Position numbers and translations under genes: made by a program. This document shows positions 1 through 64,000 of a stretch of DNA of 64,000 nucleotides, piece after piece. The notes below the pieces were generated by a model. The model did no database searches and was not told the origin of the DNA. It worked only from the letters and a program-made list of their open reading frames with translations. The DNA is taken from the NCBI GenBank assembly GCA_024614665.1, contig GCA_024614665.1_4861.1, one strand, 5' to 3'. The stretch's first letter is position 1, and every line of letters starts with the position of its first letter. This stretch comes from a phage.

Positions 1-55
1 TTTCGACGTTAACTTCCGCGATAATAATCTTTTCAGCTGTGGCTAAAAGTGGCAT
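1..55 (-). CDS. hypothetical protein, 5' fragment (gene continues beyond window start)
   Basis: ATG at 53-55 (minus) preceded by AAGGA that overlaps the stop of the upstream gene; open frame runs to window edge (MPLLATAEKIIIAEVNVE...). Confidence 0.4.
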   Translation of the reverse strand, partial: MPLLATAEKIIIAEVNVE

Positions 56-65
56 GTCAAAATCC

Positions 66-908
66 TTATATCGGGAGATAATGAAGGATGAGATTACCGG
101 CGTAGTTGCTGTCCGCAGCTAGCTTGATAATCGCCACACGCTGATAATCGGGGTTGTAACTATCGTTCGGTGTGACTGAAGTTATCCCCATAAATCGTGC
201 ACCTTGGAGTGCAATTTGTTCAGGTTGCGCATTCGCCCCCGTCACATATGCAAACTTTAATGGCACCACTTCATTCAACAACTCAACATCCGCTGCAGTG
301 ATTGCACGGTTGTAAACCCAATCGGTAGTGAACTGTTTTTGCAGTTCAGTCCAATCGTAACCATACGCCACATACTCGGCCTGTGGTTTACTAGCAACCA
401 CGAACGGTGCGATTATTGCGCTGAGGTCAACATCCGCCACCACATCCGCCAAGTTCGGGAAGAACTTCGCAAAGCGTAAACGGAAACCACCTTGCCAGGC
501 CAAGCAACCGGGCTTAATAGTCACATCGATTAACCAGCTTTCTCCCAAATCTTTTACTGACTGGTCAACGATATCATCGGCAACTAAAGACAAGCCGTAT
601 TTCGCATTCAGAAACGGCAACAACTCAGAGAGTTTATTTACCGGGTCGGCAACGACTACCGGTATTACGTTCCTGAACAGAATTTCCATTTCGATACGGT
701 CGTATTCGAGCGTAACGTTGCCTTTGTAGCCCTTGCCGTTCAACCCGTATAAGAGCACACGTGTATTCCGGTCAGCGCCAGGCGTTTGGACAGACTCAGG
801 GAAGCCAGTTGCAACCTGCTCCCATGTGAGTGGATTGGCCGTTAATCCGTTCTGTCGGTTAATAGCATCTAACAACATCTCTTTCGAGGGCTTATCGTAA
901 ATAGACAC
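66..908 (-). CDS. hypothetical protein, 280 aa; paralog of 919..1716 (fiber/structural-like family)
   Basis: ORF track; N-terminal similarity to the neighbouring ORF (K..LL..IN..N...P.T...V..G.PE.V); shared L..L..FN..YGLSL motif. Confidence 0.6.
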   Translation of the reverse strand: MSIYDKPSKEMLLDAINRQNGLTANPLTWEQVATGFPESVQTPGADRNTRVLLYGLNGKGYKGNVTLEYDRIEMEILFRNVIPVVVADPVNKLSELLPFLNAKYGLSLVADDIVDQSVKDLGESWLIDVTIKPGCLAWQGGFRLRFAKFFPNLADVVADVDLSAIIAPFVVASKPQAEYVAYGYDWTELQKQFTTDWVYNRAITAADVELLNEVVPLKFAYVTGANAQPEQIALQGARFMGITSVTPNDSYNPDYQRVAIIKLAADSNYAGNLILHYLPI

Positions 909-918
909 CTATACCCTC

Positions 919-1716
919 CTAGTTGTTAAAGTGTAAGTTGAGGCTACCCTGGAAGTTCGTACATTTATCGGTCAGTTGCACTGACACGACTTTCGCGAAC
1001 GCCGTATTTGCTCCCGGTAAGTCTGCAGGTACGCCGTCGAATACGACAGTGGCACCACGCAAGTTATACGGGGATGGGGTATCTTCAGCCACCCAAATCT
1101 CAGGAACACATTTGTTGAGTTCGATTGCTAACGCCGTGTCATCTACTTCGATACCGACCGCTAAGAGGCTCAGGAAACGAGAGATGTGGCTACAATCGAT
1201 GTCGCGCGAATAGATATACGCCTGACCCAACTGGATGTCCTGGTGATCCGGGTACAGAAGACCGCTCAACTCTGTATTGGTTATTACTTCTGCCAGAGGT
1301 GTAGCAGGTTTCAGCTCGATGACCGCTTGACTTCGCCACTCGTGGGAAGTTTCAACAGCAACGACTGTGTGAGTCTGTCCATCAATGGGGTTATCTTCGA
1401 TATCCTCAGGTAAGATAGACAGATTAAAACGCTCGTTAATCGCCGCTAGTAAGTCGTGCGTGGTATGCACATCTTCATCGCCAAAGGCAACATCGCCTGT
1501 AAGGTAGTCCTCTAATGGACGACGATGATAGTCCACAATCACTTGCGTACCTTCATCACCGCGCATTTTCGAGGTTAGTACCACCTCCGAATCACGACCG
1601 TCTACTGACACAACCTCCGGCAGTCCGATATCAACATCGTCAAAGGTAAGCGGTGGGCTTATCTTATTCTCTTCGTTGATGAGTTTTAGCAGATTCTGTT
1701 TTGAAGTAAAAGACAT
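919..1716 (-). CDS. hypothetical protein, 265 aa; paralog of 66..908
   Basis: ORF track; tandem paralog; palindrome TTAACTCGAGTTAA directly upstream of the ATG. Confidence 0.6.
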   Translation of the reverse strand: MSFTSKQNLLKLINEENKISPPLTFDDVDIGLPEVVSVDGRDSEVVLTSKMRGDEGTQVIVDYHRRPLEDYLTGDVAFGDEDVHTTHDLLAAINERFNLSILPEDIEDNPIDGQTHTVVAVETSHEWRSQAVIELKPATPLAEVITNTELSGLLYPDHQDIQLGQAYIYSRDIDCSHISRFLSLLAVGIEVDDTALAIELNKCVPEIWVAEDTPSPYNLRGATVVFDGVPADLPGANTAFAKVVSVQLTDKCTNFQGSLNLHFNN

Positions 1717-1846
1717 CGCGTTAACTCGAGTTAAGGGATTATTGAGGTCGTAAGATTTTTAGACCTCCTGCCAGCATATTAAAAGCGTAGCGCGTACCAG
1801 AATTTGAACAAGAGCAAACAAAAAAGAAAAGGAAACAAAAAAAGAA

Positions 1847-1872
1847 GGGGAGCCGAAGCTCCCTTTTCTTCA
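1847..1872. terminator. GC hairpin (GGGAGC-CGAA-GCTCCC) with flanking U/A tracts
   Basis: Downstream of gene 1895..2113; T-run on both sides. Confidence 0.5.
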
Positions 1873-1894
1873 CGACTTTATCCTCAATCGCCGA

Positions 1895-2113
1895 TTAACA
1901 GACCCACACAAGGTCGTTATTCTTTGGGCGGTCTTTAACACCGTAGGTTACTTCAACATTATCAATCGTTTTCTCGCCGTCTTTCATTGTCTTCATGAAA
2001 GCTTTGGCTTCTGCTGCAGACATTTTCAGCAGCAGGTCAATCATGTCTGGCTTACGTTTGGCTGCGGTTTCAACAACAGGTTTGATTTCAGATTTGGAGA
2101 ACAGGTTGCGCAT
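1895..2113 (-). CDS. hypothetical small protein, 72 aa
   Basis: ORF with AAGGAAT SD upstream of ATG at 2113; followed by hairpin terminator. Confidence 0.5.
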   Translation of the reverse strand: MRNLFSKSEIKPVVETAAKRKPDMIDLLLKMSAAEAKAFMKTMKDGEKTIDNVEVTYGVKDRPKNNDLVWVC

Positions 2114-2148
2114 GGGATATTCCTTTTTTGTAGATTGTAGGTGAATTG

Positions 2149-2166
2149 GCGGGACTTTGCCCGCCG
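2149..2166. terminator. hairpin GGCGGG-ACTTTG-CCCGCC
   Basis: Between 1895..2113 and 2175..2621; U-tract weak. Confidence 0.3.
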
Positions 2167-2174
2167 GGTTATTA

Positions 2175-2621
2175 TTAGTGTACTTCTTTTTCTAAACGCA
2201 GGCGATGTGTTGCTAAGGCAACCGCACGGTTTTCGAATTCAAGACTGAATGGGCTGATTTGTGCCATGTATTTCTTTACGACATCGTCAGAGACAACTTG
2301 ACGACGATAATCACGAATCATTTCAGCAAAGCTGCTAGTAGGAAGTTCGTCGTATTCGATTTCCATACCACGTTTATTGATGTAGTACGAAGCAATCATG
2401 TCGTTAAACATTACATCGCCGGCTTCACCTAGAGGGAACTCGTCGCGAGTAGGTTCTGTGGTCTGGAACGTGGCTTCTTTGGCGTTGGCGATAATCTCTT
2501 CGAAGTCCTCAGTAGTGAATTCGCTAGGGTCTTGTTTGTTGGCCGCCATCACGATTAGGAAAGAAATCATAATCGGGTTTTTGCTAGCGTACTTAGTAAG
2601 TTCGTTATTCAGAATGTACAT
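2175..2621 (-). CDS. hypothetical acidic protein, 148 aa
   Basis: ORF immediately downstream of class-1 promoter motif and conserved leader with TTAAGGAG SD. Confidence 0.65.
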   Translation of the reverse strand: MYILNNELTKYASKNPIMISFLIVMAANKQDPSEFTTEDFEEIIANAKEATFQTTEPTRDEFPLGEAGDVMFNDMIASYYINKRGMEIEYDELPTSSFAEMIRDYRRQVVSDDVVKKYMAQISPFSLEFENRAVALATHRLRLEKEVH

Positions 2622-2672
2622 GTTAAAACTCCTTAAGATAATGGTCGATTAGATAAGAGTTAATGGTTAACT

Positions 2673-2698
2673 CTCACCTAAGTAATATATATCTGAAA
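2673..2698 (-). promoter_or_regulatory. class-1 promoter-like motif (mRNA sense TTTCAGATATATATTACTTAGGTGAG)
   Basis: One of at least 5 near-identical copies, each about 50-70 nt upstream of a gene start and followed by the conserved leader. Confidence 0.55.
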
Positions 2699-2733
2699 AT
2701 AATTGTAATCGGACTAGACAAAAAAAGAAGAAA

Positions 2734-2757
2734 CCCTACTCCCGAAGGAGTAGGGTG
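2734..2757 (-). terminator. UUCG-loop hairpin terminator
   Basis: CCCTACTCC-CGAA-GGAGTAGGG followed on the minus strand by a U-run; downstream of 2797..3237. Confidence 0.6.
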
Positions 2758-2796
2758 CTGCTTTATTGACCGCTTTTGGGATAAGTGCCTCTCAAG

Positions 2797-3237
2797 TCAA
2801 TCGGCCACGTAATCGCGTAAGAGTTTCCGGGCTGCTACTGTAGCAGAAACTTGCTCTTTATTAGCGTTAATACCGATGCCATTAAAACGTTTTAGTTTGT
2901 CTAAGAAAACGCTAATGTTTTCTTTCGGCATAGGGCGTGGGAACTTACGCAGAAAATAAAGTTGTTCGCGGCCAGGCACCCAACTGAGTACCCAGCACGC
3001 TTTCAGTGTACGGAAGATATCACGGTAGGGTTTCTTCTCTTGAAAGAAGTCCCCTTTTAACTGACAACGGTCTTCAACCATTGCCTGGAGTTGGGTGGCT
3101 ACGTTGGCCATTGCCGACCAGCTGATAAGACGACTACGGTGTTTACCCACGTAGAGACGTCCACCTGTAACACGACGGGACTCCGGATGTACTATTTTGA
3201 CAAACTGTAATCTTTTCTGTTTGCGTGGCTTTAACAT
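2797..3237 (-). CDS. hypothetical basic protein, 146 aa
   Basis: ORF with CTTAAGGAG SD before ATG at 3237; Lys/Arg-rich. Confidence 0.5.
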   Translation of the reverse strand: MLKPRKQKRLQFVKIVHPESRRVTGGRLYVGKHRSRLISWSAMANVATQLQAMVEDRCQLKGDFFQEKKPYRDIFRTLKACWVLSWVPGREQLYFLRKFPRPMPKENISVFLDKLKRFNGIGINANKEQVSATVAARKLLRDYVAD

Positions 3238-3264
3238 TTAAATACTCCTTAAGGGGCTATGACA

Positions 3265-3597
3265 CTACGGCCGTACAGTTAACATTTCTCTCAGATCGGT
3301 CACATCGAGCTTAGCAATCATGGGTGACGTCGTGATGTGTGCGCAACGAGGCTGTACTCGGTACGCCTCAAGTGGAAAAGGTTTGTTAAATGCTTTTATC
3401 TGGTCGCGGCGGAGCTTCTCCATCGCACGTTTGGCTAATGTCCTTTTTAAAGGTGACCACTTCGCTGCTAAACCGAGAATGATAACATCGACGATTAGCT
3501 GGTTCTCTTGATACTCGAATGTACCAATGAGTTTCTTACCTTTATAGAGTCGCGCACGTCCCTGCTGGAACACGACTGACGTTCGTTTCGTTTTCAT
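3265..3597 (-). CDS. hypothetical basic protein, 110 aa
   Basis: ORF track; same strand and spacing as neighbours. Confidence 0.5.
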   Translation of the reverse strand: MKTKRTSVVFQQGRARLYKGKKLIGTFEYQENQLIVDVIILGLAAKWSPLKRTLAKRAMEKLRRDQIKAFNKPFPLEAYRVQPRCAHITTSPMIAKLDVTDLREMLTVRP

Positions 3598-3640
3598 TGC
3601 TTGTGGTTTCCATGGTTAAAGGGAAAACAAACTGTTATTT

Positions 3641-4042
3641 TTACTCATCTTTTACCTCGAAACCGTGACTACGAAAATACTCGATGGCCGCAGAACGTTT
3701 ACCTACGCAGGAGAGTTTTTCATAGAGTAACTCAAGGAGTGTCTTTGGTTCCCAACGCTGCTCTATGAAATAGATTAGGGCACCCAGGTTCCATCCCAAC
3801 ATCTTATCACGCAGATCCGCATCTCGTCGGGCATCTCGTAGCTCGTCTTCGAGTTTCCGGTTCTTAGACTGTTCCTCAGAAAGTAATCGTGTAAGCTTAC
3901 GGCGTTCTTCGAAAGATTCATCGAGATTTCTCTTCCACGCTTCTTTCGAAATTTCCAACTCAGTCTTTGAGAGGCTGAGTTCCAATTCCAGTATTTCTAA
4001 TTGGCGGCGCAACTGTTTTTTCTCCTGAAACAGGCCGAACAT
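3641..4042 (-). CDS. hypothetical coiled-coil protein, about 133 aa
   Basis: ORF; preferred start ATG at 4040-4042 with AAGGAG 6 nt upstream; charged heptad-like sequence. Confidence 0.55.
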   Translation of the reverse strand: MFGLFQEKKQLRRQLEILELELSLSKTELEISKEAWKRNLDESFEERRKLTRLLSEEQSKNRKLEDELRDARRDADLRDKMLGWNLGALIYFIEQRWEPKTLLELLYEKLSCVGKRSAAIEYFRSHGFEVKDE

Positions 4043-4107
4043 GTTTTCTCCTTGCAATAGCTCTATCGATTCTGTTACGAACTTCTGCTAACGATAATGG
4101 TTCCCAC

Positions 4108-4428
4108 TTAAAATCCATTGCGACCTCCCTGTGCGATGTATAACGCACATTTCGCATTGAGTGCTTCGATATTAGCGATAAGTATCATCACCCCGCCGAG
4201 TGTGCGCGGTACGCGAACTGCTTCGTATTCACGCCCTTGCGTCCGGACACAATATTCATCGCCCAGGAACGCGATTTCGTAATACTCAGCACGTAACGGT
4301 ACAAATGACTGTAGCAACATATCTGCGGTTTGATAGTCGTCAGTCAGTTTCCCGCCCTCGAGTAAATATTTCTGAATCTCGTGAATAGTCAGTCCCCGTA
4401 ATGAAATAGACACCGGCTTCTCCTTCAT
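4108..4428 (-). CDS. hypothetical protein, about 100-106 aa
   Basis: ORF; conserved leader element AATCGACCAT and AAGGAG lie at the start region (ATG 4428 or in-frame GTG 4410), inside the 3' end of the upstream gene. Confidence 0.5.
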   Translation of the reverse strand: MKEKPVSISLRGLTIHEIQKYLLEGGKLTDDYQTADMLLQSFVPLRAEYYEIAFLGDEYCVRTQGREYEAVRVPRTLGGVMILIANIEALNAKCALYIAQGGRNGF

Positions 4429-4765
4429 GGTCGATTAATAACAGTTCAGGTGGTACGTCGTAGTCGATGGGTGCGGACTCCTCCATCGCGCCATACAATC
4501 GCTGATAGAACTCTCTGGAAGTTTCCAGGTGCCCTCTTGACACATGTTCGACATGCGGTACATTAGGATGATAAAACTCGCCATAAGTTATCGCTAACTC
4601 AACAAACCATAGACATAGTTCTCTTGGCCCGTATCGGTTATAAAACTTTATCACCCCAACATCAAACATCTTGTTGTAATGCGGTAAATCACGATAACGA
4701 AGTTTTAGTGTACTTACACCGATGCGTTGAAGCTCGATAGAGATAGCTACGTCTATGGTTACCAT
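4340..4765 (-). CDS. hypothetical protein, 141 aa
   Basis: ORF track; 3' end overlaps start of 4108..4428 in another frame. Confidence 0.55.
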   Translation of the reverse strand: MVTIDVAISIELQRIGVSTLKLRYRDLPHYNKMFDVGVIKFYNRYGPRELCLWFVELAITYGEFYHPNVPHVEHVSRGHLETSREFYQRLYGAMEESAPIDYDVPPELLLIDHEGEAGVYFITGTDYSRDSEIFTRGRETD

Positions 4766-4788
4766 TCACAATCACCCTTATCCGCCGA

Positions 4789-5172
4789 TCAGTTAAATCC
4801 GCTGTATTCGTCAATGGTGCCGTCTTTGATGTACACGCCCGGCGTCAGTGCGACTTTACGCGGATCTTTATCAGCACGCTCGCCGTTACACTGGACATTC
4901 CATTCGTTGGTTAAACGTTCCATTTCACGACTTGCATACAGCCGTACATTCGTAACTAACTCGCTGGCTTCGCCCAGGTGCGACGCATGGAGCACGCTGT
5001 TTTCCAGCCCGTAAAGTTTAGCGAGTAGAATCTTGTTAAGTTCTAACGCTGCTTTTGCAACGAGCGCATACCCTTGACGTTGCCCTTCTGTGCTTGCATT
5101 CAGTAACGTCAGCTGATGGTTTTTCATGTGTTCGATTGCCAGTGCTAAGTCGGTGTTCGTTGGCATTTCCAT
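4789..5172 (-). CDS. hypothetical protein, 127 aa
   Basis: ORF track; tightly packed with neighbours. Confidence 0.55.
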   Translation of the reverse strand: MEMPTNTDLALAIEHMKNHQLTLLNASTEGQRQGYALVAKAALELNKILLAKLYGLENSVLHASHLGEASELVTNVRLYASREMERLTNEWNVQCNGERADKDPRKVALTPGVYIKDGTIDEYSGFN

Positions 5173-5492
5173 TAGTATTTATCCTCACGTTTGCTAAACT
5201 CTTCTAACATCTCGTCGTACACATTCCTGGTATCTTTCAATCCCTGGACGGCCGCGTCATAGACGCGACGCGCAGGAGACGTAAGATGGTAGTGTCCAAT
5301 ACGTTCGATGATATCGTGGCACCGGCTAATGTGCGTACAAAGCCTACTCGCGTTAACACCCAGTTTCGCGAGGTCGTGTCTTAACTGCAAGTTATCGGCC
5401 TGTACACGACGGATAGCGGCAGCTAATTCTCGGTTTTCTTCGTACAGTTGTTTTTGTCGCTTGTTAATCAGCGCAAGTAACCAGTTCAACAT
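5172..5492 (-). CDS. hypothetical protein, 106 aa
   Basis: ORF track; start overlaps stop of upstream gene. Confidence 0.55.
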   Translation of the reverse strand: MLNWLLALINKRQKQLYEENRELAAAIRRVQADNLQLRHDLAKLGVNASRLCTHISRCHDIIERIGHYHLTSPARRVYDAAVQGLKDTRNVYDEMLEEFSKREDKY

Positions 5493-5502
5493 CCTGTCCC
5501 CC

Positions 5503-6021
5503 TTAACGCTTCAGATAGATAACGTTATGGTTTTCGTATTTCGCATCTACCCAGGAAAATTCCCAGTAGTGGCGAGGCCGATCAGCAATTTTCATGTCCA
5601 GTTCCAGGATACCATCTAAAGGTACCTGTCTGAGCACTTCTACGATGCTTTGCAGCTCGTTACGAGGACGGTCGTGGATTAACCCCAGATAACGCTCCAA
5701 ACGCTCAGGCGTCGCTACAGTGCGAATATGAGTACGTTTATCGTCATCGTGTAAGTAGAGGAAGTTCGGGGTGCGAGGGACGTACCAGTGCCAGGTACCG
5801 ATGTACGGGCCAGGCTGATAATCAGACAGTTGTTTGATTGCATTCAATACCGACGAACAACGGAAATACCAGATGTCCCATTCATCACGAGGGAACAGTT
5901 CCGCGACTTTCACTTTCAGTGGGTCGATACTAATATCCCCCGCAGCCAATACTTCTGGGGCAACGCCAGATTCTAAAACGTTACGTTCCCGTTTGGTGTA
6001 CAGGTTCATGGTAATATTCAC
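5503..6021 (-). CDS. hypothetical protein, 172 aa
   Basis: ORF; GTG start at 6019-6021 with TAAGGAG 8 nt upstream (alternative ATG at 6009). Confidence 0.55.
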   Translation of the reverse strand: MNITMNLYTKRERNVLESGVAPEVLAAGDISIDPLKVKVAELFPRDEWDIWYFRCSSVLNAIKQLSDYQPGPYIGTWHWYVPRTPNFLYLHDDDKRTHIRTVATPERLERYLGLIHDRPRNELQSIVEVLRQVPLDGILELDMKIADRPRHYWEFSWVDAKYENHNVIYLKR

Positions 6022-6048
6022 TTAATGCTCCTTAGGATTTAAAATAGC

Positions 6049-6333
6049 TTATTGTTTAGCCCAGTATTCGGCCAACGTTTGGTCACCTTTACCGATGCGA
6101 GCGTGAATGCCCATTTTACGCAGGCGGTACAGCTCATGGGACATGGTGTTTAGTTTGATAAGATTTACGTCCGTTGGGCTCTTAAGGCAATCGTCTAATA
6201 CATTAACGAATTTATCCAGCGCCTCTTGCGGAACTTTGCCTTCTGGGTAGTCGTACAGTGTTATCACTTTAAAGGTGTAACCGTCGATATTCGACAACAG
6301 TTTTACAGCTTCACTGATATCGCGATTTATCAT
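6049..6333 (-). CDS. hypothetical protein, about 94-117 aa (start uncertain)
   Basis: ORF track 6049..6402; ATG at 6333 has AGGA upstream and avoids overlap with the upstream gene. Confidence 0.45.
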   Translation of the reverse strand: MINRDISEAVKLLSNIDGYTFKVITLYDYPEGKVPQEALDKFVNVLDDCLKSPTDVNLIKLNTMSHELYRLRKMGIHARIGKGDQTLAEYWAKQ

Positions 6334-6376
6334 CGGCGTCCTATTGAGACGCATTGGTCTGGCAACACGGATTACT

Positions 6377-6709
6377 CTACCCATTAACCACCCCCAAACC
6401 ATTTACAATGGATGTTGCGGGGGCATCCAGGTTATTCATCCATAACGACAGTTTGTTCATCTTCGTCGCGGTTTCAGGACTAGGGTTATTGCGCAAGTCA
6501 CTTAAAGCCATCGCAAACTGGGTTGCCAGGATTTGACTGCCGTAGAAAGCGTTACGGCTTACAGGCAGCGCCTCGAAGCGTGCATCGAAATTGTTTGCTT
6601 GGTTAAGTTCTTTAACGGTGCTCAGAATGGCTTCCTGCATTCGAAGTTCGCCGTCGCCTTCAAGGTCAGTTGCCTGACGCAATACCGCAATGTGATAGAC
6701 TTTGGACAT
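6377..6709 (-). CDS. hypothetical protein, 110 aa
   Basis: ORF downstream of class-2 promoter-like motif; TTAAGGAG SD. Confidence 0.6.
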   Translation of the reverse strand: MSKVYHIAVLRQATDLEGDGELRMQEAILSTVKELNQANNFDARFEALPVSRNAFYGSQILATQFAMALSDLRNNPSPETATKMNKLSLWMNNLDAPATSIVNGLGVVNG

Positions 6710-6782
6710 TTTAATTGCTCCTTAATACATGACATAAGCTCTGATTGAAACGTAAATTTCAGAGGTTCACTGAGATAACATC

Positions 6783-6800
6783 TATCTGAAATAAAATAAA
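6783..6800 (-). promoter_or_regulatory. class-2 promoter-like motif (mRNA sense TTTCAGATAGATGTTATC)
   Basis: Related to class 1 (AGATA.AT.TTA.C) but without the conserved leader; upstream of 6377..6709. Confidence 0.45.
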
Positions 6801-6814
6801 GCGTACCAGCCACC

Positions 6815-6838
6815 CCGAAGGATAGCTGGTATACACTT
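6815..6838 (-). terminator. UUCG-loop hairpin terminator
   Basis: Hairpin after the stop of the 1005-aa gene, followed by U-rich tract and a class-2 promoter. Confidence 0.55.
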
Positions 6839-9800
6839 AATTAGTTTCGAGCGGATCGTCTGGGATAGTAAACGTTATATCGAGTGAAGCTGTCGTGTGG
6901 TCGGGTATTGCCAAGTCACGATAAATATCATGTCCTGGGCCGTGTTCTTTATAGAGGAGATACAACCCGATTGCACGCATCGCTTCTCCAGTATAAAACC
7001 CAAAAGCCTGACCGTTATCCGTAGTAGGGTTTGCCCACGGAGACCAGGCACCGTTAATGGCTTTTCCTGGAATGTCGGTGACGGTGAAGTTGTCACCCAT
7101 CTCCTTCATCCCCATATCCATAATACGGCTCAACCCTTCCACTGTACAGCCAGCCATTGCCGCATAAGCGCTGCCTGCTATCCAGAGCGCACACATATGT
7201 GCTGTGAAATCATTCTCTACCCATACCGGTTTATTTGGTGCCGTAGGGAATTCATTCGGAGTGTGGTTGTCAAAGCGGTCTAAGAACCCTACGAGCCACT
7301 TAGCCCAATTTTCAACGTACTCTACTAGCTCTGGTGGAACCTCTTTACCACGCACAACTAATTCGTACCAACAACGCGCAGCGGCGTTATACGCGCGTGG
7401 CTGATAACCTGCCCACGGATGTCCATCTCCCCAATGGAACGTTGTCCACGTATCTGCCGGTCCGTAAGTGTAGTTATCCCAACGGTTCCAAATATACGCC
7501 GCACAACCTGGACCCAACTCACCTAACTGCGCCTGGTAGTTGGTTTGTGAATCGTGCATAAACCGAATCTGATTTAAGAGCCAGACTTTGTAGCGATCAT
7601 CGGTGTGTATGGTGTACATAAACGGATACTGATAGCCAGGATACGGCATCCCGTGCCATGCACCTAGCTGATACGTTCCTTCCGAATAAATGTTCGAGAA
7701 CGGTATCGTTCCTGGACAATACGCGAGCGAGTCAAGACGGTAATCTTTTATCGTACAATCGCCCACTTTACCCGTAAATGCAGAACCTCCCCGAATTGCG
7801 ATGCGAAACGTTAATGTCCAGCCATCATCTGCATTAAACAGTGGCGGAACATCGTTTACGCAATACCAGCTAAAGTGCGCATTCTCCACAGCCGAATCGG
7901 GCAGTATGGTTACCTGATCGATAGTTGTGTAGTTTGGCGCAGACGGTTTTGTTTCGACATCGGTATCGTGGTCAGGTTGATAGCCCGAGAGTGTTGCGTC
8001 TTCAGGGCGAATAATAACCTGTTTCCATTCCCCGTTAGTCGCGGGCAACATCCACCACCAACGCCACTTGTTGGTATCTTCGAAACGGAAGTTGAAATCG
8101 GCATCAGCACGATAGACAATTGACTGTGGGGGCGCAACTCCAGCATCGGTTAACCAGAAACCGATAATGAAGCCCGCATCGTCGTTCGGGAATAACGCTT
8201 CTACGATTGTGCCTGAACGACCATCGTAGATGTTACTCTCAAACTTCTCCTGCCACGTACACCCACCGTAATCTGAACATGCTCGCGCATCGGCAATGAT
8301 GTAATCTTCACCGTTGACCGGATTAGTCATTCTGGCCAGATGCCCTAAACCGATGTCATGCTGTTCTACCTCCATCGATGTTGATCCCGGAAGCGTACAG
8401 CCGTACCAGTTTACTTCTTCAGTATCCGCTTTAACGGGGTTAATATCCACCATCACTTTACACGCAAGTGCATCACCGTTGTCGCAAACACCGCCATACG
8501 TCACACGTAACTTCGATTGACTGTTTATCCTGAAACGCACGGCTTGCTGTTCCATAAAGTTCTGCACAGCTTTCTCAGAACGGAACACAATATCACCATT
8601 TTCATCACGACTGTAAGCGACCTCAACGGTGCTGGGGTATTTATAGTCGTACGAGATACCATCTGTAAATGGTGTTTCGGCTAACTTAGAGCGACGGAAA
8701 AACTTGTCCTTCGCATCGATATACGTGTATTCGTGCGCTGTATAGAACACCGAGTCTAGTGCGGTTTTATAGCGCGGTTCACCTGTGATACGCCAGAGGA
8801 GATAACAGGCATCAATAAACCACACTTCTGCATCTGCCGCGTTACCCATCTGGTTAACAGACCCTTTTAACGGGGTATGAACCGGACGGTTGTGCCACGG
8901 CTCATTGCGGTCAAACAAATATCCGCCGTGCTCTACAGGTACCTGGGAAGCGTAGTTAATCAAATATACACCGTTAATACTGGTGTCCTTTAATTGTACG
9001 GTTCCTTTCTGGGCATCAGGTAAACCGGATTCGATGACTTCGCCGTCTTGAACCTTCTCACCCGTCCACACAACAAACCAGTCAGGTTCGTACCGCGGAC
9101 CTTTCGAGGTAGAACCACCCCATATTGGGGTATATCCGGTTGGGTCGTTTAACATCCTGTTCCAGTCCACCCACGCTTTTACATCGTAAGGTTTCTCTGG
9201 ATTGGTGATTAAGTAATCAGGGACTTTAGACCAGTCAATTAACCCGTCTTCCGATTCCTTAATTTTCTGTACGTCAGCATTAACCGCGCCCCAGGTAGGA
9301 TGGCCACGATGCGCAGAAAAGAAATTGTTCAGATATTCACCAAAGAACGGTGCGCCTTGGGGTATCTGACAACGCCCGTTCGTAAACGTTACCGGTACAC
9401 ACTTGTAACCACCGTGGGTTGGCTCGGTCGGATGCACCGGATAGTCTGACAGCACCGGTTCTTTACCGTTAACTAGCCAGTTACAAATCCAACGTTGCGG
9501 TGACTCAGGAATGGCCTGACCTGCGTAATAGTAGGTAGCGTACGCTTCCCATGCACGAATCGCCGCATCTAACCACATCTGGTTTTTGGTAGCAATGTAC
9601 ATGTGACAGTAGCCAATAATCAGCAACGATTGGCCTTCTGTGGTGGCGTCACCGTTAGGTTGATACACAGCCATGGAGTCAGCAATGAAATGCCGGTTAT
9701 TAGATAGCACCCCTTCTGGGTTAATCAGATAATGGTCATTGTGGGCGTCGTTTGTGAGACCGGTATTGCGGCGAACAAAGTCCTGATGTCCGTAAGCCAG

Positions 9801-9854
9801 CGACATCGCATAGTTCAACGCATGTCGTTTAGCAGAGATTTTAAATTTGCGCAT
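6837..9854 (-). CDS. large Trp/Tyr/Gly-rich protein, 1005 aa; possibly alpha/alpha-toroid glycoside hydrolase or lyase-like
   Basis: 1005-aa ORF; composition and helix-rich N- and C-terminal segments suggest a carbohydrate-active enzyme; follows small fiber-like paralogs; hairpin terminator downstream. Confidence 0.6.
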   Translation of the reverse strand: MRKFKISAKRHALNYAMSLAYGHQDFVRRNTGLTNDAHNDHYLINPEGVLSNNRHFIADSMAVYQPNGDATTEGQSLLIIGYCHMYIATKNQMWLDAAIRAWEAYATYYYAGQAIPESPQRWICNWLVNGKEPVLSDYPVHPTEPTHGGYKCVPVTFTNGRCQIPQGAPFFGEYLNNFFSAHRGHPTWGAVNADVQKIKESEDGLIDWSKVPDYLITNPEKPYDVKAWVDWNRMLNDPTGYTPIWGGSTSKGPRYEPDWFVVWTGEKVQDGEVIESGLPDAQKGTVQLKDTSINGVYLINYASQVPVEHGGYLFDRNEPWHNRPVHTPLKGSVNQMGNAADAEVWFIDACYLLWRITGEPRYKTALDSVFYTAHEYTYIDAKDKFFRRSKLAETPFTDGISYDYKYPSTVEVAYSRDENGDIVFRSEKAVQNFMEQQAVRFRINSQSKLRVTYGGVCDNGDALACKVMVDINPVKADTEEVNWYGCTLPGSTSMEVEQHDIGLGHLARMTNPVNGEDYIIADARACSDYGGCTWQEKFESNIYDGRSGTIVEALFPNDDAGFIIGFWLTDAGVAPPQSIVYRADADFNFRFEDTNKWRWWWMLPATNGEWKQVIIRPEDATLSGYQPDHDTDVETKPSAPNYTTIDQVTILPDSAVENAHFSWYCVNDVPPLFNADDGWTLTFRIAIRGGSAFTGKVGDCTIKDYRLDSLAYCPGTIPFSNIYSEGTYQLGAWHGMPYPGYQYPFMYTIHTDDRYKVWLLNQIRFMHDSQTNYQAQLGELGPGCAAYIWNRWDNYTYGPADTWTTFHWGDGHPWAGYQPRAYNAAARCWYELVVRGKEVPPELVEYVENWAKWLVGFLDRFDNHTPNEFPTAPNKPVWVENDFTAHMCALWIAGSAYAAMAGCTVEGLSRIMDMGMKEMGDNFTVTDIPGKAINGAWSPWANPTTDNGQAFGFYTGEAMRAIGLYLLYKEHGPGHDIYRDLAIPDHTTASLDITFTIPDDPLETN

Positions 9855-9857
9855 GGC

Positions 9858-10328
9858 TTAGTATCCTGTTCCGCAAATGGCCCCTTTCCAGGTTGTACCG
9901 CCATCCGTAGATGACAAAGACAACACATCCTCGGCGTCTAGCGTGTACGATAACGGAGGTTCTGCACCGTTAGGCCATTTAACCGAAGCCGGCCAGGTGA
10001 TTTTGTTTGCACCGGTACCCTGACGTAGCGTCAGTAATAACTCATATCGCGTACCCGGAACAGGGTCGGTAATAGGTGTGATAGAAAGCGCAGTGGTGGG
10101 GTCACCTAAACGGATAATGAAGTCGTCCGCAATATTGGGATCTATTTCAACGATACCGTCAGCACCGGATAAGTTTTGGATAGGGTTTGCATCTGCCCCG
10201 CCGCCGATTTCACTGAGAGGAAGTTTGTACTCCTTTTCATCAACGCTAATAAGCGCTACTGCGCTCGACTTATCACCGTCGTAAGAATCGAGTTCATGCA
10301 AACGTTTCTTTTTGACTACAGTTGCCAT
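9858..10328 (-). CDS. hypothetical beta-rich structural-like protein, 156 aa
   Basis: ORF track; stop 3 nt before start of the 1005-aa gene. Confidence 0.55.
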   Translation of the reverse strand: MATVVKKKRLHELDSYDGDKSSAVALISVDEKEYKLPLSEIGGGADANPIQNLSGADGIVEIDPNIADDFIIRLGDPTTALSITPITDPVPGTRYELLLTLRQGTGANKITWPASVKWPNGAEPPLSYTLDAEDVLSLSSTDGGTTWKGAICGTGY

Positions 10329-10861
10329 TATGCATCGTCTCCGTAGGTTAACACTGCATCATCACCGATGCATAAAACAGTTTCTTCATCCAGACTTGCC
10401 ACAGCTTCTTTTTCATTAAACGCCGTGAATGTAAAGGTAGCCGTCCAAGCCGGTGAATCGTCACTCATCGGTGCAATCAACGGCTCGTTTGTTGGTGTAA
10501 TAACCCCAGTCGAGATGTCTTCACGTGACAAGTTTAAACCGCACAACTGGTTTACAACCGTCGCTAAATCAGCATAGGTGTCGCCGGGAGCTACAGTAAC
10601 CAGTATCGGTCCTTGCGGGTCGATAATCTTATTAGCGACTAGACGGTCGTAATAGACGGTAACTTTCTTGCCGTTAGGTTTACGTGCTTTCGCAATGTAC
10701 GCTTGCGAGGTACGGGCACTTTCAACACCTAAGTCGATTGGCCCTACTCCGCTTATCACAATCTCGTCAGGCGATAATGACAAGCCGTTATCGTGATTAA
10801 TTAACGCCACGACAAGCGCTTTCGACGAGAGTGTTAGGTCGGGCTGATAGCGGTCTGCCAT
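10328..10861 (-). CDS. hypothetical structural-like protein, about 177 aa; shares ..LAT.VN.L.GLNLS..DI motif with 66..908 and 919..1716
   Basis: ORF; ATG at 10859-10861 with GGAGG 7 nt upstream. Confidence 0.55.
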   Translation of the reverse strand: MADRYQPDLTLSSKALVVALINHDNGLSLSPDEIVISGVGPIDLGVESARTSQAYIAKARKPNGKKVTVYYDRLVANKIIDPQGPILVTVAPGDTYADLATVVNQLCGLNLSREDISTGVITPTNEPLIAPMSDDSPAWTATFTFTAFNEKEAVASLDEETVLCIGDDAVLTYGDDA

Positions 10862-10897
10862 TAACGCCTCCAGAAACAAAAAAATAAGCTACCACAC

Positions 10898-10925
10898 ATA
10901 TGATCGTGTGGTAGCCTACTCGTAC
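10898..10925 (-). terminator. hairpin terminator
   Basis: CTACCACAC-loop-GTGTGGTAG followed by a U7 run on the minus strand. Confidence 0.55.
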
Positions 10926-10929
10926 GCCG

Positions 10930-11325
10930 TTAGTGTAGTGTAGCGCTGTGCACCACAGTTAACCCGCGACGTTTGATCTCATCCGCGATGGATTGCAACA
11001 GCTTATCGTAACCCACCTTTACAAATTCAGGTAAGCCACGGTCAACCATCTCCATCTCGGTGATTTCTTCACGGAAAACTTGACAACAGCCTTCTAAATA
11101 ACGTTTAGCTTCTGTCACGTCATCGACATACCGCGCATAACTCAGGGCGATCGCGTAACCTTCTGCAATAAACGCATACTTCATGAAGACTTCTGGGTCG
11201 AGTTCTTCAACTGCCACGTCTAGACGTGAAGCGGTCTGACGTACAGAGTTACGTAATGATTCAGAAAACAGTGTAGTCGTAACCATATCCTGATTGGGAA
11301 CGGTTTTAGGCATAATCAATTTCAC
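10930..11325 (-). CDS. hypothetical protein, 131 aa
   Basis: ORF track; hairpin terminator at 10898..10925 downstream. Confidence 0.55.
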   Translation of the reverse strand: MKLIMPKTVPNQDMVTTTLFSESLRNSVRQTASRLDVAVEELDPEVFMKYAFIAEGYAIALSYARYVDDVTEAKRYLEGCCQVFREEITEMEMVDRGLPEFVKVGYDKLLQSIADEIKRRGLTVVHSATLH

Positions 11326-11336
11326 GATGACTCTCC

Positions 11337-11720
11337 TTACGATAACTCGCCCATGTAAATTACTTCATAACCGAACCACTCACCGATATCAATAAGGTAA
11401 GAAACTAGCAAGTGGCGATGACAGAATTTCCCCGGTGGGCAATAGCACATTAGTACGACCTCGCCCTGGCGGAGAATCTCTATCAACTTATCAGTGTCTT
11501 CATCAAACAACCGACTAAGTTTCTGCAGGTAGCGTTTGGTATACGCAGCTTCTGCGTCGGGGCCTTTGTCAGACTTCTTGTAGTCCATCAGAAAGTCCCA
11601 GTCAGGTGCCAAATATTTCAGCCCCGACTTAACCGTTATATCCAGCTTTGGCAAATTCCGTTTTTCAGCTATCCGCCACTTCGCCAGTTGGAGCGTCCAC
11701 AGCTTTACATGCTTTGGCAT
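11337..11720 (-). CDS. small protein with C-x-C-x5-C-H-R motif, tentatively DUF488/YeaO-like
   Basis: Pattern K.LAP..(gap)RY..L..(gap)VVLMCYCPPGKFCHRHLL parallels the DUF488 family as I recall it; start ATG at 11720 overlaps the 3' end of the PP-loop gene. Confidence 0.45.
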   Translation of the reverse strand: MPKHVKLWTLQLAKWRIAEKRNLPKLDITVKSGLKYLAPDWDFLMDYKKSDKGPDAEAAYTKRYLQKLSRLFDEDTDKLIEILRQGEVVLMCYCPPGKFCHRHLLVSYLIDIGEWFGYEVIYMGELS

Positions 11721-12672
11721 TATTCGCTCTCTCTTTTTCTTTCTCCTGAAGCGCTTTAAAATGCGGTGCATATTCGCACCACTCTTCTGCTGTAAATGAC
11801 GTGATAAACAGTCTTTCGGTATCTTCGGTTACCGTAAAGGTTGTGTGATTTCTTTTCGGGTCCTTAAAGTTAGCAAAAGTCGGTACGTCCAAACCCATAG
11901 CAGAAATAGCACCACCAAGAGCAGAGCACCATACCCGTCTGTAAGCATCGTTGATTTTAATCTCCCATCCCACAGACGGTGTAATACCAAGACTACGATA
12001 ATTCTGCGACTTTGCCGACGGATGGGCATAAACGATGAGCATGTTATTCTCACGGTCTATCGCGAATTCGTAGTTGTTGTAGTTACTGACCTGCACCAAT
12101 CTACGAATGTCTTCCGGCAACTCCTGCCACATTTCCAGTTTCTCTTTATCCCACGCAGGTGTTAGAAGCGGTGGAACGCGGCCGGCATGATCTTGGAAAT
12201 ACATCAGTTCGCTATAAAGGTTCTTTAAGCGAGCGTACTCGTCTAATGTCCAATCTCCCAGCTCTAGACTATTCTCCAACGCATCTAGCTTATTCCAGCC
12301 AACAACTGCATAGGCGTGGTGCTGTTTGCGTGTAATGTCGCACATCAGTTTAGCGAGGCCGTTAACAACATTGCCTTGCTGAACCAGAGGCGACCAGCCG
12401 TTAGCGTAGCCGGCGCTAACGACAGGCGGAAAGTTCTCTTCCCCGAGCACCGCCCATGTAACACGATCGGTTTGTGCGTGGTATCTGTCCATTAACCGTT
12501 CAACAATGGCCACACTACAAAGAATTTCCATGAAGTTCGCGTTACCTCCATTCCACATGGAGAAATATGCAGGACGGACATGTCGCGCTTCATTGGCCGG
12601 TGCTTTGCACAACAGCTGATACATTATCCAGGTGGAATCCAACCCTGCTGAAAACGAAACAAGCTTTGTCAT
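11665..12672 (-). CDS. PP-loop ATP pyrophosphatase superfamily protein (PAPS reductase / QueC-like), about 335 aa
   Basis: N-terminal SFSAGLDST matches the SGGxDS PP-loop motif; ATG at 12670-12672 overlaps stop of upstream gene (ATGA). Confidence 0.6.
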   Translation of the reverse strand: MTKLVSFSAGLDSTWIMYQLLCKAPANEARHVRPAYFSMWNGGNANFMEILCSVAIVERLMDRYHAQTDRVTWAVLGEENFPPVVSAGYANGWSPLVQQGNVVNGLAKLMCDITRKQHHAYAVVGWNKLDALENSLELGDWTLDEYARLKNLYSELMYFQDHAGRVPPLLTPAWDKEKLEMWQELPEDIRRLVQVSNYNNYEFAIDRENNMLIVYAHPSAKSQNYRSLGITPSVGWEIKINDAYRRVWCSALGGAISAMGLDVPTFANFKDPKRNHTTFTVTEDTERLFITSFTAEEWCEYAPHFKALQEKEKERANNAKACKAVDAPTGEVADS

Positions 12673-13154
12673 TGTTTCACCGTATGTAGAAATTGATAAC
12701 GTGGGGTTTCTTCTGCCACAACATCGAAAGATGGGATGCAAACAATCTTCCCATATCCATCGAGTTCTATACGTGGAGAAATCGTGATGGTGCCTGCACG
12801 CATCACTTCAATCGCTAACGCTTTGAGTGGGCCGTGTGGTGTGAATTCACCGCGGAGTTGAAAGTAACCATCGACAACGCCATAGCAGACGTTCGATACA
12901 TAACCGCAAACGCGTACGAGTTCAATACAACGTATCCGATCAATGGCGGCCTTTACTTCCCCGAACGATTGACACGGTTTAATCACAGGCGCGTCGAATT
13001 CACAGAAAACGTGTCCGCGACGTAATGCTAACGATATCGTTTCGTCGGGACGGGCCGAGTCTTTAAATTCGTCGCACGGTATAGACAGTATCAGTCCACT
13101 CGCGGATGCCACGGTTTGTGCGGGTATTTCCTTAACCTCGGTTTGTAGTTTCAT
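12669..13154 (-). CDS. hypothetical Cys-containing protein, 161 aa
   Basis: ORF track; translationally coupled to the PP-loop gene. Confidence 0.55.
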   Translation of the reverse strand: MKLQTEVKEIPAQTVASASGLILSIPCDEFKDSARPDETISLALRRGHVFCEFDAPVIKPCQSFGEVKAAIDRIRCIELVRVCGYVSNVCYGVVDGYFQLRGEFTPHGPLKALAIEVMRAGTITISPRIELDGYGKIVCIPSFDVVAEETPRYQFLHTVKQ

Positions 13155-13158
13155 TTAT

Positions 13159-13245
13159 TCACTCGATAATTAATGGGGTTAAAATCAAATCCATGTAACC
13201 TAGGGTCAATAGCGCCACTATCTCAATCGGCGTTAAATTCTCCAT
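13159..13245 (-). CDS. possible 28-aa hydrophobic micro-protein (MENLTPIEIVALLTLGYMDLILTPLIIE)
   Basis: ATG overlaps stop of upstream gene (TAATG); AGAGGA SD 6-8 nt upstream; not in ORF track (under 60 aa). Confidence 0.25.
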   Translation of the reverse strand: MENLTPIEIVALLTLGYMDLILTPLIIE

Positions 13246-13454
13246 TAATTTTCCTCTTTGAGTATCATGGCAACCGCTTTACGACACGCATCCACCGCAT
13301 CAGGATAAGTGTCACTGTTCGGGTCTACTCGATCAATGCACATCCTAAACGTGCTGGTTGCGGCCTCTCGACGTTCTGCAGTACGAGTGCTGGTACTGAT
13401 TGCGATATAAATACAAAACAGCACCGCCGCGGCGATAGGCCAACGTAAGTTCAT
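13245..13454 (-). CDS. small membrane protein, 69 aa (one predicted TM helix)
   Basis: ORF track; hydrophobic stretch PIAAAVLFCIYIAI. Confidence 0.45.
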   Translation of the reverse strand: MNLRWPIAAAVLFCIYIAISTSTRTAERREAATSTFRMCIDRVDPNSDTYPDAVDACRKAVAMILKEEN

Positions 13455-14152
13455 CAGTAATCCCCCGTTGCCCCTATCGCAGTCGCTACTTTACTGGCAA
13501 CCTCGTCAACCGGAAGCACCACCTCGTCTTTCTTGCTCACAATCTCTGGTACTTCTTTGACATGTTCAACGGTCACGTCAAACTTCCGAGTATAACCGAC
13601 AAGTAACTTTGCCATATCTGCACGACTAACGAACTGTTGTTCTTCCGACAGATGTAACGACGTATCAAGTAGTCCAGAATGCATGAAGTTTTCAATGAGC
13701 TGGTCTTCTTCCGCTTTGAAGTCGTATCGCTCGTTCGGTGCAGCCACAAATGCATAACCGAAATACTTCCCCTCTTCCTGTTCAGGGCGTAACGATTTAA
13801 CTAACTCCTCAGCGTGTTCGCAGAAGTCCGCCAAAGTATAATCGTCAAGTGTGGCAACTGCGGTTTCTGTTACAATTTCACCGGTGTCGAGTTCAGTGAG
13901 GTGCATCACCCAAAGATGCCATGGTCGCGGTTGGTCGAACAGCCCACCGACTAACATATCTGTGGCGATAGCACGAATACGAGGACTTGCCGTAAAGTGA
14001 AAACCACGGCCCGCGTACGGCCCGAGGCGACGAATCGAACTGCCGATAAACGTGATACGATTCAGAGCGTTTTCAGCGACGGTGTGTGCCGTACGTTCTG
14101 TGGCAACTTTCGGGTTATACTTTTTGTTACGGGGTTTCTTTTGCTTAGCCAT
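13454..14152 (-). CDS. hypothetical protein, 232 aa
   Basis: ORF track; start overlaps upstream stop. Confidence 0.55.
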   Translation of the reverse strand: MAKQKKPRNKKYNPKVATERTAHTVAENALNRITFIGSSIRRLGPYAGRGFHFTASPRIRAIATDMLVGGLFDQPRPWHLWVMHLTELDTGEIVTETAVATLDDYTLADFCEHAEELVKSLRPEQEEGKYFGYAFVAAPNERYDFKAEEDQLIENFMHSGLLDTSLHLSEEQQFVSRADMAKLLVGYTRKFDVTVEHVKEVPEIVSKKDEVVLPVDEVASKVATAIGATGDY

Positions 14153-14622
14153 TAGTTAAAAACCTTTTTGCAAACTGTGTGGAATACTTTACGAATTTCA
14201 CGAAGGGATTGTTCGGTGTGCAGATAACGATACGTTATCTTCCACGCGTTATACGTGTTTTTCAGGGTGATTTCGCTGAGGTCATAAACGAAATCATCAT
14301 CAGGGTACATGAGTCTCGCCATGGATAAATCCCACAATGGTGGAATATCCGCTTTCATTAACTCAGCAACTAGCTCATGCGCTTTGTGCTCAAAGCCAAC
14401 ACCAAGAACAAACACTACATGGAATTCCCCTGGCGAGTTCTTTTTAGAATATGGTCCGTGTCCATGACATGACCACATTGTCGTCGCGCCGGGGTAACGG
14501 CAAATAACTTCACACGCATCCCGTACCCCACGCTCGACCCAACCGTTTACGAGCGCTTCGGATGCCCGTAGTTTAAACCGATCCAAAACTTTCAGATCCA
14601 CGCCACCGTATAAAACTGGCAT
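14152..14622 (-). CDS. hypothetical protein, 156 aa (contains CHGHG)
   Basis: ORF with CTTAAGGAG SD before ATG. Confidence 0.55.
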   Translation of the reverse strand: MPVLYGGVDLKVLDRFKLRASEALVNGWVERGVRDACEVICRYPGATTMWSCHGHGPYSKKNSPGEFHVVFVLGVGFEHKAHELVAELMKADIPPLWDLSMARLMYPDDDFVYDLSEITLKNTYNAWKITYRYLHTEQSLREIRKVFHTVCKKVFN

Positions 14623-14650
14623 CTTTAATTCTCCTTAAGGGTGTCTTCAT

Positions 14651-15103
14651 TTAATGGTTGTGTTCTGTAAAAATTGCGAGTGCGAGCCAGTGCTCCATCA
14701 CGCTTTCCATCACATCTGGGTCAGGCCGATAGTTGAGTCTAAACGTCCAGCTCGGATAACAGAGATTTGCATTGCCTTCGTGACGCAGCCAACTAAAGTT
14801 TAACTGAAAACGTTTCCCGTATTCATGCGGCTGCCATCCTTCTAATAAACGATTAATGTCTTTAAGACCCGCTTCGGTGGCCACAAATGTTAAGCTGTGG
14901 TGTCTACGTGTACGTAGCTTGTCTCCATCTTTGCGAACTTCTCCCGTAAATGCCCAAACAGTTGCGATATTCGGCCATTCGCTAAATGCCCTAATAATTG
15001 CACGCGTTTTAACATCGACTGGTTTTTCAGCATCCAGCGCCCGGATTGTGCGCTGCTTGTACGCGGCCAATTCCGCATCATTGACGACTGAACATTGAAA
15101 CAT
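14651..15103 (-). CDS. hypothetical protein, 150 aa
   Basis: ORF track. Confidence 0.55.
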   Translation of the reverse strand: MFQCSVVNDAELAAYKQRTIRALDAEKPVDVKTRAIIRAFSEWPNIATVWAFTGEVRKDGDKLRTRRHHSLTFVATEAGLKDINRLLEGWQPHEYGKRFQLNFSWLRHEGNANLCYPSWTFRLNYRPDPDVMESVMEHWLALAIFTEHNH

Positions 15104-15136
15104 GGTATACCCCCAAAGGGTTAAAAATAAAAAGAA

Positions 15137-15163
15137 CCCTACCTAACCGAAGTTAGGTAGGGG
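15137..15163 (-). terminator. UUCG-loop hairpin terminator
   Basis: CCCTACCTAAC-CGAA-GTTAGGTAGGG then U-rich tract; downstream of 15169..15474. Confidence 0.65.
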
Positions 15164-15168
15164 ACTAT

Positions 15169-15474
15169 TTAAGCGACAACGCGTTTGCGTTTATCGACGA
15201 CTTTCTTGGTTGCTTTCGCTACCTTCTTAGCGGCAGGGATGGTATCAACCGGGGTGTCGGCTACCAAGGCACGTTCTACGCCGTCTGCGCGTAGAACACG
15301 CAGATTCTTCGCCTGTGGTAAACCTTTGAAAGTGATGGTCAAACCCGCGCGGAGACCTTGATACAGAAACCCTTGCAGGTTCAGTTTCTTGGCGGTTGTG
15401 GTGTCCTCACAACCTTTCTCCACGTACAGCAGAGTTGTACCTGCACGTTTAACAATAGTGTATTGCTTAGCCAT
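15169..15474 (-). CDS. small basic protein, 101 aa, possible nucleic-acid-binding
   Basis: Stand-alone gene between class-2 promoter motif and strong hairpin/U-tract terminator; Lys-rich C-terminus. Confidence 0.6.
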   Translation of the reverse strand: MAKQYTIVKRAGTTLLYVEKGCEDTTTAKKLNLQGFLYQGLRAGLTITFKGLPQAKNLRVLRADGVERALVADTPVDTIPAAKKVAKATKKVVDKRKRVVA

Positions 15475-15509
15475 CTACTTTTTCCTTTCTTTACAGTTAG
15501 GTTCAGTAA

Positions 15510-15528
15510 AATAACATCTATCTGAAAA
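15510..15528 (-). promoter_or_regulatory. class-2 promoter-like motif
   Basis: mRNA sense TTTTCAGATAGATGTTATT; upstream of small basic protein gene. Confidence 0.45.
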
Positions 15529-15566
15529 GTCGTGCGTTAAACCACCAACTCTAAGCGCACATACTA

Positions 15567-15884
15567 TCAGTGGGGTTTAGGCTCGACGTGAAGCTGCCCT
15601 GGGGTATACGCGGTACCTTTTTCATTGGTTGTGTTAGCAACGCACCACATCCACTGTTTAGTTTCTTTGTCTTGCCAAGAAAACAAGATAGAACCCTCGC
15701 GGATTTCAGACGCATCAACTTCGGGATGGAATAACATGAATTCGTTTTCATCGTTGTCCACCACGACATACTGTCCTTCTTCCATACGGTCGAAGTTAGC
15801 GACACCAACGGTAATCGGTTCCGCATCGACAGAAAGAGTCACTTCACGTTTTGGCAGGTCACGATGAATAGCACTTAACCACAT
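15567..15884 (-). CDS. hypothetical acidic protein, 105 aa
   Basis: ORF track. Confidence 0.5.
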   Translation of the reverse strand: MWLSAIHRDLPKREVTLSVDAEPITVGVANFDRMEEGQYVVVDNDENEFMLFHPEVDASEIREGSILFSWQDKETKQWMWCVANTTNEKGTAYTPGQLHVEPKPH

Positions 15885-15954
15885 TCTCTTAATTCCTCAT
15901 TACGTGGGTTGTTTCACATAAGTTAGTGGACTGATGTAAATAAAAAGGGACCCC

Positions 15955-15972
15955 CTTACCCATGGGCAAGGA
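15955..15972 (-). terminator. hairpin terminator
   Basis: Imperfect stem CCTTACCC/GGCAAGG followed by U-rich tract; downstream of 15981..16463. Confidence 0.4.
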
Positions 15973-15980
15973 GGTAGACC

Positions 15981-16463
15981 TTACAGTTGGTTTTCTTCGC
16001 GGTCGTCTGTCAGGACAGCAGCACAGATAAAGCGTGCGAGTTTCAATTTCGCAGCTGCAGTCTCCTCTGCAGATGGATTCGGGTCAACCGGCGCAGCCAA
16101 ATCGACGTCTGCCAGCTCTTCCGCGTATTTCTCAGCAGCTTCATCGAAGCCTGCACGGATACCTGCCAAAAGGTCTTGTACTTCATCGCTTGGCACAGGA
16201 CCATCGATAAGAATCTTCTGAGCGTCAGACGGTTCCACATCAGCAAAGTTCATTTCGTTTAACATGCCAATGCGTTCTGCGTTAGAGGTGATGAGTTGTG
16301 CCAACAGTTTTTCAAAACGGTTGATATGTTCATCGTCCAACGGTTGACCGGTCAGTAGCTCGTAGTAGCGGGCCATAAGTGTGTTCGCGTCGGCCCCTTC
16401 CTCATGACGCACGCCTAAATCAAAATCGTGCTGAGGGAGCTGACCTAATTCGATCATATCCAT
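15981..16463 (-). CDS. strongly acidic protein, about 160 aa
   Basis: ORF; ATG at 16461-16463 with GAGG SD; very high Asp/Glu content. Confidence 0.55.
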   Translation of the reverse strand: MDMIELGQLPQHDFDLGVRHEEGADANTLMARYYELLTGQPLDDEHINRFEKLLAQLITSNAERIGMLNEMNFADVEPSDAQKILIDGPVPSDEVQDLLAGIRAGFDEAAEKYAEELADVDLAAPVDPNPSAEETAAAKLKLARFICAAVLTDDREENQL

Positions 16464-16503
16464 AGTTAACCTCAACGGTGTTTAAGGGTCATACAATGGC
16501 GAA

Positions 16504-16782
16504 TTACGCCGTTACCGGAACAGGGGTGATTAACAGCTCCCCTTCCACCTCACGTAACTGATAACCGTGCATAACGTTGTAGGATTTAATGCCGTCGCGT
16601 TGTTTGGCTTTCGCGACGAGTTTTTCCAACACGCGACTATGTGCACGCGTCATCTCTTCTTTCGAATAAACAACTTGGAGTACGTGCTGTTCGTCAATAA
16701 CGGCACGGAACTGCATTACATCACCGTCTTCAACGTTGTAAACGACTTCTTTAGACTTCGACACTGTACGATTAATTTGCAT
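16504..16782 (-). CDS. hypothetical protein, about 92 aa
   Basis: ORF; ATG at 16780-16782 with GGAG SD. Confidence 0.5.
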   Translation of the reverse strand: MQINRTVSKSKEVVYNVEDGDVMQFRAVIDEQHVLQVVYSKEEMTRAHSRVLEKLVAKAKQRDGIKSYNVMHGYQLREVEGELLITPVPVTA

Positions 16783-17584
16783 TATTTTCTCCATTAGTAG
16801 TTTTCAGGGCACGTCCGTACACATAACTTTCGGGTAGCCAACCGTTTTCTAATAACCACATTGCGGCTGGCCCCCCAGTATATTGGTGGTAAGTGTAAAC
16901 TAATTCATCCCCCACCGGTAATTCAGACTGGATACAGTGCATCAACAGTCCGAACTCCTCTCGAGTTAGAGCAACCACCCCTTCTGCGGTAAACCATCCA
17001 CCAATAACCCATCGATGCCCACGGTGCGAAAGCACTGTCAACTTGTAGCTATCAGCGTTTCGCCACGACATCAGCCTCCCGCCCGTAACGAGCGTTGAGT
17101 AGATAGAGCTTGTACCGTAAAGCATCCTAACCCAATCCAAGAACGCTTTCTTACTATCGAACAACGAACTGACATCCCCACAGAAATCCTCATCGTGGCT
17201 AGGCACCGATGAATTAATTTTGCGATAGTTTACCGTTTCGCAACAAAAGCCCATGCGTCCATATTCGTCCCCCTCCGAACGAGTAAAATGCATCGCGTAG
17301 TTACACCCCGCTGAACGGAGTAAAGCATCCGCAAGCGAGGTTAACTGGGCGTCTAAAGCACGAACCATGTTGATAACTTCTAACATGTATCCGTGGTCCA
17401 GACAGAGCACGATCGCGTCTGGCGCAACTGTGTCCCGACTGAACACTTCAAAGATTCGGTAATAAAGACGACGTTCATCTTGTAACGTGGAAGGATCGAT
17501 ATCATTTAACAACGATAACGCCTTACGGTCTTCCAACCACGTTCGGTCCAGAATCCTCTCCGTGCGTTCGATAACTCTCAGCAT
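16772..17584 (-). CDS. hypothetical protein, 270 aa
   Basis: ORF track. Confidence 0.55.
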   Translation of the reverse strand: MLRVIERTERILDRTWLEDRKALSLLNDIDPSTLQDERRLYYRIFEVFSRDTVAPDAIVLCLDHGYMLEVINMVRALDAQLTSLADALLRSAGCNYAMHFTRSEGDEYGRMGFCCETVNYRKINSSVPSHDEDFCGDVSSLFDSKKAFLDWVRMLYGTSSIYSTLVTGGRLMSWRNADSYKLTVLSHRGHRWVIGGWFTAEGVVALTREEFGLLMHCIQSELPVGDELVYTYHQYTGGPAAMWLLENGWLPESYVYGRALKTTNGENNAN

Positions 17585-17593
17585 ATTCTCTCC

Positions 17594-18397
17594 TTACGCA
17601 AGGGTGTAATGATGCGTGATTACACGATACTCCAACCCTTCGATAGAAGGAAGCTCGTGCTCTATCGCAACACCCATGTTGACCTTTTTACCTTTCTGTC
17701 CCGCCAAATGCAAAATAGCGTGGTAGTGTTTTAGAAACTCTACCGAGTAAGCAACCGGGTCAAAAGTTTGGCAGCAGAATTGCTCAGTAATGATACTCTT
17801 CGGGAATTCCTTATAAAGCATTAATGAGAACGGTTTCTGGCCGTGCAGCCCCACAAACGCAGAGACAAAACCATTTGCTAACTCGCCCAACATCTCTCGC
17901 GTTCCTGCGTCTTTTAGCGTAGGTCGCATCAGATAGCAAATATCTTGGGTTTGTTCTAATGACAATGTCTCCAACGGGACAACTGATGGGTCTGACGTAA
18001 AACCGTATTTCGGACTAACAGTAATCTCCACACGTTTCGTTACAGCTTCGAACCCCAGACGCTGGTATAGTGCTGCGTGTTCGGTGTCGTGCGGGAAACA
18101 GGTAATATCAAGCATCTGCACTTCCAGGAGTCGCGTTAAACGCTTCCACTCGTGGAACAGGGGCTCGGAGAGCACGTGCAGCTCGTAGATGTAGTAAACA
18201 ATACCTGAACGACATCCACGAAAATACATTTGCGCACGACCGCTATTGCTCAACACTAACCAATGATCGTCTTCTTGGTCTGCGACGGGTCGCAAATCTT
18301 GAATCCGTTCGCGGAGTTGCCCCAAGGTGGTCAATCGACCACTAAACTCTACGGTCAGGTCATTTTTGTCCATACCGTATAGATTAAATAGTTGCAT
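17594..18397 (-). CDS. hypothetical protein, 267 aa; weak GNAT-like C-terminal motif
   Basis: ORF track; HAALYQRLGFEAV resembles a GNAT motif but the match is weak. Confidence 0.5.
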   Translation of the reverse strand: MQLFNLYGMDKNDLTVEFSGRLTTLGQLRERIQDLRPVADQEDDHWLVLSNSGRAQMYFRGCRSGIVYYIYELHVLSEPLFHEWKRLTRLLEVQMLDITCFPHDTEHAALYQRLGFEAVTKRVEITVSPKYGFTSDPSVVPLETLSLEQTQDICYLMRPTLKDAGTREMLGELANGFVSAFVGLHGQKPFSLMLYKEFPKSIITEQFCCQTFDPVAYSVEFLKHYHAILHLAGQKGKKVNMGVAIEHELPSIEGLEYRVITHHYTLA

Positions 18398-18406
18398 GTT
18401 GGTACC

Positions 18407-19225
18407 TTATAGGGTGCCGATTAGCTCTGTCACCGCTTTACGCTTATTCGCATCCGCAGACATATATCGACCTACCTGAACTTCGCGCCAAGTAAAGCCG
18501 TAATAAATATCGCGTGTGAGTAACGTATCTGCGTTTGACAGAACGACCTTATTGCCATCGGCAGCTTGTTGTTTTAAAAGTTTCGCTAACTCGCGGTGGT
18601 CAGCTTGTGAAAATTCTTTGCTGTGATACTGCGCGTGTTTAGCCGTATCCGAAAGTGGGATGTAAGGCGGGTCAGCGTATATCACAGCGTTAGATGGGCA
18701 CTTATTTAGGATGTCGCGGAAGTCCGCGCAGAGTAGTTCGACGTTGGTTTCCGAACAACGTTTTGCCCACGCCAGAATTTCCTCTTCAGGGAAATAGACA
18801 CCGTTCGGATGTTGACCATAGGGCACGTTAAACCCACCCGACTGATTGTATCTGCACAAACCATTGTAACCATGACGTGTAAGATACAGGAACATCGCGG
18901 CGCGCTGGAGATTAGGTTTCCCCGTGGTTGCTTCGCTGTTAAATCCCTCGCGTCGTTCCATGTAGAGACCGCGGTCCGTCCCATTTGCAAAGAGCGCCTT
19001 TGCTTCCAGAATCAGCGCTTCCGGACGATCGCGCGCCATGGTCAGTAACTCGATTAAGTCCGGGTTCGTGTCGCCGAGAATATAGTTCGGGTATTTAGTG
19101 TTTAAAAACACTGACCCTGCACCCACAAACGGTTCAACGAAATACTCAGCATCTGGAAGCACCTGTAGCAGCTCGGGAAGTACGCGACTCTTACCACCCA
19201 TCCATTTTAAAATTGGTCTTATCAC
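18407..19225 (-). CDS. dam: DNA N6-adenine methyltransferase, Dam family
   Basis: N-terminal KWMGGKSRVL and FVEPFVGAGSV (SAM-binding) plus DPPY catalytic motif. Confidence 0.85.
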   Translation of the reverse strand: MIRPILKWMGGKSRVLPELLQVLPDAEYFVEPFVGAGSVFLNTKYPNYILGDTNPDLIELLTMARDRPEALILEAKALFANGTDRGLYMERREGFNSEATTGKPNLQRAAMFLYLTRHGYNGLCRYNQSGGFNVPYGQHPNGVYFPEEEILAWAKRCSETNVELLCADFRDILNKCPSNAVIYADPPYIPLSDTAKHAQYHSKEFSQADHRELAKLLKQQAADGNKVVLSNADTLLTRDIYYGFTWREVQVGRYMSADANKRKAVTELIGTL

Positions 19226-19231
19226 CCGTTA

Positions 19232-20230
19232 TCATCCTCTCATGCCAGATTGAAACATATCACTAATAGTCAGCCTGGTTGTAGTCTCCACCGGAATGCT
19301 AGGTTCTTCTTTCAGCACACGATCGGCGCGGTTCCCATTCACCCGTTTCCAGCTAATAAGTTCAGGATCGCGTTTCAGCGTTAGTGTACGTAGTACCTGC
19401 TTGCAACGTAAGATGTTGCCATACAGGTGATTTGCTGGATCATTATCAGCAGCTGTTTCAATATAGACTTGGTCGGAATGACGTTGTGCGAAATCGAACA
19501 GCGCGCCCATTAGCCGGCGGCCAATGCCACGTTTACGGTGCGTGGGTGCAACGGTTAAACCAGAAAGTTCAACGACGCCTGGTGTAACCAAGCGCATCTG
19601 GGCAATACCGACGATATCATGACCGTCTCGCCAAATTGCAGTCTCCACATTAGCGTGCTGAATTCTTGCTATTACTGTTTCTGCTAACGGACCAATGTGT
19701 GTATAGTAGCCACGCATATCGTATTCTAGCTCTTCGCAAATTGCACCGCTAATCAAATTCAGGATAACGTCTTTATCATCCTTGGTAAGTTCTGCGTATG
19801 CATCACCAGAAATAATCTTGATTTCCGGTGCGGTTATTACTTTGTCAAACAGTTTGGAATGACATGCCCAAACGATATCTGAAAGAACAAACCCTTTTTC
19901 GACCAGTTTTTGTTCAACATCGTCAGTAGGTGCTGGACACGACATATATTCGAATCCGGTATGGTCGAGCACAAGGGCCAAACCAACTTTATCGAACGCC
20001 CCAGGTACAAACTCCTCAAAATAGTGACAGGTTAGTGTAGGGTCACCGTGTCGATAGGTGGCCACTAAATAACCCTCCCAGGTTTCTTTATTCTTCACCA
20101 CGTAAACAGAATAAGTCTCGTCCTTTAGAAACTCTTTTAGGCGGCGTGCTCGTACAGTATCGGTACCGACGTTATTTCGGAACTCGGCAGTGCGGATGCT
20201 GGTGCGAAACAATTTAGCCACAGTTTTCAT
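19232..20230 (-). CDS. protein with C-terminal GNAT N-acetyltransferase domain, about 333 aa
   Basis: GNAT motif A in RKRGIGRRLMGALFDFA; ATG at 20228-20230. Confidence 0.65.
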   Translation of the reverse strand: MKTVAKLFRTSIRTAEFRNNVGTDTVRARRLKEFLKDETYSVYVVKNKETWEGYLVATYRHGDPTLTCHYFEEFVPGAFDKVGLALVLDHTGFEYMSCPAPTDDVEQKLVEKGFVLSDIVWACHSKLFDKVITAPEIKIISGDAYAELTKDDKDVILNLISGAICEELEYDMRGYYTHIGPLAETVIARIQHANVETAIWRDGHDIVGIAQMRLVTPGVVELSGLTVAPTHRKRGIGRRLMGALFDFAQRHSDQVYIETAADNDPANHLYGNILRCKQVLRTLTLKRDPELISWKRVNGNRADRVLKEEPSIPVETTTRLTISDMFQSGMRG

Positions 20231-20292
20231 TGTAATGCCCTCAAAAGGTATTGCTGTCACAACATGAGGATAATGCGTAAAAAGACAAAAAA

Positions 20293-20316
20293 TTAAGGGG
20301 TCCGAAGACCCCTTAA
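20293..20316 (-). terminator. UUCG-loop hairpin terminator
   Basis: TTAAGGGGTC-CGAA-GACCCCTTAA immediately after the stop at 20320. Confidence 0.55.
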
Positions 20317-20319
20317 TGA

Positions 20320-20976
20320 TTACAGTTCCGGTTTGGAGGCAAGCGCCGTCCAAGTTTCGGAATGTTTGACACTGACGTGCGCTAAGCGATTCACCATGAA
20401 CGCAAATTTGTCCATATGTTTCTGCACTTCGTTATCAGTCAGATTGCCAGCGATAACTTTACCGTCTTTGGTCAGCACGATATAGCCGTGGTTGTTGTCT
20501 ACCGTAGTGAACGCCACATCAATCGTAACCGGGTACAGTTTCACCAGCGTCGGCAGAATATGACCAACACGATCGGCCATACCCGCAAGCTGGCCACAAA
20601 GGTCGGCTTTATCCTGCATGAACAAACGCAACATCGCTACTGCAAACACCGGATAGATGTTTTCGATTTGCGTGTCGTAACGAGACAGACCGATAACTTC
20701 ATCACCGCGGGTCAGCACCATGTTGTTCAGATGTGCGCCTTTATAGATGGTAAAGCGTACGTCGCTACCAAGGTTAACCGCAACGATTTCCTGACCAAGG
20801 TCAATCGGATATTCGCGCTCGATGTGAATTGTTTTCAGACGTTCACTGATTGGTACAATTACATCCGGCTTCGGAATGCTAGATGTATGCGTGGATTCAG
20901 TGGTACGCGTTTTTGTGGATTTAACCACGCTGCTTGCCGTTGAATCTTTTGCTACAGTTTTAGGGGCCTTCGCCAT
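20320..20976 (-). CDS. hypothetical protein with Ser/Thr-rich disordered N-terminus, about 218 aa
   Basis: ORF; ATG at 20974-20976 with TAAGGAGTAT SD; hairpin terminator at 20293..20316. Confidence 0.55.
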   Translation of the reverse strand: MAKAPKTVAKDSTASSVVKSTKTRTTESTHTSSIPKPDVIVPISERLKTIHIEREYPIDLGQEIVAVNLGSDVRFTIYKGAHLNNMVLTRGDEVIGLSRYDTQIENIYPVFAVAMLRLFMQDKADLCGQLAGMADRVGHILPTLVKLYPVTIDVAFTTVDNNHGYIVLTKDGKVIAGNLTDNEVQKHMDKFAFMVNRLAHVSVKHSETWTALASKPEL

Positions 20977-20998
20977 GATATACTCCTTATGGGTTATA

Positions 20999-21388
20999 TT
21001 AGTTATCCCAGAAAGCTGCTTCTGGAAAGTCGTGTTCAAATGCCCGACGGTCATTCTCTACACGGTTTAAATGTGTCGGTAAAGACACGCAGTTATTACA
21101 GATACAAAGTTCTTTATCTCCCTGACTGGGGTCAAAGTCGTACCATTTCCACTCAACAGTATCCCGTTTCGGGAAGGTACCTTTGCAATCGTCGCAGACC
21201 ACTTCCTCCGCTGCAATTTCAGCCTGCAGTTTTTCCCAGCAGTTCTCGCACATGTAATACGTTTCGCGGCCCCATGGGTCGCACTCTGCCGTATAACGTG
21301 GAGCTATAGAGCCCACTTTAAGATGTTTGCATCGTTCATCCTCTTCCGTCATCACGCGACGGGTGATACCATTTACAAACCAATTCAT
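20999..21388 (-). CDS. Cys-rich zinc-finger protein, 129 aa
   Basis: Multiple CxxC pairs (CENC, CDDC, CICNNC). Confidence 0.55.
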   Translation of the reverse strand: MNWFVNGITRRVMTEEDERCKHLKVGSIAPRYTAECDPWGRETYYMCENCWEKLQAEIAAEEVVCDDCKGTFPKRDTVEWKWYDFDPSQGDKELCICNNCVSLPTHLNRVENDRRAFEHDFPEAAFWDN

Positions 21389-21399
21389 ACGTTTGCTCC

Positions 21400-21765
21400 C
21401 TACATCACTGCAGAAGGTTTACGTGCCATGACTTTAAGTCCCGTATCTCGTACCCGGATAGGACAATTATTCATGTAATCAATGCAGGATTCTATTTTGA
21501 AGCTGTGTCGACATTTACCGTTGATGGAACGGTAAACGATTTCGTAATTCAGGCGCAGTGTGTCGGCAACACGCATCAGAGTTTCGATAGTTACGGCTTT
21601 CTCACGTTCATTTTTAATCGCAGAGATTTGTGACGGTGAGCAGCCTACTAATAACGCGATGTCTTTCTGCGTAACGTCCTTCGCAGTAACACGCGTAATA
21701 ATGTAAGAAAGACGAACCAAAAACGTTTTCTTTGCCAACACAACGGCTTGATGTTTAAAACGCAT
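21400..21765 (-). CDS. helix-turn-helix DNA-binding protein (XRE-like), 121 aa
   Basis: QKDIALLVGCSPSQISAIKN resembles an HTH; first gene after class-1 promoter and conserved leader. Confidence 0.55.
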   Translation of the reverse strand: MRFKHQAVVLAKKTFLVRLSYIITRVTAKDVTQKDIALLVGCSPSQISAIKNEREKAVTIETLMRVADTLRLNYEIVYRSINGKCRHSFKIESCIDYMNNCPIRVRDTGLKVMARKPSAVM

Positions 21766-21814
21766 TAGAATACTCCTTTAGATTAATAGTCGATTAGAGA
21801 GTTTAACGACAACT

Positions 21815-21840
21815 CTCACTAAGGTAATATATATCTGAAA
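21815..21840 (-). promoter_or_regulatory. class-1 promoter-like motif
   Basis: Plus-strand CTCACTAAGGTAATATATATCTGAAA; upstream of HTH gene. Confidence 0.55.
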
Positions 21841-21896
21841 TTTAGTGGACTGGAAGCAAAAAGCATAGGACTGTTCTGATCTGTAAAAAAGACAAT

Positions 21897-21922
21897 ACCC
21901 TCTTACCCGAAGGTAAGAGGGG
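21897..21922 (-). terminator. UUCG-loop hairpin terminator (identical copy at 49098..49123)
   Basis: CCCTCTTACC-CGAA-GGTAAGAGGG downstream of tmk. Confidence 0.6.
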
Positions 21923-21927
21923 TACAA

Positions 21928-22551
21928 CTAACCTGCCAGAATACGTTCAACGATACGCGCGGCTTGTAACGCTATATCGTCGTCAGCCGTAACGCGCATC
22001 AGCGGGAACTTATCGCCGCCATCTGTGGTGATGTGGAAAGCAAAACGGTAGTGGTCGCGTAACGCGTCCCAATCAGTCTGTGAGCGCAGATACTTCGCTG
22101 TCAGTACCTCATCATCCCAGTTCTTGCCCTGGGCTTCTGCGCGCTTCTTAAAGCGTTCTGTGGCGGTTTCGTAGGATACATCGGTTGCCACGTAAAGTTT
22201 CGGTGTGTTAATGTGGTCTAATACCCGTGAACGGAAAACTTCCCCTTTACCATCGACGCCTTGGTAGACAATAGTCGATTGACAAAAACGGTCAAAAATA
22301 ACGACATCGTGCTCTGGCACAACGAAATCCATCGTGTATTGGAAATCCAGACACATCGCTTTAGCAATGCGTTCGTTAGAAGCGTGCTGGATAACCAGAG
22401 AACGTGCACTAATACCGGCTTCAGTGGTATTCGTCGGGTGATTGACGATGATGACATTAACGCCAGCGGAGCGCAACATCGCTTGAATCATTTTCGCGAG
22501 TGTTGATTTGCCAGAAAAGTCCGGACCATCCAGCGCCACTGAGTTTAACAT
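21928..22551 (-). CDS. tmk: thymidylate kinase (dTMP kinase)
   Basis: P-loop LDGPDFSGKST near N-terminus and DRFCQSTIVYQG matching the Tmk DRxxxSTxAYQG motif; ATG at 22549-22551. Confidence 0.75.
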   Translation of the reverse strand: MLNSVALDGPDFSGKSTLAKMIQAMLRSAGVNVIIVNHPTNTTEAGISARSLVIQHASNERIAKAMCLDFQYTMDFVVPEHDVVIFDRFCQSTIVYQGVDGKGEVFRSRVLDHINTPKLYVATDVSYETATERFKKRAEAQGKNWDDEVLTAKYLRSQTDWDALRDHYRFAFHITTDGGDKFPLMRVTADDDIALQAARIVERILAG

Positions 22552-22627
22552 TTTATTCTTCCCCAAAAGTTTAATTAATTGTAGTGGTGTCACAATATAG
22601 CGACCATACGTAAAGAAAAAAATAATG

Positions 22628-22648
22628 GGCACTCCGAAGAGCGCCCAA
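22628..22648 (-). terminator. UUCG-loop hairpin
   Basis: GGGCACTC-CGAA-GAGCGCCC (imperfect stem) downstream of 22654..23268. Confidence 0.4.
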
Positions 22649-22653
22649 TAAAC

Positions 22654-23268
22654 TCACTTCACAAGCAGTATCTGCTTGCCAGCGATCCGTACCTCATCCC
22701 AGTTTAGATGTCTTGCAGCTGCACTAACTAAATCAACGCAGTTTGCCTCAGCAATCCAATCTTGACAAACACTCCGAATGAATTCAGGCTGCAGTAGAGC
22801 CATTGGCGTTGACTCTGAATAATCCTCTGGGGAGGGAATACGTGCAAAGTCCACCATCTGCTCCAGTTTACGAAGTTGTGTATGGAAGCGATAATAAAGA
22901 GTTTCTGTATGGCTTTCGCCGTTCTCTTCAACGAGAGTAATATTGATTGCGATACCAGTACGAGTATAGTCGTTTTTATCAACTTTGTACGTGGATGCGC
23001 TTAAGTTATAACCAAAGAACTTTATACCTACCTCGGCGTCAAACTCATCGTTGAGAATTTCGGTATACATATTGCTCAATTCGTGGGTACACGGACGAAC
23101 GTCGTAATAGTCGTCGCCTTCGAAAGGTGCGTATTGTGTATCTGGTAGAAGATTATTAAAAATCCAGTTTGGTAAACGTTGACGAAACTCTTCAGCAATC
23201 TTACGACGTTCGTCTGAATCGGTAGTGGTTGAGAGTGCAATGGCCGCGTCTACAATATTAGTAATCAT
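22654..23268 (-). CDS. hypothetical protein, 204 aa
   Basis: ORF downstream of class-1 promoter and conserved leader. Confidence 0.6.
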   Translation of the reverse strand: MITNIVDAAIALSTTTDSDERRKIAEEFRQRLPNWIFNNLLPDTQYAPFEGDDYYDVRPCTHELSNMYTEILNDEFDAEVGIKFFGYNLSASTYKVDKNDYTRTGIAINITLVEENGESHTETLYYRFHTQLRKLEQMVDFARIPSPEDYSESTPMALLQPEFIRSVCQDWIAEANCVDLVSAAARHLNWDEVRIAGKQILLVK

Positions 23269-23309
23269 AGTGAGTTCCTTAATGGTCGATTAAAAGAATA
23301 GGTCGTAGT

Positions 23310-23336
23310 CTCACTAAAGTAATATATATCTGAAAA
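23310..23336 (-). promoter_or_regulatory. class-1 promoter-like motif
   Basis: Plus-strand TCTCACTAAAGTAATATATATCTGAAA; directly after a terminator hairpin. Confidence 0.55.
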
Positions 23337-23348
23337 ATAATAGAGTCG

Positions 23349-23370
23349 ACCCACTCCCGAAGGAGTGGGT
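23349..23370 (-). terminator. UUCG-loop hairpin terminator
   Basis: ACCCACTCC-CGAA-GGAGTGGGT followed directly by a class-1 promoter. Confidence 0.6.
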
Positions 23371-23375
23371 ATAAC

Positions 23376-23972
23376 TCACTGATGATCAACTTTCGGTTCA
23401 GACCACTCGGGGACTGGCGGAAGTTTAATATCAGTTGCGTATTCTGAAGGCACTGCGAGTGTGGTAAAGCCACGACATGCTAAATAATGCTGCATTCGTG
23501 CTGCCTGATTCGGTGTATCGGTGATCACCAAATGGGTCTTACGCATAAGTGCGAGTACCGCCTGTCCTTCTTGCGGCGTAGGTGTACGTGGATGCTTACT
23601 GATAATGCTCATTAACCAGTCACGCGCAATACCACCTACATTACAACTGGCCTCACGCAAATCAACCACACCTTCACCTTCACCCACCACCTGTTTGGTG
23701 GAGTTAGGATAAAAGCGATACGGTGCACGACGACGCTTACGACGTACTTCTGAAATAGCACGTCCAAGTATCATCTGTGCGTGTTTAACACTACAACCGT
23801 CCACCGGTCTACGCATGTTCGTTACTAAACAGGCAATTTCTAACACCTTACCGATTTGATAGCGACGCTTAAAGCCATGACGACTTATGTCTACGTATTC
23901 TGGAAGATTGCCGTTTTTATTGATGTTTGCAACCGTAATCAAAAACAGCGAATCGAGAATCATCTCAGACAT
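23376..23972 (-). CDS. hypothetical protein, about 198 aa
   Basis: ORF; hairpin terminator at 23349..23370. Confidence 0.55.
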   Translation of the reverse strand: MSEMILDSLFLITVANINKNGNLPEYVDISRHGFKRRYQIGKVLEIACLVTNMRRPVDGCSVKHAQMILGRAISEVRRKRRRAPYRFYPNSTKQVVGEGEGVVDLREASCNVGGIARDWLMSIISKHPRTPTPQEGQAVLALMRKTHLVITDTPNQAARMQHYLACRGFTTLAVPSEYATDIKLPPVPEWSEPKVDHQ

Positions 23973-23984
23973 CACAGTTTCCCC

Positions 23985-24356
23985 TTAAAACCCCGCAACG
24001 ACTGCAGACATAAAGTCATGAACGACTTTACGTTGTTCTGCAAGCGGGTAGCCAAATTTAGTAATGTCGTGCATCCACCGAACCCGGTGAGTCCGACCAT
24101 CGTGACTGAATGTGGAGCGCAGTACCAGGAAATAATCCGCACTGACTCGAAAATGTAACGAGCAGCTGCCATGTTTGGCTCGCACGGTCAACTGAATACG
24201 CTTTACACCGCCGCCTAAATACTTAGCGTCGATGTCGACCTGGTCAACCTCCGACACAGCCCGTAAGGCTTGCGCGACGTCTTCCAGGTCCCCGTTCTTG
24301 CTCACATTAGCGCCATGGAGCGCTGCGGTACAGAGTTGAAGCTCTCGATAGAACAT
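23985..24356 (-). CDS. hypothetical protein, 123 aa
   Basis: ORF track; 5' region overlaps the upstream ORF. Confidence 0.45.
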   Translation of the reverse strand: MFYRELQLCTAALHGANVSKNGDLEDVAQALRAVSEVDQVDIDAKYLGGGVKRIQLTVRAKHGSCSLHFRVSADYFLVLRSTFSHDGRTHRVRWMHDITKFGYPLAEQRKVVHDFMSAVVAGF

Positions 24357-24910
24357 CCTTCTAGTCTCCTGTCCCTCCCATAGTTCAAGGGATTTTTATA
24401 ATACCAATCTTCATGCACAGGAGTCACGCGGATATACCGGCTGTAAAACAACAAGTATTTGTAAAAGGTATCAATACTGACGTCTTTGTCCACTGATAAG
24501 AGGTAGTTTAAAGACGGGTCGTCTGGGAACGACACAAAGATACCGGTGAAGTGCGCATCGGCGTAGGGACCATTAAACGGTGTCACTTCACACTTCAGGC
24601 AAGGTAAGCCAACCTGAAACGCGTTCTGTCCTGTCCAGTAGATTCCACGAGTGGTTGCATCGCGTGTTTTCCCATCGGGACGACAAACAATCCCTGCCAT
24701 AAAACTGGAGCGTTGACTTGGGTCAGCCGCGTTTAAGAACCGGATTATTCTGTCTACTGAAAAATATTTTAACGTGCCGGGTGGTATTTGCCAGAACTGT
24801 CCCATCGCACGTACCACCTTCCAACCAGGGCGATTTCTTGCCCCAAAACGCTTTACACAAAAAGTATATCGCGAGCCAGTCTGATGCGGCACGCTGCGGA
24901 CAGCTACCAT
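24302..24910 (-). CDS. hypothetical protein, 202 aa
   Basis: ORF track; abuts stop of the GNAT gene. Confidence 0.5.
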   Translation of the reverse strand: MVAVRSVPHQTGSRYTFCVKRFGARNRPGWKVVRAMGQFWQIPPGTLKYFSVDRIIRFLNAADPSQRSSFMAGIVCRPDGKTRDATTRGIYWTGQNAFQVGLPCLKCEVTPFNGPYADAHFTGIFVSFPDDPSLNYLLSVDKDVSIDTFYKYLLFYSRYIRVTPVHEDWYYKNPLNYGRDRRLEGCSIESFNSVPQRSMALM

Positions 24911-24911
24911 G

Positions 24912-25379
24912 TTAAAGCTCCTTTACCATATCCTGGTATTCAGTTCGAAAACCGAAACGTTCATAAAACGCAATAGCACGGTCGTTATTACCGAGCACGT
25001 TAAGCTGCATCCATGCGCAGCCTTTTGATTTGCCGTAATTTTCTACGGCTTCAATTAACTCATGACCGACGCCTTGAGAGCGAACTGATTCATCTACAAA
25101 GAAGTTATATACCCAGAGGAAACGTTGTCCCTTTTTGGTGTAGCCAAAGGTGATGAAACCAACAGCCACACCACGGTCATCAACGGCGCAAGCGCACAGC
25201 GTACCTTCACCCCAAACCTCCTCCAGTTTTGAGATTTGATTAAACCCTTCACGACCGTTTAAGTCGGCAAGTTTTATTTTCTGATCGTCGTATAACTTGT
25301 TGTGTAGTCCTAACAAGTCCGCGTAGTATTTCTTTCCATACGGAGAGTTGGGCTTGGTGACAAAAACAATTTTCATCAT
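24912..25379 (-). CDS. GNAT family N-acetyltransferase, 155 aa
   Basis: VDESVRSQGVGHELIEAV (motif A) and AIAFYERFGF (motif B). Confidence 0.75.
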   Translation of the reverse strand: MMKIVFVTKPNSPYGKKYYADLLGLHNKLYDDQKIKLADLNGREGFNQISKLEEVWGEGTLCACAVDDRGVAVGFITFGYTKKGQRFLWVYNFFVDESVRSQGVGHELIEAVENYGKSKGCAWMQLNVLGNNDRAIAFYERFGFRTEYQDMVKEL

Positions 25380-26509
25380 TTCACCTCAGCCAACGACTGT
25401 TTTGTCCATTCCATTAGACCCTCCGCCACACGTACCAATGCTGTGGTAAATGCGTCTTCCATCGCCATTGCATTGCGGTAGCGCAAAGTGGCTTCTTTCA
25501 GCTCATCCCCTTCCAGGTTCTTAAGCTCGGACTTCATCGCTTCCACTTCTTCGTAGATACCAGTGTAGCCTACAACACGGTTCTTTGTTCCGCGCGCAGC
25601 AATAGATTTGATAAGTGCTTCCACAGCCTCTATTGCTTTCCCACACTGATGCATATCCAGCGATTTAATGGTTTCACCATAATCGCCATCACGCGCAATT
25701 GCCCAACTGATCTTACCATTATGGTGCTCAACCACAACGATATTTCCAGGAACAGGAAAAGCTTCCACCTTTTTAAAGGGATCGATGATGCCAAGCAGTC
25801 CAGCGGCACGCTTAACTGCCCAGTTTGTGGACTTGCTGATTTGTTTTAAGCCCGGCCCTTCGAATGCTTTGCTTTTCTTCAGAGCAGTGCGTGTGTAAAC
25901 CGTGTACTTTTGCACGACGCCTTCGTACGCATTTGTTTGTTTAGAGAACTGAACACACGCTTCAAAATCGGGTCTATCTTCAAAACAAATTTTAGACGTC
26001 CAGCTGCTCGTGTGAACGTCAACTGCAGCGAGTGTTTTGTGGTCATCTAGCAGCGACATTCGCGTTTTAAGCTTATTGAGCTTACGTTCCATGAAAGCAG
26101 CTTTCGAAGTTATTTCTTTCAAATGGTCGGCTTGTTCTTTCGCTAGCGCTTCCGCGAAATCGTAAAAGCGTAATGCGAGCTTTTTCGAAAGTTTACCCGC
26201 GCCCTTTGCGGTTGCACCTAGTCCAGCACCCACTAGCTTTCCAGCGCCTTTAACAGCTTTCGCAGTAATGCGCCCTGCTGCGCGATGGATGCCAGCCCGC
26301 GGGTCGGTATCAGTCATAAACTGAGCACGCTCCATCGCTTCACGCGATTCACGAGCAACCAACATATCTTCACCGTCGTCGGTTAAGCACCAACGCTGAC
26401 GAATCGCGCAAACCGCAGGGAAGTCGGGCTTAACTCCCAGACCTTCGAGTGCGACCAGGCGATCGTAGTCGTCAGTCAGGACTTCTAAATCTAAATCGAG
26501 CGTCGACAT
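25376..26509 (-). CDS. hypothetical protein, 377 aa
   Basis: ORF track; ATGA overlap with the GNAT gene. Confidence 0.55.
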   Translation of the reverse strand: MSTLDLDLEVLTDDYDRLVALEGLGVKPDFPAVCAIRQRWCLTDDGEDMLVARESREAMERAQFMTDTDPRAGIHRAAGRITAKAVKGAGKLVGAGLGATAKGAGKLSKKLALRFYDFAEALAKEQADHLKEITSKAAFMERKLNKLKTRMSLLDDHKTLAAVDVHTSSWTSKICFEDRPDFEACVQFSKQTNAYEGVVQKYTVYTRTALKKSKAFEGPGLKQISKSTNWAVKRAAGLLGIIDPFKKVEAFPVPGNIVVVEHHNGKISWAIARDGDYGETIKSLDMHQCGKAIEAVEALIKSIAARGTKNRVVGYTGIYEEVEAMKSELKNLEGDELKEATLRYRNAMAMEDAFTTALVRVAEGLMEWTKQSLAEVK

Positions 26510-26519
26510 CCCCTGCTCC

Positions 26520-26792
26520 TTATATCTGCGTCAAAGTATAGTAATAGTTGCGATGTGGCCAGCGAACACACAAGGCAAATATCTCTCCCGTATCCGGTGT
26601 GGTGTAGACCGTCTGAATTGGGTCATTTTCTTGTGGCGCGACTTTCGAATCAAAACCGTGACGTTCCAGGTAATCGAAAAACTCATCTTCGGTGCCTGGG
26701 AACAGACGAAGGCTGGTCACCTTCTTAATGGGTTTTGACGGCGTAGGGAAGAGCGCTTCCCACAAACGACGTGCTAAACTGGTAGTTTGCAT
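26520..26792 (-). CDS. hypothetical protein, 90 aa
   Basis: ORF track. Confidence 0.45.
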   Translation of the reverse strand: MQTTSLARRLWEALFPTPSKPIKKVTSLRLFPGTEDEFFDYLERHGFDSKVAPQENDPIQTVYTTPDTGEIFALCVRWPHRNYYYTLTQI

Positions 26793-26822
26793 AATAGCGA
26801 CCTCTGATTAAAGGCAACGTGG

Positions 26823-27422
26823 TCATAATAAGCACAAGCTCTCAAGCCACAGATGTCCTTCAAGCGCATGGTGGTAACAAGGAATACCACACTGCTTAGC
26901 GTATTTCACGCCCATGGCAGTACCGCCGGTCGGATTACCTTGTTTATCTAAAGGCGCAGAGTAATAGACTGCGTCTACAGGCGTTGCTAAATCATCGCCC
27001 ATAATTATATTCAGATTACGCCCGTGAAGCGCCCAGGCGAACTCCTGGAGCTTTTCTGGCGCGGGATGAAGCTTACCCACTATCTCACGATAGCGGTCGT
27101 CCTGAGGGATTACACGGAACTCTACGTTGGGGTTCTGTTTCTTGAGCCAAAGCTTTTTCTCATCGGGTAAATAGCAGATGAACTCGTCATCCCACACCAC
27201 TTTCTTGCCAGTGTTCTGGTCTATTGTATTCGCCCACTGTCGGGCAAATCGGAATTGCAATTGGTCTGGGCCACACCAGCAGCCGCCAGAAGAAAAATGA
27301 ATCGTGTAGCCTTTGGCGTGCAGCGCATTAAACCCACGTAACAATCGCATGTACATTTCAGACATGGTATCTTCATCAGTCTTCCGAGAACCGATTACCG
27401 CAATTTTATAAATCTTTTTCAT
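26823..27422 (-). CDS. DprA/Smf-like (SLOG superfamily) Rossmann-fold protein, 199 aa
   Basis: IAVIGSR ... SSGG ... GPDQ arrangement resembles the DprA/LOG nucleotide-binding core. Confidence 0.45.
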   Translation of the reverse strand: MKKIYKIAVIGSRKTDEDTMSEMYMRLLRGFNALHAKGYTIHFSSGGCWCGPDQLQFRFARQWANTIDQNTGKKVVWDDEFICYLPDEKKLWLKKQNPNVEFRVIPQDDRYREIVGKLHPAPEKLQEFAWALHGRNLNIIMGDDLATPVDAVYYSAPLDKQGNPTGGTAMGVKYAKQCGIPCYHHALEGHLWLESLCLL

Positions 27423-27462
27423 GGACTTACCTCCTATACGGAGTGGACGATTCGTAAGAAAA

Positions 27463-27489
27463 AATAAATACCTACCCTCGCTAAACGGG
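27463..27489 (-). terminator. hairpin terminator
   Basis: CTACCCTCGC-TAAACG-GGCGAGGGTAG then U-run; downstream of 27503..28120. Confidence 0.55.
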
Positions 27490-27502
27490 CGAGGGTAGTG
27501 TC

Positions 27503-28120
27503 TTAAACAAACTCACGATAACGAAAACCGTTAAGCTTCGAGATAGTCACTTCTTCTAACAGCTTACGCCCCCAGAAACCAGCCAGGTCGTATTCCAGAC
27601 CAGGCAGCGTTGTCTTGGTTAAGTCTTGGCCGATATGGTACGGTAGCGTAATGCGTGTGCGTGATTCGTAAACAAATGATTCGCATTCATAGACGAGGAC
27701 GTATCGATCGGTCGGGATGTCATACTCCACGTGGCATTGCGCGGGGTTTTCCCACGCCTTACTTACAACGATGCCGCGTTCTGCACACGCCGATTCAAAA
27801 CTAGCCATTGCAGGTTCAGACCATACGCGCAAATCGGCCGGTTTACCTTTCGACAAATCAAACCATGTGAGATGTTCAGGCTTCAACGTGATGATATCAT
27901 TGAGGCTCAATTTGCGGTAACGCACAACCACATAGTCGTCCGGCTTACTCTTATTAGTCAGCAAAGCACTTACACGACCGTCTGGTTCCGGCGGACCATA
28001 ACTCTCCACACGGATACGTTCTGTGGTCAGGGGCGTATAAACGGTTTCGGCATTAAAAGCATTGACTAAATCGAGCAAGGTTTGACTGTGATGGTGGTTA
28101 AAGTCAATAACAAAAGACAT
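27503..28120 (-). CDS. hypothetical protein, 205 aa
   Basis: ORF track; hairpin terminator downstream. Confidence 0.55.
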   Translation of the reverse strand: MSFVIDFNHHHSQTLLDLVNAFNAETVYTPLTTERIRVESYGPPEPDGRVSALLTNKSKPDDYVVVRYRKLSLNDIITLKPEHLTWFDLSKGKPADLRVWSEPAMASFESACAERGIVVSKAWENPAQCHVEYDIPTDRYVLVYECESFVYESRTRITLPYHIGQDLTKTTLPGLEYDLAGFWGRKLLEEVTISKLNGFRYREFV

Positions 28121-28181
28121 GCCTCGCTCCTGGTATTTGATTAAGGGGGGTCATAATACTTCACAGGAAAATAATAAACAG

Positions 28182-28203
28182 TATAGGGGCCGAAGCCCCT
28201 ATA
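28182..28203 (-). terminator. UUCG-loop hairpin terminator
   Basis: TATAGGGGC-CGAA-GCCCCTATA downstream of the secreted protein gene. Confidence 0.55.
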
Positions 28204-28211
28204 CGCTGTGT

Positions 28212-28601
28212 TTAGTAATCGTACAAAGGATACCGCGCGGAAATTTCTTTACCTACCCAAAAAGTTAACCGTAGGTTATTAACTCTGCAGTGTGTTCGTA
28301 CTGACGGGGCAATTGTCGCTTTAACTTTCGACGAACACGTACCCGCATCTATTGGCTGGTACGTCTTGCGCTTTGTGTTAACGAGATAAAAGCCACCACC
28401 TGGACACAGTTCAGAACGTCCGTAGTTAACCACGGCAAACTCACCATTTTCCACCGTCACGACTGGTTCATCTTTGTCGCTGAATTTCACAGGTGCGTCA
28501 GTTTCCCACATTGGTTTGTATTGCGGGAAGTCCTGAACAGTAAACGCGTATACTGACGTAGTAACGCAAATTATAAACACAGCTAATACAGCACGCATCA
28601 T
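28212..28601 (-). CDS. secreted/periplasmic protein with N-terminal signal peptide, 129 aa
   Basis: MMRAVLAVFIICVTTSVYA hydrophobic leader with A-x-A-like cleavage context; four Cys in the mature part. Confidence 0.55.
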   Translation of the reverse strand: MMRAVLAVFIICVTTSVYAFTVQDFPQYKPMWETDAPVKFSDKDEPVVTVENGEFAVVNYGRSELCPGGGFYLVNTKRKTYQPIDAGTCSSKVKATIAPSVRTHCRVNNLRLTFWVGKEISARYPLYDY

Positions 28602-28603
28602 AT

Positions 28604-29080
28604 CTAGTCCTCTTCCAGATAGGGTAGAAGCCAGTCCATTTTCTCCAAACGGTGAATCATGTTGCGAGTGTTTGGCGATACCTGTAAGGCATCGTGGAAC
28701 TGTTTTTTGAAGTGATGCCAGTGATAAGAGAAAGGTTTAGTTGGATAGCCCGCTTCCTTGAGAACCTCTTCCCATTCCAACTTCTGGATAAGGTGTTCGT
28801 CAACCAAAACCACAACTAAAGCCTTCCAGGCACTCCGACGAAAATGCCGGGACAACCGATGTTTTAAATCGGCATAACTTTTTCTTTTACTGGACCGTAT
28901 TGCTGGTGAAGTCTTACTGTGATGAAAAGAACGTCTCGTAAGATTCAGAATCTTAACAGGAGTACCCCTAAGCGAACTGTCTGCAATATTCAGTTCATGC
29001 TGAGGAACAAGCTCCACACGGCGGATGACGTTTATACGGGTTCCATCCGTATCTCGTGTTTCGTAAGCAACACGTATCAT
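28604..29080 (-). CDS. hypothetical basic protein, 158 aa
   Basis: ORF track. Confidence 0.5.
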   Translation of the reverse strand: MIRVAYETRDTDGTRINVIRRVELVPQHELNIADSSLRGTPVKILNLTRRSFHHSKTSPAIRSSKRKSYADLKHRLSRHFRRSAWKALVVVLVDEHLIQKLEWEEVLKEAGYPTKPFSYHWHHFKKQFHDALQVSPNTRNMIHRLEKMDWLLPYLEED

Positions 29081-29097
29081 TATACACTCTCGCTCGT

Positions 29098-29583
29098 TTA
29101 GACGAATTGACCTTCTGCCATCGAAAGAAAAATGGGAACGCTTTCAGCGTAATGAGTTAAAAGCTTTTCCTCCGGTGGCGTGTGTGACGAAATAACATTG
29201 TAGTTCGTCATACGAAAATACCGTTGGCCGTCAGCAGCAATATACCATCGGTCAATCTGGAAGCCTTGTTGGTGAAAGAATCCCAGCGCAGGAATATTAG
29301 TCGGGTGAACACGACAGCTGATGTGTTTACGATCGGAGTTCTGTTGAAGGTACTTAAGCATAAATCTACCGACGCCGCCGCGTCGCGATTCCTCGGGCAC
29401 AACCATATAGACCAAATGGCCAGGTTCCCATGCCATGATTCCCCGCACGATATCATCCTCAACAAACATCGTGAGTTTAATAGGCTCCTCACGAATACTG
29501 TTTAAGTCGCGTACCCATTCAACCAGTTCAGGATAAACGTTCGCAGGAATCTTATCCTCGACCACATTAATAACAAGCATCAC
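29098..29583 (-). CDS. GNAT family N-acetyltransferase, 161 aa
   Basis: VPEESRRGGVGRFMLKYL (motif A) and ALGFFHQQGF. Confidence 0.7.
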   Translation of the reverse strand: MMLVINVVEDKIPANVYPELVEWVRDLNSIREEPIKLTMFVEDDIVRGIMAWEPGHLVYMVVPEESRRGGVGRFMLKYLQQNSDRKHISCRVHPTNIPALGFFHQQGFQIDRWYIAADGQRYFRMTNYNVISSHTPPEEKLLTHYAESVPIFLSMAEGQFV

Positions 29584-30218
29584 TTCTCTCCACTAAGCAG
29601 GTATCTGGCTTCTGCCAATGATAGGGACGGTTTTAACAGCATGTGCAGCGGCAGGATTGTTGAACGGTGAAACTGTGCCGGTGTTTTTGCCAGGTATTCC
29701 AGATAGCGATTGACCGACATTTCTTGCCAATCGATAGTAGGACGAACCCAACTTATCTGTAACCATTTCCCCAATGAGACGTCACGCTTACCGCGTGGCA
29801 TAATTATACTTAACTTGTACCCGTGGTCAAACTGACGCGGCGGATGACCTGGCTCCCAAGGAACCTCGGGACCTGGCGCATCTGTGAGAAATCCTTCTTT
29901 AATTAACACATTTCTGATGGTAGCGAATATCCGTCCTCGTTGCGCGGTGATCTCTTTGACGTGTGCCATGGCATTTAGTTTACGTTTGGTAATCGCGGTA
30001 GAAAGAGCACTAACAAATTGCCCCTCGACATACGGCGCATTCAAACAGCTACGAAACGGCACGACGTAAAACGCTTCCCACAACACTTCTTCAGCTGCCG
30101 ACAATAACAACGCTTCTTTCTCAGCAGCAGTAAAATCCACAGATAACATTTTAGTAAATGAGCCTAATATAGCGCTAAACGGTAGTAGTACAGACCGTTG
30201 ACGAAACTGTAATTGCAT
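29580..30218 (-). CDS. hypothetical protein, 212 aa
   Basis: ORF track; overlaps the GNAT start by 4 nt. Confidence 0.5.
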   Translation of the reverse strand: MQLQFRQRSVLLPFSAILGSFTKMLSVDFTAAEKEALLLSAAEEVLWEAFYVVPFRSCLNAPYVEGQFVSALSTAITKRKLNAMAHVKEITAQRGRIFATIRNVLIKEGFLTDAPGPEVPWEPGHPPRQFDHGYKLSIIMPRGKRDVSLGKWLQISWVRPTIDWQEMSVNRYLEYLAKTPAQFHRSTILPLHMLLKPSLSLAEARYLLSGEK

Positions 30219-30282
30219 TTTTTATATTCCTTTTGGTCTTGCTTACACAGTAATTTACATAGACGTAATAAAAAAATAAGAA

Positions 30283-30310
30283 GCCTCTTCTCCCAAAGGA
30301 GAAGAGGGCT
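30283..30310 (-). terminator. hairpin terminator
   Basis: GCCTCTTCTCC-CAAA-GGAGAAGAGGGC with U-run; downstream of 30314..30886. Confidence 0.6.
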
Positions 30311-30313
30311 TAA

Positions 30314-30886
30314 TTACACTTTAGATGCGGTAGTCTGTTGCTTCGCGTTGCTCTTGTTCAGCTTATACTCAACGACTTTGGCACCAATGGCCATCGAATT
30401 GTAAGCAAGCGTCTTAATCGGCCATGTGAAGAACACGGCCTGAGCAAACAAAGGTAAGAGCGCCACAATCAACACATCCGTCAATTCTTGCGGATAGTGC
30501 AGGTGTGTATCCCAGGCCATTGCTGCGGAGACCAGTACGGTGGTAAGCACCAGTAAAGCGATAAGGACTTTCTGAGGACCTTTTAAATTCGGCCACAGGG
30601 TCAATAACGTTTCTTTGGCAAGTTTTTCATTCATACTCTCCACAGCTGCTTTCGCCTGTGATTCAAACGTCTTCGCCATATTCCCAACCTGTTCAAGAAT
30701 CAGGGGGCGTAGTGACGTAAGAATCACGTTAGCAGGTTTAGTGACATCAATTACAACATCACTTCCCAAAGCGGTCTGAGCGGCTGTTTTTAGTCGGGCG
30801 CTCTCTTCCAGGCTTAATTTATTGGTGCCCGCCTGGATAAGAACATCCAACACATCCGTCGAAGCTTCTTGCAAAGACTGCGACAT
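30314..30886 (-). CDS. membrane protein with two C-terminal TM helices, 190 aa
   Basis: Hydrophobic segments VLIALLVLTTVLVSAAMAW and VLIVALLPLFAQAVFFTW. Confidence 0.55.
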   Translation of the reverse strand: MSQSLQEASTDVLDVLIQAGTNKLSLEESARLKTAAQTALGSDVVIDVTKPANVILTSLRPLILEQVGNMAKTFESQAKAAVESMNEKLAKETLLTLWPNLKGPQKVLIALLVLTTVLVSAAMAWDTHLHYPQELTDVLIVALLPLFAQAVFFTWPIKTLAYNSMAIGAKVVEYKLNKSNAKQQTTASKV

Positions 30887-30888
30887 CG

Positions 30889-31539
30889 CTATTTCCTCCG
30901 GCGTCTTCCTTTCCGCTTACCGGCCTTAGCTTTAGGAACCTTAACCTTGGGCGGAAGGAGACTATTTAGGTTTAATAAGTTGACCCTGACGAAGATATTA
31001 CCCACCGCCACGGCATCGATACTGTGTTCATCCAATACCGATAAGTCGCACCTGGTATGGTTCGCGTAGAGTTTGGTCACCGCTTGTTGCATATGCGATT
31101 TATCTGTACCCTTTGCTTCCACACCAACGTACGACTTCACAATAATAGGATTAAACCCATGGAGATATTTTTCGGGAAACACGTCCCAAAGCGTTCGCCG
31201 CAACATCAGTTGCAACTCCACCCCAGACTCGTACGCTGAGAGCTTAGCTCTTCGCATGAATGGAGTTTCGGTAGCGACAAAAGTCGGCCTTGCCAGTTTT
31301 AAAAACTCGCGAAAGCGTTCTTCTAATTCCACCAAACGCGCATCACGTTTCCCTACGCACTCGCCAAAGGCGCTATTGTGCGTAGGGTCCGCAACATGAG
31401 CCGTTCCCGCCCAGACAACTTCACCTTGAGGTTGGCCAAATTCCCAGTCGATAACCGCCATCCCAAGATGGGCGGTACCGGGGTCAACAGCCGCAATCCT
31501 CACCATACTGTCGGGTAACCTCGGCTCAGGAATCAGCAT
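30889..31539 (-). CDS. RuvC-like Holliday junction resolvase with polybasic C-terminal tail
   Basis: IAAVDPGT (Asp 1), FVATETPF (Glu) and EHSIDAVAVG (Asp 3/4 region) in RuvC order; tail KAKAGKRKGRRRRK; TGATG coupling to upstream gene. Confidence 0.6.
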   Translation of the reverse strand: MLIPEPRLPDSMVRIAAVDPGTAHLGMAVIDWEFGQPQGEVVWAGTAHVADPTHNSAFGECVGKRDARLVELEERFREFLKLARPTFVATETPFMRRAKLSAYESGVELQLMLRRTLWDVFPEKYLHGFNPIIVKSYVGVEAKGTDKSHMQQAVTKLYANHTRCDLSVLDEHSIDAVAVGNIFVRVNLLNLNSLLPPKVKVPKAKAGKRKGRRRRK

Positions 31540-32426
31540 CAGTTAGCTGTCCCTAAGAACCACGGTGCTGGCTGGCCGATACGGATGGTCAGTGACAGAC
31601 GATCGTTGGTCTGTGCCAGGTTAGTGAACAGTGAGATGTAGTACAACGCTTGCACACCGATAGCTTCGTCGTAGCTGAACTGCGAACCGGTAGCCGACTC
31701 ACCCGTTTCAGGGGTATCAACGCCAGAGCACAGCGCAATTTCAGAGATAATCGAACTACGTGGTGTGCCACGTAGAATCGCCGTCACGTTCATGTATTCC
31801 TGAACATCAAACTCAGTCCATGGAATCACCAGGTCTGCGCCCGATTCAACATAACGACCGTCGGGGATCTCTACAGTGCCGTCATCGTCGTAATCGTAGT
31901 CTGGGAGTTCTTTCGGTACCGGGTTCAGTTCCGCATCGGTATAGACGAAATCTTTGACGGTTTCAACACCGTTTTCGCGAGTGATATCCAGGTCAGTGGT
32001 CTTCACTGCGCGCATATCGATACGTTTCAGATAGTACGCCCAGTAATCCCGCGCGCCGATAGTTTCACGAGTACGGAAAGCGTACTGTTTACGTTGCTCA
32101 TCAGATAAGTCATTATCCAATGTACGCAGTACCAATGGAACGCGCGAGAACATCCCTGACGTAATCGGGGATTTCGCGACAGGAACAACGTCTGCCACAA
32201 CATCAGACTGATCAACAATGTGTCCGCGATTGCCTACGCACATGTATCCTAAATGCGGGCGTGTAGCGCCATCGGGCACTTTCGAGGTCATGAGTTTATA
32301 AAACTCGTTCATCGTGGATTTCTGTGGGTACTGCACGTCAGCGCCTGTCAATAACGCGGTCGTAAGTCGCATCGCGTTAAGAGTCACTGTTGACAGTTTA
32401 CCATCGTAAACTTTGGTGTTAGCCAT
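31539..32426 (-). CDS. hypothetical protein, 295 aa
   Basis: ORF track. Confidence 0.55.
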   Translation of the reverse strand: MANTKVYDGKLSTVTLNAMRLTTALLTGADVQYPQKSTMNEFYKLMTSKVPDGATRPHLGYMCVGNRGHIVDQSDVVADVVPVAKSPITSGMFSRVPLVLRTLDNDLSDEQRKQYAFRTRETIGARDYWAYYLKRIDMRAVKTTDLDITRENGVETVKDFVYTDAELNPVPKELPDYDYDDDGTVEIPDGRYVESGADLVIPWTEFDVQEYMNVTAILRGTPRSSIISEIALCSGVDTPETGESATGSQFSYDEAIGVQALYYISLFTNLAQTNDRLSLTIRIGQPAPWFLGTAN

Positions 32427-32946
32427 TTAAAAATTCTCCTGGGCGAAACCCGTCGAGTGCCCGTTTAGTTACCAGCTGCGCCAGCTTACGGGGAGTTGGG
32501 TCAACAAAAGTAATCGCAATCGTGCCTTTGAAAGATAGATGGTGCGGGATTAAGCGCGCCTCATACGATTCCATTTCTGGGGTAATCGGTTCAACCATGA
32601 TATCGTAGGTGTCGAGCTGGAGACCCAGCTCATCGACAATATACGGAACTAATTCATGGCTCCATTCCACCGCACCTTTCGGGACTTCAACCGTTACGTC
32701 TTTAAGTAACTTGTTTAAGTCCGCACGAGTCAGGTAAAACTCTTGGGTGCCGTGTACTCCATTTACAAAGCGCGCCGCAACTTTAGACTCCACGCCTTTA
32801 GCGCGTCGCTCTGCTTGGGTCAGCGGCCACACCCCACGTGGGTTAAACTCGTAGTTATTTTCACTATACGATAACTTAAAAACGTAATTGATTCTCTCAA
32901 CCAGAATCTGTTTCGGGGTTTTTGATAAATCTATACGGTATCCCAT
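32419..32946 (-). CDS. hypothetical protein, 175 aa
   Basis: ORF track. Confidence 0.55.
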   Translation of the reverse strand: MGYRIDLSKTPKQILVERINYVFKLSYSENNYEFNPRGVWPLTQAERRAKGVESKVAARFVNGVHGTQEFYLTRADLNKLLKDVTVEVPKGAVEWSHELVPYIVDELGLQLDTYDIMVEPITPEMESYEARLIPHHLSFKGTIAITFVDPTPRKLAQLVTKRALDGFRPGEFLNG

Positions 32947-32953
32947 AAGTCAC

Positions 32954-35137
32954 TCACTTTGGTAATTGGTCTAGCCGGAAGCCATCCATGTCACGGTCGG
33001 CCACGCGCTCGGCAAGCGTCCACTCCTCAAATGACGTCCGCACACGGACAACGTCGATAGGCGGCTGTACCATATCGACCACAACATCCTGCTCGACCTT
33101 CACACGGATACCAGGGTAGACATTCATCCGCAACTTAATACGTTGCGGGATTGCCATTTCCTTTATCACGGGAGCGACAGGGATGGGCTTATCCGTCGTC
33201 ATGAATGAACTACGGCTCACACGCTGCACGTCTGTCAGAGGGTAAATGATATTTGTTGTATCGGCAGCCTCTGTGAGAATATCATCCAGAATCGGGATGA
33301 CTGGGTCGGTGACATCGTAGGTGTCAGAACCCATACGTGCGGCAAAATGGACAGTATACGACGAGAGTTTCGTCATTAACCGCACCATCGCGCGTTGTAT
33401 TTCAGCTTGTGAGACAGACGCACGTGTTTCCAGATTAGTGGCCACGTTTAGAGCGTCGGTGGCGATGTCCTGCCAGGTTTCCGCGGAGACTAACTCGTAA
33501 TCAAAACCAAACGTTTTAAAGAACTCGTCGTAATCGCGGTAAGGTAGGTCAAGATCGCACTTATAGTCACGGTAATGGTAGGTAAACAGCATTGTGCCGG
33601 CAGCACGGTCGGCTAGCTTGTGTCGATTATACGAGTAACGGTAACGACGACGCTTCTGCACCATGATTTCGCTAATTTCATCGTACAACTCATCTGCAGA
33701 CATCAAATTACCGATAACTTCATGATGCGTGTCCGTGTAATAGTTAATCAACGCATTAAAACGGCCGGGCCATGAACTTGGCAGATGCTGTTCCATCTCA
33801 TCAAAACCAACCCAGCGTTTGATTAGCACACCAAACACATTCCACACCGGGATTTTATCCAGTGCTACGCCAGAATAACCTTTGAAGCTCGCATACAAGA
33901 ACAGTGCCAGCAGCTCTTTTGAAGTGAGCTTTAGCGTGTCCCCGTTCGTTGGGTTAAGAATTTCGTGGTAAATGTTGTACTGTCCACGTGCCACGATATG
34001 CATCCACTCGTTGAACAAGCCATGCATAAATTCCCAACGTTCGATGGCCTCTGGGTCAATCGCCGTTACCTCAACTAACTTCGTTGGCAGGTTCGGATAC
34101 TGCGTCAAGCTCAAACGCCGATCGAGGTCTTCCTGATAGTCAGGTTCGTGCACTGGGTTATTGTACGCCAGATTGATTTCTTTCTGGATGATGTCAGTTG
34201 TGCTAACAATGTCCAGGTCACGGCCCGAGTCACGTTCAGTATAGTTAAGCGACGACTGGTAGCCGATCGGGAGTGGTGTCAGGTCATCGTCGCTGCCCGT
34301 CGTCGGGTCGTGAATCTGCTGGGCGACCTTATATCCAACAGCAGGCATACCCCAACCTGTCAGCAGGGTGTCAATCATCCAAGTAAAGATTTCTTCCTTA
34401 CCAGAGTTACGTTCCCAGTAACGGATATTGCGATACAGTGTGAATTTCTGCTTGAGGGTCAGGTACGGCATGAACTCGTGCAGTTCTTGGTGCGAAGCCA
34501 AGAACTCGGTCACGTAGTAGGAGTGCGTTTCGGTCGTAAACTGTAATCGTTTGCGGATGTACATGATAAGCCCCGGCCACACCGGGTACTGCTGCATGTA
34601 AAAGGCCAGTACGAAACAGTCGTTGTGAACTTTCCAGCCATCGGCCATGAAACGTACATGTGCCGCACGAATAAAGTTCTCAATATGTGTAATTAACGAC
34701 GTCTCCTGCGGTTCAACTAAAGCAGGATCGTAATACAAAATTGAGCAGTCATCGACACGTATCGCGTATGCAACATCAATCGGATTGAAAGTGCCGCGAA
34801 TGTATACTGCGTAGTCCGGATACTCGGCGATTAAGTCATCGATATACTCCGGGTTAGAACGATATACGTTTGAGGTCTTTTTATGACGGGAGAGGTTCTG
34901 CGTCGTTAACTCTATCTGCTCTTGCGTGTCGAGTGACGTAATGTATATCGGCTTGTCGATTGCATGTCGTTTACCTGCTAAGTGTAGGTAATACCGCCAC
35001 GTCTCACGGTTCTCGGAAACGAAACCGCCGTTTTTGGTTATTGCCAGGTTCATCTGTTGGGCGATGCTCTCTGATTTGACAATCAGGGATTTCGCTAACT
35101 GGATAGCCTGGTCACGAAAAATGTTAAATCTCTGCAT
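32954..35137 (-). CDS. large hypothetical protein, about 727 aa
   Basis: Long ORF; ATG at 35135-35137 (track uses TTG at 35149); diverges head-to-head from the 913-aa plus-strand gene. Confidence 0.6.
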   Translation of the reverse strand: MQRFNIFRDQAIQLAKSLIVKSESIAQQMNLAITKNGGFVSENRETWRYYLHLAGKRHAIDKPIYITSLDTQEQIELTTQNLSRHKKTSNVYRSNPEYIDDLIAEYPDYAVYIRGTFNPIDVAYAIRVDDCSILYYDPALVEPQETSLITHIENFIRAAHVRFMADGWKVHNDCFVLAFYMQQYPVWPGLIMYIRKRLQFTTETHSYYVTEFLASHQELHEFMPYLTLKQKFTLYRNIRYWERNSGKEEIFTWMIDTLLTGWGMPAVGYKVAQQIHDPTTGSDDDLTPLPIGYQSSLNYTERDSGRDLDIVSTTDIIQKEINLAYNNPVHEPDYQEDLDRRLSLTQYPNLPTKLVEVTAIDPEAIERWEFMHGLFNEWMHIVARGQYNIYHEILNPTNGDTLKLTSKELLALFLYASFKGYSGVALDKIPVWNVFGVLIKRWVGFDEMEQHLPSSWPGRFNALINYYTDTHHEVIGNLMSADELYDEISEIMVQKRRRYRYSYNRHKLADRAAGTMLFTYHYRDYKCDLDLPYRDYDEFFKTFGFDYELVSAETWQDIATDALNVATNLETRASVSQAEIQRAMVRLMTKLSSYTVHFAARMGSDTYDVTDPVIPILDDILTEAADTTNIIYPLTDVQRVSRSSFMTTDKPIPVAPVIKEMAIPQRIKLRMNVYPGIRVKVEQDVVVDMVQPPIDVVRVRTSFEEWTLAERVADRDMDGFRLDQLPK

Positions 35138-35148
35138 CGGAGACCCCA

Positions 35149-37890
35149 ATGGAAGATATTAGTAAATTAACGGGCGACCCCGCGGTAGCTGCCATACTGC
35201 GTAAGTCCACGAGCCCGTCGGCTCAGCAGCAACGCGGTAAGCGTGAAGATGGCGGTGTTACACCAACCCGTACAGAACTCACAGGTATCGCGAGTAGCCG
35301 CATTCGCACCGTTAAAAATGCCGAACGTATCTTTGATGCGCTCCCTGAGTTAGAGGTCATTGTTACCATCGCGACCTCCTCGCTCCTGTCCACAAAAGAT
35401 TTGATTAACACCACGCTGATTTACGACAACGTGGCGGATATCCCGATCGACCTGCGTCAACAGTTGTTAGAACCCGTGCGTGATTTCCATGACCACACGC
35501 GCCAGTTGCCCAACAAACTGTATCAGTGGATTTACGATGCACTGAAATCCAAAGGTGCGAGCCCAGTGTTGCTGATTTCAGATACCGGATTCGATGAACT
35601 CTTCGGCTTAAAGCCGTCTGTTGCAACCGAATCACTGCGCCGGAGCCAATCTGACTTCTTTGAACGTCAGTTGGGTATTCTAGGCAAGATTGGCGGTGAG
35701 AACAAACCGAAGGTTGGTGTAGAAAGTATTCTGGGCCGTGCACGTGGCGCTGACAAGCCCACCAAGCCACAAACCATTAAACTTAACTTTGCATCAGCCC
35801 CTAACAGTCCGTTTAAAGCAGACGGTATGTTAGCTTCCCTGGATATCGTTATCACCGACAACCCGCGTATTACCCTGTTACCAGAGGCTTATCGCCGTGT
35901 GGCACAGGAGAATGCTCGTACCGGCCTGTTCGGGCAGTTAGAGCAGTACGCATATGAACAACCTTCTACACCGACAGGTGCGTCAGCGTATAACGCTGAC
36001 CAGTTCACCGACAGCGAACAAGAGAAGGCAAAACTCGGTTTAATCAACATTGGCGACCTCAACGAAGCGTACCAGAAAACGCCTGAGCAAAAGCTTTACG
36101 GCGAAGTACCGAAGATGAGTTTCTCCGATGCTAACAAAATCGAATACACGGAACGATTACTGCCAGCAGAGTCCACACTCCCGCTCGTTATCGGCGACGA
36201 TGTTCGTAACCCCATAGGTTATCTGGCCATCGTTGACGAAATGGGTAACTTCATTAACTCGCGCTCCACACTTTACGGTGATGCGAACTTCATGAACTAC
36301 CTGAACAACGACGGTATGGTGGATTCAACAATCAACCGTGCAAATCTGGGGATGGGCAACACAACCCGAATCACACCAGACATTGCTAACCGCTTAACAG
36401 CGCGTTATGGTGAGATTGCTGAAGATCAGCTGACAAAAGCGTTGGGTGAGGCGTTGGGGGGTGCTGAGATTAGCATGACGGTAACCGAAACGTTCAGCCG
36501 TATCATGTTAGCGCGCCATCTGGCAAAACGTCATACGCAGGTTATTTATATTCCTGCGGAAAACCTTTGCTACTTCGCCACGGACTTTGATGAAGATGGC
36601 ATCGGTGTATCTATTACCGAACGTTCGTTCGTTATCTCTACTGTCCGTATGGCACTGTTGTTCGCTACCATGAACTCTGCGGTGTTAAACTCTGCGCGTC
36701 ACATGCAGTACGACATTGAGTTGGCACCAGATGACATGAACGGTCAGAAAACAATTGACCAGTTGAAAACAGACATCATGAACTCCTATAACCGTCGTCA
36801 ACCGATGTGGGGGGACATGAACGACACCTGGGCAATGACGACAAACGCAGGTATTGCGTTCAACGTTATCGGTAACGACTACTACGGTAGTACCAAAGTG
36901 TCTGTGTCGGATACCACGCCGGATTATAAATATCCGGATAAGGATTTCGACGAAGGTCTGTTACGCCGTACTTGCCATATCGCTGGTGTTGACCCTGACC
37001 TGGTAATGACCCCGGAGAACATCGAATTCGCTTCACAGATTTTCTCTAAATCGTTGCTGGTCACGCAACAAGTTGTTAAGAAGCAAGAGATTCTCTCTAA
37101 GCCACTGACGCGTTATGTAGTCAATGGGATGTTGGCCTCCCCGTCGTTACAATCAGCGATGATTAAAATCATTGCAGAGTATATCAATGCTAACGGCAAT
37201 GGGATGACTACTGACCAGGTTACGAAAAAGGTCTCTGAGTATCTGGCTGCCTTCATCAACGGTATGAAAGTAACCTTACCACCACCAGACACCTCAGCAG
37301 CAGCTTCGCAGATGGAGTTGTTCGATAAACGTACTGAGTTCTTTGAGAAGCTGGCTGATCTGGTTGTAACGGATGACATTGCTGCGCAACTTCAGCAGGA
37401 AGGCATCTCGATGGACCCGAACGATCTGAAGACGATGATCAAATCCTTCTATACGCGCAACTGGCTGCGTAAACAAGGCATTGAAACCGACTTCTTCGAT
37501 CTGGTTTACGACGATAAATCTCGTCAAGACAACATTACCATGATGACTGATGAAGCGATGGCTGCTTCGAAGACGCTGATTCAACTGGCGAAACGCTTTA
37601 CAGGTCGTCTGGAAACGTTGGCGAAAAATGCTGACCTTGACCCTAACGAATCTGCTGGCGGATTCAGTGGTGGTTTTGATGCGGGCGGTGACACCGGTGG
37701 CGGTGAAGGAGATCTCGGTGGTGGGGGTGACGATGATTTAGACCTCGATCTCGATACGGATGACGGAACCGACGGGGATAGTACAGGGGAAACGACTGAG
37801 TCGACCGAAACCACGGATACAACCACCGAGGGAACGGAAGGCACAGAAGACGAAGGGACTACCGACGACAACCCAGACAACGTCCTCTAA
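35149..37890 (+). CDS. large hypothetical protein, 913 aa, with acidic low-complexity C-terminal tail
   Basis: Long plus-strand ORF; GGAG SD 6 nt before ATG; C-terminal Gly/Asp/Thr/Glu-rich tail; UUCG hairpin plus U-tract terminator at 37918..37956. Confidence 0.65.
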   Translation: MEDISKLTGDPAVAAILRKSTSPSAQQQRGKREDGGVTPTRTELTGIASSRIRTVKNAERIFDALPELEVIVTIATSSLLSTKDLINTTLIYDNVADIPIDLRQQLLEPVRDFHDHTRQLPNKLYQWIYDALKSKGASPVLLISDTGFDELFGLKPSVATESLRRSQSDFFERQLGILGKIGGENKPKVGVESILGRARGADKPTKPQTIKLNFASAPNSPFKADGMLASLDIVITDNPRITLLPEAYRRVAQENARTGLFGQLEQYAYEQPSTPTGASAYNADQFTDSEQEKAKLGLINIGDLNEAYQKTPEQKLYGEVPKMSFSDANKIEYTERLLPAESTLPLVIGDDVRNPIGYLAIVDEMGNFINSRSTLYGDANFMNYLNNDGMVDSTINRANLGMGNTTRITPDIANRLTARYGEIAEDQLTKALGEALGGAEISMTVTETFSRIMLARHLAKRHTQVIYIPAENLCYFATDFDEDGIGVSITERSFVISTVRMALLFATMNSAVLNSARHMQYDIELAPDDMNGQKTIDQLKTDIMNSYNRRQPMWGDMNDTWAMTTNAGIAFNVIGNDYYGSTKVSVSDTTPDYKYPDKDFDEGLLRRTCHIAGVDPDLVMTPENIEFASQIFSKSLLVTQQVVKKQEILSKPLTRYVVNGMLASPSLQSAMIKIIAEYINANGNGMTTDQVTKKVSEYLAAFINGMKVTLPPPDTSAAASQMELFDKRTEFFEKLADLVVTDDIAAQLQQEGISMDPNDLKTMIKSFYTRNWLRKQGIETDFFDLVYDDKSRQDNITMMTDEAMAASKTLIQLAKRFTGRLETLAKNADLDPNESAGGFSGGFDAGGDTGGGEGDLGGGGDDDLDLDLDTDDGTDGDSTGETTESTETTDTTTEGTEGTEDEGTTDDNPDNVL

Positions 37891-37917
37891 ACAAAAAAAA
37901 GAAAAAGAAATAAGGTT

Positions 37918-37956
37918 TACCTCTCCCTTCGGGGAGAGGTACCTTTTCTTTTTTTA
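37918..37956. terminator. bidirectional UUCG hairpin terminator with U-tracts on both strands
   Basis: ACCTCTCCC-TTCG-GGGAGAGGT then TTTTCTTTTTTT on plus; A-run before it serves the convergent minus gene. Confidence 0.65.
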
Positions 37957-38256
37957 ATCTTCTGTAGCAGCTTTAGGTTTATTAACCAGTTCGTCGAGCA
38001 TGATACCAATCGCCAGAGGGTCGTTCTGGAAAGGTTCTAGCTTTTCCAATACCTTTGTATCCTTTGCTGCTTTTAACGCCTTCAGGAGGCCTTTACGGGC
38101 GTTATAGAAGATTTGCCAGCGACGCCCATGACTGATCGCGGTTTTGGCTTTGTGGAAGTCGGCTAAGAAAGCTTCAGTCGCTTTGTTTTCAGGTAACTCA
38201 AAGCGAAAACGCACACTACGCTCAAAATCCATGTTGACAACAATGAACTTTACCAT
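37954..38256 (-). CDS. hypothetical protein, 100 aa
   Basis: ORF track. Confidence 0.5.
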   Translation of the reverse strand: MVKFIVVNMDFERSVRFRFELPENKATEAFLADFHKAKTAISHGRRWQIFYNARKGLLKALKAAKDTKVLEKLEPFQNDPLAIGIMLDELVNKPKAATED

Positions 38257-38290
38257 GCTCGAACCTCATTATAGAGCTACTCTATAATAA

Positions 38291-38557
38291 TTACGCCAGT
38301 GTAATGTGGTACTTATCAATGTCAGGGAATCGCTCTTTGATCATCCCGCAGAACATATCTAGCACCGGATCAGTTTTTGCGGCCTTCTCCATCTCAGGAA
38401 AAACGCTACGCAGTGGCACGCCAGGGTTCTGCCCTGCCGTTTTCTTAAGCTCTTCTTTATACTTTGCCAACAGAGATTTAACCCCAGCTGTCTTCGGGAA
38501 GCCACACCCTGCGACCCCATCGTTTTCAAAATAGATTACTGCTTCAACACTAGACAT
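38291..38557 (-). CDS. hypothetical protein, about 88 aa
   Basis: ATG at 38555-38557 with AAGGAG SD. Confidence 0.5.
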   Translation of the reverse strand: MSSVEAVIYFENDGVAGCGFPKTAGVKSLLAKYKEELKKTAGQNPGVPLRSVFPEMEKAAKTDPVLDMFCGMIKERFPDIDKYHITLA

Positions 38558-38596
38558 TTTAATACTCCTTTTCATGATAAAATAAAAAATAATAAT

Positions 38597-38615
38597 AGGA
38601 GACCCGAAGGTCTCC
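38597..38615 (-). terminator. UUCG-loop hairpin terminator
   Basis: GGAGACC-CGAA-GGTCTCC with U-rich tract; downstream of 38623..40299. Confidence 0.55.
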
Positions 38616-38622
38616 GTATTAC

Positions 38623-40299
38623 TTAGTACAACACTGGTGCAGTTTTCTCACCATTGCTCAGAAGCAAGTAAGTGTGCTGCGGCAGCTGCATCAATACAAT
38701 TGCATGTGGCACGTTTTCCTGTACTGCTTCGTAGATAGACACAACCGGGTCTGCGGTATTGCCCAGAGACGCTACCGTAACTACGTCGTGTTTATCAACA
38801 GAATGGTACATGCCTGGAATCACGATGGTGAACTGGCTCTGAATCAGATTAACCACCTTGCCAGAATCGCTCAGCTTGATAGTCAGTTTGCGCAGAGAGT
38901 TTGCTACCATCAGGAACAGGTCACGGAACCAGTCTTCATATTCACTTACGCCGTTGTCGCCAGCGGTTGCTGTGAACAGATCTTTTACGAAGAAATCAAT
39001 ATCGCTGATTTTCCGTTCGAAATCGATAGCTTTGAACTTCGGCACATCTTTACCACGCTTAGTGCCCAGCGACAGCGCGTTGTGTACCAGGAAAGTGATA
39101 TTCGCCAGGTACGCATTAGCAAAGCGAGAAATTTCACTGATAACCACTTCTGCTTCGCTGCTGTTCGCAATCGCATATTCGTGCAGTTCTTTCGTGTTCT
39201 TACGCAGTTCATCGATCGTGCGTTTCACCTTAGCCATGATAGTTTCAACATCTTCTACCAACGCCAAGTTGTCGAGATCGGATTTCAGTGCGTCGTGCTT
39301 AGCAACGAATTGTTTCATGCGTTCGCACATGTCAGTGTTAACACCGACCAGATACGCGCGATAGCTATCCCGTGCACGCACAATCAGGTCAGCCCCGTCG
39401 TAGAAAACAACCTCTTCATTACCGTTAAAGATATCTTGCAACGGTGTAGCCCAATCACGCGTTTCCGCGTAAACAGATTGCTTAATGCGACTGTTAGCTT
39501 CCTTCGCTGGAATCGACATTTTAAGCTCGGGGGTTTTCAGCTCGTGAAGTGCGTAGTCTTCCATCAAATCAATCTCCTGCAGAATGTTGTTAATTGGGCC
39601 ATTGGTAGTGTCCTTCTCGGTTTCTTCTGTTGCGCCGAGTGGGGAAAGCACTGGGTTATTAACTGTAGCGTTAGACACCGGCATTGGTTGTACAGGCACC
39701 TGTGCTGGTTCAGGCTGGGGCTGTTGTGCTGTGGCTGGGACTACTTGCGCCGGTTGTGGGTTCAGGATAGGATCACTAACCAGGTTAAGACCTGCACCGC
39801 CAGCAATCACGGTTAGTGCCGCATCTGTGTTACCAATCTTAACACCGCCGGATGGCGCAGAAGACATGGTCAGGCCATCAGTAACACGGACACCGCCAGA
39901 ACTGTTACCGCCCAGTAACCCGCCTGCGTTGCTACCACCACCTAAACCACCACTGCCACCCAAACCGCCGGACTGCTGAGAACGAATTTCGGCAAGAATC
40001 TTACCGACTTGTTCCCAAGCATTAACCAGTTTGGTGTGACGATCGTCGTTATACGCGTCGCCCGCGTTATGCACCTGCTGATAGGCAGCTGCTTTATACG
40101 CGTCGACCGCATATGCGATAACCTGTGCTTCACTACCCCCTTTGGATGCTGCCCATGCCGCAACATACGTCGCAATCTTTAACGCCTGATCTGGCGGAAT
40201 GCTACGACTACGCATCACGTTATTCAACTGCGACAGTACCGCGTCCTGATCGAGGTGTTTAACGATGACGTTTTTGATTTGTTCAACAGTAATGCTCAT
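38623..40299 (-). CDS. hypothetical protein with internal Gly-rich and Pro/Gln-rich linker, 558 aa
   Basis: Long ORF; CTTAAGGAGTATT SD context; two folded regions joined by low-complexity linker. Confidence 0.6.
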   Translation of the reverse strand: MSITVEQIKNVIVKHLDQDAVLSQLNNVMRSRSIPPDQALKIATYVAAWAASKGGSEAQVIAYAVDAYKAAAYQQVHNAGDAYNDDRHTKLVNAWEQVGKILAEIRSQQSGGLGGSGGLGGGSNAGGLLGGNSSGGVRVTDGLTMSSAPSGGVKIGNTDAALTVIAGGAGLNLVSDPILNPQPAQVVPATAQQPQPEPAQVPVQPMPVSNATVNNPVLSPLGATEETEKDTTNGPINNILQEIDLMEDYALHELKTPELKMSIPAKEANSRIKQSVYAETRDWATPLQDIFNGNEEVVFYDGADLIVRARDSYRAYLVGVNTDMCERMKQFVAKHDALKSDLDNLALVEDVETIMAKVKRTIDELRKNTKELHEYAIANSSEAEVVISEISRFANAYLANITFLVHNALSLGTKRGKDVPKFKAIDFERKISDIDFFVKDLFTATAGDNGVSEYEDWFRDLFLMVANSLRKLTIKLSDSGKVVNLIQSQFTIVIPGMYHSVDKHDVVTVASLGNTADPVVSIYEAVQENVPHAIVLMQLPQHTYLLLSNGEKTAPVLY

Positions 40300-40330
40300 T
40301 GTAAATAATACTCCTTAAGAGATGTAATAA

Positions 40331-42109
40331 TTAGCGGCCGATTTTAGCAATGTCTTCTTCGGTCGGTCTGATGTACGGGTCCAGTTTAGGATTCCGCATC
40401 ATTACCAAACTTGGGTTGGTCTTCATGTACGGGTTGAGGATGTTTGCCTTAAACGGTGCCGACTTAGGAATATAGTAGACGTTACCGCATTCCAGATGCG
40501 ACGCGGATGCGTGCTTAGTACGGTCGTTCAAGTTAACGGTCTTGCCTCCTTTCTTCGAACGCTTAGCATCGGTTTCGGTTTGACCGATGGCGTGCGTAGA
40601 CACTGCCAATACCATTGATTCTGTAGAGGCATTGAAGAAACTGATACCGCCGTTGCTCGTAATGGTGCGCATCACCAGATTGAGCACGATCTGTTTGTTC
40701 AGTGCGTCTCGAATAGACTTCGCCGCTGTCTCTGGAGTCCGATGTTCCAACTGCCCCAGCTTCCAACGTATTTTCGAGATCGTTGTGGTAAAGCCACGTT
40801 GACCCAACAGTAGGTAATCGGTTACCGTGAGACGTTTTCCGTACATAGACGGAATATCATCTTGCTTGGTAAGTCGAGTGCGTACCATCAGCTGCGTGGT
40901 ATACCAGAGGAAATCAAACATATCCAAATCATCAGGGATGGACGGATCGTTTGCCATCAGCTCACCACGGAAGGTGCTGTTGACATAGCGTTCACATTCC
41001 TGGAAGTGGCTGTCCATACTGCGACTCAGTTCGATATCCGAAGGCTTCAGTCCGCGAATACTGCGGCCCAACACTTCACGCCAAGACGCTGCAGAGTTGA
41101 GGTTTGCAATATCTTCGTCCATTGCCATTTCATTAATCTGTGTAAACAGCCCCGGTAGTGTTGGTGCACGACCGTTCTTACTGTTCTGTTTACCTGCGTA
41201 GTAGTGCGCTGCTTTGAAGAACGCAGCAGTCGCTACCAGCAACAGATGTTCGTTTTGATCCCAACGCCCTGCATCGGTGTTAGGCATATCTTCACGTTTA
41301 ACCAACAATACGTACTGGATGGTCTTCGCGAGTTGTGGCTCACCAGATTGAATCACCACATACTTCGTTAAGTCCACATCACGCACTTTAATCGCTGGCC
41401 AAATCGCCACATCAACGCCCGCATAACGCTTCACGGCTTGTTTAAAGCCATAACGCCCAAAGAGCCAATACATCAGTGGCTTCTCATCTGTGTCGTGTCC
41501 AATCTGTCCAGTGGAGACAAACAGATTCGATGTACCCGGCAAGAACAGCTGCTCAGGGCGACCATTCACCAGAATCTTCGTTGGTTTCTTACAGAACTTG
41601 ATAGACACCTTGCGAGTGAAGTCAAAGTTAATAAAGATACCGCCGTGCTCACGACATATACCAGGTTGATGGATTACAGGTGCTACGTGGTACGTTGTAC
41701 CATAGTAGTTCATTAAGCCGCCACGACGAATAAACGGCAGGCTCATTGGTCGTTGCACCGGGCGAGGATCACCTGGAACTCGGAACGAGGCCATTACCAT
41801 ATACGTGTCAGTGGATGAGATGTTAATAATTGACCGGCCACGATTATTTCGTGAATTGTTATCCGACTTCGATAACTTAAAGATAAAAGCTTCAAACGGC
41901 GACATTTGGCGACAACCTAATACCGTTAACCCTTCTGGTAATTTCGGGTTATCGATTTCATCATACGTCAACTCACGACGTAGAATGGTTGCCACACGAT
42001 CATGTATCCCATCTTTAGCTTGTGTGTACCCAACTCCTTCTGCAATTGCACGATTAAAAGGCACTATTTCGCCTGCCTCTTTAATCTTCCTAATCGCATC
42101 TTTAAACAC
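40331..42109 (-). CDS. large hypothetical protein, 592 aa
   Basis: Long ORF track. Confidence 0.6.
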   Translation of the reverse strand: MFKDAIRKIKEAGEIVPFNRAIAEGVGYTQAKDGIHDRVATILRRELTYDEIDNPKLPEGLTVLGCRQMSPFEAFIFKLSKSDNNSRNNRGRSIINISSTDTYMVMASFRVPGDPRPVQRPMSLPFIRRGGLMNYYGTTYHVAPVIHQPGICREHGGIFINFDFTRKVSIKFCKKPTKILVNGRPEQLFLPGTSNLFVSTGQIGHDTDEKPLMYWLFGRYGFKQAVKRYAGVDVAIWPAIKVRDVDLTKYVVIQSGEPQLAKTIQYVLLVKREDMPNTDAGRWDQNEHLLLVATAAFFKAAHYYAGKQNSKNGRAPTLPGLFTQINEMAMDEDIANLNSAASWREVLGRSIRGLKPSDIELSRSMDSHFQECERYVNSTFRGELMANDPSIPDDLDMFDFLWYTTQLMVRTRLTKQDDIPSMYGKRLTVTDYLLLGQRGFTTTISKIRWKLGQLEHRTPETAAKSIRDALNKQIVLNLVMRTITSNGGISFFNASTESMVLAVSTHAIGQTETDAKRSKKGGKTVNLNDRTKHASASHLECGNVYYIPKSAPFKANILNPYMKTNPSLVMMRNPKLDPYIRPTEEDIAKIGR

Positions 42110-42120
42110 ACCGGCCTCCC

Positions 42121-43125
42121 TCAGAGAATCATCCCAACGAGTGCTACCCCTGCAGCCAAATACGCGGGAATGGATTTCAAGAACTCCGAGCTATCTTTTC
42201 GCTGATAAGCTCGGGACTCGTATTGGTCTTTACGAACATCGGAACGCAACTTAAGCTCATTCGTCTGGATTGCGTTAAGGGTGTTAATCCTCTCCTTCTC
42301 CAGCGCCAGATTATTAAGTTGCGTACGATAATCGAGGTCTTGCCGATTCTTTTTCTCATCGAGATCTTGCAACTTGGCCTGATACGTGGCTTCCAGCTTC
42401 GCACGAACATCTCGCAACTCTGGAATGTTATCGAGCCACCGATAACGCCTCGCTTCTTCTTCAGATGCAAACGCCCGGAACGGGGACATCGGGTCATCGA
42501 AAGCGTACATTATCATTTTACCCCCTTCGACACACTCCGCACCACCGATTACCATGTAAATACCCTCGTCGTAATACTTCGATCGAATCGGTTCGACTTC
42601 CAACATCGTTGTATAGAACCTCAGCCACTTTAAAGGTGCTGGGTCTTCGTACTTCTGCACAACTACCACGCCCAAGGCAAATTCTTTACGATCCCCTCCT
42701 GGCTTACCAATAACCTCAGAATCGAGTTTTACTGGTTGAGTAGAGAAAGCCATTCCTAGCTTTTTCAACACCACCAAGTCGCCTCGCATTAACGCACCGA
42801 TATCATCAACTACATACATCAGCGTTGTTTCGCCGTTCGTAGTTAATTCCTTACATATCTGCGCATACTGCTTTGGCGAATGTGCGTCGCGCAAACCAGA
42901 TAGGTTAGCACCGTTCGCAAACACCGTATAGGTCACGTAAATCACAATCCCAAATTCCGCCGCTGTGGTGGACGACGGGGCTAAAACAAAATGCCCGCCA
43001 CTGAGTTCAGTGACGTAAATGGGAAACCCGGTATTATTTTCGTACGTGATAGTCTTCGACACGGCACCACGGTGCATGGGCCGCTGGGTTAGCGTTGGCT
43101 GAACGTCTAAATCATAACGGTTCAT
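42121..43125 (-). CDS. protein with coiled-coil region and C-terminal TM anchor, about 335 aa
   Basis: ATG at 43123-43125; C-terminal IPAYLAAGVALVGMIL; downstream of class-2 promoter motif. Confidence 0.55.
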   Translation of the reverse strand: MNRYDLDVQPTLTQRPMHRGAVSKTITYENNTGFPIYVTELSGGHFVLAPSSTTAAEFGIVIYVTYTVFANGANLSGLRDAHSPKQYAQICKELTTNGETTLMYVVDDIGALMRGDLVVLKKLGMAFSTQPVKLDSEVIGKPGGDRKEFALGVVVVQKYEDPAPLKWLRFYTTMLEVEPIRSKYYDEGIYMVIGGAECVEGGKMIMYAFDDPMSPFRAFASEEEARRYRWLDNIPELRDVRAKLEATYQAKLQDLDEKKNRQDLDYRTQLNNLALEKERINTLNAIQTNELKLRSDVRKDQYESRAYQRKDSSEFLKSIPAYLAAGVALVGMIL

Positions 43126-43166
43126 TGAGCATCCCAGTAATAATACCAAAAGAATTATTCACGTAG

Positions 43167-43183
43167 ATAATATCTATCTCAGA
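43167..43183 (-). promoter_or_regulatory. class-2 promoter-like motif
   Basis: mRNA sense CTGAGATAGATATTATC; upstream of 42121..43125. Confidence 0.4.
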
Positions 43184-43191
43184 TTACTTTG

Positions 43192-43216
43192 GGCACGGGT
43201 TCATACCCAGTGCCCG
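43192..43216 (-). terminator. hairpin (imperfect)
   Basis: GGGCACGGGT...ACCCAGTGCCC downstream of 43231..43929. Confidence 0.35.
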
Positions 43217-43230
43217 TAACGTAAAAAACT

Positions 43231-43929
43231 TTAGGGTATTAGGCGTTGGGCTATTTCGCGGAGTTGGTCGCGGGTTAAATCAGCCAACTTCTGGTCGCCG
43301 AAGCCCAACTTCAGACCCAGCTCGTACCCAGCTTGCGGATACGTGTTCGTGTTTGCTACTGAGAGGAGTGCATCGGCTATCTTTACCATCGTTAACTCGA
43401 GAGACGCATACGGGGCGGGGATCGGCTGATTCACGATTTGGTAATTATAACGCACTGCGGCGTTATCGTAGTCAAACTCCATCCTTCTGCCGAGAACGTT
43501 AAACGACTCCGCAGAATAACTACCAAATGGGTGATTGGCTTTTTCCCACAAATCTTTCCGTTCAGTAAACCCAGTCGCGAAGTTCTGACGTATGGTGTCG
43601 AATATTTGCGTTGCCTGGCTAGGGTGTATATTTTTCAGCTCATTGTAGTCGTAGTCGGCGATGGAATATAGAGTGAACACAACACCGTTTATATTTAACT
43701 GCGGATAATCCATCCGCAGACTGTCATCACCTTGTAAATGAAGTTCCCACATCCTTACCCACTGCAATATCGCGCTTACCGCATCGTGACTGAGATAAAA
43801 ATTAGTAGGTTCTTCAGGATTTTCACGGAAGGGAACAGAGCATTCCGATACAAAAAAGCCGGCTGCCATAAATCCTCTGCCGTCGAACATAGGCGCAACT
43901 AATCTTGATTTTTCTAAATTGATTACCAT
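43231..43929 (-). CDS. hypothetical protein, 232 aa
   Basis: ORF with TTAAGGAG SD; downstream of class-2 promoter motif. Confidence 0.6.
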   Translation of the reverse strand: MVINLEKSRLVAPMFDGRGFMAAGFFVSECSVPFRENPEEPTNFYLSHDAVSAILQWVRMWELHLQGDDSLRMDYPQLNINGVVFTLYSIADYDYNELKNIHPSQATQIFDTIRQNFATGFTERKDLWEKANHPFGSYSAESFNVLGRRMEFDYDNAAVRYNYQIVNQPIPAPYASLELTMVKIADALLSVANTNTYPQAGYELGLKLGFGDQKLADLTRDQLREIAQRLIP

Positions 43930-43970
43930 TACTGTCTCCTTAAGTTAAAACCGAACGACTCTCTCCCTAA

Positions 43971-43989
43971 GATAATATCTATCTATAAA
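43971..43989 (-). promoter_or_regulatory. class-2 promoter-like motif
   Basis: mRNA sense TTTATAGATAGATATTATC; upstream of 43231..43929. Confidence 0.4.
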
Positions 43990-44006
43990 TTTTTAGAAAA
44001 AAAGAA

Positions 44007-44030
44007 AAAGCTTACTCCCCGAAGGGAGTA
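44007..44030 (-). terminator. UUCG-loop hairpin terminator
   Basis: GCTTACTCCC-CGAA-GGGAGTAAGC with U-run; downstream of the 766-aa gene. Confidence 0.65.
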
Positions 44031-44064
44031 AGCTAATCTTAGGCAACGTAATCCTTACGGATTA

Positions 44065-46365
44065 TTAGCCGCCAGCGCCTTCACCGCCAGTACCTGGCTG
44101 GGTAGCACCGCCGCCAACATCACCAGCATTACCACCGTCAGTACCGCCGGTGCCGTTGGAAGTAGTAGTGACGTTGAACGCCAGTTTCTCTTCCACGAAC
44201 TTGGTGATACCTTTAATCCAGATCAGACCAGTGATCGGGCAGTGGCAGATGTGCGCGTTACGAGGCTGTACTGCCAGCTCTTTGCTGGTAGCGCCGTTAC
44301 GCTGGATGTTGATGTTGGTTACCATGATCGGAGACCAGAAGTGGTTACCCCAGTTCAGAACACAGTAAGAACCATCATCAGCGGTTGGAACTTTCAGAAC
44401 CCACTGCAGGCGGCGAGTCCAGCTGCCGTCAGCTTCGTTCTTCACACGCCAGCGGTCATCGTTGGTGGTGATAACTTCGTACTCGTAGCGATCGCCCAGC
44501 AGACGCTGGTCGCCCTGAACCAGCAGCAGCATTGCAGCAGTCGGTTCGTCAGTTGCGATAACAACTTTCGGCAGTGCGTTCGGGTCCGCAGTCAGCAGGC
44601 GCAGAGCCGGCATGAAGCGAGAGTCCTGGATAGCACGAGTTACCTGGTCACCGATACGCTGTACCAGACCCTGACGGGCGTTGATGAGCGCATCTTTGGT
44701 ATCCAGAGACTGGATCACTTTGTCCACTTCGTAGTCGCTTTCGCTGTACCACGGAGCAACCCAGTGACGGCCCAGGCCGCGGATAGCAGGTTTGTCCCAC
44801 GGAGTGATCATGGACGCAGCTGCGTTCTTAACCGCTTCGGTGTAAGACAGAGTCTGAGTGATAGCCAGCATTTCGTTACGGATGTTAACCGCAGAAACGA
44901 GGTCGTCCAGACGTTCGGTGTCGTCGTATTCAACGCCAACCGGAGATTTGGTCATGATCGGAGAACCGTACTGCAGTTTGTAGTTCTCTTGTTCCCAAAT
45001 CGGGTCGAGCAGAAGGCCCTGGGTTCTCCGGTTCTCGTTGGTACGAGTACCGTCGAAGCGCCAGCCCAGCAGCTCCAGTTTCAGGTTGTCGATGATGACT
45101 TTGCCGGTGCCGCTTTCGATATCAACAGCAGTACCAGTTGCATCGTACAGACCTTCGATTTCCAGAGACGGTGCAGTCACGTCAACACGACCAGAGAACT
45201 GACCGTTGGTGAACAGAGACATGCTGATGTTCATGGAATAACGAATGGTGTAATCGTTCTGTGCCAGAGCGGCCAGTGCCGGGATTTCAGCACCTTTCCA
45301 GTCCAGAGACTTGGCGTTCAGGGAGAACACAGTGCGACGGAACTGCAGGACCAGCTCACGACCATCACCTTCAGGAGGACGCTGGAAGGTAGCGAACTGC
45401 ATGTCGCGTACGTTCAGTTTGATCAGCGCACCATCTTTCGCTTCTTCGCTCGGCTTACGCACAGACAGCAGCAGGCTACCCAGCGCTGCACCCGGTGCGA
45501 TTTCGTCGGTTTCATCGTAACCTTCCTGCACGATACCCGGATGGGCAGACAGCTGGAACAGGTTCAGACGACGCTCAGAGAAGCTCAGGTAGTTGGTCGG
45601 ATACGCCGGCACACGACCCAGCTGAACGTTTTCGTTTTCGATGATGTCTTCGGATACGAAGAACTTCGCGTTCTCACCGGTTTCCATCACGTAAGGTACG
45701 ATACGGATAGCATCGTCCTGCAGGACTTTGTGGTTAGACAGCGCGTTATGCAGCGGCTGACGGTTGTCTTCAACCACGTCTTTGGTCAGCAGGGCGTTCA
45801 GGATACCACGAGTTACAGTAGTAACTTTGGTACGAACGGTGATGCCGACGTCGTTGGTGTCCACAGTGATGGTCGGGAACAGGGTTTCTGCAAACTTGGA
45901 TTGAGTTTCCAGAGCACGCACGTTCAGCGTCCAGGTCAGACCCAGGTTTTTGTCCAGGTCTTTGTTGGTGTAGTATTCGGTTGCGACCAGCGGAGTTTTA
46001 CCGTAGTCAGCAGCCAGGGATGCTGCACCAGAAATAGCGATCGGCATATAGCTGGCGTATTCCGGCTTCGCGCTCTCAGCAGCAACACGGGTCATGAAGT
46101 CATCTTCGTGACCGGCAGCAGCCAGAATCATCGCAGAAGCAACCTGAGCAGCGTGGCTCATGGTTTTGCCAGGGTTTACAGCTTCGTAGTGCTGCTGAGC
46201 AGTGTCACGCAGGTTGGTGAAGCCGGCAGCATTTTTACGTACAGATTCGCCAACGGCTACGGTTTGCCATACGTCATTAGCGGAAGAGCCTGCCTTGGCA
46301 GCAGCGACCAGAGCATTGCCCTGCTGAACCAGCTGGTCCAGACTAGCGATACGGGTATCTTTCAT
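44065..46365 (-). CDS. highly expressed large structural-like protein (candidate major capsid or tail sheath), 766 aa, Gly-rich C-terminus
   Basis: Strong codon bias (few stops on the opposite strand, giving a 715-aa shadow ORF); flanked by promoter motif and hairpin terminator. Confidence 0.65.
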   Translation of the reverse strand: MKDTRIASLDQLVQQGNALVAAAKAGSSANDVWQTVAVGESVRKNAAGFTNLRDTAQQHYEAVNPGKTMSHAAQVASAMILAAAGHEDDFMTRVAAESAKPEYASYMPIAISGAASLAADYGKTPLVATEYYTNKDLDKNLGLTWTLNVRALETQSKFAETLFPTITVDTNDVGITVRTKVTTVTRGILNALLTKDVVEDNRQPLHNALSNHKVLQDDAIRIVPYVMETGENAKFFVSEDIIENENVQLGRVPAYPTNYLSFSERRLNLFQLSAHPGIVQEGYDETDEIAPGAALGSLLLSVRKPSEEAKDGALIKLNVRDMQFATFQRPPEGDGRELVLQFRRTVFSLNAKSLDWKGAEIPALAALAQNDYTIRYSMNISMSLFTNGQFSGRVDVTAPSLEIEGLYDATGTAVDIESGTGKVIIDNLKLELLGWRFDGTRTNENRRTQGLLLDPIWEQENYKLQYGSPIMTKSPVGVEYDDTERLDDLVSAVNIRNEMLAITQTLSYTEAVKNAAASMITPWDKPAIRGLGRHWVAPWYSESDYEVDKVIQSLDTKDALINARQGLVQRIGDQVTRAIQDSRFMPALRLLTADPNALPKVVIATDEPTAAMLLLVQGDQRLLGDRYEYEVITTNDDRWRVKNEADGSWTRRLQWVLKVPTADDGSYCVLNWGNHFWSPIMVTNINIQRNGATSKELAVQPRNAHICHCPITGLIWIKGITKFVEEKLAFNVTTTSNGTGGTDGGNAGDVGGGATQPGTGGEGAGG

Positions 46366-46377
46366 TTCAAGTTTACC

Positions 46378-46902
46378 TTATTTAGATAAATGACATGCGT
46401 ACAACTGCGTCAGCACTTCGTGCGCAGCAAACTGCGTCGACGTACTGAACGTATCATCCACGACACGAGTCTTGGGACGCATATATTTAAAAAGTTCTGC
46501 GCAGAACATCTTTTTCGCAGCGTGGTCTTCACTTAAAGAAAAACCCGGTCCGGATTTAGCTTCTGCAAAAGACGCCACAACAACATCGCCACGTTGTGAG
46601 AACACCCAACGTAAACGACCGTCGAATGATTCCCCATATAAATCAGCAAGGGTTTCATTCGTACCTTTCTCAACCAGGTTTAAGACCTGGTCATAATAAA
46701 GAGTCGGAAGTGCAGGTGGTGCCATAATCGATTTATAAATCGAAATAGGGTCACTCACTGGCAGTATGATGGAACTAAAGCCCGACGAGCAGTCATATAA
46801 CCAGTTAAAGAAGCTTGCTTGGAGTTCCTCCAACTTTTTAACGCCAGCCCCTTTATCTATGTTAGATTGAACTTCCCACGGTGGACTAAAACGAATTTGC
46901 AT
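46378..46902 (-). CDS. hypothetical protein, about 174 aa
   Basis: ATG at 46900-46902; start only 14 nt from the ATG of the divergent plus-strand gene. Confidence 0.5.
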   Translation of the reverse strand: MQIRFSPPWEVQSNIDKGAGVKKLEELQASFFNWLYDCSSGFSSIILPVSDPISIYKSIMAPPALPTLYYDQVLNLVEKGTNETLADLYGESFDGRLRWVFSQRGDVVVASFAEAKSGPGFSLSEDHAAKKMFCAELFKYMRPKTRVVDDTFSTSTQFAAHEVLTQLYACHLSK

Positions 46903-46916
46903 TTTAAGGATGCTCC

Positions 46917-48479
46917 ATGAATAGTAAAATGATGTTGATAACCGCCTTAGCCGCACTGTATACAGAATCTATGCTGACGGACCCTAGCAAGGATCATGAT
47001 GTCATAAGAAAAGTTCTGATGCAGATCAAGCTTCCGGAATATGCGGAAGATGGCGAAGAGCGCTTTGCACTCATCGAGATCAAGGACATTATCACATCTA
47101 TCATAGACGGCGGCATGGAATACGACCACGCGAGCGTTATGAAGCGCTTGAAGCTGGCCACCACTCAAGTACGTCCTCTATACGATACGATTACCAAATT
47201 CCTCGAAGACGATTTGCCCGAGGAAGAAGACAAACGTACCGAGCATCTTAATCGACAACTGTCTCAATATTATTTCCAATTACGTCAATGTTTACAGAGC
47301 GTCGAACTCAAAACAAAAATGGGTCGCGCGTTCGGAGCATTGAATGGAACTGAGACACGTGTTGATCTGAACACCGCAGTGCTCGAACTCAAAGAGGCGC
47401 TATCTACGTTCGGTGAACGCTCTCATAATAAGATTCCATCACTGGTCGGTGAGCTGGTTACAGATAATCGGGCTCCGTTTGTTAAAGTGTTCGACTCGAT
47501 TAACAAGAAAGCAGCAGGTAATGGTTTGCAGACGGGCTGGAAAGCCATTAACCAAATGCTCGGTTGTAACAAAGGGATTACCGAAGAACTGTGGCTAATG
47601 CCGGCGTTACCTTTTAACTGTAAGTCTTTGTTCAGTCTCTTGCTGAGCTTATCGATTCCTATCTTCAACACGCCTGAGAAAGTAATGGCGGATGTGAAGG
47701 GCACACTGCAACCAATTATTCTTGACTTGAGTTTAGAAAACGAACTCGACGTTAACTTAGCTTACGGCTATCAAGCTCTGTACGGTCATTTTGAAGGACA
47801 AGTTCCACAGATGACCATTTCACAGGATGCAACCGCTGAAGAGAAGTTAGCACACACAACAGCAATGTCTGATTACCTCTGTGGTAAGATTCGCGCAAAC
47901 GGTTGGGACTACGTTTTCCAAAAGCACACCAACTCCGATTTTAAAGTGCACTACATCAACGACCTTATTCTCGACTTACGTCGTCGCGGTTATCATGTTG
48001 TTGGCATTCGCGCAGACTACTTAGGCACAATCAGCAAAGCAGGACACGGCAACGGTATTGCCGGGAGTGATATCAAAGAAATTTATCGTATTGCTCGTAA
48101 CATTCAAGTGGTGCGCAACCGTGGGTTCTTAATTGCCCCACACCAGATTTCCCCAGAAGGTAAGCGCTTAAAAGCGTTAGACCCGGTAGGTTTCTGTAAG
48201 AACTTACCTGGTCGTGGTCTTTACGATAGTTGTTCGAGCCTTGATAACGAGGCCGATGGTGAAATGTATTTTAACAAGCGTGTGGTCAACGGCCATAGCT
48301 TCTTAGAAGTTCAACGCGGTAAGCACCGCACCATTATCGATACTAAAGAATCTTATCACTACACAGTGATACCTTTCCAGGATGTTGGCATCCTGCCTTG
48401 GGATTGTGATAAAGAAGAAACCGTAACAGCGTCGTCTATCAACTTCTTCACCGGTGGAATGGGTGATGATTTGTTCTAA
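46917..48479 (+). CDS. large hypothetical protein, 520 aa
   Basis: Long plus-strand ORF; AAGGA SD 6 nt before ATG; hairpin 48489..48508 after stop. Confidence 0.6.
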   Translation: MNSKMMLITALAALYTESMLTDPSKDHDVIRKVLMQIKLPEYAEDGEERFALIEIKDIITSIIDGGMEYDHASVMKRLKLATTQVRPLYDTITKFLEDDLPEEEDKRTEHLNRQLSQYYFQLRQCLQSVELKTKMGRAFGALNGTETRVDLNTAVLELKEALSTFGERSHNKIPSLVGELVTDNRAPFVKVFDSINKKAAGNGLQTGWKAINQMLGCNKGITEELWLMPALPFNCKSLFSLLLSLSIPIFNTPEKVMADVKGTLQPIILDLSLENELDVNLAYGYQALYGHFEGQVPQMTISQDATAEEKLAHTTAMSDYLCGKIRANGWDYVFQKHTNSDFKVHYINDLILDLRRRGYHVVGIRADYLGTISKAGHGNGIAGSDIKEIYRIARNIQVVRNRGFLIAPHQISPEGKRLKALDPVGFCKNLPGRGLYDSCSSLDNEADGEMYFNKRVVNGHSFLEVQRGKHRTIIDTKESYHYTVIPFQDVGILPWDCDKEETVTASSINFFTGGMGDDLF

Positions 48480-48488
48480 CGAACACTG

Positions 48489-48508
48489 GGGAGCTTAGGC
48501 TCCCCTAC
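48489..48508 (+). terminator. hairpin after plus-strand gene (weak U-tract)
   Basis: GGGGAGC-TTAG-GCTCCCC 10 nt after stop of 46917..48479; no U-run, so possibly leaky. Confidence 0.35.
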
Positions 48509-48571
48509 GGGCAGTTTATGCGTCCTGCCAAGATCAAAAAAAAAATACGACGAACTATTTATATGCATGGA

Positions 48572-48598
48572 ATTACCCGAGTGTTCCAGCACTCGGGT
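48572..48598. terminator. hairpin ACCCGAGTG-TTCCAG-CACTCGGGT
   Basis: Perfect 9-bp stem between the plus gene end and small ORF B; A10 run at 48538..48547. Confidence 0.4.
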
Positions 48599-48613
48599 AA
48601 GAGTTATTTCATG

Positions 48614-48760
48614 TTAACTTTTGTTTAGTAGTATTTCACCTCCTAAACCCTTGATACGACGAACAGTGTTCTGCTTGGGCGCAGTCAACTGTTGTACACG
48701 TTGGTTGAATTGGGTTTGCTTAACGTAATAGTTAAGTATTTGCGAACGTAGTTGTTCCAT
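48614..48760 (-). CDS. small Gln-rich protein, 48 aa (MEQLRSQILNYYVKQTQFNQRVQQLTAPKQNTVRRIKGLGGEILLNKS); paralog of 48873..49019
   Basis: AAGGAGG SD 7 nt before ATG; conserved C-terminal IKGLGG(D/E)I..NK shared with tandem neighbour; absent from ORF track at full-length start. Confidence 0.5.
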   Translation of the reverse strand: MEQLRSQILNYYVKQTQFNQRVQQLTAPKQNTVRRIKGLGGEILLNKS

Positions 48761-48845
48761 GTAGTGCCTCCTTAGGCAGGTTGTTAATATATCGCTGCGC
48801 TGTGGTGGTACACAATGCACCGATATACTGTCACGGGAGTTAAAA

Positions 48846-48866
48846 GGGGTGCTCGAACACCCCTGG
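48846..48866 (-). terminator. hairpin between the two small paralogous ORFs
   Basis: GGGGTG-CTCGAA-CACCCC directly downstream of small ORF A. Confidence 0.45.
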
Positions 48867-48872
48867 TTAGTG

Positions 48873-49019
48873 TTACTTCTTATTGAAGATGATGTCACCT
48901 CCTAGTCCTTTAATGGTACGGGTGGAAGTCTGCGGTTGGCGGGTAACCTCTTGCAGACGTTGTTGAAAAGCGACATGTTTCAGCTGTTGCTGACGCAGTT
49001 GTTGCATAAAGGTATTCAT
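48873..49019 (-). CDS. small Gln-rich protein, 48 aa (MNTFMQQLRQQQLKHVAFQQRLQEVTRQPQTSTRTIKGLGGDIIFNKK); paralog of 48614..48760
   Basis: GAGG SD before ATG at 49017-49019; tandem paralog; not in ORF track (under 60 aa). Confidence 0.5.
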   Translation of the reverse strand: MNTFMQQLRQQQLKHVAFQQRLQEVTRQPQTSTRTIKGLGGDIIFNKK

Positions 49020-49044
49020 GTTAACCTCTAAGTGGATGTGAATA

Positions 49045-49080
49045 AGCTCTCTCCTTCGGGAGAGAGCGCCTTTTATTTTC
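49045..49080 (+). terminator. plus-oriented UUCG hairpin terminator
   Basis: GCTCTCTCC-TTCG-GGAGAGAGC followed on the plus strand by GCCTTTTATTTTCTTTTCGG; faces the minus terminator at 49098..49123. Confidence 0.5.
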
Positions 49081-49097
49081 TTTTCGGAAAATAAATA

Positions 49098-49123
49098 TAA
49101 AACCCTCTTACCCGAAGGTAAGA
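49098..49123 (-). terminator. UUCG-loop hairpin terminator (identical to 21897..21922)
   Basis: CCCTCTTACC-CGAA-GGTAAGAGGG with U-run on the minus strand; downstream of 49133..49993. Confidence 0.6.
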
Positions 49124-49132
49124 GGGATACTA

Positions 49133-49993
49133 CTACGGTTTATAATCAACTTCGTTGATCTTACCGCAAGCCGGACAAGCAATGTTCATTGTCTGCGAAG
49201 TGTAGCGATGTGTTCTCGGTACCGTTGCGACATGATTGCGGTTACAGCCGGAACACGTCCAACCGACCACTGGTGCCTTCGATTGTTTCGGGGCAGGAGT
49301 GTCTTCTTTTAACAATGCGACTACCGCGTGAAATTTACGAAGTTCTGCGTTAACATGCGCTTCCCAGTCGGCGTCCAAACGCGCCGTGAACCAACGTTGA
49401 ATCTTCTGGCCAAGGCCGTCTTGATTTTCTTCTTCATGGGACATCACAAACTTGAGATTTGCGCGACCCCACTGCACAACGTTCTCTACTTTAATCCCGT
49501 CTACGGTGTCGCTGATTGGCGTATAGTTAAAAGTTGGATAGGTGAGATAACAAGCTTCAGCTGTTGCAAAGACCGTATTGCCTTCAAACAGCGCCATGGC
49601 CTCATCGCCCTTAGCATCCTTCTGTGCGGCTTCCAATCGTGGGCAATGGAAACCTTCAAGTTGCTGGATTTTGGTCGTTAGCGCATTGATACCCTGCAGC
49701 ACAGCGATACGCTTTTTGCTGTCTGTAATGGTTGCCATTACCTTGCACAACGCGCGCGAGATAGCGCTATACATTGACGTTTTGCGGTTTTCATCGAGGA
49801 AACGCTCTTGCTGCTCCAGGTCGTAAGAAGACAGGCCGTAGCTCTGCCCTTCGACCAACACGACGTAAGTACGACGTTTGTCGCGGTCCAGCTGGACAAT
49901 GGCCGCATCGGTTAACGGATCGCTAGCCAATACTTCGTGGTCGGGAGGTAGGGGGAAATCTGAACTTTTGATGAAATCAGTAATGCTGTACAT
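49133..49993 (-). CDS. hypothetical protein with C-terminal zinc ribbon, 286 aa
   Basis: CSGCNRNH ... CPACG near C-terminus; hairpin terminator 49098..49123. Confidence 0.55.
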   Translation of the reverse strand: MYSITDFIKSSDFPLPPDHEVLASDPLTDAAIVQLDRDKRRTYVVLVEGQSYGLSSYDLEQQERFLDENRKTSMYSAISRALCKVMATITDSKKRIAVLQGINALTTKIQQLEGFHCPRLEAAQKDAKGDEAMALFEGNTVFATAEACYLTYPTFNYTPISDTVDGIKVENVVQWGRANLKFVMSHEEENQDGLGQKIQRWFTARLDADWEAHVNAELRKFHAVVALLKEDTPAPKQSKAPVVGWTCSGCNRNHVATVPRTHRYTSQTMNIACPACGKINEVDYKP

Positions 49994-49995
49994 TT

Positions 49996-50418
49996 TTAGT
50001 CCTTAAGAGAGTTAATAAAGTCATCTAAACTAATATCACGGAATGGGAAGTAAACACCTTCAAGCGGAATCGTGTAGTGTTCACTAATGGCACGTTGCCA
50101 ATCCAGAACAGTTGCAGGGTAGTTCACAACCTCAAAGTTAGGATGCGTAATTGGCGGAATTGCGTTGTAAACATAGCCGTTAATATTTTTCGATGGGAAC
50201 GCTGCACGGAACTTCGGCTCCATGTAGAACATTTCCTCTTTTACTTCCTGGCCTTCCCAGAAACGATAACCGCCCTTACCGTCAGGAATATAAATCGCCT
50301 TGTCACGGGGTATAGGGGAATCCTTGGATAGCGGAACAAATCGTCCGTACTGGTCAAGGACCATCCAGTCGGTGTCATTCTTTAAATACTTTTGGAGCTT
50401 CTCATTAATCATTTTCAT
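49996..50418 (-). CDS. hypothetical protein, about 140 aa
   Basis: ATG at 50416-50418 with AAGGAA SD. Confidence 0.5.
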   Translation of the reverse strand: MKMINEKLQKYLKNDTDWMVLDQYGRFVPLSKDSPIPRDKAIYIPDGKGGYRFWEGQEVKEEMFYMEPKFRAAFPSKNINGYVYNAIPPITHPNFEVVNYPATVLDWQRAISEHYTIPLEGVYFPFRDISLDDFINSLKD

Positions 50419-50440
50419 GTTCCTTAGGCAAAAAATAATA

Positions 50441-50459
50441 CCACCCGTAGGTGGTATTA
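50441..50459 (-). terminator. hairpin terminator
   Basis: ATACCACC-CGTAG-GTGGTAT downstream of 50471..50659. Confidence 0.5.
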
Positions 50460-50470
50460 AATTAGCTATA

Positions 50471-50659
50471 CTACTTCTTCCCGAGTTCCCCACGGAACTT
50501 CGCCAGCTCTTCTTTCCAGTCCGGCTTCGGTAGTGCGCTTTTCGGCCCCACGATAAACGTACGTTCTGAGGTTTGCGGATTCACCTCTACCGTTTCGTTA
50601 TCTTCCACTTCGCGAAGCATGATTCCGTTTTTACCATCGTAATTAACTAAAACACCCAT
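50471..50659 (-). CDS. hypothetical small protein, 62 aa
   Basis: TAATG overlap with upstream gene; hairpin terminator downstream. Confidence 0.45.
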   Translation of the reverse strand: MGVLVNYDGKNGIMLREVEDNETVEVNPQTSERTFIVGPKSALPKPDWKEELAKFRGELGKK

Positions 50660-50841
50660 TAGTAAATCTCCTGCTGCATTGGAAATACATTACCTGTCGG
50701 TGAGACAAGTAAAACTTGCGCGGTAACGTGAACGATTTCTTCTTCGTCCTGACGACGAACACTGTTAGTGAGATTATCCCACTCACGTTTAACACGCGGG
50801 TGAGATAAGAACTCGGCAAACTGCGCATCAGAAAAGTCCAT
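50659..50841 (-). CDS. hypothetical small protein, 60 aa
   Basis: ATG overlaps stop of the upstream membrane micro-protein (TAATG). Confidence 0.45.
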   Translation of the reverse strand: MDFSDAQFAEFLSHPRVKREWDNLTNSVRRQDEEEIVHVTAQVLLVSPTGNVFPMQQEIY

Positions 50842-50984
50842 TAGCCGCGACCTGTACACATGGCAACAGAGTTACCGTTATCGATGCACTTATTGTAATC
50901 TTGAGTTACAGTGATAGACAGTACCGCGAAAGCAACAACAGCAACGATGGCAAAGATGGCACGTTTATGGTTACGAGTTAACAT
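50841..50984 (-). CDS. small membrane protein, 47 aa (MLTRNHKRAIFAIVAVVAFAVLSITVTQDYNKCIDNGNSVAMCTGRG)
   Basis: First gene after class-1 promoter and conserved leader (AAAGGAGTATTGCC before ATG); one TM helix; not in ORF track. Confidence 0.5.
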   Translation of the reverse strand: MLTRNHKRAIFAIVAVVAFAVLSITVTQDYNKCIDNGNSVAMCTGRG

Positions 50985-51034
50985 GGCAATACTCCTTTAG
51001 ATTAATAGTCGATTGAGTTGATAGATTGTCTTCT

Positions 51035-51060
51035 ATCACCTAGGTAATATATATCTGAAA
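51035..51060 (-). promoter_or_regulatory. class-1 promoter-like motif
   Basis: Plus-strand ATCACCTAGGTAATATATATCTGAAA; upstream of small membrane gene. Confidence 0.55.
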
Positions 51061-51078
51061 TTATTTTTATTCAGAGTA

Positions 51079-51196
51079 CACCCTCTATAACGCTCTCAAA
51101 CGCGTTTTGAGAGCTTTTATCACTATAGAGGGTCGTTCTACCGTTAGAGTGGCTTTAGAAGGTTGTGAGTGCGTTTAGAGGGCTAAAATAAAGAGA
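51079..51196. promoter_or_regulatory. structured non-coding element: nested 9-bp inverted repeats followed by four TTAGAG(G)G-like direct repeats
   Basis: CCCTCTATA (51082-51090) pairs with TATAGAGGG (51124-51132); inner GCTCTCAAA (51092-51100) pairs with TTTGAGAGC (51106-51114); TAGAG repeats at about 51126, 51145, 51156, 51176. Confidence 0.45.
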
Positions 51197-51222
51197 CCTG
51201 GTCTCACAAGGAGACCAGGCAC
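51197..51222 (-). terminator. hairpin terminator
   Basis: CCTGGTCTC-ACAAG-GAGACCAGG then U-rich tract; downstream of 51227..52024. Confidence 0.55.
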
Positions 51223-51226
51223 ACAT

Positions 51227-52024
51227 TTACATCAAATCCAGGCTCTGTGAGACCGCAACTTCCGGTTCACTGATGCCGCTGGTCACTGACAATGTAAAGC
51301 GACGATCGTTAATCACTTCAACTGCTTCGCTCGCACGCAGTGAATACTTGTCGGCGATTGGCAGTACACTGTTATCGTTCTGCGGCGGCAGAATCTGTGC
51401 CGGGAACGGAATGTACGAGTTGAAAGTGATATACGGACCGACTTGCATCATCGGGAACACTTCGTTCACGTTATTCGACATCCCTTCATCCGAAGAGATA
51501 ACGGAGTGACGCAGACAGGCACGCAGGCCAACGGTGTACTCCGGATCGCGCGATTCGCCGATCAGTGCGAAACGGAACACATTGAAATCGTAGTCGTCTG
51601 CAGCGAAGTGCTCTGGCAGGATACGCTGTACGTATTCAGGGTAAGTGGTCACGTCACCCGGAATAACATTCACGGCGAGTTTCTGTGCCAGGAAATACGC
51701 ATTCGCGAAACCGTACTGACCCGCCAGCGCAGCTGAAATCGGTGCAGTGGTTACGCAGTGCAGGAACAAGTGATAACCCAGCCCGCCTTTATCTTCGATT
51801 GCCAGGTCCTTCTTACTCTGCACACCGTCAGCAGTATAAATAACTGCCACTGTCTTATCCAACGTCGATGCCATGACAAAATCCAACTGCACCTCACCGC
51901 TCTGCGGTAGTACCTTAACCAGGCGATCCCAGAGCTTGGTCGGTTTGGTGAAGTTAGCGGCTTCGTACGCATCAATGTCGAGAACAGTTTGGCCGGTCAT
52001 GCGAAAGGTGTGAATCGCTTTCAT
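51227..52024 (-). CDS. hypothetical protein, 265 aa
   Basis: ORF with CTTAAGGAA SD; hairpin terminator 51197..51222. Confidence 0.55.
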   Translation of the reverse strand: MKAIHTFRMTGQTVLDIDAYEAANFTKPTKLWDRLVKVLPQSGEVQLDFVMASTLDKTVAVIYTADGVQSKKDLAIEDKGGLGYHLFLHCVTTAPISAALAGQYGFANAYFLAQKLAVNVIPGDVTTYPEYVQRILPEHFAADDYDFNVFRFALIGESRDPEYTVGLRACLRHSVISSDEGMSNNVNEVFPMMQVGPYITFNSYIPFPAQILPPQNDNSVLPIADKYSLRASEAVEVINDRRFTLSVTSGISEPEVAVSQSLDLM

Positions 52025-52067
52025 TGCAATATTTTCCTTAAGGTTACTTACGGGTCATACTAGATGA

Positions 52068-53381
52068 CTAAGCTGTAAATTTTTCATCTTTGAGCCAAAG
52101 ACTCAGTTGTGATTGGGTGTTATAGCGTCCTGATGCCATCGTTTGACCGTCGACAGCGGACTGGAACACTTCACCCACCAACGTGCCGTAGCGGGTATAG
52201 ACCCCATACTCGTTGGCAAAAACGTATTTTACTGGCATACCGGGATATAGGATGCCGTGCGTTGAACGGTTCCAGGTTGTTTGCACAATCGTACCCAGAC
52301 CCATCTCCAGTTTAGACCGCTGCGGTTTATCAGTATCACTAAAGTGTTTATCAGGATCGATTGGTGCGTTAACCACGCCGCCTGGATACGCAGCAGGGTC
52401 GGCCTGCGCCACAAACTTATCAGGTGTGGTCATACTGATGTCGCCAGGCGTAAATGAACTACTACGCCCATCCAACACACGTACAGACCCTACCCGGTAA
52501 CCCGTACCGTGGTTAAGCGCGGCCTGGTCACGGTATTCCAAACTACTGGTGTCGCCGCCACAAATCAGATAGATAACATTACCCGCAATATCGGTGGTGC
52601 GGTCAATGTGAGCAGCCTGTTCACGAGGCAGATTATAGATGACCAGTTTAGGCTTCGTTGTGTTATTAAACTTCAACGAGTCCCAAGGTCGATACAGATA
52701 CCATCGTTGTAGGTATTGGAAGACCCCAATACCTTTGCTGTAAACACCGTAATGGTTCTGCAGATAATCAAACACGCTTAAGAAGTCTTCGGAGTCTGGT
52801 ATAACGATGTCCCGATATGCCTGCTGTTCTTCTTCATCGTATTCAATCCCTTTCAACTGCCCCTCTGCAGCCACCCCTTCCGGCAACGTATCCGCCAGTA
52901 TCGAGCGTGCCACTGTTAACCCATCTGTTTCGTGGTAGATGCCGCCCACTTGACGATTACGCAGGAACCACATCGACTCATCCATCAGCTCCAATGTTAC
53001 CAAAGCGATAGATTTCTCATCAGACTGACTCAAGAACATCGTCGGTGTTTCCGCGTTGTGGTCGCGGTTATTTATCACGATGCCGCGGTAGTTAAAGACC
53101 CCCGCGATTTTCTGTCCACGACGCAATAACAGCTTTACCTTCAAATCCCCTTCTGCGGACGACGTGATCATTCGCATGTGGCTGTAGGGTATAGCCAAGG
53201 TGAGATGTGTCAATAAACAGATATCACGCGTAAAGTGACCGGTGTGAATGATAGACAGCATCTTCAACACCGTCACTGGGGCACCGTGTACCGTGAGGAA
53301 TATCCCGTAGTCGATAGCCGGTAACCCCCGAGCATTAGCGATGTGACCGTTCGCCATCTGTTGTAACCGACCAAACGACAT
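52068..53381 (-). CDS. hypothetical protein, 437 aa (possible structural module)
   Basis: ORF track; part of four tightly coupled genes 52068..56755. Confidence 0.55.
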   Translation of the reverse strand: MSFGRLQQMANGHIANARGLPAIDYGIFLTVHGAPVTVLKMLSIIHTGHFTRDICLLTHLTLAIPYSHMRMITSSAEGDLKVKLLLRRGQKIAGVFNYRGIVINNRDHNAETPTMFLSQSDEKSIALVTLELMDESMWFLRNRQVGGIYHETDGLTVARSILADTLPEGVAAEGQLKGIEYDEEEQQAYRDIVIPDSEDFLSVFDYLQNHYGVYSKGIGVFQYLQRWYLYRPWDSLKFNNTTKPKLVIYNLPREQAAHIDRTTDIAGNVIYLICGGDTSSLEYRDQAALNHGTGYRVGSVRVLDGRSSSFTPGDISMTTPDKFVAQADPAAYPGGVVNAPIDPDKHFSDTDKPQRSKLEMGLGTIVQTTWNRSTHGILYPGMPVKYVFANEYGVYTRYGTLVGEVFQSAVDGQTMASGRYNTQSQLSLWLKDEKFTA

Positions 53382-53920
53382 TAGCGACCTCCTCGGGCTC
53401 TATAAGCGTACTCAATACGTTTCATAATCGTATCATTAAAACGGTGGAGTTTAGACTCCAGGCGGACCTGCCCAAATAACGACTGAACACAGTCCGCCAT
53501 CGTTGCCGTGGGTTTCTTGAAATACCCGTAGCGGTTAGCCACAGGAAACAGTTTCGAAGCCAGCACATTGAACTGACGCAACCCTTCGATAGGGACTTCC
53601 CGGTAAATCAGCGTCGGGTTCTCCAGATAGTTCAGCCAGTCCGCAAGGTGTTCCATAATCCACCCGTACACTTTAATCCCGTCATGCGGGTCGTGTACAT
53701 CTAACGCACCACCGGTCGCTAAATACTCAGCAGCTTCTGAGGGGTGCAGATAGATAGGCTTCATGTTCAGTAACAACGCTTGTCGTTTCTTCGGGTCTTC
53801 TGGCAAGAACAATCCGTGTTCCTGACTGGCGTAGGTTGTGATGGTTGCGTATTCCGGTACCCGGAAGAACACCCACGCTTTAAACAGCATAAATGCTGCA
53901 CTGCGCTTCTTCTCCGACAT
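53381..53920 (-). CDS. hypothetical protein, 179 aa
   Basis: ORF track; overlapping start/stop with neighbours. Confidence 0.55.
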   Translation of the reverse strand: MSEKKRSAAFMLFKAWVFFRVPEYATITTYASQEHGLFLPEDPKKRQALLLNMKPIYLHPSEAAEYLATGGALDVHDPHDGIKVYGWIMEHLADWLNYLENPTLIYREVPIEGLRQFNVLASKLFPVANRYGYFKKPTATMADCVQSLFGQVRLESKLHRFNDTIMKRIEYAYRARGGR

Positions 53921-53922
53921 TA

Positions 53923-55278
53923 CTACCTCGCGTATTTCAAAATCACGTAGACCATCGGGACGTAATAGAACTGACTGTCCTTCGGTAAAGCCAGCACCAA
54001 TTCTGCTAAACGCGCAGCCACTTCACTAGGTACCGGTTGTTTGTTCAGATACAGGTACAAACAATGCTCCAGAACCGAGCTGTACGAGCCGCTATAGAAC
54101 GTTTCGCTTAACAGGTAGGGTTTATACGTCAACGGCAGAAAAGCCACCATATCCTCGCCTGCGTTGCCCTGATACTCAGGGAACATAACCGGTTCAAATG
54201 CTTCGAACTCTGGCCATTCCCCATCGTACGTTGCCAACTGACGAATCTGTGATGTAAAGAAGCGCGTTGAACTGAACTGTGACCACGCGATGGTGTTGCG
54301 GGTCTGCATCGTTCTGAAAGTGCGCGGGTTAACTGCGCTGCATTCTTTCTCGACGTACGGTAGTAGTCCTGGCTGTTGATTTAACAACACCGTGAACAGC
54401 GTTTCGATATCTTGCACAGGTTTCGGCGGGTGTGGGTAAATACGGATATCTTTACCAACGGTTCGAAGGCCGATAGCCTTCACAAACATCGCCAAGAAGA
54501 CGTCGTAGTAGCCGCCTGCCTTTAACCCGTCGAGTTTCCAGTCGTGTGGATAAGCAAGAGTTTCTAAACTGGTATCGTAGAAGCGACGGACAAACGTCGT
54601 CTCAATGTCCTTAATGCGGTCTCCCAGCTCCAGGAACGTACGATACTCGTTGGGGGTCAGTAAGGTATCACCACCGGTCCACGCACGCTCACGGACGTAA
54701 TGGAGCGTTCTGACGGTACACAGACGAATCGTCTCTGCAATCTGCGGTGTAATCTCGTACAACATCGTGTAACGTATCTGGTACGTTGCAATTTTGTTGT
54801 TCGACATTCGGGTAACGGCAGTGATGTTAAACAGTCCGTGTCGATGGTCGCCTATCGGCGCAACAAAGAAGTCACCCTCGTTCGGTGTAATCGATGCTAC
54901 CAGGGTCGACGTCCCGGTCAGTTCGAAAGTCTTACGTTGTTCGTCCTGCGTACGGTCGAGCGGTGCGTTAACACGTAATGACAGATTAACAATCTTAAGC
55001 AGCTGTTGCGTAGGGCTGTCATTCTGAGTATCGAACATCGTCTTCGGATCGTTGCGACCCGACAACGCGTGATAAAAATCAACCGGCCATTCAGAACCTT
55101 CGTTGTATTGCAGGAGATACTGTTTCGGAATCCTGTCGAAGTCCGTTACCGTGGTGCGGGTTGGAATCGTTACCAAGTTGCTGGCTTCTTTTACCCCGTC
55201 CTGCGGTTTATTGATAATCGGAATCTCAGGTTCAACAGGAACGAATTTAGTATCACCCCTCTTGTTCGCCTTGAGCAT
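53923..55278 (-). CDS. hypothetical protein, 451 aa
   Basis: ORF track. Confidence 0.55.
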   Translation of the reverse strand: MLKANKRGDTKFVPVEPEIPIINKPQDGVKEASNLVTIPTRTTVTDFDRIPKQYLLQYNEGSEWPVDFYHALSGRNDPKTMFDTQNDSPTQQLLKIVNLSLRVNAPLDRTQDEQRKTFELTGTSTLVASITPNEGDFFVAPIGDHRHGLFNITAVTRMSNNKIATYQIRYTMLYEITPQIAETIRLCTVRTLHYVRERAWTGGDTLLTPNEYRTFLELGDRIKDIETTFVRRFYDTSLETLAYPHDWKLDGLKAGGYYDVFLAMFVKAIGLRTVGKDIRIYPHPPKPVQDIETLFTVLLNQQPGLLPYVEKECSAVNPRTFRTMQTRNTIAWSQFSSTRFFTSQIRQLATYDGEWPEFEAFEPVMFPEYQGNAGEDMVAFLPLTYKPYLLSETFYSGSYSSVLEHCLYLYLNKQPVPSEVAARLAELVLALPKDSQFYYVPMVYVILKYAR

Positions 55279-56755
55279 TATCGGCTCCTCTGATGGCTAT
55301 AATCGTGGTATTAAATTGCGTCAACAGGACACGGCGATAGAACTTCGTGATTTCATCAATCACACTTGGTGGTAACACAGGTTTATCCCACCACCAATCC
55401 GGGCAATCCCAATCTGGGAATAACCACTCAATAAGCACTTTTGCCGCTTTTGGATAAAGATGCAGTGGCCATAAGTCCAGATTACGCCAGTCGTGTATTG
55501 CCGACTCTGTTAAGTAGTACGCTTTCTCGACATGAACTTCACGGTTACGTAGCGAGAAAACACCGTTCTCCCAATGATAGAAACGCGGTTCAATAATTTG
55601 ACCGTTCTCGAACAATTCCATACGGATAATGCCCGTCTGACCTGTCGGGTCTATCGTGCGACAGTGCTCGATATAAGGAACCACGTCGGCATTCCAGACA
55701 TACGGTAAATCATCGATACTACAAACCTCAGGGTCGATCATGTTTTCTTCACCGAAGGCTACATCGGTGCCGAACACATGCAGAAGCTTTGCTTTTAGCG
55801 GCGAGTGTGTACGTTCGAACTGTTCTGTCGGTGACAGCAGATACGGTAGGCGTAAGAACTGGCGAGATTCATTAATCCACCAAGTGCCGTCGAGGTTCTT
55901 TTGCTGTTGGTGACGTTGCACACCCTCTTCATTACTCACAAACGGTGGGTCTATCTCAGGCCACCATTCATCAGGCAACGGTGTTTGGTTGATGATGTAC
56001 GGGTAGGTAATCACCACCTCTTCGGGTCGCTGATACGAGAAGCGTATAACGAAGCTGGTCTCGTAATGGTTTTCGTCGTTATCCCAGGTAGGAGAGATAA
56101 CATCGTAAACCGTCTCGATACGGGTTGGTGCATAACGCACCGCTAAGACATTCTGGCCACCGGCGACATTGCCTGTGGTGAAAACGTCGGGTGTGAAATG
56201 TGCCTTTAGATAGGCTTTAAAGTCATCGTATTTCGGCACACGGGTCCCTGCGGCAATATAGCATTCGTTCAATAGCTTAAGCGCAGGTTTTGGAATCAAG
56301 TAATACGCTTCGGATTCCGTCATGGTCGAATAGCGACCCATGTCGATAAGTGAATCCAGGCGGTTCGCCCAACGTAACAATTCGTCGCGTGATGGGCCGA
56401 CACGCCGGAGCGTGATGGTCACGTTATACATTACGCGGACAGGAGCAGCGCGTACTTGGTCTTCGGGGTTATGGAAGAATGGAATCTCTGCCGCTAACCC
56501 AACTTGACGGTTAATGCGTGCACGTTCATCACGTTCTTCTTCCACTTCGACGTAGACACGGTTCGGTGCTGAATAGTCCACCGGTGTCTCATCGCCGAGC
56601 GTAGAGCCTGGCTGATGGGCGGTGTTGAAGCTATCCGTGAAAACAACACTGGCACGTTCAATACCAGATTCGTTTAGCACACGTTCTACGACGCCGTCGA
56701 CCACAGCTTTGCGCATGGTCTTGTCCAACGATGGAATTTCAAAATACTGTTGCAT
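55253..56755 (-). CDS. hypothetical Trp-rich protein, 500 aa
   Basis: ORF track. Confidence 0.55.
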   Translation of the reverse strand: MQQYFEIPSLDKTMRKAVVDGVVERVLNESGIERASVVFTDSFNTAHQPGSTLGDETPVDYSAPNRVYVEVEEERDERARINRQVGLAAEIPFFHNPEDQVRAAPVRVMYNVTITLRRVGPSRDELLRWANRLDSLIDMGRYSTMTESEAYYLIPKPALKLLNECYIAAGTRVPKYDDFKAYLKAHFTPDVFTTGNVAGGQNVLAVRYAPTRIETVYDVISPTWDNDENHYETSFVIRFSYQRPEEVVITYPYIINQTPLPDEWWPEIDPPFVSNEEGVQRHQQQKNLDGTWWINESRQFLRLPYLLSPTEQFERTHSPLKAKLLHVFGTDVAFGEENMIDPEVCSIDDLPYVWNADVVPYIEHCRTIDPTGQTGIIRMELFENGQIIEPRFYHWENGVFSLRNREVHVEKAYYLTESAIHDWRNLDLWPLHLYPKAAKVLIEWLFPDWDCPDWWWDKPVLPPSVIDEITKFYRRVLLTQFNTTIIAIRGADNAQGEQEG

Positions 56756-56805
56756 TAGCTGTCCCTCGTTGTAGTCATATCACTGGCCTAAAACGCAAAA
56801 AAAAG

Positions 56806-56826
56806 AAAGGGAGCCGAAACTCCCTT
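56806..56826 (-). terminator. hairpin terminator
   Basis: AAGGGAG-CCGAAA-CTCCCTT then U8 on the minus strand; downstream of 56833..57162. Confidence 0.55.
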
Positions 56827-56832
56827 CGTGTT

Positions 56833-57162
56833 TTAGTGGGCCAGCCAAGCCAGCTGCCACTTCTTACATTTTATTCCGCTGTGTCCAACCGGATTGCGGA
56901 TAATGTCCATCGTTTGCCCGACAACGAATTCAATCATCTTGTCTGATAACCTTTTACCCATCGCGATAGAGAGGGCTGTAACTTGATCAGGGTCATCGAT
57001 GTTCGCATAGACCGGCTCATTACTGCCGAAGATAAGATAGAAGGAACCCTCGCACGCCACGATTGAGGTCAGTGGCACGATACACCCGGTATACTCTCTC
57101 GCCAGTTCAGCCGCATTTGGGGTTACTTCCATTACGTAACCTTTAACAGATTTCTTTTCCAC
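56833..57162 (-). CDS. hypothetical protein, 109 aa
   Basis: GTG start with GGAG SD directly after the DHFR stop (TAA-A-GTG); alternative ATG at 57130-57132. Confidence 0.45.
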   Translation of the reverse strand: MEKKSVKGYVMEVTPNAAELAREYTGCIVPLTSIVACEGSFYLIFGSNEPVYANIDDPDQVTALSIAMGKRLSDKMIEFVVGQTMDIIRNPVGHSGIKCKKWQLAWLAH

Positions 57163-57163
57163 T

Positions 57164-57715
57164 TTAAACTCCAGCGATACGATTTAAAATTTGATACGTC
57201 CAACGGTGCGTGTGTTTCTGGCCGTCGGGTAAATGAGTCATGGTGTAGTCGACTTGAAAAACATCTCTGTCGATTTCTGGGAAGAATGCATCTGCACCTT
57301 CAACAGCAATGTCAATACGCGATAGATAAATACGATCCGCACGAGCGAGGGTTTGTTGATAAACTGATGCGCCGCCAATAATCATCACCTCTTGCTCTTT
57401 TCCGGTATCTTTCTCGATACGTTCCAGAGCTTTGATGGCTAAATCAATACTCGTGTGAAACGTCACCAAACGCATGTCGGTGTGTTCTTCCCGGCCATTG
57501 ATGTACCCTTCTGGGTTACGAGTAACAATTAAGTTACCGCGGTTAGGCAAAGGACGACAACCTAACGATTCCCAGGTCTTACTACCCATGATAACGTTCT
57601 TCCCTGTGGTAATTGCCTTAAAGTTAGCCAGGTCGGCAGGCAGACGCCACGGCAGTTCATTGTTTTTACCGATGGCGTTGTTGCGGTCCATCGCGACGAT
57701 AATAGAGAGTTTCAC
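57164..57715 (-). CDS. frd: dihydrofolate reductase
   Basis: MKLSIIVAMDRNNAIGKNNELPWRLPADL and IMGSKTW match the DHFR N-terminal NADPH/folate-binding signature; size 183 aa. Confidence 0.85.
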   Translation of the reverse strand: MKLSIIVAMDRNNAIGKNNELPWRLPADLANFKAITTGKNVIMGSKTWESLGCRPLPNRGNLIVTRNPEGYINGREEHTDMRLVTFHTSIDLAIKALERIEKDTGKEQEVMIIGGASVYQQTLARADRIYLSRIDIAVEGADAFFPEIDRDVFQVDYTMTHLPDGQKHTHRWTYQILNRIAGV

Positions 57716-58086
57716 GGTTTGCTCCTACGGGCTTTAGATAATTCTTTCATTGCGTGGCGTAAATGGCGACTAAATTCAAGACGGCTATACGAGAATGTCA
57801 CCGGATAGTCCAGAATCACCGACAGTGATACCGTTCTGGCATCCACTTCGACCAACAGACTGTTCGTACAGCAACCTGCAAACATCCCACTACCAACCAA
57901 CGGCCTCTTAAGCCTAATAGTTAGCGTACCAAGCCATTCCCTGTCGCCGAGCAGCAACAAGGCCTCTGCCAGGTCTTCTTCAACTACCGCTAGACAGTAT
58001 TCGACATCTCGTACACGGAGGCGAATCTGCGGTTCTACGTTTGCGATTTCTGGCGTCATCTCAAATTTAAATTTATCGGTCATCAA
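57712..58086 (-). CDS. hypothetical protein, 124 aa
   Basis: ORF track; ATGA overlap with DHFR start. Confidence 0.5.
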   Translation of the reverse strand: MMTDKFKFEMTPEIANVEPQIRLRVRDVEYCLAVVEEDLAEALLLLGDREWLGTLTIRLKRPLVGSGMFAGCCTNSLLVEVDARTVSLSVILDYPVTFSYSRLEFSRHLRHAMKELSKARRSKP

Positions 58087-58101
58087 ACAATCCCAAAAAA
58101 G

Positions 58102-58124
58102 AAGGTGGCATGTTAGGCCACCTT
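58102..58124 (-). terminator. hairpin terminator
   Basis: AAGGTGGC-ATGTTAG-GCCACCTT then U-run; downstream of 58131..58676. Confidence 0.55.
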
Positions 58125-58130
58125 ATTAAA

Positions 58131-58676
58131 TCATTGAACCATACGCTGCGCGTCGTAAGACGGTGCGAGGTTCACAACACGACCATGTAGAGTTTGCTCT
58201 GCTTCGTCTAACAGGTCATCGCGTACGAGCGTCTGGCGAATGTAAAGCGTTGCACGTATCCCCTCAGCGCTGTAAGGCGCGGTGACCATTTTGGTCTGGT
58301 AACCATCAATCGTCACCGGAACACGCTCACCGTTACGACGAACAAAATGCTCCAACTTACCGTAATCGTGACTACAGACTTTAGACATGTCGGACAATCC
58401 CGCATCGATTAAGTATTTCCAAAGACCGATGATGCTCTCCGAGCAATGTTTGTTAAGTTCACCTTCGACGACAAACTCGTACCCACCGTACGTTAGAATG
58501 TGCGTGCCTGCTGCACGACGATCACATTCTAAAATGAATACGCCCAGACCAATCATAACTGGACGCGGGATTGTCATGACACTGGTACTAAATTGCAGCG
58601 TAGTAACCTCATCCCAAAGGGGCGATGATTTATCGTTACTTACGCTAATAATATCTTTAAGATTGACACGTTTCAT
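58131..58676 (-). CDS. hypothetical protein, 181 aa
   Basis: Preceded by conserved leader TAATCGACCATTAATCTTAAGGAGTATTTATA and AAATATTAC promoter variant. Confidence 0.6.
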   Translation of the reverse strand: MKRVNLKDIISVSNDKSSPLWDEVTTLQFSTSVMTIPRPVMIGLGVFILECDRRAAGTHILTYGGYEFVVEGELNKHCSESIIGLWKYLIDAGLSDMSKVCSHDYGKLEHFVRRNGERVPVTIDGYQTKMVTAPYSAEGIRATLYIRQTLVRDDLLDEAEQTLHGRVVNLAPSYDAQRMVQ

Positions 58677-58726
58677 TATAAATACTCCTTAAGATTAATG
58701 GTCGATTACATACGGTTTCAGGCTAA

Positions 58727-58739
58727 CGTAATATTTACG
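58727..58739 (-). promoter_or_regulatory. class-1 variant (AAATATTAC) overlapping the stop codon of the upstream gene
   Basis: Followed by the full conserved leader before gene 58131..58676. Confidence 0.35.
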
Positions 58740-59496
58740 CTGCTGGTTCTTCAGCGGTTTTCACTTCAACTGGTTTCATCAGCGAGTTCGCACAGTCGAA
58801 GATAGCATCCAGGAAACCACGGAACGGCTTCATGGCTTCACGCTGGGCGTTCTGACGTTCTTCTTCAATTGCTTCTTCTTGCGCCTGAATTTCTTCAGCA
58901 GTCAGCTCCGGGTGTTCCGTCATGCTTTCTGCCAGGGTCATCACTTTCGGCTGCGCATTCCGAATCGGAATACGGCGGATGACCTTGGTGATATTCCCGA
59001 GCTTCATGCCACCCAGCGCGGTTTCGAACAGCGTACCGAAATCTTGCAGTGGGTCTTCGCTGATTTCCAGTACCGCCGGAGTCGCAACCAGACCAAAGGC
59101 AATGACCAATTCAACAGCAGTGTCAGTGACGTGCACAGCGAACGGGGTGTCTTCCATCTGCAGGTAATTGTTACCATTATAGGTCACCGGAATGAATTTG
59201 ATTTCTTCCCCTTTCTTCAGGCGCAGTGTGTCGACTGCGGCTTTGTACTGAACTTCGTACAGTTCCGGTTTAACACCGTCAACGTTATCCAGTGTAAAGA
59301 GCAGGTCGCCAACCGCCATACGGCGCGGCAGTTTGCGTTTGTTGATTTCGCGCAGCCAGACTTGTAAGCCGGTGAATTGAATTGGGGACAGTATAATTTT
59401 AAAGCCGTTGGTTGCTTGCAGGATAGCACCGTCGTCTTCGCTACGTTCGATAGAGCCATTAGCCAGAGTAAGCAGATTGATAGTTTTCATTTTCAT
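58735..59496 (-). CDS. hypothetical protein, 253 aa
   Basis: Downstream of class-1 promoter motif and leader. Confidence 0.6.
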   Translation of the reverse strand: MKMKTINLLTLANGSIERSEDDGAILQATNGFKIILSPIQFTGLQVWLREINKRKLPRRMAVGDLLFTLDNVDGVKPELYEVQYKAAVDTLRLKKGEEIKFIPVTYNGNNYLQMEDTPFAVHVTDTAVELVIAFGLVATPAVLEISEDPLQDFGTLFETALGGMKLGNITKVIRRIPIRNAQPKVMTLAESMTEHPELTAEEIQAQEEAIEEERQNAQREAMKPFRGFLDAIFDCANSLMKPVEVKTAEEPAA

Positions 59497-59537
59497 ATTC
59501 CTTAAGTGATAGTCGGTTAAAAGATTACCAATGCAAT

Positions 59538-59563
59538 CTCACCTAGGTAATATATATCTGAAA
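59538..59563 (-). promoter_or_regulatory. class-1 promoter-like motif
   Basis: Plus-strand CTCACCTAGGTAATATATATCTGAAA; upstream of 58735..59496. Confidence 0.55.
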
Positions 59564-59598
59564 TCTTTTCTAATCTGAGACAAAAAAAGAAAGGGTAA

Positions 59599-59620
59599 AT
59601 CCCCCACCGAAGTGGGGGAT
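59599..59620 (-). terminator. UUCG-loop hairpin terminator
   Basis: ATCCCCCAC-CGAA-GTGGGGGAT then U-rich tract; downstream of paralog B, followed by class-1 promoter. Confidence 0.6.
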
Positions 59621-59632
59621 TCGCCAGTCTAA

Positions 59633-60892
59633 TTACTTAGACTTTTCGTACGCACCGATACCGGCGCTGATGTAGCCGTTAACGCCGGCGATCAGGTTTT
59701 TCTGGCCAGTTGCAACGCAACGTTCGGTCCAGGAGATGTACTGGTTCGCAACGGTGATTGCACGACGTGCAACACGGACGTTGGAAGTCAGTTCAGCGTT
59801 GTCGTCGATCTTCACGCCGTCGATACGTTTCAGCAGCGCCTCAATAGCCCGCTCGTACGATTCTTGAGCCTGGTTATTTTTGTGGTACGCTTTCACGTTC
59901 TCTTCGACTGCTTTACCCAGCTGGTTGAAGAACGCAACCAGAGAAGACAGCGTCTGAGCAGACGGAGTAGAAACAGATTTTTCTACGCTGCCTTCAGCAT
60001 CGATAACGGTGAAGGAAGCTTCCAGGTCATCCCCGTTCACTTTCACGTCAGCTTTACCGATCTGGTTACCCAGCAGTTGAACTTCGCCCGCTTTGCCTGC
60101 AGTGGCTTTGTTAACCGCTGCTGCGAAGCCGCTGTTCAGTTTCCCGCCTTCAACTGCGCTGACCATGCTGGTTGCAGCTTTGACCACTGCATCCTGCTCG
60201 CCGTAGATGCTGCCGATAGTAGACAGAACACCTTTCAGGACGTTGATGTCGTTACCGACGAACTTACCACCGGTGGTCAGGTTCTTAATGAACCCACCGC
60301 TAACGGTGTCTTTCTTCTGCTTGCCCAGGCCACGCAGAGCCGCGTCATATTTCTTAGCGCGCGCCTGAATGGATTTACCCTGGTTGCTGAACTTGAGCCA
60401 GCGATCTTTGATTTTACGGCCTTGTTCTTTCAGCCAGTCGAAGATACGCTGCAGGAACGCTTTGATGTCGTCCCACAGTGATTCACGAGCAACCTGACGG
60501 CGTTTACGTGCGCCGTAAGATTCCTGCGCAACGCTTACGCGGTGATCGAATGCCCAACGTTTACGGATAGATTCCTGCGCAACGTCCAGCTGCTCAGCAG
60601 CTTCGTCAGGCATATCTTCTTCCACTTCCATTGGCTCTTCGCCATCTTCGCCTTCGCCGTCAGCAGCGGCTTCAGCAGCATCAACTGCATCCAGCTGTGC
60701 ATCAGTTTCGTCACCGTCTTCTGCCAGCACGTCTGCTTCTGCGTCCAGCTGGTCGATCGGTTTGGTGTCATGCTCGATGTCGGCCAGGGTACCTTCCACG
60801 GACTCAGCCGGCAGCTCGATGCCATCTGGAACGACAGTGCCTGCGCCTTCGACAGATTCACGAGCGAGTTTACTTTTTACAAAGTTAGCCAT
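59633..60892 (-). CDS. paralog B of tandem pair, 419 aa; acidic N-terminal third, Lys-rich middle; putative abundant virion or scaffold-like protein
   Basis: First 15 residues (MANFVKSKLARESVE) and C-terminal GIGAYEKSK identical to 60970..62247; strong codon bias. Confidence 0.6.
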   Translation of the reverse strand: MANFVKSKLARESVEGAGTVVPDGIELPAESVEGTLADIEHDTKPIDQLDAEADVLAEDGDETDAQLDAVDAAEAAADGEGEDGEEPMEVEEDMPDEAAEQLDVAQESIRKRWAFDHRVSVAQESYGARKRRQVARESLWDDIKAFLQRIFDWLKEQGRKIKDRWLKFSNQGKSIQARAKKYDAALRGLGKQKKDTVSGGFIKNLTTGGKFVGNDINVLKGVLSTIGSIYGEQDAVVKAATSMVSAVEGGKLNSGFAAAVNKATAGKAGEVQLLGNQIGKADVKVNGDDLEASFTVIDAEGSVEKSVSTPSAQTLSSLVAFFNQLGKAVEENVKAYHKNNQAQESYERAIEALLKRIDGVKIDDNAELTSNVRVARRAITVANQYISWTERCVATGQKNLIAGVNGYISAGIGAYEKSK

Positions 60893-60908
60893 CTTTTTCT
60901 ATCCTCTA

Positions 60909-60929
60909 GGCGGTACGCCGTGTACCGCC
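60909..60929 (-). terminator. hairpin between the tandem paralogs
   Basis: GGCGGTAC-GCCGT-GTACCGCC immediately upstream of the SD of 59633..60892; may attenuate or structure the inter-paralog region. Confidence 0.4.
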
Positions 60930-60969
60930 ATTAATGATTTGTCAACTGACGTTCAGTACGTAAAGCGGA

Positions 60970-62247
60970 TTAAGCTTTAGACTTTTCGTACGCGCCAATA
61001 CCAGCGCCGATGTAGCCGTTCAGGCCGCTGATAACAGTGTTACCAACGTGAGCCACAGCACGGTTCAGAGTCTGGTAGTTACGCACAGCCTGGTCAGCTG
61101 CAGTGCGTGCATTACGCAGCGCTTCCCACTCGCCTTCGTCGTTGGATTTTTTCAGAGCGGCAGCAGCTTTGGCAGCAGCCTCTTCCAGTTTCTCAACGTC
61201 AGCATCGTAGCTGCGGAAGTCTTGCAGGACTTTCTCGAAGCCTTTACCGATAACGTCCAGGGCAGACGCAGCAGATGCCAGTGCAGAAATAGCCGGAGTA
61301 GCGATTTCTTTCGTTTCAGAAACGTCACCCGTCGACAGGAAGGCCACTGCGGTGAATTCCTGACCGCCTGCCAGAGTTTTGGTGCCGGTCTGTACATAGG
61401 CGTTGCCTGGCAGTGCCAGAACTTTCTGACCGCCTTCGCCGTCTTCGAATTGCGGCAGTGCGCGCAGTTTCTTCGCAGCGGTACCAAACAGGGCAACGTC
61501 AACAGCGCCTTTAGCAGCGGTTGCGGTACCGTCTGAAGTTTTGGTGATCGCTACAGCAGAGTCAGCCGCCTGAGAGGACAGCTTGTTGATAGCATCTTTC
61601 GCTTTACCGCCGGTCAGCTCTTTCGCGATAGCGATAGAGTTGGCCACATCGAATTCACCTTCGATAGACAGTTTGCTAATAAAGCCACCAGAAATGTTTT
61701 CTTTCTTCTGTTTGCCGAGCTTACGCAGCATCTCCTGGTAAGCTTTCGCACGTTTCTGCGCGGACTTACCAACGTTGATGTACTTCAGTTTCAGCTCTTT
61801 CGCTTTCGCGATAACTGCTTTACACAGTTCAACGAAGCGTTCGAACAGATCTTTCAGGGTTTCTTTCCAGCCTTCCTGAGCTGCTTTGGTCATGCCACGG
61901 CCACGGCGATAAGATTCGCGTGCCAGTTTGGTACGATCGATAGCCCAACGTTTACGGATAGATTCCTGCGCCACTTCGGTGTGAGCGATGGCTTCTTCAG
62001 GCATCTCTTCACCGTTTTCGATTTTTTCGTCAGCAGCGTCGATAGCAGCTTCGGTACGCTCGGTATCAGCAGCCAGAGTTTCCTGGTCACCATCGAGCTG
62101 TTCCAGCTGACCGTCGATAGACGCAACTTCTGCCAGCTGAACGTCGATGTTCTCTTCTGCCGGTTCAACGTTGCTCAGACCGTCGATTACGTCGCCGGTA
62201 GCTTCAACGGACTCGCGGGCGAGTTTACTTTTTACAAAGTTTGCCAT
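60970..62247 (-). CDS. paralog A of tandem pair, 425 aa
   Basis: Tandem duplicate of 59633..60892 with conserved termini and diverged middle. Confidence 0.6.
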   Translation of the reverse strand: MANFVKSKLARESVEATGDVIDGLSNVEPAEENIDVQLAEVASIDGQLEQLDGDQETLAADTERTEAAIDAADEKIENGEEMPEEAIAHTEVAQESIRKRWAIDRTKLARESYRRGRGMTKAAQEGWKETLKDLFERFVELCKAVIAKAKELKLKYINVGKSAQKRAKAYQEMLRKLGKQKKENISGGFISKLSIEGEFDVANSIAIAKELTGGKAKDAINKLSSQAADSAVAITKTSDGTATAAKGAVDVALFGTAAKKLRALPQFEDGEGGQKVLALPGNAYVQTGTKTLAGGQEFTAVAFLSTGDVSETKEIATPAISALASAASALDVIGKGFEKVLQDFRSYDADVEKLEEAAAKAAAALKKSNDEGEWEALRNARTAADQAVRNYQTLNRAVAHVGNTVISGLNGYIGAGIGAYEKSKA

Positions 62248-62303
62248 TTGTTTCGGTTCCTTTGGTTATAACCCAATTACACGCCCCTAGATAAGGGGCC
62301 CCC

Positions 62304-62861
62304 TTAGGGACGTGCGATTTTTAAAAACACTGCTAACGACGAGATCATATCGGATAACCCGTTCGGACGTGTCAACCAACGTGCCAGCAGTTCGTGGTCT
62401 GCATAAGATAATAGACGCCGGTCAGGCGTGTACGTCTGATGCGCAGTTCCCATTTGGCGAACTTGCCCACTACGGCCGTAAGCCGCAGCAAGAAGTCGTG
62501 AGCCCAGGGAACCGGTTCGCTCTACTTGCTTGGTAGAGTGGATATCGTTCATGTACGATACCAGAAGAACGGACCACTGTCCTGTTGACACTGTACGGCG
62601 TTTACCGTCAAGTATGAACGATGCAGTTTCGTTATAGAACGTATTAAACGTAAAACCGACCTGCGGATATTCGTCATATAATACTTGTTGGACAGAGTCA
62701 GCGCCCATCATGCGGAAATACGGCAGCACGACGGCTGCAGCTTCCAGGGTTTCATGTATCAGTTCGTCGTCATGAACCAGCACGGGGTTTTGGGTCAGTT
62801 TCGCCATGTAGTTTTTAATCAACTTCTCGGCGAGGTTAAAATTCTGGTCATTGTCAAACAT
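62304..62861 (-). CDS. hypothetical protein, 185 aa
   Basis: ORF track. Confidence 0.55.
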   Translation of the reverse strand: MFDNDQNFNLAEKLIKNYMAKLTQNPVLVHDDELIHETLEAAAVVLPYFRMMGADSVQQVLYDEYPQVGFTFNTFYNETASFILDGKRRTVSTGQWSVLLVSYMNDIHSTKQVERTGSLGSRLLAAAYGRSGQVRQMGTAHQTYTPDRRLLSYADHELLARWLTRPNGLSDMISSLAVFLKIARP

Positions 62862-62884
62862 GAGACTCTCCTGATAATACGGCC

Positions 62885-63817
62885 TTAAACCAGACCGTAT
62901 TTTTTCTCCAGACGTTCACGTTTGTACTTGAGTTCCATCAAGCGCTTTTCGTGCGCTTCGATGAGTTTCTCAATGTGCACGTCCCCTTCACCGGCAGCCA
63001 GTTGTTTCTTGTACAACAGAATACGCAGTTCAGTCGCTTTCGCGGCTTCCACGCACTCGTCATAACGATCCATTTGCCATTCTGCAATATTCAGACGCAC
63101 GCGGTAGACGATCGACAGCGGGAACGGGACGGAGGACATGCCCAGCGGGTCAGTGGTGTTCGAACCGAACTGCTGAACCAATTGGCTATATGTCTCTTCG
63201 TCAAACACCGCTTCGGGTATCTCAGCGTAGTCTGCTTTCAGTTTGGTAATGGGGGTTGCCAGGACGCGCACCGCAATACAGAAAGACGTCTTACGAGTTT
63301 GCAGATACTGAAGGTCTTTCGGACCGATTCCCTTCACTGCAATGTTCGAGTCTTGTACAGCGGCAATCTCTTCGGCCGTGATGTAGTTAATCAGGGTGCT
63401 AGCGTAACCGACGAAGAATTCGATCATATCCAGCAACTGCAACACGGTTTGTTTGTTGAACGTTAGAGATGATGTCACCAACGTCTTCCCGATGTCACGG
63501 TCGATACACTGCTCCAGGAAAGGTCGCAGCGCCTGTACGTTCTGCATAGACGCGATGACGTACTCCAGCATACTTGCGTTACGTAACCCTTTAACTTCCA
63601 AACCGGAGCTATGCAGGTACTTAACGATTTCAGTAGAAAGGTCTGCAACAGGCTTCGCTTTAAATGGCTTACCCTGGATACTTCCTACCAGTTCCTGGAG
63701 GTTCTGGAACTGTGGCTCTAACGCAGCAATCGAGTCGCAGTTAGATGACAGTTGATTTTTTAAGTTGGTGGCTTCGAAGCTCGGCAGCAACATCGCCAAC
63801 ATATTCGGAATCGGCAT
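62885..63817 (-). CDS. hypothetical protein, about 310 aa
   Basis: ATG at 63815-63817 with AAGGGGA SD (track start is further upstream). Confidence 0.55.
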   Translation of the reverse strand: MPIPNMLAMLLPSFEATNLKNQLSSNCDSIAALEPQFQNLQELVGSIQGKPFKAKPVADLSTEIVKYLHSSGLEVKGLRNASMLEYVIASMQNVQALRPFLEQCIDRDIGKTLVTSSLTFNKQTVLQLLDMIEFFVGYASTLINYITAEEIAAVQDSNIAVKGIGPKDLQYLQTRKTSFCIAVRVLATPITKLKADYAEIPEAVFDEETYSQLVQQFGSNTTDPLGMSSVPFPLSIVYRVRLNIAEWQMDRYDECVEAAKATELRILLYKKQLAAGEGDVHIEKLIEAHEKRLMELKYKRERLEKKYGLV

Positions 63818-63827
63818 TCTTTTCCCC

Positions 63828-64000
63828 TTACAGTACCGGATTCGCGCCAGCGCGATAGGCATCGATGATTTTGTTTACATCGCCGCTACCGGACTTCGCC
63901 TTGCTAAAGTCTGATTTGTCGAGTTCCTGAGACCCGGTCTGACCACGCGTATAAATGGTTACACGGTTCCAGGTCTGGTCGACAACCACGTAGTAAACAG
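63828..64000 (-). CDS. hypothetical protein, 3' fragment (gene starts beyond window end)
   Basis: Open minus-strand frame from window edge to TAA at 63828-63830 (...DVNKIIDAYRAGANPVL*). Confidence 0.4.
   Translation of the reverse strand, partial: VYYVVVDQTWNRVTIYTRGQTGSQELDKSDFSKAKSGSGDVNKIIDAYRAGANPVL

Follow-up and report, generated by a model that had tools for sequence, protein, structure and literature searches.

The early promoters of phiKZ and 201phi2-1 are AT-rich, lie ca. 10 bp 5' of the transcription start, and carry conserved -10, -20, and -30 regions (PMC7598289, PMC8244752, PMC11512511). SPN3US is the genetic model of enterobacterial jumbo phages; phages of this type package their own polymerase, and SPN3US gp34-gp35 constitute a non-virion polymerase (PMC5105663). 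No SPN3US time-course or transcriptome data or transcript map was found in the searchable literature. Here we analyzed a phage DNA of 64,000 nucleotides (this whole stretch is called the window), which showed 99.5% identity with SEGD1 and 98.7% identity with SPN3US and thus represents an SPN3US/SEGD1-type Salmonella jumbo phage. Our reading, to which we assign a probability of roughly 0.75, is that the repeats of this window described below (class 1 repeats) are the SPN3US-type early promoter, a counterpart of the phiKZ early promoter used by the virion polymerase, with the anatomy and leader roles proposed here.

The initial annotation had reported five class 1 copies, and the 26-mer TTTCAGATATATATTACTTAGGTGAG matched at exactly these places with 0–3 mismatches (2673-2698, 21815-21840, 23310-23335, 51035-51060, and 59538-59563, all on the minus strand), while shuffled sequences gave no match. 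The 27-mer consensus given there had no match even at three mismatches because it contains one base too many (TTACCTTAGG); the true sequence is TTTCAGATATATATTACYTAGGTGAG. A supposed variant at 58727-58739 is not a promoter copy, having only ATATTAC in common with the family and not being picked by the weight matrix. A position-weight scan of the window yielded nine family sites scoring 37–54 bits, all in gene sense, and the tenth-best score was -1.5 against a shuffle maximum of 9. These nine sites consist of the five copies above (class A) and four variants (class B). The cassettes, class B sites, and downstream leader motifs of the window described below all lie on the minus strand.

The class A promoter of cassette 1 (2673..2703; 54.4 bits) reads TTTCAG-ATATATATTAC-TTAGGTGAG, with the core at 2682-2692 and the putative +1 G at 2675, and precedes the gene 2175-2621 (ATG 2619-2621). 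The promoter of cassette 2 (21815..21845, putative +1 G 21817, 46.8 bits) lies before a gene for a Cro/C1-type HTH protein (21400-21765, ATG 21763-21765), that of cassette 3 (23310..23340, putative +1 G 23312, 43.5 bits) before the gene 22654-23268 (ATG 23266-23268), and that of cassette 4 (51035..51065, putative +1 G 51037, 51.8 bits) before a 47-aa ORF (50841-50984, ATG 50982-50984). Cassette 5 has its promoter at 59538..59568 (putative +1 G 59540, 50.7 bits) and a likely start codon ATG at 59488-59490. The class B members are located at 6775..6785 (ATAGATGTTAT core, 41.9 bits), 15511..15521 (37.0 bits), 43167..43177 (46.4 bits), and 43972..43982 (49.0 bits). The third of these heads an operon of ORF 42121-43149 followed by ORF 40331-42109, and the fourth lies before ORF 43231-43929.

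All five class A copies have a stem-loop 20–60 nt upstream, as do three of the four class B sites. In cassettes 1 (2733..2756, an intrinsic-terminator-like stem-loop of 10 bp with a T-run), 2 (21898..21921), and 5 (59598..59621, AATCCCCCACTTCGGTGGGGGATT with a T-run), it is terminator-like, and a canonical terminator-like hairpin with a T-run occurs at three of the five class A copies. Cassette 3 has a GC stem-loop, CCCACTCCTTCGGGAGTGGG (23350..23369), and cassette 4 has GCTCTCAAA-acgcg-TTTGAGAGC (51092..51114). These stem-loops therefore suggest that the cassettes insulate small early genes as separate units.

The likeness to phiKZ-type early promoters, which the initial annotation had noted, was confirmed by reading the same TATATTAC core directly in phiKZ DNA. 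In the first 50 kb of phiKZ (NC_004629), TATATTAC occurs seven times, always on the plus strand, intergenic, and upstream of genes, and one of these sites lies before PHIKZ054, a gene with a published early primary start site (PMC8244752). All seven read aaaaaTTTgAGATtTATATTAC-N5-TG, and the corresponding form here is aaaaataaTTTCAGATATATATTAC-N5-TG. The AT-rich core of ca. 10 nt, ATATATATTAC, includes the phiKZ TATATTAC, and TG occupies positions 6–7 after the core in 7/7 phiKZ sites, in the SPN3US class A sites, and in most class B sites. Upstream of the core, TTTCAG and an A-rich block are conserved among the SPN3US sites, as judged by information content, and in about 60 cassettes from relatives; the phiKZ equivalents of the upstream block are TTTaAaCAG and TTTgAGAT. 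Since TATATTAC-N5-TG matches the phiKZ motif, these results support the reading of the copy family as early promoters for the virion polymerase. A literature full-text search for TATATTAC returned unrelated papers only.

We infer a layout in which the core ATATATATTAC spans roughly -17 to -7, preceded by TTTCAG (ca. -23 to -18) and, farther upstream, by an A-rich stretch (ca. -33 to -25). Judging from the spacing and the invariance of the base, the transcription start is most likely the G seven bases after TTAC, which is present in 19/19 SPN3US seed sites and 7/7 phiKZ sites. The invariance of GTGA among the relatives is partly by construction because the pattern used to collect them had GTGA fixed, and it is independent only for the 19 seed and 7 phiKZ sites. 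The stem predicted for the 5' hairpin described below reaches 3–5 nt upstream of this G in roughly half of the cassettes; because the stem crosses the putative +1, the start could be earlier, or the pairing could partly matter in DNA.

In the SPN3US genome, 23 family sites were found at a threshold of at least 27 bits, all on the plus strand with none on the minus strand. All 23 are in gene sense, only one is non-intergenic, and nearly all are immediately 5' of a Shine-Dalgarno sequence and start codon. One lies directly 5' of the gp34-gp35 genes. The window operon headed by the class B site at 43167..43177 contains ORF 40331-42109, whose product is homologous to gp123, a non-virion RNA polymerase subunit of phiKZ (PHIKZ123; E = 3e-20 to PDB 7OGP_E). 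The remaining downstream genes are small, have no known function, or encode HTH proteins, and no annotated virion gene was seen directly behind the family sites of the window and SPN3US. By orientation and gene context, the 23-site family behaves like an early promoter set. The class 1 promoters are very probably read by the virion-carried RNA polymerase, a view of timing and dependence that draws on homology and context.

To judge the distribution of the family, the search pattern mattered. In IMG/VR, a 14-mer was unspecific, and AGATATATATTACNNNNGTGA was swamped by an unrelated coding string (..FEDIYYVGEV..) from small marine-type contigs. When AGATATATATTACNNNNGTGA was extended by TC upstream and Y downstream, 64 family loci were obtained, nearly all of them in contigs of 100–246 kb (most 220–246 kb) or in fragments of such phages. 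Most of the 61 phage records, which included Salmonella, Erwinia, Cronobacter, Escherichia, and Proteus phages, carried 2–6 family copies each.

The initial annotation had described the leader behind the promoter as invariant. The leader in fact varies, and its most constrained part is a promoter-adjacent hairpin that had been overlooked. This hairpin starts at the putative +1 G and was predicted in cassettes 1 (GAGAGTTAA-cca-TTAACTCTT, 2655..2675, centroid structure), 2 (GAGAGTT-N7-AACTCTC, 21797..21817), 4 (GATAGA-N6-TCTATC, 51020..51037), and 5 (GAGATTGC-attg-GTAATCTT, 59521..59540). Cassette 4 carries a G-to-T change in the 5' arm together with a compensating change in the 3' arm, and a set of 47 distinct cassettes (ca. 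20 jumbo-phage genomes and large contigs) likewise showed compensatory changes. When the RNA was started at the invariant G, 41 of 65 cassettes formed a 5'-terminal hairpin of -4 kcal/mol or lower, compared with 5.1 for shuffled sequences; shifting the start by at least 6 nt downstream or by 12 nt upstream reduced the count to 1–5. Chimeras joining the 5' and 3' halves of different copies lost 2.9 kcal/mol (p = 7e-12). In a covariance-model alignment of the 47 distinct sequences, which was fitted to the structure, 90.6% of the paired cells could pair versus 74% after shuffling, a value reached by 0/500 shuffles, and two-sided changes occurred in 5/8 pairs; slid controls gave 45–67%. RNAalifold on a gapless MAFFT alignment of the cassettes found no structure because loop lengths vary among the copies. 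The loops are 3–11 nt long and not conserved in sequence. The conserved initially transcribed sequence runs into the lower stem and thereby fixes part of it. A search of the whole window against Rfam 15 gave no match at the gathering score. A stable 5' hairpin is absent from the copy at 23310 and present in only one of the seven phiKZ promoters; the hairpin is therefore dispensable for promoter function.

A second conserved block (block 2) behind the promoter was also confirmed, with two corrections: the gap between the blocks is 17–21 nt, not 20–40 nt, and the block ends 5–9 nt 5' of the start codon instead of at it. TAATCGACYATTAATCTWAAGGAGT matched at 21772-21796, 50991-51015, and 58684-58708, and degenerate forms lie behind the other copies. 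Cassette 1 has the core AATCGACCAT at 2641-2650 and the Shine-Dalgarno sequence AAGGAG at 2629-2634 (together 2629..2650), cassette 2 has AATCGACTAT at 21786-21795 and a Shine-Dalgarno sequence at 21773-21778 (21773..21795), and cassette 4 has the core at 51005-51014 and a Shine-Dalgarno sequence at 50992-50997 (50992..51014). In cassette 3, AATCGACCAT (23282-23291) abuts the Shine-Dalgarno sequence AAGGA (23276..23291), and cassette 5 carries a degenerate AACCGACTAT with AAGGA (59499..59518). Block 2 also precedes two further genes. A promoter-less block 2 with a Shine-Dalgarno sequence, TAATCGACCATTAATCTTAAGGAGT (58684..58708), precedes the gene 58131-58676, the second in the cassette 5 operon. 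The other, AATCGACCAT-G-AAGGAG-AAGCCG-GTG (4411..4436), overlaps the end of the upstream ORF and leads into a RefSeq-type GTG start. It corresponds to the leader-core copy that the initial annotation had placed at 4429..4440 inside a coding region; the copy exists, but its correct position is 4427-4436, before the Shine-Dalgarno sequence and GTG of the next gene.

The core AATCGACYAT occurs seven times exactly in the window, always on the minus strand, against 0.27 expected. One of these copies (22271-22280) is intragenic without ribosome-binding context and may be due to chance. On the sense strand of SPN3US, 11 of 21 TCGACYAT sites sit 13–31 nt 5' of a start codon, and those 11 are in operons headed by a family promoter. 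In Erwinia phages, TAATCGACYAT abuts the Shine-Dalgarno sequence whether the promoter is present or absent. Block 2 hexamers were among the most enriched words other than T-runs at -36 to -12 of predicted starts. Block 2 is a motif tied to the ribosome-binding site and not to the promoter, and it also occurs at promoter-less internal genes. Several other roles were considered for it. Participation in a stable leader structure masking the Shine-Dalgarno sequence was rejected, as block 2 was predicted to be single-stranded and the z-scores of whole leaders were near 0. Pairing with 16S rRNA as an enhancer was rejected because duplexes with E. coli rrsH were no better than those of shuffled motifs, a fraction of 0.4–0.9 of which paired at least as well. 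Finally, a general late promoter was rejected, since none of the seven antisense-strand copies precedes a gene start, and no block 2 was seen before the structural genes checked. The similarity of block 2 within a genome could partly come from gene conversion rather than selection.

Taken as a mechanism, these features would act in sequence. The injected polymerase would fire the class 1 promoters at once, and the RNA would open with a 5'-terminal stem-loop of ca. 7 bp followed by an unstructured AU-rich leader, with ca. 53 nt from +1 to the start codon. Directly before a strong Shine-Dalgarno sequence, such leaders would carry (U)AAUCGACYAU in SPN3US-like and Erwinia phages. The terminal hairpin may shield early mRNAs against 5'-end-dependent decay (RppH/RNase E), and the single-stranded block 2 may be a recognition site beside the ribosome-binding site in a subset of early-operon genes; candidate users are a translational regulator, an RNA-binding protein, or a nuclease.

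Other explanations of the repeats differ in the polymerase that they assume. Strong host sigma-70 early promoters as in T4, with UP-element-like flanks and a discriminator, would account for the A-rich DNA upstream of the core and for the resemblance of TATATT/TATTAC, suitably spaced from the invariant G, to a -10 hexamer; T4-type cassettes of a promoter plus stem-loop have a similar architecture (PMC2839356). One copy (23321-23349, TCGACT-17-TATATT) matches the consensus at 9/12 positions. However, it was the only one of three copies to reach 9/12 in a sigma-70 scan, in which the copies at 2673 and 21815 went undetected and the totals were not above those of shuffles. The -35 hexamer is not conserved, whereas conservation covers positions irrelevant to sigma-70 (TTTCAGATA and YTAGGTGA). 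The motif equals the early motif of phiKZ, a phage reported to need no host polymerase for infection (PMC7598289, PMC5105663), and phages of the present type bring a polymerase of their own (PMC5105663), which makes a sigma-70 origin quite improbable. A division of labor within the family is another alternative, in which class A would form a temporal class apart from class B, either immediate-early or middle through a non-virion or modified polymerase, and only class B would be the true early promoter of polymerase genes. The two classes are separated by two coupled base changes (TATATATTAC vs TAGATATTAT), differ in leader length and hairpin presence, and persist side by side in several genera. 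Because the non-virion polymerase genes lie behind class B and not class A sites, the classes might differ in timing. Against distinct polymerases, the phiKZ early core TATATTAC occurs in exact form in class A and not in class B; both classes have TTTCAGATA, the spacing, and the +1 G in common, a hybrid site exists (SPN3US 4429), and the middle and late promoters of phiKZ look quite different (PMC7598289). One polymerase for both classes is the simplest reading, and a separate temporal class A appears unlikely.

Two further alternatives concern the function of the repeated DNA itself. The inverted repeat might act in transcription, as a promoter-proximal pause site or attenuator giving short RNAs or as an N4-like DNA hairpin. 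Premature-termination short RNAs in 5' UTRs are documented for phiKZ and 201phi2-1 (PMC10914365, PMC11512511). Three or four T follow the stem in many copies, the stem extension upstream of the putative +1 noted above would fit such a role, and the SPN3US class A cassette at 165689 has a true terminator in its leader. On the other hand, the stems are GC-poor (median 2 GC pairs, -6.5 kcal/mol), and at least 5 T within the 8 nt after the stem were found in only 5/56 cases, so that a canonical terminator or attenuator was rejected. N4 promoter hairpins are located upstream of the start site and have fixed 3-nt loops; here, the loops are of variable length and the hairpin is situated 3' of the core, at or beyond the putative +1, which does not fit an N4-type hairpin promoter. 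The family also works without a hairpin in class B and in phiKZ, and we regard a role of the repeat in transcription as rather unlikely. The repeats might instead be mainly recombination substrates or relics of mobile cassettes with little regulatory meaning. The window and SPN3US differ by six indels or replacements, three of which are situated within ca. 100 nt of, or between, family sites, although indels and promoters both favor intergenic DNA. Compared with SPN3US, a gene cassette has been replaced at cassette 3, with the left junction exactly in the promoter core and the other at a terminator; T4-type promoter-plus-stem-loop cassettes offer a parallel (PMC2839356, PMC4122927). Nevertheless, all 23 SPN3US sites point in the direction of the genes, nearly all of them just before translation signals, conservation of the core extends from Salmonella and Erwinia phages as far as phiKZ, and terminal inverted repeats and target duplications are absent. 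Any role in recombination would follow from promoter function instead of competing with it, and recombination as the main explanation is hardly credible.

The promoter is an element of the expected kind, and the general picture of jumbo-phage transcription is unchanged; for the leader features (hairpin and block 2), no description was found in the searchable literature. The nine window sites and 23 genome sites provide a testable early-promoter map for SPN3US-type phages. The core of the virion-polymerase promoter is conserved from Pseudomonas to enterobacterial jumbo phages down to the probable start nucleotide, and this conservation narrows what the uncharacterized virion polymerase must recognize. 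The covarying hairpin and the motif at the ribosome-binding site are cheap handles for work on how early genes are controlled post-transcriptionally and for the construction of expression cassettes in these phages. As a tentative and rather doubtful extension, the class A cassette might be a portable module of the SPN3US/Erwinia branch of nucleus-forming jumbo phages, whose hairpin and AAUCGACYAU would be bound by phage RNA-binding factors such as ChmC, stabilizing, routing, or silencing a subset of early messages, and which would also drive T4-like gene shuffling.

Compared with known systems, the family resembles the early promoters of phiKZ and 201phi2-1 in the identical 8-nt core TATATTAC, the downstream TG, the upstream TTT-AGAT block, and the A-rich -30 region. 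As in those phages, about 20–30 copies per genome are co-oriented with operons of small genes without known function and non-virion polymerase genes (PMC8244752, PMC11512511, PMC7598289). Unlike phiKZ, the SPN3US clade has the longer invariant stretch TTTCAGATATATATTACYTAGGTGAG and two subclasses, and its class A promoters are coupled to a covarying 5' hairpin, which one of the seven phiKZ sites has. The cassettes are also similar to the PeSLs of T4-type phages, composites of a short terminator stem-loop and an early promoter repeated between small accessory genes (PMC2839356), and at least one cassette swap between close relatives, with junctions in promoter and terminator, may be a further likeness. 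The promoters of T4-type PeSLs are of the sigma-70 type and read by the host polymerase, whereas the class 1 promoters are not sigma-70-like.

For the leader, 5'-terminal stabilizer stem-loops are known in bacterial and phage mRNAs, e.g., in the E. coli ompA 5' UTR. The class A leader resembles this type in that single-stranded RNA follows a short hairpin at the 5' end, with the structure kept and the sequence not; unlike in mapped 5' stabilizers, the position of the class A hairpin at the 5' end depends on the putative start. In T4, RegB cleaves within GGAG and RegA binds around the AUG, i.e., a phage factor acts at the ribosome-binding region of some early mRNAs, and the role of block 2 could be similar, although block 2 is 5–9 nt upstream of the Shine-Dalgarno sequence, unlike the RegA and RegB targets. 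The early 5' UTRs of AR9 have a predicted common motif of unknown function (PMC5312081), which can be likened to block 2 by description only. The chimallivirus protein ChmC shows binding peaks near start codons, including those of internal genes of polycistronic mRNAs, in PhiPA3 (PMC11077065). No sequence motif was found for ChmC (PMC11077065), and the location of its binding matches that of block 2.

In its first 12 kb, the window matches Enterobacteria phage SEGD1 at 99.5% identity and Salmonella phage SPN3US (genus Seoulvirus) at 98.7%; both are phiKZ-related jumbo phages of 240 kb. Nearly all window genes lie on the - strand, and SPN3US 51.9-117.1 kb is collinear with the whole window in reverse orientation with the exception of six indels or replacements. 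The initial annotation had described a repeated promoter and leader in this stretch, and this observation was confirmed with small corrections. The 27-mer quoted for the promoter contained one base too many and had no match in the window even at three mismatches, and the corrected 26-mer TTTCAGATATATATTACTTAGGTGAG (block 1) matched exactly the five places reported (2673-2698, 21815-21840, 23310-23335, 51035-51060, and 59538-59563), all on the - strand, with 0 expected. The proposed variant at 58727-58739 had only ATATTAC in common with these copies and fell outside the family in a weight-matrix scan. Using a matrix built from the SPN3US family, we found nine window sites of 37-54 bits; the next best scored -1.5, and the shuffle maximum was 9. 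Five of the nine are the copies listed (class A, core ATATATATTAC), and four form a sister class (class B, core ATAGAT(A/G)TTAT) at 6775-6785, 15511-15521, 43167-43177, and 43972-43982, also on the - strand. Both classes share TTTCAGATA and an invariant G, the putative transcript start (+1), and their joint consensus is an A-rich stretch, TTTCAGATA(G/T)AT(A/G)TTA(T/C)YT, NN, and GTGA. Class B leaders are short and usually have no 5' hairpin.

The resemblance to phiKZ early promoters proposed in the initial annotation held in direct comparison. In the first 50 kb of the phiKZ genome, from which we read the motif, TATATTAC occurs seven times, always on the + strand, intergenic, and ahead of a gene; one occurrence precedes PHIKZ054, whose primary start site has been reported with the early motif (PMC8244752). 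The phiKZ sites are flanked as aaaaaTTTgAGATtTATATTAC-N5-TG and the window class A sites as aaaaataaTTTCAGATATATATTAC-N5-TG. The Pseudomonas and the Salmonella phage thus have in common the core, its upstream block, and the TG at positions 6-7 counted from the end of the core. The published early element is AT-rich and lies ca. 10 bp before the start site, with more conservation around -20 and -30 (PMC7598289, PMC11512511, PMC8244752). Taking the invariant G as +1 would put TATTAC at -12 to -7, TTTCAG at about -20, and the A-rich block at about -30.

A whole-genome scan of SPN3US gave 23 family sites of at least 27 bits, all on the + strand (the sense strand of most genes), and none at this threshold on the - strand. 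Twenty-two are intergenic and located a few tens of bases 5' of a Shine-Dalgarno sequence and start codon. A site of 37.8 bits at SPN3US 25228-25238 is within a coding region, 270 nt 5' of the next gene, and may be an internal promoter. The genes behind the family sites encode small proteins of unknown function, a Cro/C1-type HTH protein, and the non-virion RNA polymerase, class B being the subclass that precedes the polymerase genes. One family site directly precedes SPN3US gp34-gp35 (RefSeq locus-tag number = 266 minus the literature gene number), and gp35 is the non-virion beta' C-terminal subunit (PMC5105663). ORF 40331-42109, part of the operon led by the window site at 43167, encodes a homologue of phiKZ gp123 (E = 3e-20 to 7OGP chain E), which is a subunit within the solved non-virion polymerase structure. 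No family site was found directly before annotated virion-component genes of SPN3US, nor in front of its virion-polymerase genes gp42, gp218, gp240, gp241, and gp244 (SPN3US annotation; PMC5105663).

Since the genes of the second polymerase need to be transcribed before that polymerase exists, this arrangement speaks for the injected virion polymerase as the enzyme involved, the host polymerase being a second candidate in principle. A consistent sigma-70 promoter was rejected: one of the three copies scanned reaches 9/12 matches, and a conserved -35 hexamer is absent. Sequence comparison and gene context together support the class A sites as putative phiKZ-type early promoters. Reviews state that such elements can be identified by bioinformatics in any jumbo phage with polymerases of its own (PMC7598289), and the promoter itself is thus of an already known kind. 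Tandem family sites ca. 90 nt apart (SPN3US 15616 and 15709) were also present upstream of an operon ending in an 'RNA polymerase beta subunit' gene, presumably encoding a non-virion subunit.

BLAST placed the 121-nt cassette (promoter plus leader) at 2-6 positions in most of 61 phage records, namely Salmonella SPN3US-likes, Cronobacter CR5, Escherichia and Proteus isolates, and the Erwinia phages phiEaH2, Stratton, Asesino, Caitlin, ChrisDB, Huxley, Machina, and Parshik. In IMG/VR, a scan with a specific pattern returned 66 matches at 64 loci, nearly all on contigs measuring 100-246 kb (220-246 kb in most cases) or on fragments of such phages. These matches yielded 62-65 distinct class A cassettes, and class B was present alongside class A in the same genomes, including those of Erwinia phages. 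More than 100 small, probably marine, viral contigs of IMG/VR also contain AGATATATATTACGTNGGTGA, there as a conserved coding sequence (..FEDIYYVGEV..); these matches are unrelated to the promoter and mislead pattern searches.

Directly 3' of GGTGAG, we found an inverted repeat that the initial annotation had missed, whose sequence varies among copies while pairing is kept (for example, GAGAGTTAA/TTAACTCTT, GATAGA/TCTATC, GAGATTGC/GTAATCTT, AGCGTTA/TAACGCT, and GAATGAC/GTTATTC). When RNA was started at the invariant G, 56 of 65 cassettes formed a hairpin with no more than three unpaired 5' nucleotides (medians: 7 bp, 2 GC pairs, -6.5 kcal/mol, end near +20); the window copy at 23310 has none. 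Such hairpins at -4 kcal/mol or better occurred in 41/65 cassettes compared with 5.1 in shuffles. Starts shifted by at least 6 nt downstream or by 12 nt upstream gave 1-5 hairpins at the same cut-off, and a start 6 nt further upstream still gave 39 because the stems often extend upstream. Exchanging 3' halves between copies cost 2.9 kcal/mol on average (p = 7e-12), and, with the 5' arm as anchor, three to five Watson-Crick or wobble pair types occurred at each of positions 8-13 downstream of TTAC. A covariance model built from seven real sequences retrieved 55 cassettes. In the resulting alignment (47 distinct sequences), 90.6% of cells pair compared with 74% in shuffles (0/500 reach this value), both sides change in 5/8 pairs, and slid partners pair at 45-67%; the fit of this alignment to the model gives weight to the tests made without alignment.

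The hairpin is a feature of class A, being present at 5/15 class B sites and 1/7 phiKZ sites. The latter, at phiKZ 45568-45620 before the nuclear-shell gene PHIKZ054 (-8.8 kcal/mol, z = -2.7), is the sole stable 5'-terminal hairpin among the seven TATATTAC promoters. A canonical terminator was rejected, the stems being too GC-poor and the T-runs too short. Going by position and covariation only, the simplest interpretation is an mRNA-protecting 5' stem-loop, which would shield early messages from 5'-end-dependent decay. At SPN3US 165683-165790, a strong intrinsic terminator (GGCTACCTTCGGGTAGCC with a T-run) stands ca. 30 nt beyond a class A promoter and hairpin and ahead of the gene. This arrangement predicts a short RNA of ca. 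55 nt or an attenuator; such an RNA would be comparable to the short 5'-UTR RNAs reported from phiKZ and 201phi2-1.

The second conserved block of the leader (block 2) exists as claimed: AATCGACYAT occurs seven times exactly in the window, all on the - strand, with 0.27 expected. Its position required revision, from 20-40 nt after block 1 to 17-21 nt, and from reaching the start codon to ending 5-9 nt 5' of it. The copy of AATCGACTAT at 22271-22280 (- strand), inside ORF 21928-22632 (the SPN3US thymidylate kinase gene), is followed by neither a Shine-Dalgarno sequence nor a start codon and is probably a chance copy. For two ORFs on the - strand, another start codon is likelier and agrees with RefSeq SPN3US: GTG at 4413 for ORF 4108-4428 (AAGGAG 6 nt upstream), and ATG at 59490 for ORF 58735-59496 by Shine-Dalgarno spacing.

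SPN3US carries 28 TCGACYAT, including 21 in the sense orientation. Of these 21, eleven are positioned 13-31 nt (mostly 19-21) ahead of a start codon and directly precede the Shine-Dalgarno sequence, compared with ca. 0.7 expected from the share of the genome that close to a start. All lie within operons headed by a family promoter, several at internal genes having the leader without a promoter; the window has such promoter-less sites before internal genes at 58684-58708 and 4411-4436 (both - strand). In the Erwinia phages, TAATCGACYAT runs straight into the Shine-Dalgarno sequence (…GACYATCRAGGA…) at 11 ribosome-binding sites linked to a promoter and at ca. 10 that are promoter-less, the remainder of the leaders having diverged. 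Block 2 words were the top specific signal after T-runs in an unbiased hexamer count over -36 to -12 of ca. 300 predicted starts. Folding predicts block 2 to be unpaired; it shows no unusual complementarity to 16S rRNA and matches no Rfam family. A role as part of the promoter was rejected, since it goes with ribosome-binding sites, also at promoter-less internal genes. Block 2 is thus a predicted single-stranded motif that accompanies the ribosome-binding sites of some early-operon genes, and our best guess is that a phage regulator, RNA-binding protein, or nuclease binds there. Early 5' UTRs of AR9 share a motif of unknown function (PMC5312081), and ChmC of nucleus-forming phages has binding peaks near start codons, internal genes included, with no motif identified (PMC11077065); both make a binding site plausible, short of proof.

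We found no description of the covarying start-site hairpin or the cross-genus ribosome-binding-site motif in the literature searched, and they add modest interest beyond the promoter. A further stem-loop is located 20-60 nt upstream of each of the five class A copies, and three (2733-2756, 21898-21921, and 59598-59621, all - strand) are terminator-like with a T-run. The unit thus comprises a terminator, promoter, 5' hairpin, block 2 with Shine-Dalgarno sequence, and gene. Window 23305-22639 (leader plus a 204-aa ORF, phrog_21313) stands in for SPN3US 92567-93433, a class B leader with a different 252-aa gene, and the junctions of this swap fall at the promoter core and the terminator 22626-22647. 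Two more indels adjoin or fall between family sites. This total of 3/6 is no more than suggestive, since intergenic DNA is favoured by indels and promoters alike. Window 43239-43886 (ca. 650 bp), carrying most of ORF 43231-43929 (232 aa), lies between two class B promoters and is absent from SPN3US, which retains only the first ca. 45 nt of the ORF. In its layout, the unit is similar to a group of T4-type phage elements, the promoter-plus-stem-loop cassettes (PeSLs), through which modules are shuffled (PMC2839356, PMC4122927).

Follow-up and report, generated by a model that had tools for sequence, protein, structure and literature searches.

Background

Salmonella phage SPN3US is a nucleus-forming jumbo phage of the genus Seoulvirus (Chimalliviridae), and phages of its type serve as a genetic model for nucleus-forming jumbo phages. 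It encodes two multisubunit RNA polymerases, a virion RNA polymerase (vRNAP) that comprises gp42, gp218, gp240, gp241 and gp244 (PMC5105663) and a non-virion RNA polymerase (nvRNAP) that includes gp35 and gp77 (PMC5105663, Thomas 2016). Every jumbo phage that encodes RNA polymerases possesses a highly conserved and over-represented AT-rich motif of ~10 nt, detectable by bioinformatics, near position -10 upstream of its presumed early operons, and wherever this motif has been tested it was found to be an early promoter read by the virion polymerase (PMC7598289). The SPN3US motif has probably been derived earlier by Lavysh et al. 2016, as a review implies (PMC7598289). In phage AR9 the early consensus AAATATATATTAT-(6N)-G comes from dRNA-seq mapping, and its use does not require protein synthesis (PMC5312081). 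Further consensus sequences have been listed for N1M2 (predicted, TBYAWWWWWTTTCARRYAKATATTATYWAAGTGWA), OBP (predicted, BSHAWWWWWTTTYARRYAKATATTATYWWADTG), 201phi2-1 (predicted, ...TTTRARR_BTATATTACDWHDGTG) and phiKZ (TATATTAC) (PMC7058600, Table 2), and the N1M2 motif has been also found upstream of the genes for an RNA polymerase beta subunit and a transglycosylase (PMC7058600). The middle promoters of phiKZ carry another motif, TACT, situated ~22 nt upstream of the start and preceded by an A-rich run (PMC8244752). In phiKZ and AR9 the nvRNAP genes belong to the early class, and it is the vRNAP injected by the phage that transcribes them. To our knowledge, no promoter-recognition subunit has been assigned to the virion polymerase of nucleus-forming phages such as SPN3US.

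In a preliminary description of a stretch of phage DNA related to SPN3US, four AT-rich sites were set apart as a second promoter subclass (class 2), which shares the skeleton of a first one (class 1) but is not followed by its conserved leader, and it was suggested that class 2 may mark a different temporal class or polymerase specificity. Here we compare these sites with the early promoters described to date, and with their counterparts in SPN3US, Erwinia phage Asesino and Cronobacter phage CR5. In kind they most likely belong to a system already known, the vRNAP early promoters of phiKZ-related phages, and what we add to it are refinements. In the literature searched, we found no description of two flavours coexisting in one genome or being retained at orthologous sites across genera, nor of the strict coupling of the C-flavour to a 5' hairpin and a TAATCGAC leader, nor of the cassette swap.

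Class-2 and class-1 sites in the window

The window, i.e. the whole stretch of 64,000 nt that was analysed, shows 98% identity over the full length of its first 20 kb to Enterobacteria phage SEGD1 and to SPN3US (megablast). In its entirety it is the reverse complement of SPN3US positions 51855-117108 (~65 kb, alignment to NC_027402), apart from three indels: a 647-nt segment at window 43239-43886 that is absent from SPN3US, a cassette swap at window 22640-23331, and a third one near 56818-56832. A greedy ORF cover assigned 92.8% of the window to coding sequence and left 7.2% as non-coding.

A motif census of the kind proposed in the preliminary description made use of a position matrix of 45 columns, derived from sites of SPN3US, and of a published consensus as an independent query. 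The window was found to contain four class-2 and five class-1 sites, and nothing else. All of them lie on the minus strand, with first bases at 43984, 43179, 15523 and 6787 for class 2 and at 59559, 51056, 23331, 21836 and 2694 for class 1. The four class-2 copies described earlier are thus all present, on a strand that had not been stated. Promoter 1 extends over 6768..6802 and includes an upstream A/T element and the core AGATAGATGTTATCT at 6773-6787; promoter 2 covers 15504..15538, with the core AGATAGATGTTATTT at 15509-15523; promoters 3 (43160..43194, core 43165-43179) and 4 (43965..43999, core 43970-43984) share the core AGATAGATATTATCT. The intervals given earlier for the copies at 15510, 43167 and 43971 proved accurate, but that for the first copy (6783-6800) lies ~9 nt too far upstream and overlaps the core only in part. 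Besides, the ending TTATC attributed to all four does not apply to the copy at 15510, which reads TTATT.

The abundance and the placement of these sites are far from what chance would produce. The exact pattern AGATAGATRTTAT occurs 4 times in the window versus 0.01 expected by chance, and the skeleton common to both classes 6 times versus 0.02 expected. All nine cores fall into the non-coding 7.2%; for the four class-2 cores, every one of which is intergenic when occurrences upstream of genes are compared with those inside them, the corresponding probability is ~2.7e-5. Each class-2 site has the same orientation as the next gene and lies 30-59 nt from its minus-strand start codon, and two of them (6787 and 43984) directly follow a terminator.

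Class 1 is exemplified by the site at 2675..2694 (minus strand), which comprises AGATATATATTACTT, 6 unspecified bases and a G, followed by a 5' hairpin and a TAATCGACCATTA box. The other members, also on the minus strand, are found at 21817..21836, upstream of a gene for a helix-turn-helix protein that is the first in its unit, at 23312..23331, a locus at which SPN3US and Asesino have a core resembling class 2 and another gene behind it, and at 51037..51056 and 59540..59559, both recovered by the census. In agreement with the earlier account, class 2 departs from class 1 at fixed positions, with G instead of T at position 6, T instead of C at position 13 and A or G instead of A at position 9, and none of its four sites is followed by a TAATCGACCATTA-like box. 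The class-1 module is characterised by C13, by a hairpin that begins at +1 and by a TAATCGACYATTA box ahead of the ribosome-binding site. All of these features are missing from the class-2 sites of the window, where T13 is found in 4/4 cases, the box in 0/4 and a hairpin at +1 with MFE <= -5 in 0/4.

Comparison with published early promoters

When the OBP consensus was used as a query with up to three mismatches allowed (<=3), it retrieved exactly the nine sites of the window (0.01 expected); its alignment to the four class-2 sites leaves 2, 2, 3 and 2 mismatches of 24, and there were no false matches. With <=4 mismatches, SPN3US yielded 20 matches, every one of them on the gene strand, versus 0-1 in shuffled genomes. 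The 201phi2-1 consensus, on the other hand, retrieved only the five class-1 sites of the window. Class 2 (cAAAAnnnnTTTC-AGATAGATRTTATYT-nnGTGA) is the flavour known from OBP, N1M2 and AR9, and class 1 (TATATATTACYTWGGTGAGA) that known from phiKZ and 201phi2-1.

Between class 2 and the OBP and N1M2 motifs the sequences are near-identical over ~30 nt, with an A/T-rich tract, TTTC, ARRYAKATATTATY and then GTG, and both the N1M2 motif and SPN3US class 2 precede genes for an RNA polymerase beta subunit and a transglycosylase. However, OBP and N1M2 form a distant, separate clade with other hosts, a single consensus has been reported for each of them whereas in the window phage it coexists with the TATATTAC flavour, and the motifs there as well as here are predicted rather than experimentally mapped. 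AR9 shares with class 2 the register of the 13-mer, the T at its last position and the 6 unspecified bases followed by G, but has T at position 6 (G in class 2) and AA at positions 1-2 (AG in class 2); the phage itself differs by its uracil-containing genome, the absence of a nucleus and its Bacillus host. The motif of phiKZ and 201phi2-1 (TATATTAC, experimentally supported in phiKZ) has the same layout, with an A-tract, TTTGAGAT, an AT-rich core, 6 unspecified bases and G, but its last core position is occupied by C, which makes it the counterpart of class 1 and not of class 2.

A G seven bases after the 13-mer (position 20) was found in 50/50 sites of SPN3US, Asesino and CR5, with identical spacing in class 1 and class 2. 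Because this G is invariant and corresponds to the mapped start in AR9 and to the layout of the phiKZ promoters, +1 is predicted, by homology, at the G residues in window positions 6768, 15504, 43160 and 43965 for promoters 1 to 4, respectively, and likewise at 2675, 21817, 23312, 51037 and 59540 for the class-1 sites. Relative to this predicted start the conserved core of class 2 occupies -19 to -5, unlike the middle motif of phiKZ, and the phiKZ-type TACT is absent from the class-2 sites, which have TTTC, TCTG or TTAT at that place. Like the vRNAP early promoters of phiKZ-related phages, the class-2 sites combine an over-represented AT-rich element, a match to a published early consensus and a location on the coding strand at the head of presumed early operons, those with nvRNAP genes included.

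Genes and operons behind the sites

Promoter 1 stands directly behind an intrinsic terminator (6804..6831, minus strand, 12-bp stem with a TTCG loop) that ends the upstream tail-protein gene. Its first gene (6377..6709, minus strand) codes for a protein of 110 aa and pI 5.2 from the PHROG family phrog_17751, and leads a run of about ten small genes ending at a terminator at 2733-2756. Promoter 2 drives a unit of one gene (15169..15474, minus strand; 101 aa, pI 10.3, phrog_12339), closed by a terminator at 15137..15162 on the same strand. The first gene of promoter 3 (42121..43125, minus strand) encodes a 334-aa protein with a hydrophobic C-terminal segment, orthologous to the SPN3US protein that is numbered gp76 in the literature; in the same operon it is followed by a 592-aa ORF (40331..42109, minus strand) for the N-terminal subunit of nvRNAP beta, whose SPN3US ortholog is gp77 (ACQ60_gp189, 592 aa, 'polymerase') and whose Asesino counterpart, gp94, is annotated as RNA polymerase beta. 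Promoter 4 directly follows another intrinsic terminator (44009..44034, minus strand, 11-bp stem, TTCG loop and T run), located after the gene for the major head protein, and precedes the gene of a 232-aa protein (43231..43929, minus strand; phrog_15414) in the 647-nt segment that SPN3US lacks. The Pfam search with the four first genes gave no match, and the PHROG search gave families of unknown function only. The earlier characterization of these genes, as coding for a small basic protein (here 101 aa, pI 10.3), a tail-anchored membrane protein (334 aa, C-terminus hydrophobic) and two unknowns (110 and 232 aa), was correct, but the view that they differ in character from the class-1 genes is only weakly true: the site at 6787 (minus strand) heads about ten small unknown genes, just like the class-1 units.

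The wider picture comes from the SPN3US genome, in which the position matrix identified 23 strong sites, all on the gene strand and separated from the background by a wide gap in score. C13 is present in 7/23 (4427, 56294, 65413, 94239, 113986, 165687 and 223277) and T13 in 16/23 (7390, 15614, 15707, 23810, 25226, 28969, 72486, 72684, 92540, 100815, 109893, 161919, 174954, 184044, 191602 and 238181). By these counts class 2 is the majority form; it is also the generic one, class 1 being specialised, and the two are interspersed along the genome. For one class-2-type site, 25226, which falls within a coding sequence, Asesino has no equivalent, a point against the reading preferred below.

The tandem T-type sites 15614/15707 lie directly upstream of ACQ60_gp244/243 (617 aa), as do their Asesino equivalents, 16337/16429, with respect to the syntenic gp039/gp040, which experiments have identified as ChmA, the protein of the nuclear shell, and nvRNAP beta'1 (PMC11724907). 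Searched against Pfam and PDB, the SPN3US nuclear-shell protein gave no match even at E=10; its identity follows from synteny with Asesino gp039 and with phiKZ gp54/gp55. Site 28969, also of the T-type, lies directly upstream of ACQ60_gp232/231, which are gp34/gp35 of the nvRNAP in the literature numbering, and site 72684 (window 43179) directly upstream of ACQ60_gp190/189/188, i.e. gp76, gp77 (the N-terminal fragment of nvRNAP beta) and the essential gp78. In the census there were no C-type sites near any of these SPN3US genes, and T-type sites are the only members of the family directly upstream of them. Upstream of these operons are opposite-strand genes or, in the case of the third one, the gene for the major head protein, and class 2 is the only recognisable promoter before the shell gene and the nvRNAP operons in SPN3US, Asesino and CR5.

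In phiKZ the corresponding position is taken by the other flavour: the ChmA gene (PHIKZ054) and the gp68 gene are preceded by aaaaaaatttgagatTTATATTAC-6N-G (also written ...TTTGAGATTTATATTAC-6N-G), and the primary start of PHIKZ054 has been associated with the early motif by Wicke et al. (PMC8244752). Depending on the lineage, one and the same early gene is thus served by either flavour, C in phiKZ and T in SPN3US. The location of class 2 before nvRNAP genes is a strong, if not airtight, argument for an early promoter, given that in 201phi2-1 the mapped promoter closest to some of the nvRNAP genes is a middle or late one.

Conservation of the classes and their coupling to the leader

The conservation of the sites was studied in 15 orthologous promoter pairs of SPN3US and Asesino, phages that have ~74% identity in shared genes. 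Promoter 1 corresponds to SPN3US 109893 and Asesino 111656, with the core kept and the flanks diverged; promoter 2 to SPN3US 100815 and Asesino 101959, both of which keep its G at position 9; promoter 3 to SPN3US 72684, Asesino 74900 and CR5 69787; and promoter 4 to SPN3US 72486 and Asesino 73981. Over the 15 pairs the 15-nt core is 94.7% identical, versus 44-54% in the ungapped flanks, which shows that the cores are kept by purifying selection. Not only the general pattern but also the subclass is retained, position 13 in 15/15 pairs and position 6 in 14/15, the exception being the hybrid site 4427; even the idiosyncratic cores GCATAGATATTATCT and AGATTGATATTATC are the same in both phages. 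The promoter family is also present in the more distant CR5, which keeps T13 at 7/7 class-2 orthologs. However, in 7/10 T-type sites of CR5 position 6 is T, and G versus T at this position was therefore ruled out as a general determinant of class; G6 should be regarded as a habit of the lineage. Only position 13 and the leader separate the two classes in all three genera.

C13 goes together with a 5'-terminal hairpin and a TAATCGAC box. A hairpin starting at +1 was found behind 13/14 C13 sites versus 5/36 T13 sites of the three genomes (Fisher p = 3e-7), and a box of the form (A/T)TCGAC or ACCGAC, located between +10 and +50, behind 9/14 versus 0/36, counts that include orthologs and are thus not independent of each other. 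There are exceptions. Two SPN3US sites are hybrids, 4427 having G6 with C13 and 238181 having T6 with T13, and at 23810 a class-2 core is followed by a CAATCGACTATT box at +2; sites such as 23810 and 238181 show that the parts are separable.

Interpretation of the two classes

The preliminary description was right in calling the sites promoters and in treating them as a distinct subclass that lacks the conserved leader. The split is statistically clear, persists between phage genera and goes hand in hand with the 5' leader. The class-2 sites are real, non-random, intergenic and co-oriented with the genes behind them, they match published consensus sequences, and they lie upstream of genes that can be named. 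Their start sites, the identity of their polymerase and their early timing would most likely be as homology and the logic of the gene context suggest. In the literature within reach we found no transcript data for SPN3US-like phages.

We consider it probable that the four sites are early promoters read by vRNAP, and that class 1 is a specialised combination of a promoter and a 5'UTR within the same family. The reader would most likely be the multisubunit vRNAP injected together with the DNA, since class 2 stands before the shell and nvRNAP genes, whose expression has to precede the appearance of the second polymerase. Each promoter would span ~35 nt, beginning with an upstream element that is first A-rich and then T-rich (cAAAAnnnnTTTC), continuing with an AT-rich core of 13-15 nt (AGATAGATRTTATYT) at about -19 to -5, and initiating at the invariant G that lies seven bases beyond the 13-mer. 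The classes would be two flavours of one family, which differ mainly by T or C at position 13 (about -7) and, in this lineage, also at position 6 (about -14). Class 2 would drive core early genes, such as those for the nuclear shell protein and the nvRNAP subunits, together with assorted small genes; class 1 would join the promoter to a 5'UTR with a 5'-terminal hairpin, a TAATCGACYATTA box and a ribosome-binding site, and would be placed before small accessory genes.

The most serious competitor is the suggestion of the preliminary description that class 2 is a separate regulatory class, recognized by another form of polymerase (nvRNAP, or vRNAP with an additional factor) or active at another time than class 1. 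The evidence in its favour is the retention of subclass identity at orthologous sites between genera, the internal uniformity of class 2, which does not look like a scatter of weak variants, and the tight coupling of subclass to leader type (the hairpin and box counts given above); moreover, early transcripts of AR9 are known to vary in kinetics and to include a 'pre-early' group (PMC5312081). Nonetheless, class 2 matches the early consensus of OBP, N1M2 and AR9 and bears no likeness to the middle motif of phiKZ, the spacing to the +1 G is the same in both classes, position 6 is variable in CR5, and the hybrid sites 4427, 238181 and 23810 blur the boundary. The position of class 2 upstream of the genes for the second polymerase and the nuclear shell also speaks against it and means that nvRNAP cannot be its sole reader, and phiKZ transcribes its own shell gene from the TATATTAC flavour. 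A different polymerase or timing is thus not supported, and we regard it as distinctly unlikely.

There is still room for some functional difference, because the subclass-specific bases are kept at orthologous sites and ~15 class-2 sites share both departures from class 1. If these sites were no more than weak copies of a single optimum, so conserved and uniform a pattern would be surprising. The stable maintenance of the flavours and their tight coupling to the leader could reflect a finer distinction, for instance between immediate and delayed early genes, although we find this improbable. We would give slightly more credit to the idea, itself unlikely, that SPN3US-like phages possess two stable and non-interchangeable flavours of early promoter that are used differently. 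If this were true, the T-type would provide for plain constitutive early transcription of the core genes (nuclear shell, second polymerase), and the C-type, hard-wired to the +1 hairpin and the TAATCGAC 5'UTR, for a burst of accessory host-takeover genes that is timed separately or controlled after transcription; promoter and leader would both lend sub-structure to the early programme of a nucleus-forming phage, perhaps through a specificity factor that is early or delivered by the virion, or through a factor that binds RNA.

Another reading is that the class-2 core doubles as an operator, as it includes the dyad AGATA-N5-TATCT, which is absent from class 1 (where the right arm is TACCT). The dyad is visible in the sequence, and the position matrix gives weak matches on the reverse strand at class-2 sites. 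However, its arms do not covary, AGATAGATGTTATTT and AGACAGATATTATCT break the symmetry, and a 5-nt AT-rich dyad is weak evidence in itself, so that an operator appears highly improbable. The accompanying notion that a dimeric phage protein could selectively shut off or modulate the class-2 units, the candidate being the helix-turn-helix protein encoded behind 21836 as the first gene of a class-1 unit, is equally doubtful, as nothing ties this protein to the dyad.

The class-2 sites also have some resemblance to promoters of the host sigma-70 polymerase. With +1 at the conserved G, TATTAT falls at -12 to -7 and the G at -14 recalls an extended -10 element, while class 1 has C at -7; both class-specific bases, G at -14 and T at -7, shift the core toward the sigma-70 consensus. 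This reading was rejected: the A at -11 on which sigma-70 depends is replaced by G in 2/4 sites of the window (TGTTAT), no -35 hexamer is present at a distance of 16-18 nt and the conserved upstream element is too close to act as one, and a scan with the sigma-70 consensus flags 0/4 cores, with match counts near those of shuffled sequences. In addition, the motif is common to jumbo phages of Pseudomonas, Bacillus and Klebsiella, and phiKZ development is independent of the host polymerase (PMC7598289), which leaves sigma-70 marginally less credible than even the operator. Finally, that the sites are non-functional repeats, be it relics of recombination or chance AT-rich matches, can be practically dismissed in view of their enrichment, strand bias, intergenic placement and terminator-promoter architecture, and of cores conserved across three genera amid diverged flanks.

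If the preferred reading of class 2 and class 1 as vRNAP-read early promoters is adopted, the sites mark where the early transcription units of an SPN3US-type phage probably begin, those for the nuclear shell and the second RNA polymerase included. The census may then serve as a ready set of 5'-end predictions, with 23 sites in SPN3US and 9 in the window, each with a predicted +1. Two flavours that occur in one genome and differ at about -7 and -14 would also constitute a natural mutational series for the study of recognition by vRNAP.

Possible gene exchange at promoter sites

Two of the indels that distinguish the window from SPN3US (the swap at 22640-23331 and the segment at 43239-43886) have a repeated promoter at their borders. 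In the first case, the window has the class-1 site 23331 where SPN3US (92540) and Asesino (94430) have a class-2-like site at the same locus. The upstream sequence, including the terminator, is almost identical, whereas the leader and the gene are completely different, and the class-specific bases switch along with them. This looks like an exchange of a promoter-leader-gene cassette, with the crossover in the shared upstream part of the promoter. In the second case, the 647-nt segment with the gene for the 232-aa protein lies between two tandem class-2 promoters, both of which are kept in SPN3US, 198 nt apart; in Asesino a gene is present at the position between the tandem promoters where SPN3US has none.

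An arrangement that may be comparable is that of the PeSL cassettes of T4-type phages, reportedly described by Arbiol et al. in 2010, in which an early promoter and a stem-loop are said to flank hypervariable genes. Both systems may have in common that repeated early promoters and terminator hairpins bracket gene slots varying among close relatives. They differ in the promoter family and the polymerase, and recombination at the promoters is inferred here from two indels only. Promoter-bounded swaps of this kind suggest a route by which these phages exchange accessory early genes. The exact 15-mer AGATAGATATTATCT was also found in IMG/VR, where, among the matches listed, those besides the known jumbo-phage genomes were mostly single; being located on contigs too short for SPN3US-like genomes, these single matches are presumably due to chance.

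Leader elements of class-1 transcripts

Class-1 (C-type) transcripts are predicted to carry a perfect hairpin of 6-9 bp that begins precisely at +1, and the corresponding regions lie on the minus strand of the window at 2621-2675, 21765-21817, 50989-51037 and 59490-59540. The stems include GAGAGTT...AACTCTC, GATAG...CTATC and GAGATT...AATCT; their sequence varies among both paralogs and orthologs while the pairing is preserved, which looks like compensatory change. A part for the +1 hairpin in protection or recognition of the 5' end is possible.

The TAATCGACCATTA box may be an element that acts at the level of RNA or translation and is able to occur separately from the promoter, because an exact copy at 58696-58708 (minus strand), where a canonical promoter is absent, is preceded only by a decayed class-1 core, GCGTAAATATTACGTTAGCC, with C in the place of +1. 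This copy is followed by ATCTTAAGGAGT, the usual ribosome-binding region. The remaining box-like matches in the window, at 4425, 56320 and 18332, have 1-2 mismatches each and may be due to chance, since 1.6 such matches are expected.

Class-2 promoters in related phages

Two tandem class-2 (T-type) promoters, approximately 90 nt apart, are found upstream of the gene for the nuclear-shell protein ChmA in all three genera compared: at 15614 and 15707 in the Salmonella phage SPN3US (coordinates with the handle L001), at 16337 and 16429 in the Erwinia phage Asesino, and at 14510 and 14587 in the Cronobacter phage CR5. This arrangement is reminiscent of phiKZ gene 054, for which two start sites have been reported. 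The presumed nuclear-shell protein of SPN3US, ACQ60_gp244 (L001 15768-17618), had no match in Pfam, nor, despite the existing structures of chimallin, among PDB chains in a phmmer search, even at E=10; the chimallin family is evidently too diverged for a search based on sequence only. SPN3US also contains a perfect class-2 core at 25226 (L001), within the coding sequence of ACQ60_gp236 and about 270 nt upstream of the next gene. Asesino has no equivalent of this core, which could be a promoter internal to the gene or else a copy that is young or due to chance.

Transcription units and their exchange

The minus-strand region 15137-15538 is a self-contained unit comprising a promoter, a single gene and a strong terminator, a layout expected for an abundantly made early protein. 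Its product, of 101 aa, is very basic (pI 10.3) with a lysine-rich C-terminus, and might bind nucleic acids. Terminator design is strikingly uniform across the minus strand of the whole window: 16 of the 32 terminator-like hairpins have a TTCG tetraloop, frequently on stems of 9-12 bp.

At a junction near 56818-56832, where a terminator lies (56806-56827), the window phage is missing a stretch of roughly 630 nt that SPN3US has at 59021-59651 and that covers ACQ60_gp206. A 647-nt segment at 43239-43886, lying between two tandem class-2 promoters and coding for most of a 232-aa protein (phrog_15414), is absent from SPN3US, where the two promoters are both kept and stand 198 nt from each other; in Asesino the matching position is occupied by a gene (gp92). 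At 22640-23331 a whole cassette has been replaced with respect to SPN3US 92540-93432 (handle L002), bringing a different promoter flavour, another leader and a changed downstream gene, whose product has 204 aa in the window and 252 aa in SPN3US, while the terminator region upstream is near-identical in the two phages.

Follow-up and report, generated by a model that had tools for sequence, protein, structure and literature searches.

Tail appendages that combine an adaptor with a distal enzyme include gp37/gp38 of the T7-like phage KP32, those of SP6 and K1-5 with their gp37 adaptor, and the branched tailspikes of CBA120. The locus described here resembles them in that a small protein, in our case a putative anchor, comes before a larger one, in our case predicted to be enzymatic. 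However, the distal protein is a trimeric β-helix in those systems and an α-barrel in ours. Related gene pairs occur in phi92 (gp140/gp141), AlexBoehm (bas56_0024/0025) and SSE121 (gp037/gp038), each consisting of a small protein with a C-terminal PF26209 domain and then a barrel protein. The barrel proteins of phi92 and the Vequintavirinae are ~860-960 aa long and 27-40% identical to the protein studied here (gp124), and the Vequintavirinae homologues have been annotated as 'lateral tail fiber protein with glycosidase domains'. These pairs are located in the baseplate gene cluster, some have Tail_spike_N anchors and, unlike in Seoulvirus, they have no DUF7941 partner. We regard gp140/gp141 as candidates for the phi92 'fiber II'. 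In the jumbo phage Goslar, a DUF7941-like N-terminus is fused to the barrel protein in gp092 (preprint 10.64898/2026.04.21.720040), whereas Seoulvirus has three separate polypeptides. The SPN3US papers give gp122-gp124 no fold, function or partner relationship (PMC5694885; PMC10052503), and the papers on the phiTE structure and on S144 contain no information on the homologues. While gp124 and gp123 themselves have already been catalogued as SPN3US tail proteins, the architectural links of the gp124 family are new here.

The window, which is the whole 64,000-nucleotide stretch of DNA analysed, is from a Seoulvirus genome with 99% identity to the Salmonella jumbo phages SEGD1 and SPN3US. A trio of its genes is orthologous to SPN3US gp122-gp124, with 98.9% nucleotide identity across the entire 4 kb, and the SPN3US names are used below. 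The relevant features are:

66-908, minus strand: gp139 homologue, full-length DUF7941 paralogue; head fraction in SPN3US
919-1716, minus strand: gp138 homologue, full-length DUF7941 paralogue; head fraction in SPN3US
6804-6831, minus strand: terminator-like hairpin, 6 nt past the stop codon of gp124
6837-9854, minus strand: gp124 homologue, 1005 aa, ATG start; virion tail protein, predicted split (α/α)6 barrel
9816-10751, minus strand: recombination cassette, covering gp122 residues ~37-177, the complete gp123 gene and codons 1-13 of gp124
9858-10328, minus strand: gp123 homologue, putative adaptor, 156 aa, ATG start
10328-10861, minus strand: gp122 homologue, truncated DUF7941 protein, 177 aa from ATG
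10882-10921, minus strand: terminator-like hairpin with a T-run after it, ahead of the start codon of gp122 and its ribosome-binding site (GGAGG)

The two hairpins bracket the trio directly on both sides. The gp122 stop and gp123 start codons overlap in TAATG, and only 3 nt lie between gp123 and gp124; an alternative TTG start for gp122 at 10879 gives 183 aa. The translational adjacency of the three genes described in the earlier note is therefore accurate. Its description of the 1005-aa protein holds equally well: this is the largest ORF in the window (the runner-up has 913 aa), and it is richer than the other ORFs in Trp (3.8% vs 1.4%), Tyr (6.0% vs 4.1%) and Gly (8.1% vs 6.0%).

Virion proteomics, which the earlier note had proposed as a check, has been published for SPN3US. 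Both gp124 and gp123 were classed as 'Tail', with PSM counts in the wild type and in tailless particles of 177 and 6.7 for gp124 and of 18 and 0 for gp123 (Table S2 of PMC10052503). The PSM per kDa are alike (0.64 for gp124 and 0.42 for gp123). For gp122, wild-type virions gave 7-8 PSM (7.3) and tailless heads gave 0 (Table S2 of PMC10052503); this is under the authors' virion cut-off, and they called it non-virion. The same authors noted that some 'tail' proteins may be neck proteins. The tandem paralogues gp138 and gp139 were found in tailless heads (PMC5694885). The reported receptor of SPN3US is the flagellum, not a glycan.

In the AF2 model of gp124, helices are located at residues 2-109 and 744-971, as expected from the helix-rich ends noticed earlier, and in an internal pair at 340-375, with β structure in between. 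The predicted structure contains the six hairpins of an (α/α)6 barrel, interrupted by two large β insertions at ~150-320 and 400-703. This type of barrel occurs in sugar-cleaving enzymes, in agreement with the tentative suggestion of an α/α-toroid carbohydrate-active fold. Epimerases and terpene cyclases also have the same barrel type. The six-hairpin fold is shared with the glycoside hydrolases GH8/GH48 (clan GH-M), GH76 and GH88/GH105, but gp124 differs from them in its two large insertions, and the sequence identity is only ~10%, with no profile match. A Foldseek search of the model against the PDB returned low-TM whole-chain matches only, and the closest structural neighbours are enzymes. 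Against PDB sequences, neither phmmer with the single sequence nor a 61-sequence profile found anything. A classical β-helix depolymerase was considered and rejected: gp124 does not have a trimeric parallel β-helix body, and its model is an α-barrel with β-sandwich insertions.

Four acidic residues, E73, D341, E343 and D348, show no substitution in 16 divergent gp124 homologues (29-61% identity), and aromatic residues are likewise invariant among them. In the model, the invariant acidic residues are found at helix N-termini, with E73 and D341/E343 in the first turn of barrel helices. These four residues are candidate catalytic or ligand residues. Homologues of gp124 have been labelled 'glycosidase' independently by other annotators. 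The protein belongs to a known, ordinary gene family with a putative enzymatic function.

Alternatively, gp124 may be a non-catalytic receptor-binding protein with a lectin-like mode of glycan binding, in which the acidic residues serve binding and not hydrolysis. Searches of Pfam and NCBIfam with the whole protein and five sub-segments, including the barrel, matched no glycoside hydrolase family, which favours this alternative; the best structural neighbours of the model are enzymes, which points the other way. Foldseek also found weak matches to glycan-binding and CBM-like β-sandwiches, suggesting binding modules, and one homologue has an RCC1-propeller insertion at ~residues 422-434, as expected of a swappable binding module. 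However, the four acidic residues are conserved over the divergent homologues as an active site would be, and very high conservation across host genera is easier to reconcile with an enzyme whose substrate is shared than with a protein that binds one specific receptor. We therefore consider a binding-only role unlikely, and a carbohydrate-active enzyme the better description of gp124.

The small protein upstream, gp123, is β-rich in its model, as the earlier note had it. Its residues 1-47 are of low confidence and contain no recognisable domain; residues ~50-156 form a β-sandwich that matches Pfam PF26209 (Phage_phiTE_241_C). The same C-terminal domain ends the gene that directly precedes the gp124 homologue in each of eight further phage lineages: SSE121, AlexBoehm, phiEa104, Atoyac23, Vibrio D493, 121Q and a Salmonella prophage (E 1e-19 to 1e-25), and phi92 with gp140 (E 5.5e-28). 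The adjacency of the two gene types is thus kept in 9 lineages. The N-terminal anchor of the small protein changes between them, being Phage_T7_tail (the T7 fibre N-terminus) in the podovirus homologue Atoyac23_09 and Tail_spike_N in the Vequintavirinae AlexBoehm and SSE121. In a P2-like prophage, the baseplate protein gpI is fused straight to the barrel protein. The gp123 domain resembles the N-terminal and fibre-proximal domains of CBA120 TSP4 and also the Pa223 capsid spike, a likeness noted for phi92 gp140 as well (PMC13450770). An exclusive role in docking gp124 was rejected for this domain: PF26209 is found in front of an unrelated 1500-aa protein as well, and it is therefore not a gp124-specific docking domain. 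Comparison of gp122, gp123 and gp138 with PDB sequences, including the PhiKZ baseplate entry cited in the Goslar preprint, found nothing significant.

The third member, gp122, scores 64 bits with Pfam DUF7941 (PF25613), for which the cut-off is 27; the match has an E value of 2e-17 and covers profile positions 3-162 of 276. It also matches phrog_2935 and phrog_1037. The paralogues at 919-1716 and 66-908 match DUF7941 with E values of 7e-68 and 5e-70, so that the motif reported to be common to all three is real and the relationship goes beyond a motif. The alignment of gp122 to gp138/gp139 covers only the N-terminal ~150 residues: gp122 keeps the N-terminal globular module and the linker of the full DUF7941 architecture but lacks the C-terminal ~110 residues with the second globular module. 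It matches the short DUF7941 type described for Goslar gp23 (preprint 10.64898/2026.04.21.720040), and was listed as a speculative or possible member of SPN3US paralogue family B (PMC5694885; PMC10052503). The label 'fiber-like' given to the family agrees with the 2026 preprint, in which a DUF7941 protein forms filaments; head-to-tail filament formation was reported only for Goslar gp22, by negative-stain EM (preprint 10.64898/2026.04.21.720040).

In Erskinevirus, Goslarvirus and two metagenomic jumbo-phage contigs, the gene immediately before the gp124 homologue encodes a DUF7941 protein, and the whole trio is conserved in Asesino, L016 and L018. In Goslar, residues 277-1188 of gp092 are homologous to residues 19-966 of gp124 (37% identity over 970 residues); gp093, immediately upstream, resembles gp122, and the gp092/gp093 stretch contains no gp123-like adaptor. 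The N-terminus of gp092 scored 16.7 bits against Pfam DUF7941, with an hhalign probability of <1% using a 3-sequence profile, and its DUF7941 assignment therefore rests mainly on the preprint. The conserved adjacency and the Goslar fusion, with gp122 itself being a DUF7941 protein, bear out the proposed tie between the enzyme-like protein and the paralogue family.

The trio could also form the enzyme-bearing end of the DUF7941 filament system of chimalliviruses, or anchor that system on the tail side, which we think doubtful. If true, DUF7941 modules would serve as universal connectors, holding a conserved barrel enzyme for glycan processing on the virion. Connector and enzyme would be one polypeptide in Goslar gp092, and separate ones, with an additional adaptor, in Seoulvirus and Erskinevirus. 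Which connector network takes the enzyme would then be set by the swapped gp122-gp123 cassette. Such an arrangement could reconcile the conflicting locations reported for DUF7941 proteins, 'head' in SPN3US and 'baseplate' in Goslar and PhiKZ.

A further possibility, raised by the earlier note, is that a gp124 depolymerase and the DUF7941 paralogues at 66-1716 form a recognition module that determines host range. The enzyme-like fold and tail location fit this proposal, as do the DUF7941-gp124 fusion in Goslar and the role in filaments and host recognition proposed for DUF7941 there (preprint 10.64898/2026.04.21.720040). The conservation of gp124 argues against it. In Seoulvirus phages whose listed hosts are Salmonella, E. 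coli and Proteus, gp124 is 96.8-99.5% identical (98.7% in a Proteus-deposited phage, 96.8% aa in the E. coli phage Lh1B), and across many unrelated phages it is conserved at 27-60%. In a per-gene comparison with four relatives, its nucleotide identity within Seoulvirus was 96-99% and its divergence no higher than that of its neighbours; a hypervariable depolymerase was rejected on this comparison. No allelic variability tracking host specificity was found in gp124. As for one surface module in two locations, gp124 and gp123 are in the tail, but gp138 and gp139 are in tailless heads (PMC5694885), and a single module split over two locations is therefore unproven. Taken together, a host-range module is very unlikely, and gp124 is a conserved accessory, not a variable host-range switch.

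The variation is found only in gp122 and gp123. In the Seoulvirus phages Lh1B, EC001 and JN03, the cassette has been exchanged as a single block. Nucleotide homology with Lh1B stops at 10752 and restarts at 9815; the Lh1B amino acid identity is 49% for gp122 and 41% for gp123, compared with 93-98% for the flanking genes and 96.8% for gp124. Altering gp124 is unlikely to shift the host range, and the part that is exchanged naturally is the small gp122-gp123 cassette.

Least probable of all is a neck or collar location, or a purely structural role, for gp124 and gp123, which would then disappear from 'tailless' particles through neck loss: in a 53-kb Salmonella myovirus prophage the genes for the tail terminator and the sheath enclose the pair, beside Big_2 proteins, the gp123 domain is similar to a capsid spike, the SPN3US authors allow a neck origin for some 'tail' proteins and Goslar has collar filaments (preprint 10.64898/2026.04.21.720040), but the pair is inside the baseplate cluster in the Vequintavirinae and phi92, joined to gpI in the P2-like prophage and in the tail-fibre position in the T7-like podovirus.

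We lean, by a modest degree, towards a model in which gp122, gp123 and gp124 form one late-gene cassette for a peripheral tail appendage of the Seoulvirus jumbo phage, with gp124 probably attached to the tail via its two small partners. The working end would be gp124, a carbohydrate-active (α/α)6-barrel protein with two β-sandwich insertions, whose fold and conserved residues make a glycoside hydrolase, or a related enzyme that processes glycans, the most likely identity. Its probable target at adsorption is a conserved glycan of the envelope or matrix. The adaptor would be gp123, docking through its conserved C-terminal β-sandwich, with the short N-terminus as a lineage-specific anchor. The truncated DUF7941 module, gp122, may join the complex to the chimallivirus-specific DUF7941 system. 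The adjacency in 9 lineages, and the exchange of gp122, gp123 and the N-terminus of gp124 as a unit, are in line with a contact between adaptor and distal protein. The fold, homology, synteny, fusions and cassette swap come from the analysis and the tail location from the literature; catalysis, the substrate, the surfaces that touch and the exact site on the tail are inferred. The other DUF7941 paralogues purify with tailless heads, and a simple picture with all of these proteins on the baseplate is therefore contradicted.

Jumbo chimalliviruses are candidates for phage therapy, and their adsorption apparatus is poorly defined. The gp124 family is very widespread, with 542 phage records, and it is now linked to an enzyme-type fold, a portable adaptor domain and, in jumbo phages, the DUF7941 filament proteins.

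The 4-kb region studied here is 99.2% identical in nucleotide sequence to Enterobacteria phage SEGD1 and 98.9% identical to the Salmonella jumbo phage SPN3US (genus Seoulvirus), whose gene numbers we use for the homologous ORFs. The three ORFs reported in the earlier note are present, the 1005-residue one is the largest in the window, and its described richness in Trp, Tyr and Gly was confirmed (3.8 versus 1.4%, 6.0 versus 4.1% and 8.1 versus 6.0% in the window's other ORFs). Coupling within the trio gp122, gp123 and gp124 is tight: gp122 runs into gp123 in the overlap TAATG, a 3-nt spacer separates gp123 from gp124, and terminator-like hairpins flank the trio.

Features of the trio and the tandem paralogues (window positions)
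66-908, in tandem with gp138, equivalent of SPN3US gp139
919-1716, in tandem with gp139, equivalent of SPN3US gp138
6831-6804, coding (minus) strand, terminator-like hairpin on one flank of the trio
6837-9854, minus strand, equivalent of SPN3US gp124, 1005 residues
9858-10328, minus strand, equivalent of SPN3US gp123
10328-10861, minus strand, equivalent of SPN3US gp122
10921-10882, coding (minus) strand, terminator-like hairpin on the other flank

Other features of the window were also recorded. A DUF488-family ORF (gp120 homologue, 11337-11771, minus strand) and the 3' part of the 358-residue ORF upstream of it (gp119 homologue, 11665-12741, minus strand) overlap by ~100 nt according to the ORF finder, and by 56 nt with the annotated SPN3US starts. 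The ORF at 12669-13154 (minus strand) is the counterpart of SPN3US gp117, named 'head maturation protease' in RefSeq and discussed in PMC5694885 as paralogous to, but diverged from, the prohead protease gp245. Local GC maxima occur at 44001-46000 (0.544) and 60001-62000 (0.534) over a background of ~0.47-0.49; the former coincides with a 766-residue minus-strand ORF that has a 715-residue antisense ORF.

Searches of Pfam, NCBIfam and PDB sequences with gp124, used alone or as a profile of 61 sequences, gave no match to any characterised family; its sole family match is PHROG 2871, 'tail protein'. A confident AlphaFold2 model from 61 homologues (pLDDT 89.4, pTM 0.87) shows a helical barrel built from three separate segments (~2-109, 340-375 and 744-971) and broken up by two β-rich insertions (~150-320 and 400-703). 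The α/α-toroid tentatively proposed earlier is therefore supported as far as the fold goes. Among 16 homologues (29-61% identical), E73, Q75, D341, E343, D348, R387, R416, D593, N667, D699, Y738, Q742, N761, Q770, W789, R791, R820 and R827 are invariant. In the model, E73 and D341/E343 fall within the first turn of barrel helices, and we take them as candidates for catalysis or ligand binding. The second role would suit a gp124 that binds glycans without catalysis, which we consider unlikely. Three variant homologues (P0116, P0013 and P0106) have added modules: an RCC1-like propeller inserted near the equivalent of gp124 residues 422-434 in one, a ~690-residue C-terminal extension bearing Big_2 domains in another, and a podophage 'Gp77 fiber-tail adaptor' domain at the C-terminus of the third.

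In spectral counts from wild-type and tailless 255(am107) SPN3US particles (Table S2 of PMC10052503), gp124 averages 177 PSM in the wild type versus 6.7 in tailless particles, and gp123 18 versus 0. Both are classed as 'Tail', and therefore both are found in virions, absence from which the earlier note had named, for the 1005-residue protein, as part of a refutation. Their PSM per kDa are 0.64 and 0.42, respectively (supplement of PMC5694885). gp122 averages 7.3 PSM (7, 7, 8) versus 0 and was labelled 'Non-virion' because it falls under the 10-PSM cut-off (PMC10052503).

Homologues of gp124 are present in 542 phage records, among them Vequintavirinae, phi92-like phages, Phapecoctavirus, jumbo phage 121Q, Kolesnikvirus, 53-kb Salmonella myoviruses, Vibrio phages and a T7-like Aeromonas podovirus, and also in numerous prophages and contigs from metagenomes (Pseudomonas, Shewanella, Acinetobacter, Brenneria and marine bacteria). 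The C-terminal domain of gp123 is PF26209 (Phage_phiTE_241_C) in precomputed Pfam annotation. An HMM built for it matches the C-terminus of the gene directly upstream of the gp124 homologue in 7 lineages (E 1e-19 to 1e-25), and also phi92 gp140 (E 5.5e-28). The N-terminal halves depend on the lineage: that of Atoyac23_09 is the T7 tail-fibre N-terminal domain, and those of AlexBoehm and SSE121 carry Tail_spike_N. In a P2-like prophage there is no small protein, and the baseplate protein gpI (Tail_P2_I), following gpV, gpW and gpJ, is fused straight to the barrel protein. These sequence relationships suggest an adaptor role for gp123, whose N-terminus would be an anchor particular to each lineage and whose C-terminus a conserved docking platform. 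PF26209 also precedes a 1500-residue protein unrelated to gp124, and the platform is thus not dedicated to gp124. In phi92, gp141 (locus L015, 1-2588; 40% identical to gp124) and gp140 (locus L026, 1739-2212) are the gp124 and gp123 homologues. In a 2026 paper on the phi92 structure, gp140 is counted with the unassigned candidates for fibres, gp141 is not mentioned, and no protein is assigned to 'fiber II', for which the pair is an obvious candidate.

gp122 and the tandem paralogues are truly homologous, which explains their common motif: all three match Pfam DUF7941, gp122 over only the N-terminal ~160 profile positions; gp122 had been proposed as a speculative member of paralogue family B (PMC5694885). 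It is the only DUF7941 protein here showing a tail-like abundance pattern; gp138 and gp139 are 'Head', family B (Table S2, PMC10052503). The order DUF7941 protein (177-182 residues), small protein (154-168) and ~1000-residue barrel protein is kept in Erwinia phage Asesino and two metagenomic jumbo-phage contigs (gp124 identity 79%, 78% and 67%). The Goslar homologue, gp092, is 37% identical across 970 residues. A 2026 preprint assigned its N-terminal extension (~276 residues) to DUF7941, which scored only 16.7 bits (E 0.005) in our Pfam test. Upstream lies gp093, a gp122-like DUF7941 protein. Within Goslar gp089-gp091 (L022, 38887-43395), the short DUF7941 gene gp091 (175 residues) is followed at once by a gene for a P1 gpS-like tail fibre and one for the fibre's assembly chaperone; together with gp093 beside gp092, this makes DUF7941 genes recurrent neighbours of fibre-type genes. 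The preprint showed that Goslar gp22 (DUF7941) forms filaments, proposed a baseplate-anchored 'fiber cloud' and pointed to PhiKZ gp127 in an outer baseplate map. Its baseplate filaments are in conflict with the SPN3US tailless-particle data, where most DUF7941 paralogues (window 66-1716; SPN3US gp138-gp154) fall in the head fraction. The authors of the preprint point out that large assemblies co-purify in their preparation.

The earlier note placed gp124 in a host-surface recognition or depolymerase module that could determine host range. The helical barrel and tail location agree with such a role, but gp124 diverges no further than the genes around it (96-99% nucleotide identity in four Seoulvirus relatives, 98.7% in 'Proteus phage 7'), and we regard this reading as quite improbable. 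In E. coli phage Lh1B gp124 is 96.8% identical in amino acids. In Lh1B, EC001 and JN03, gp122 and gp123 are only 49% and 41% identical in amino acids, versus 93-98% for flanking genes. Nucleotide homology to Lh1B ends at 10752 and restarts at 9815, which defines the exchanged block:

9816-10751, minus strand, gp122 residues ~37-177, all of gp123 and the first 13 codons of gp124; in Lh1B, EC001 and JN03

The incoming alleles are closest to a metagenomic Erskinevirus-like contig, L016 (83% and 77%). In our reading, the swap speaks for a joint function of both small proteins with the extreme N-terminus of gp124. It also shows natural variation striking the connectors gp122 and gp123, not the barrel. 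Least probable of the rival readings is that gp124 and gp123 sit at the neck or are purely structural.

The trio genes and where their products sit in the virion are already public, and gp124 homologues have even been labelled 'glycosyl hydrolase'. What appears new is the explicit fold evidence for gp124, the portable PF26209 adaptor coupled with the barrel family in nine lineages, the split-versus-fused relation of the barrel protein to DUF7941, and the gp122-gp123 cassette swap.

Most likely, and in our judgement with somewhat better than even probability, gp124 is a carbohydrate-active enzyme at the tail periphery, which gp123 would hold as adaptor and gp122 would connect to the DUF7941 system. 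The enzyme's substrate would be a glycan shared by many Gram-negative hosts. This proposal fits the BASEL authors' view of the Vequintavirinae fibre locus, much of which they called conserved and probably directed at conserved glycans. The reported receptor of SPN3US is the flagellum, and any glycan step by gp124 would therefore be accessory or secondary.
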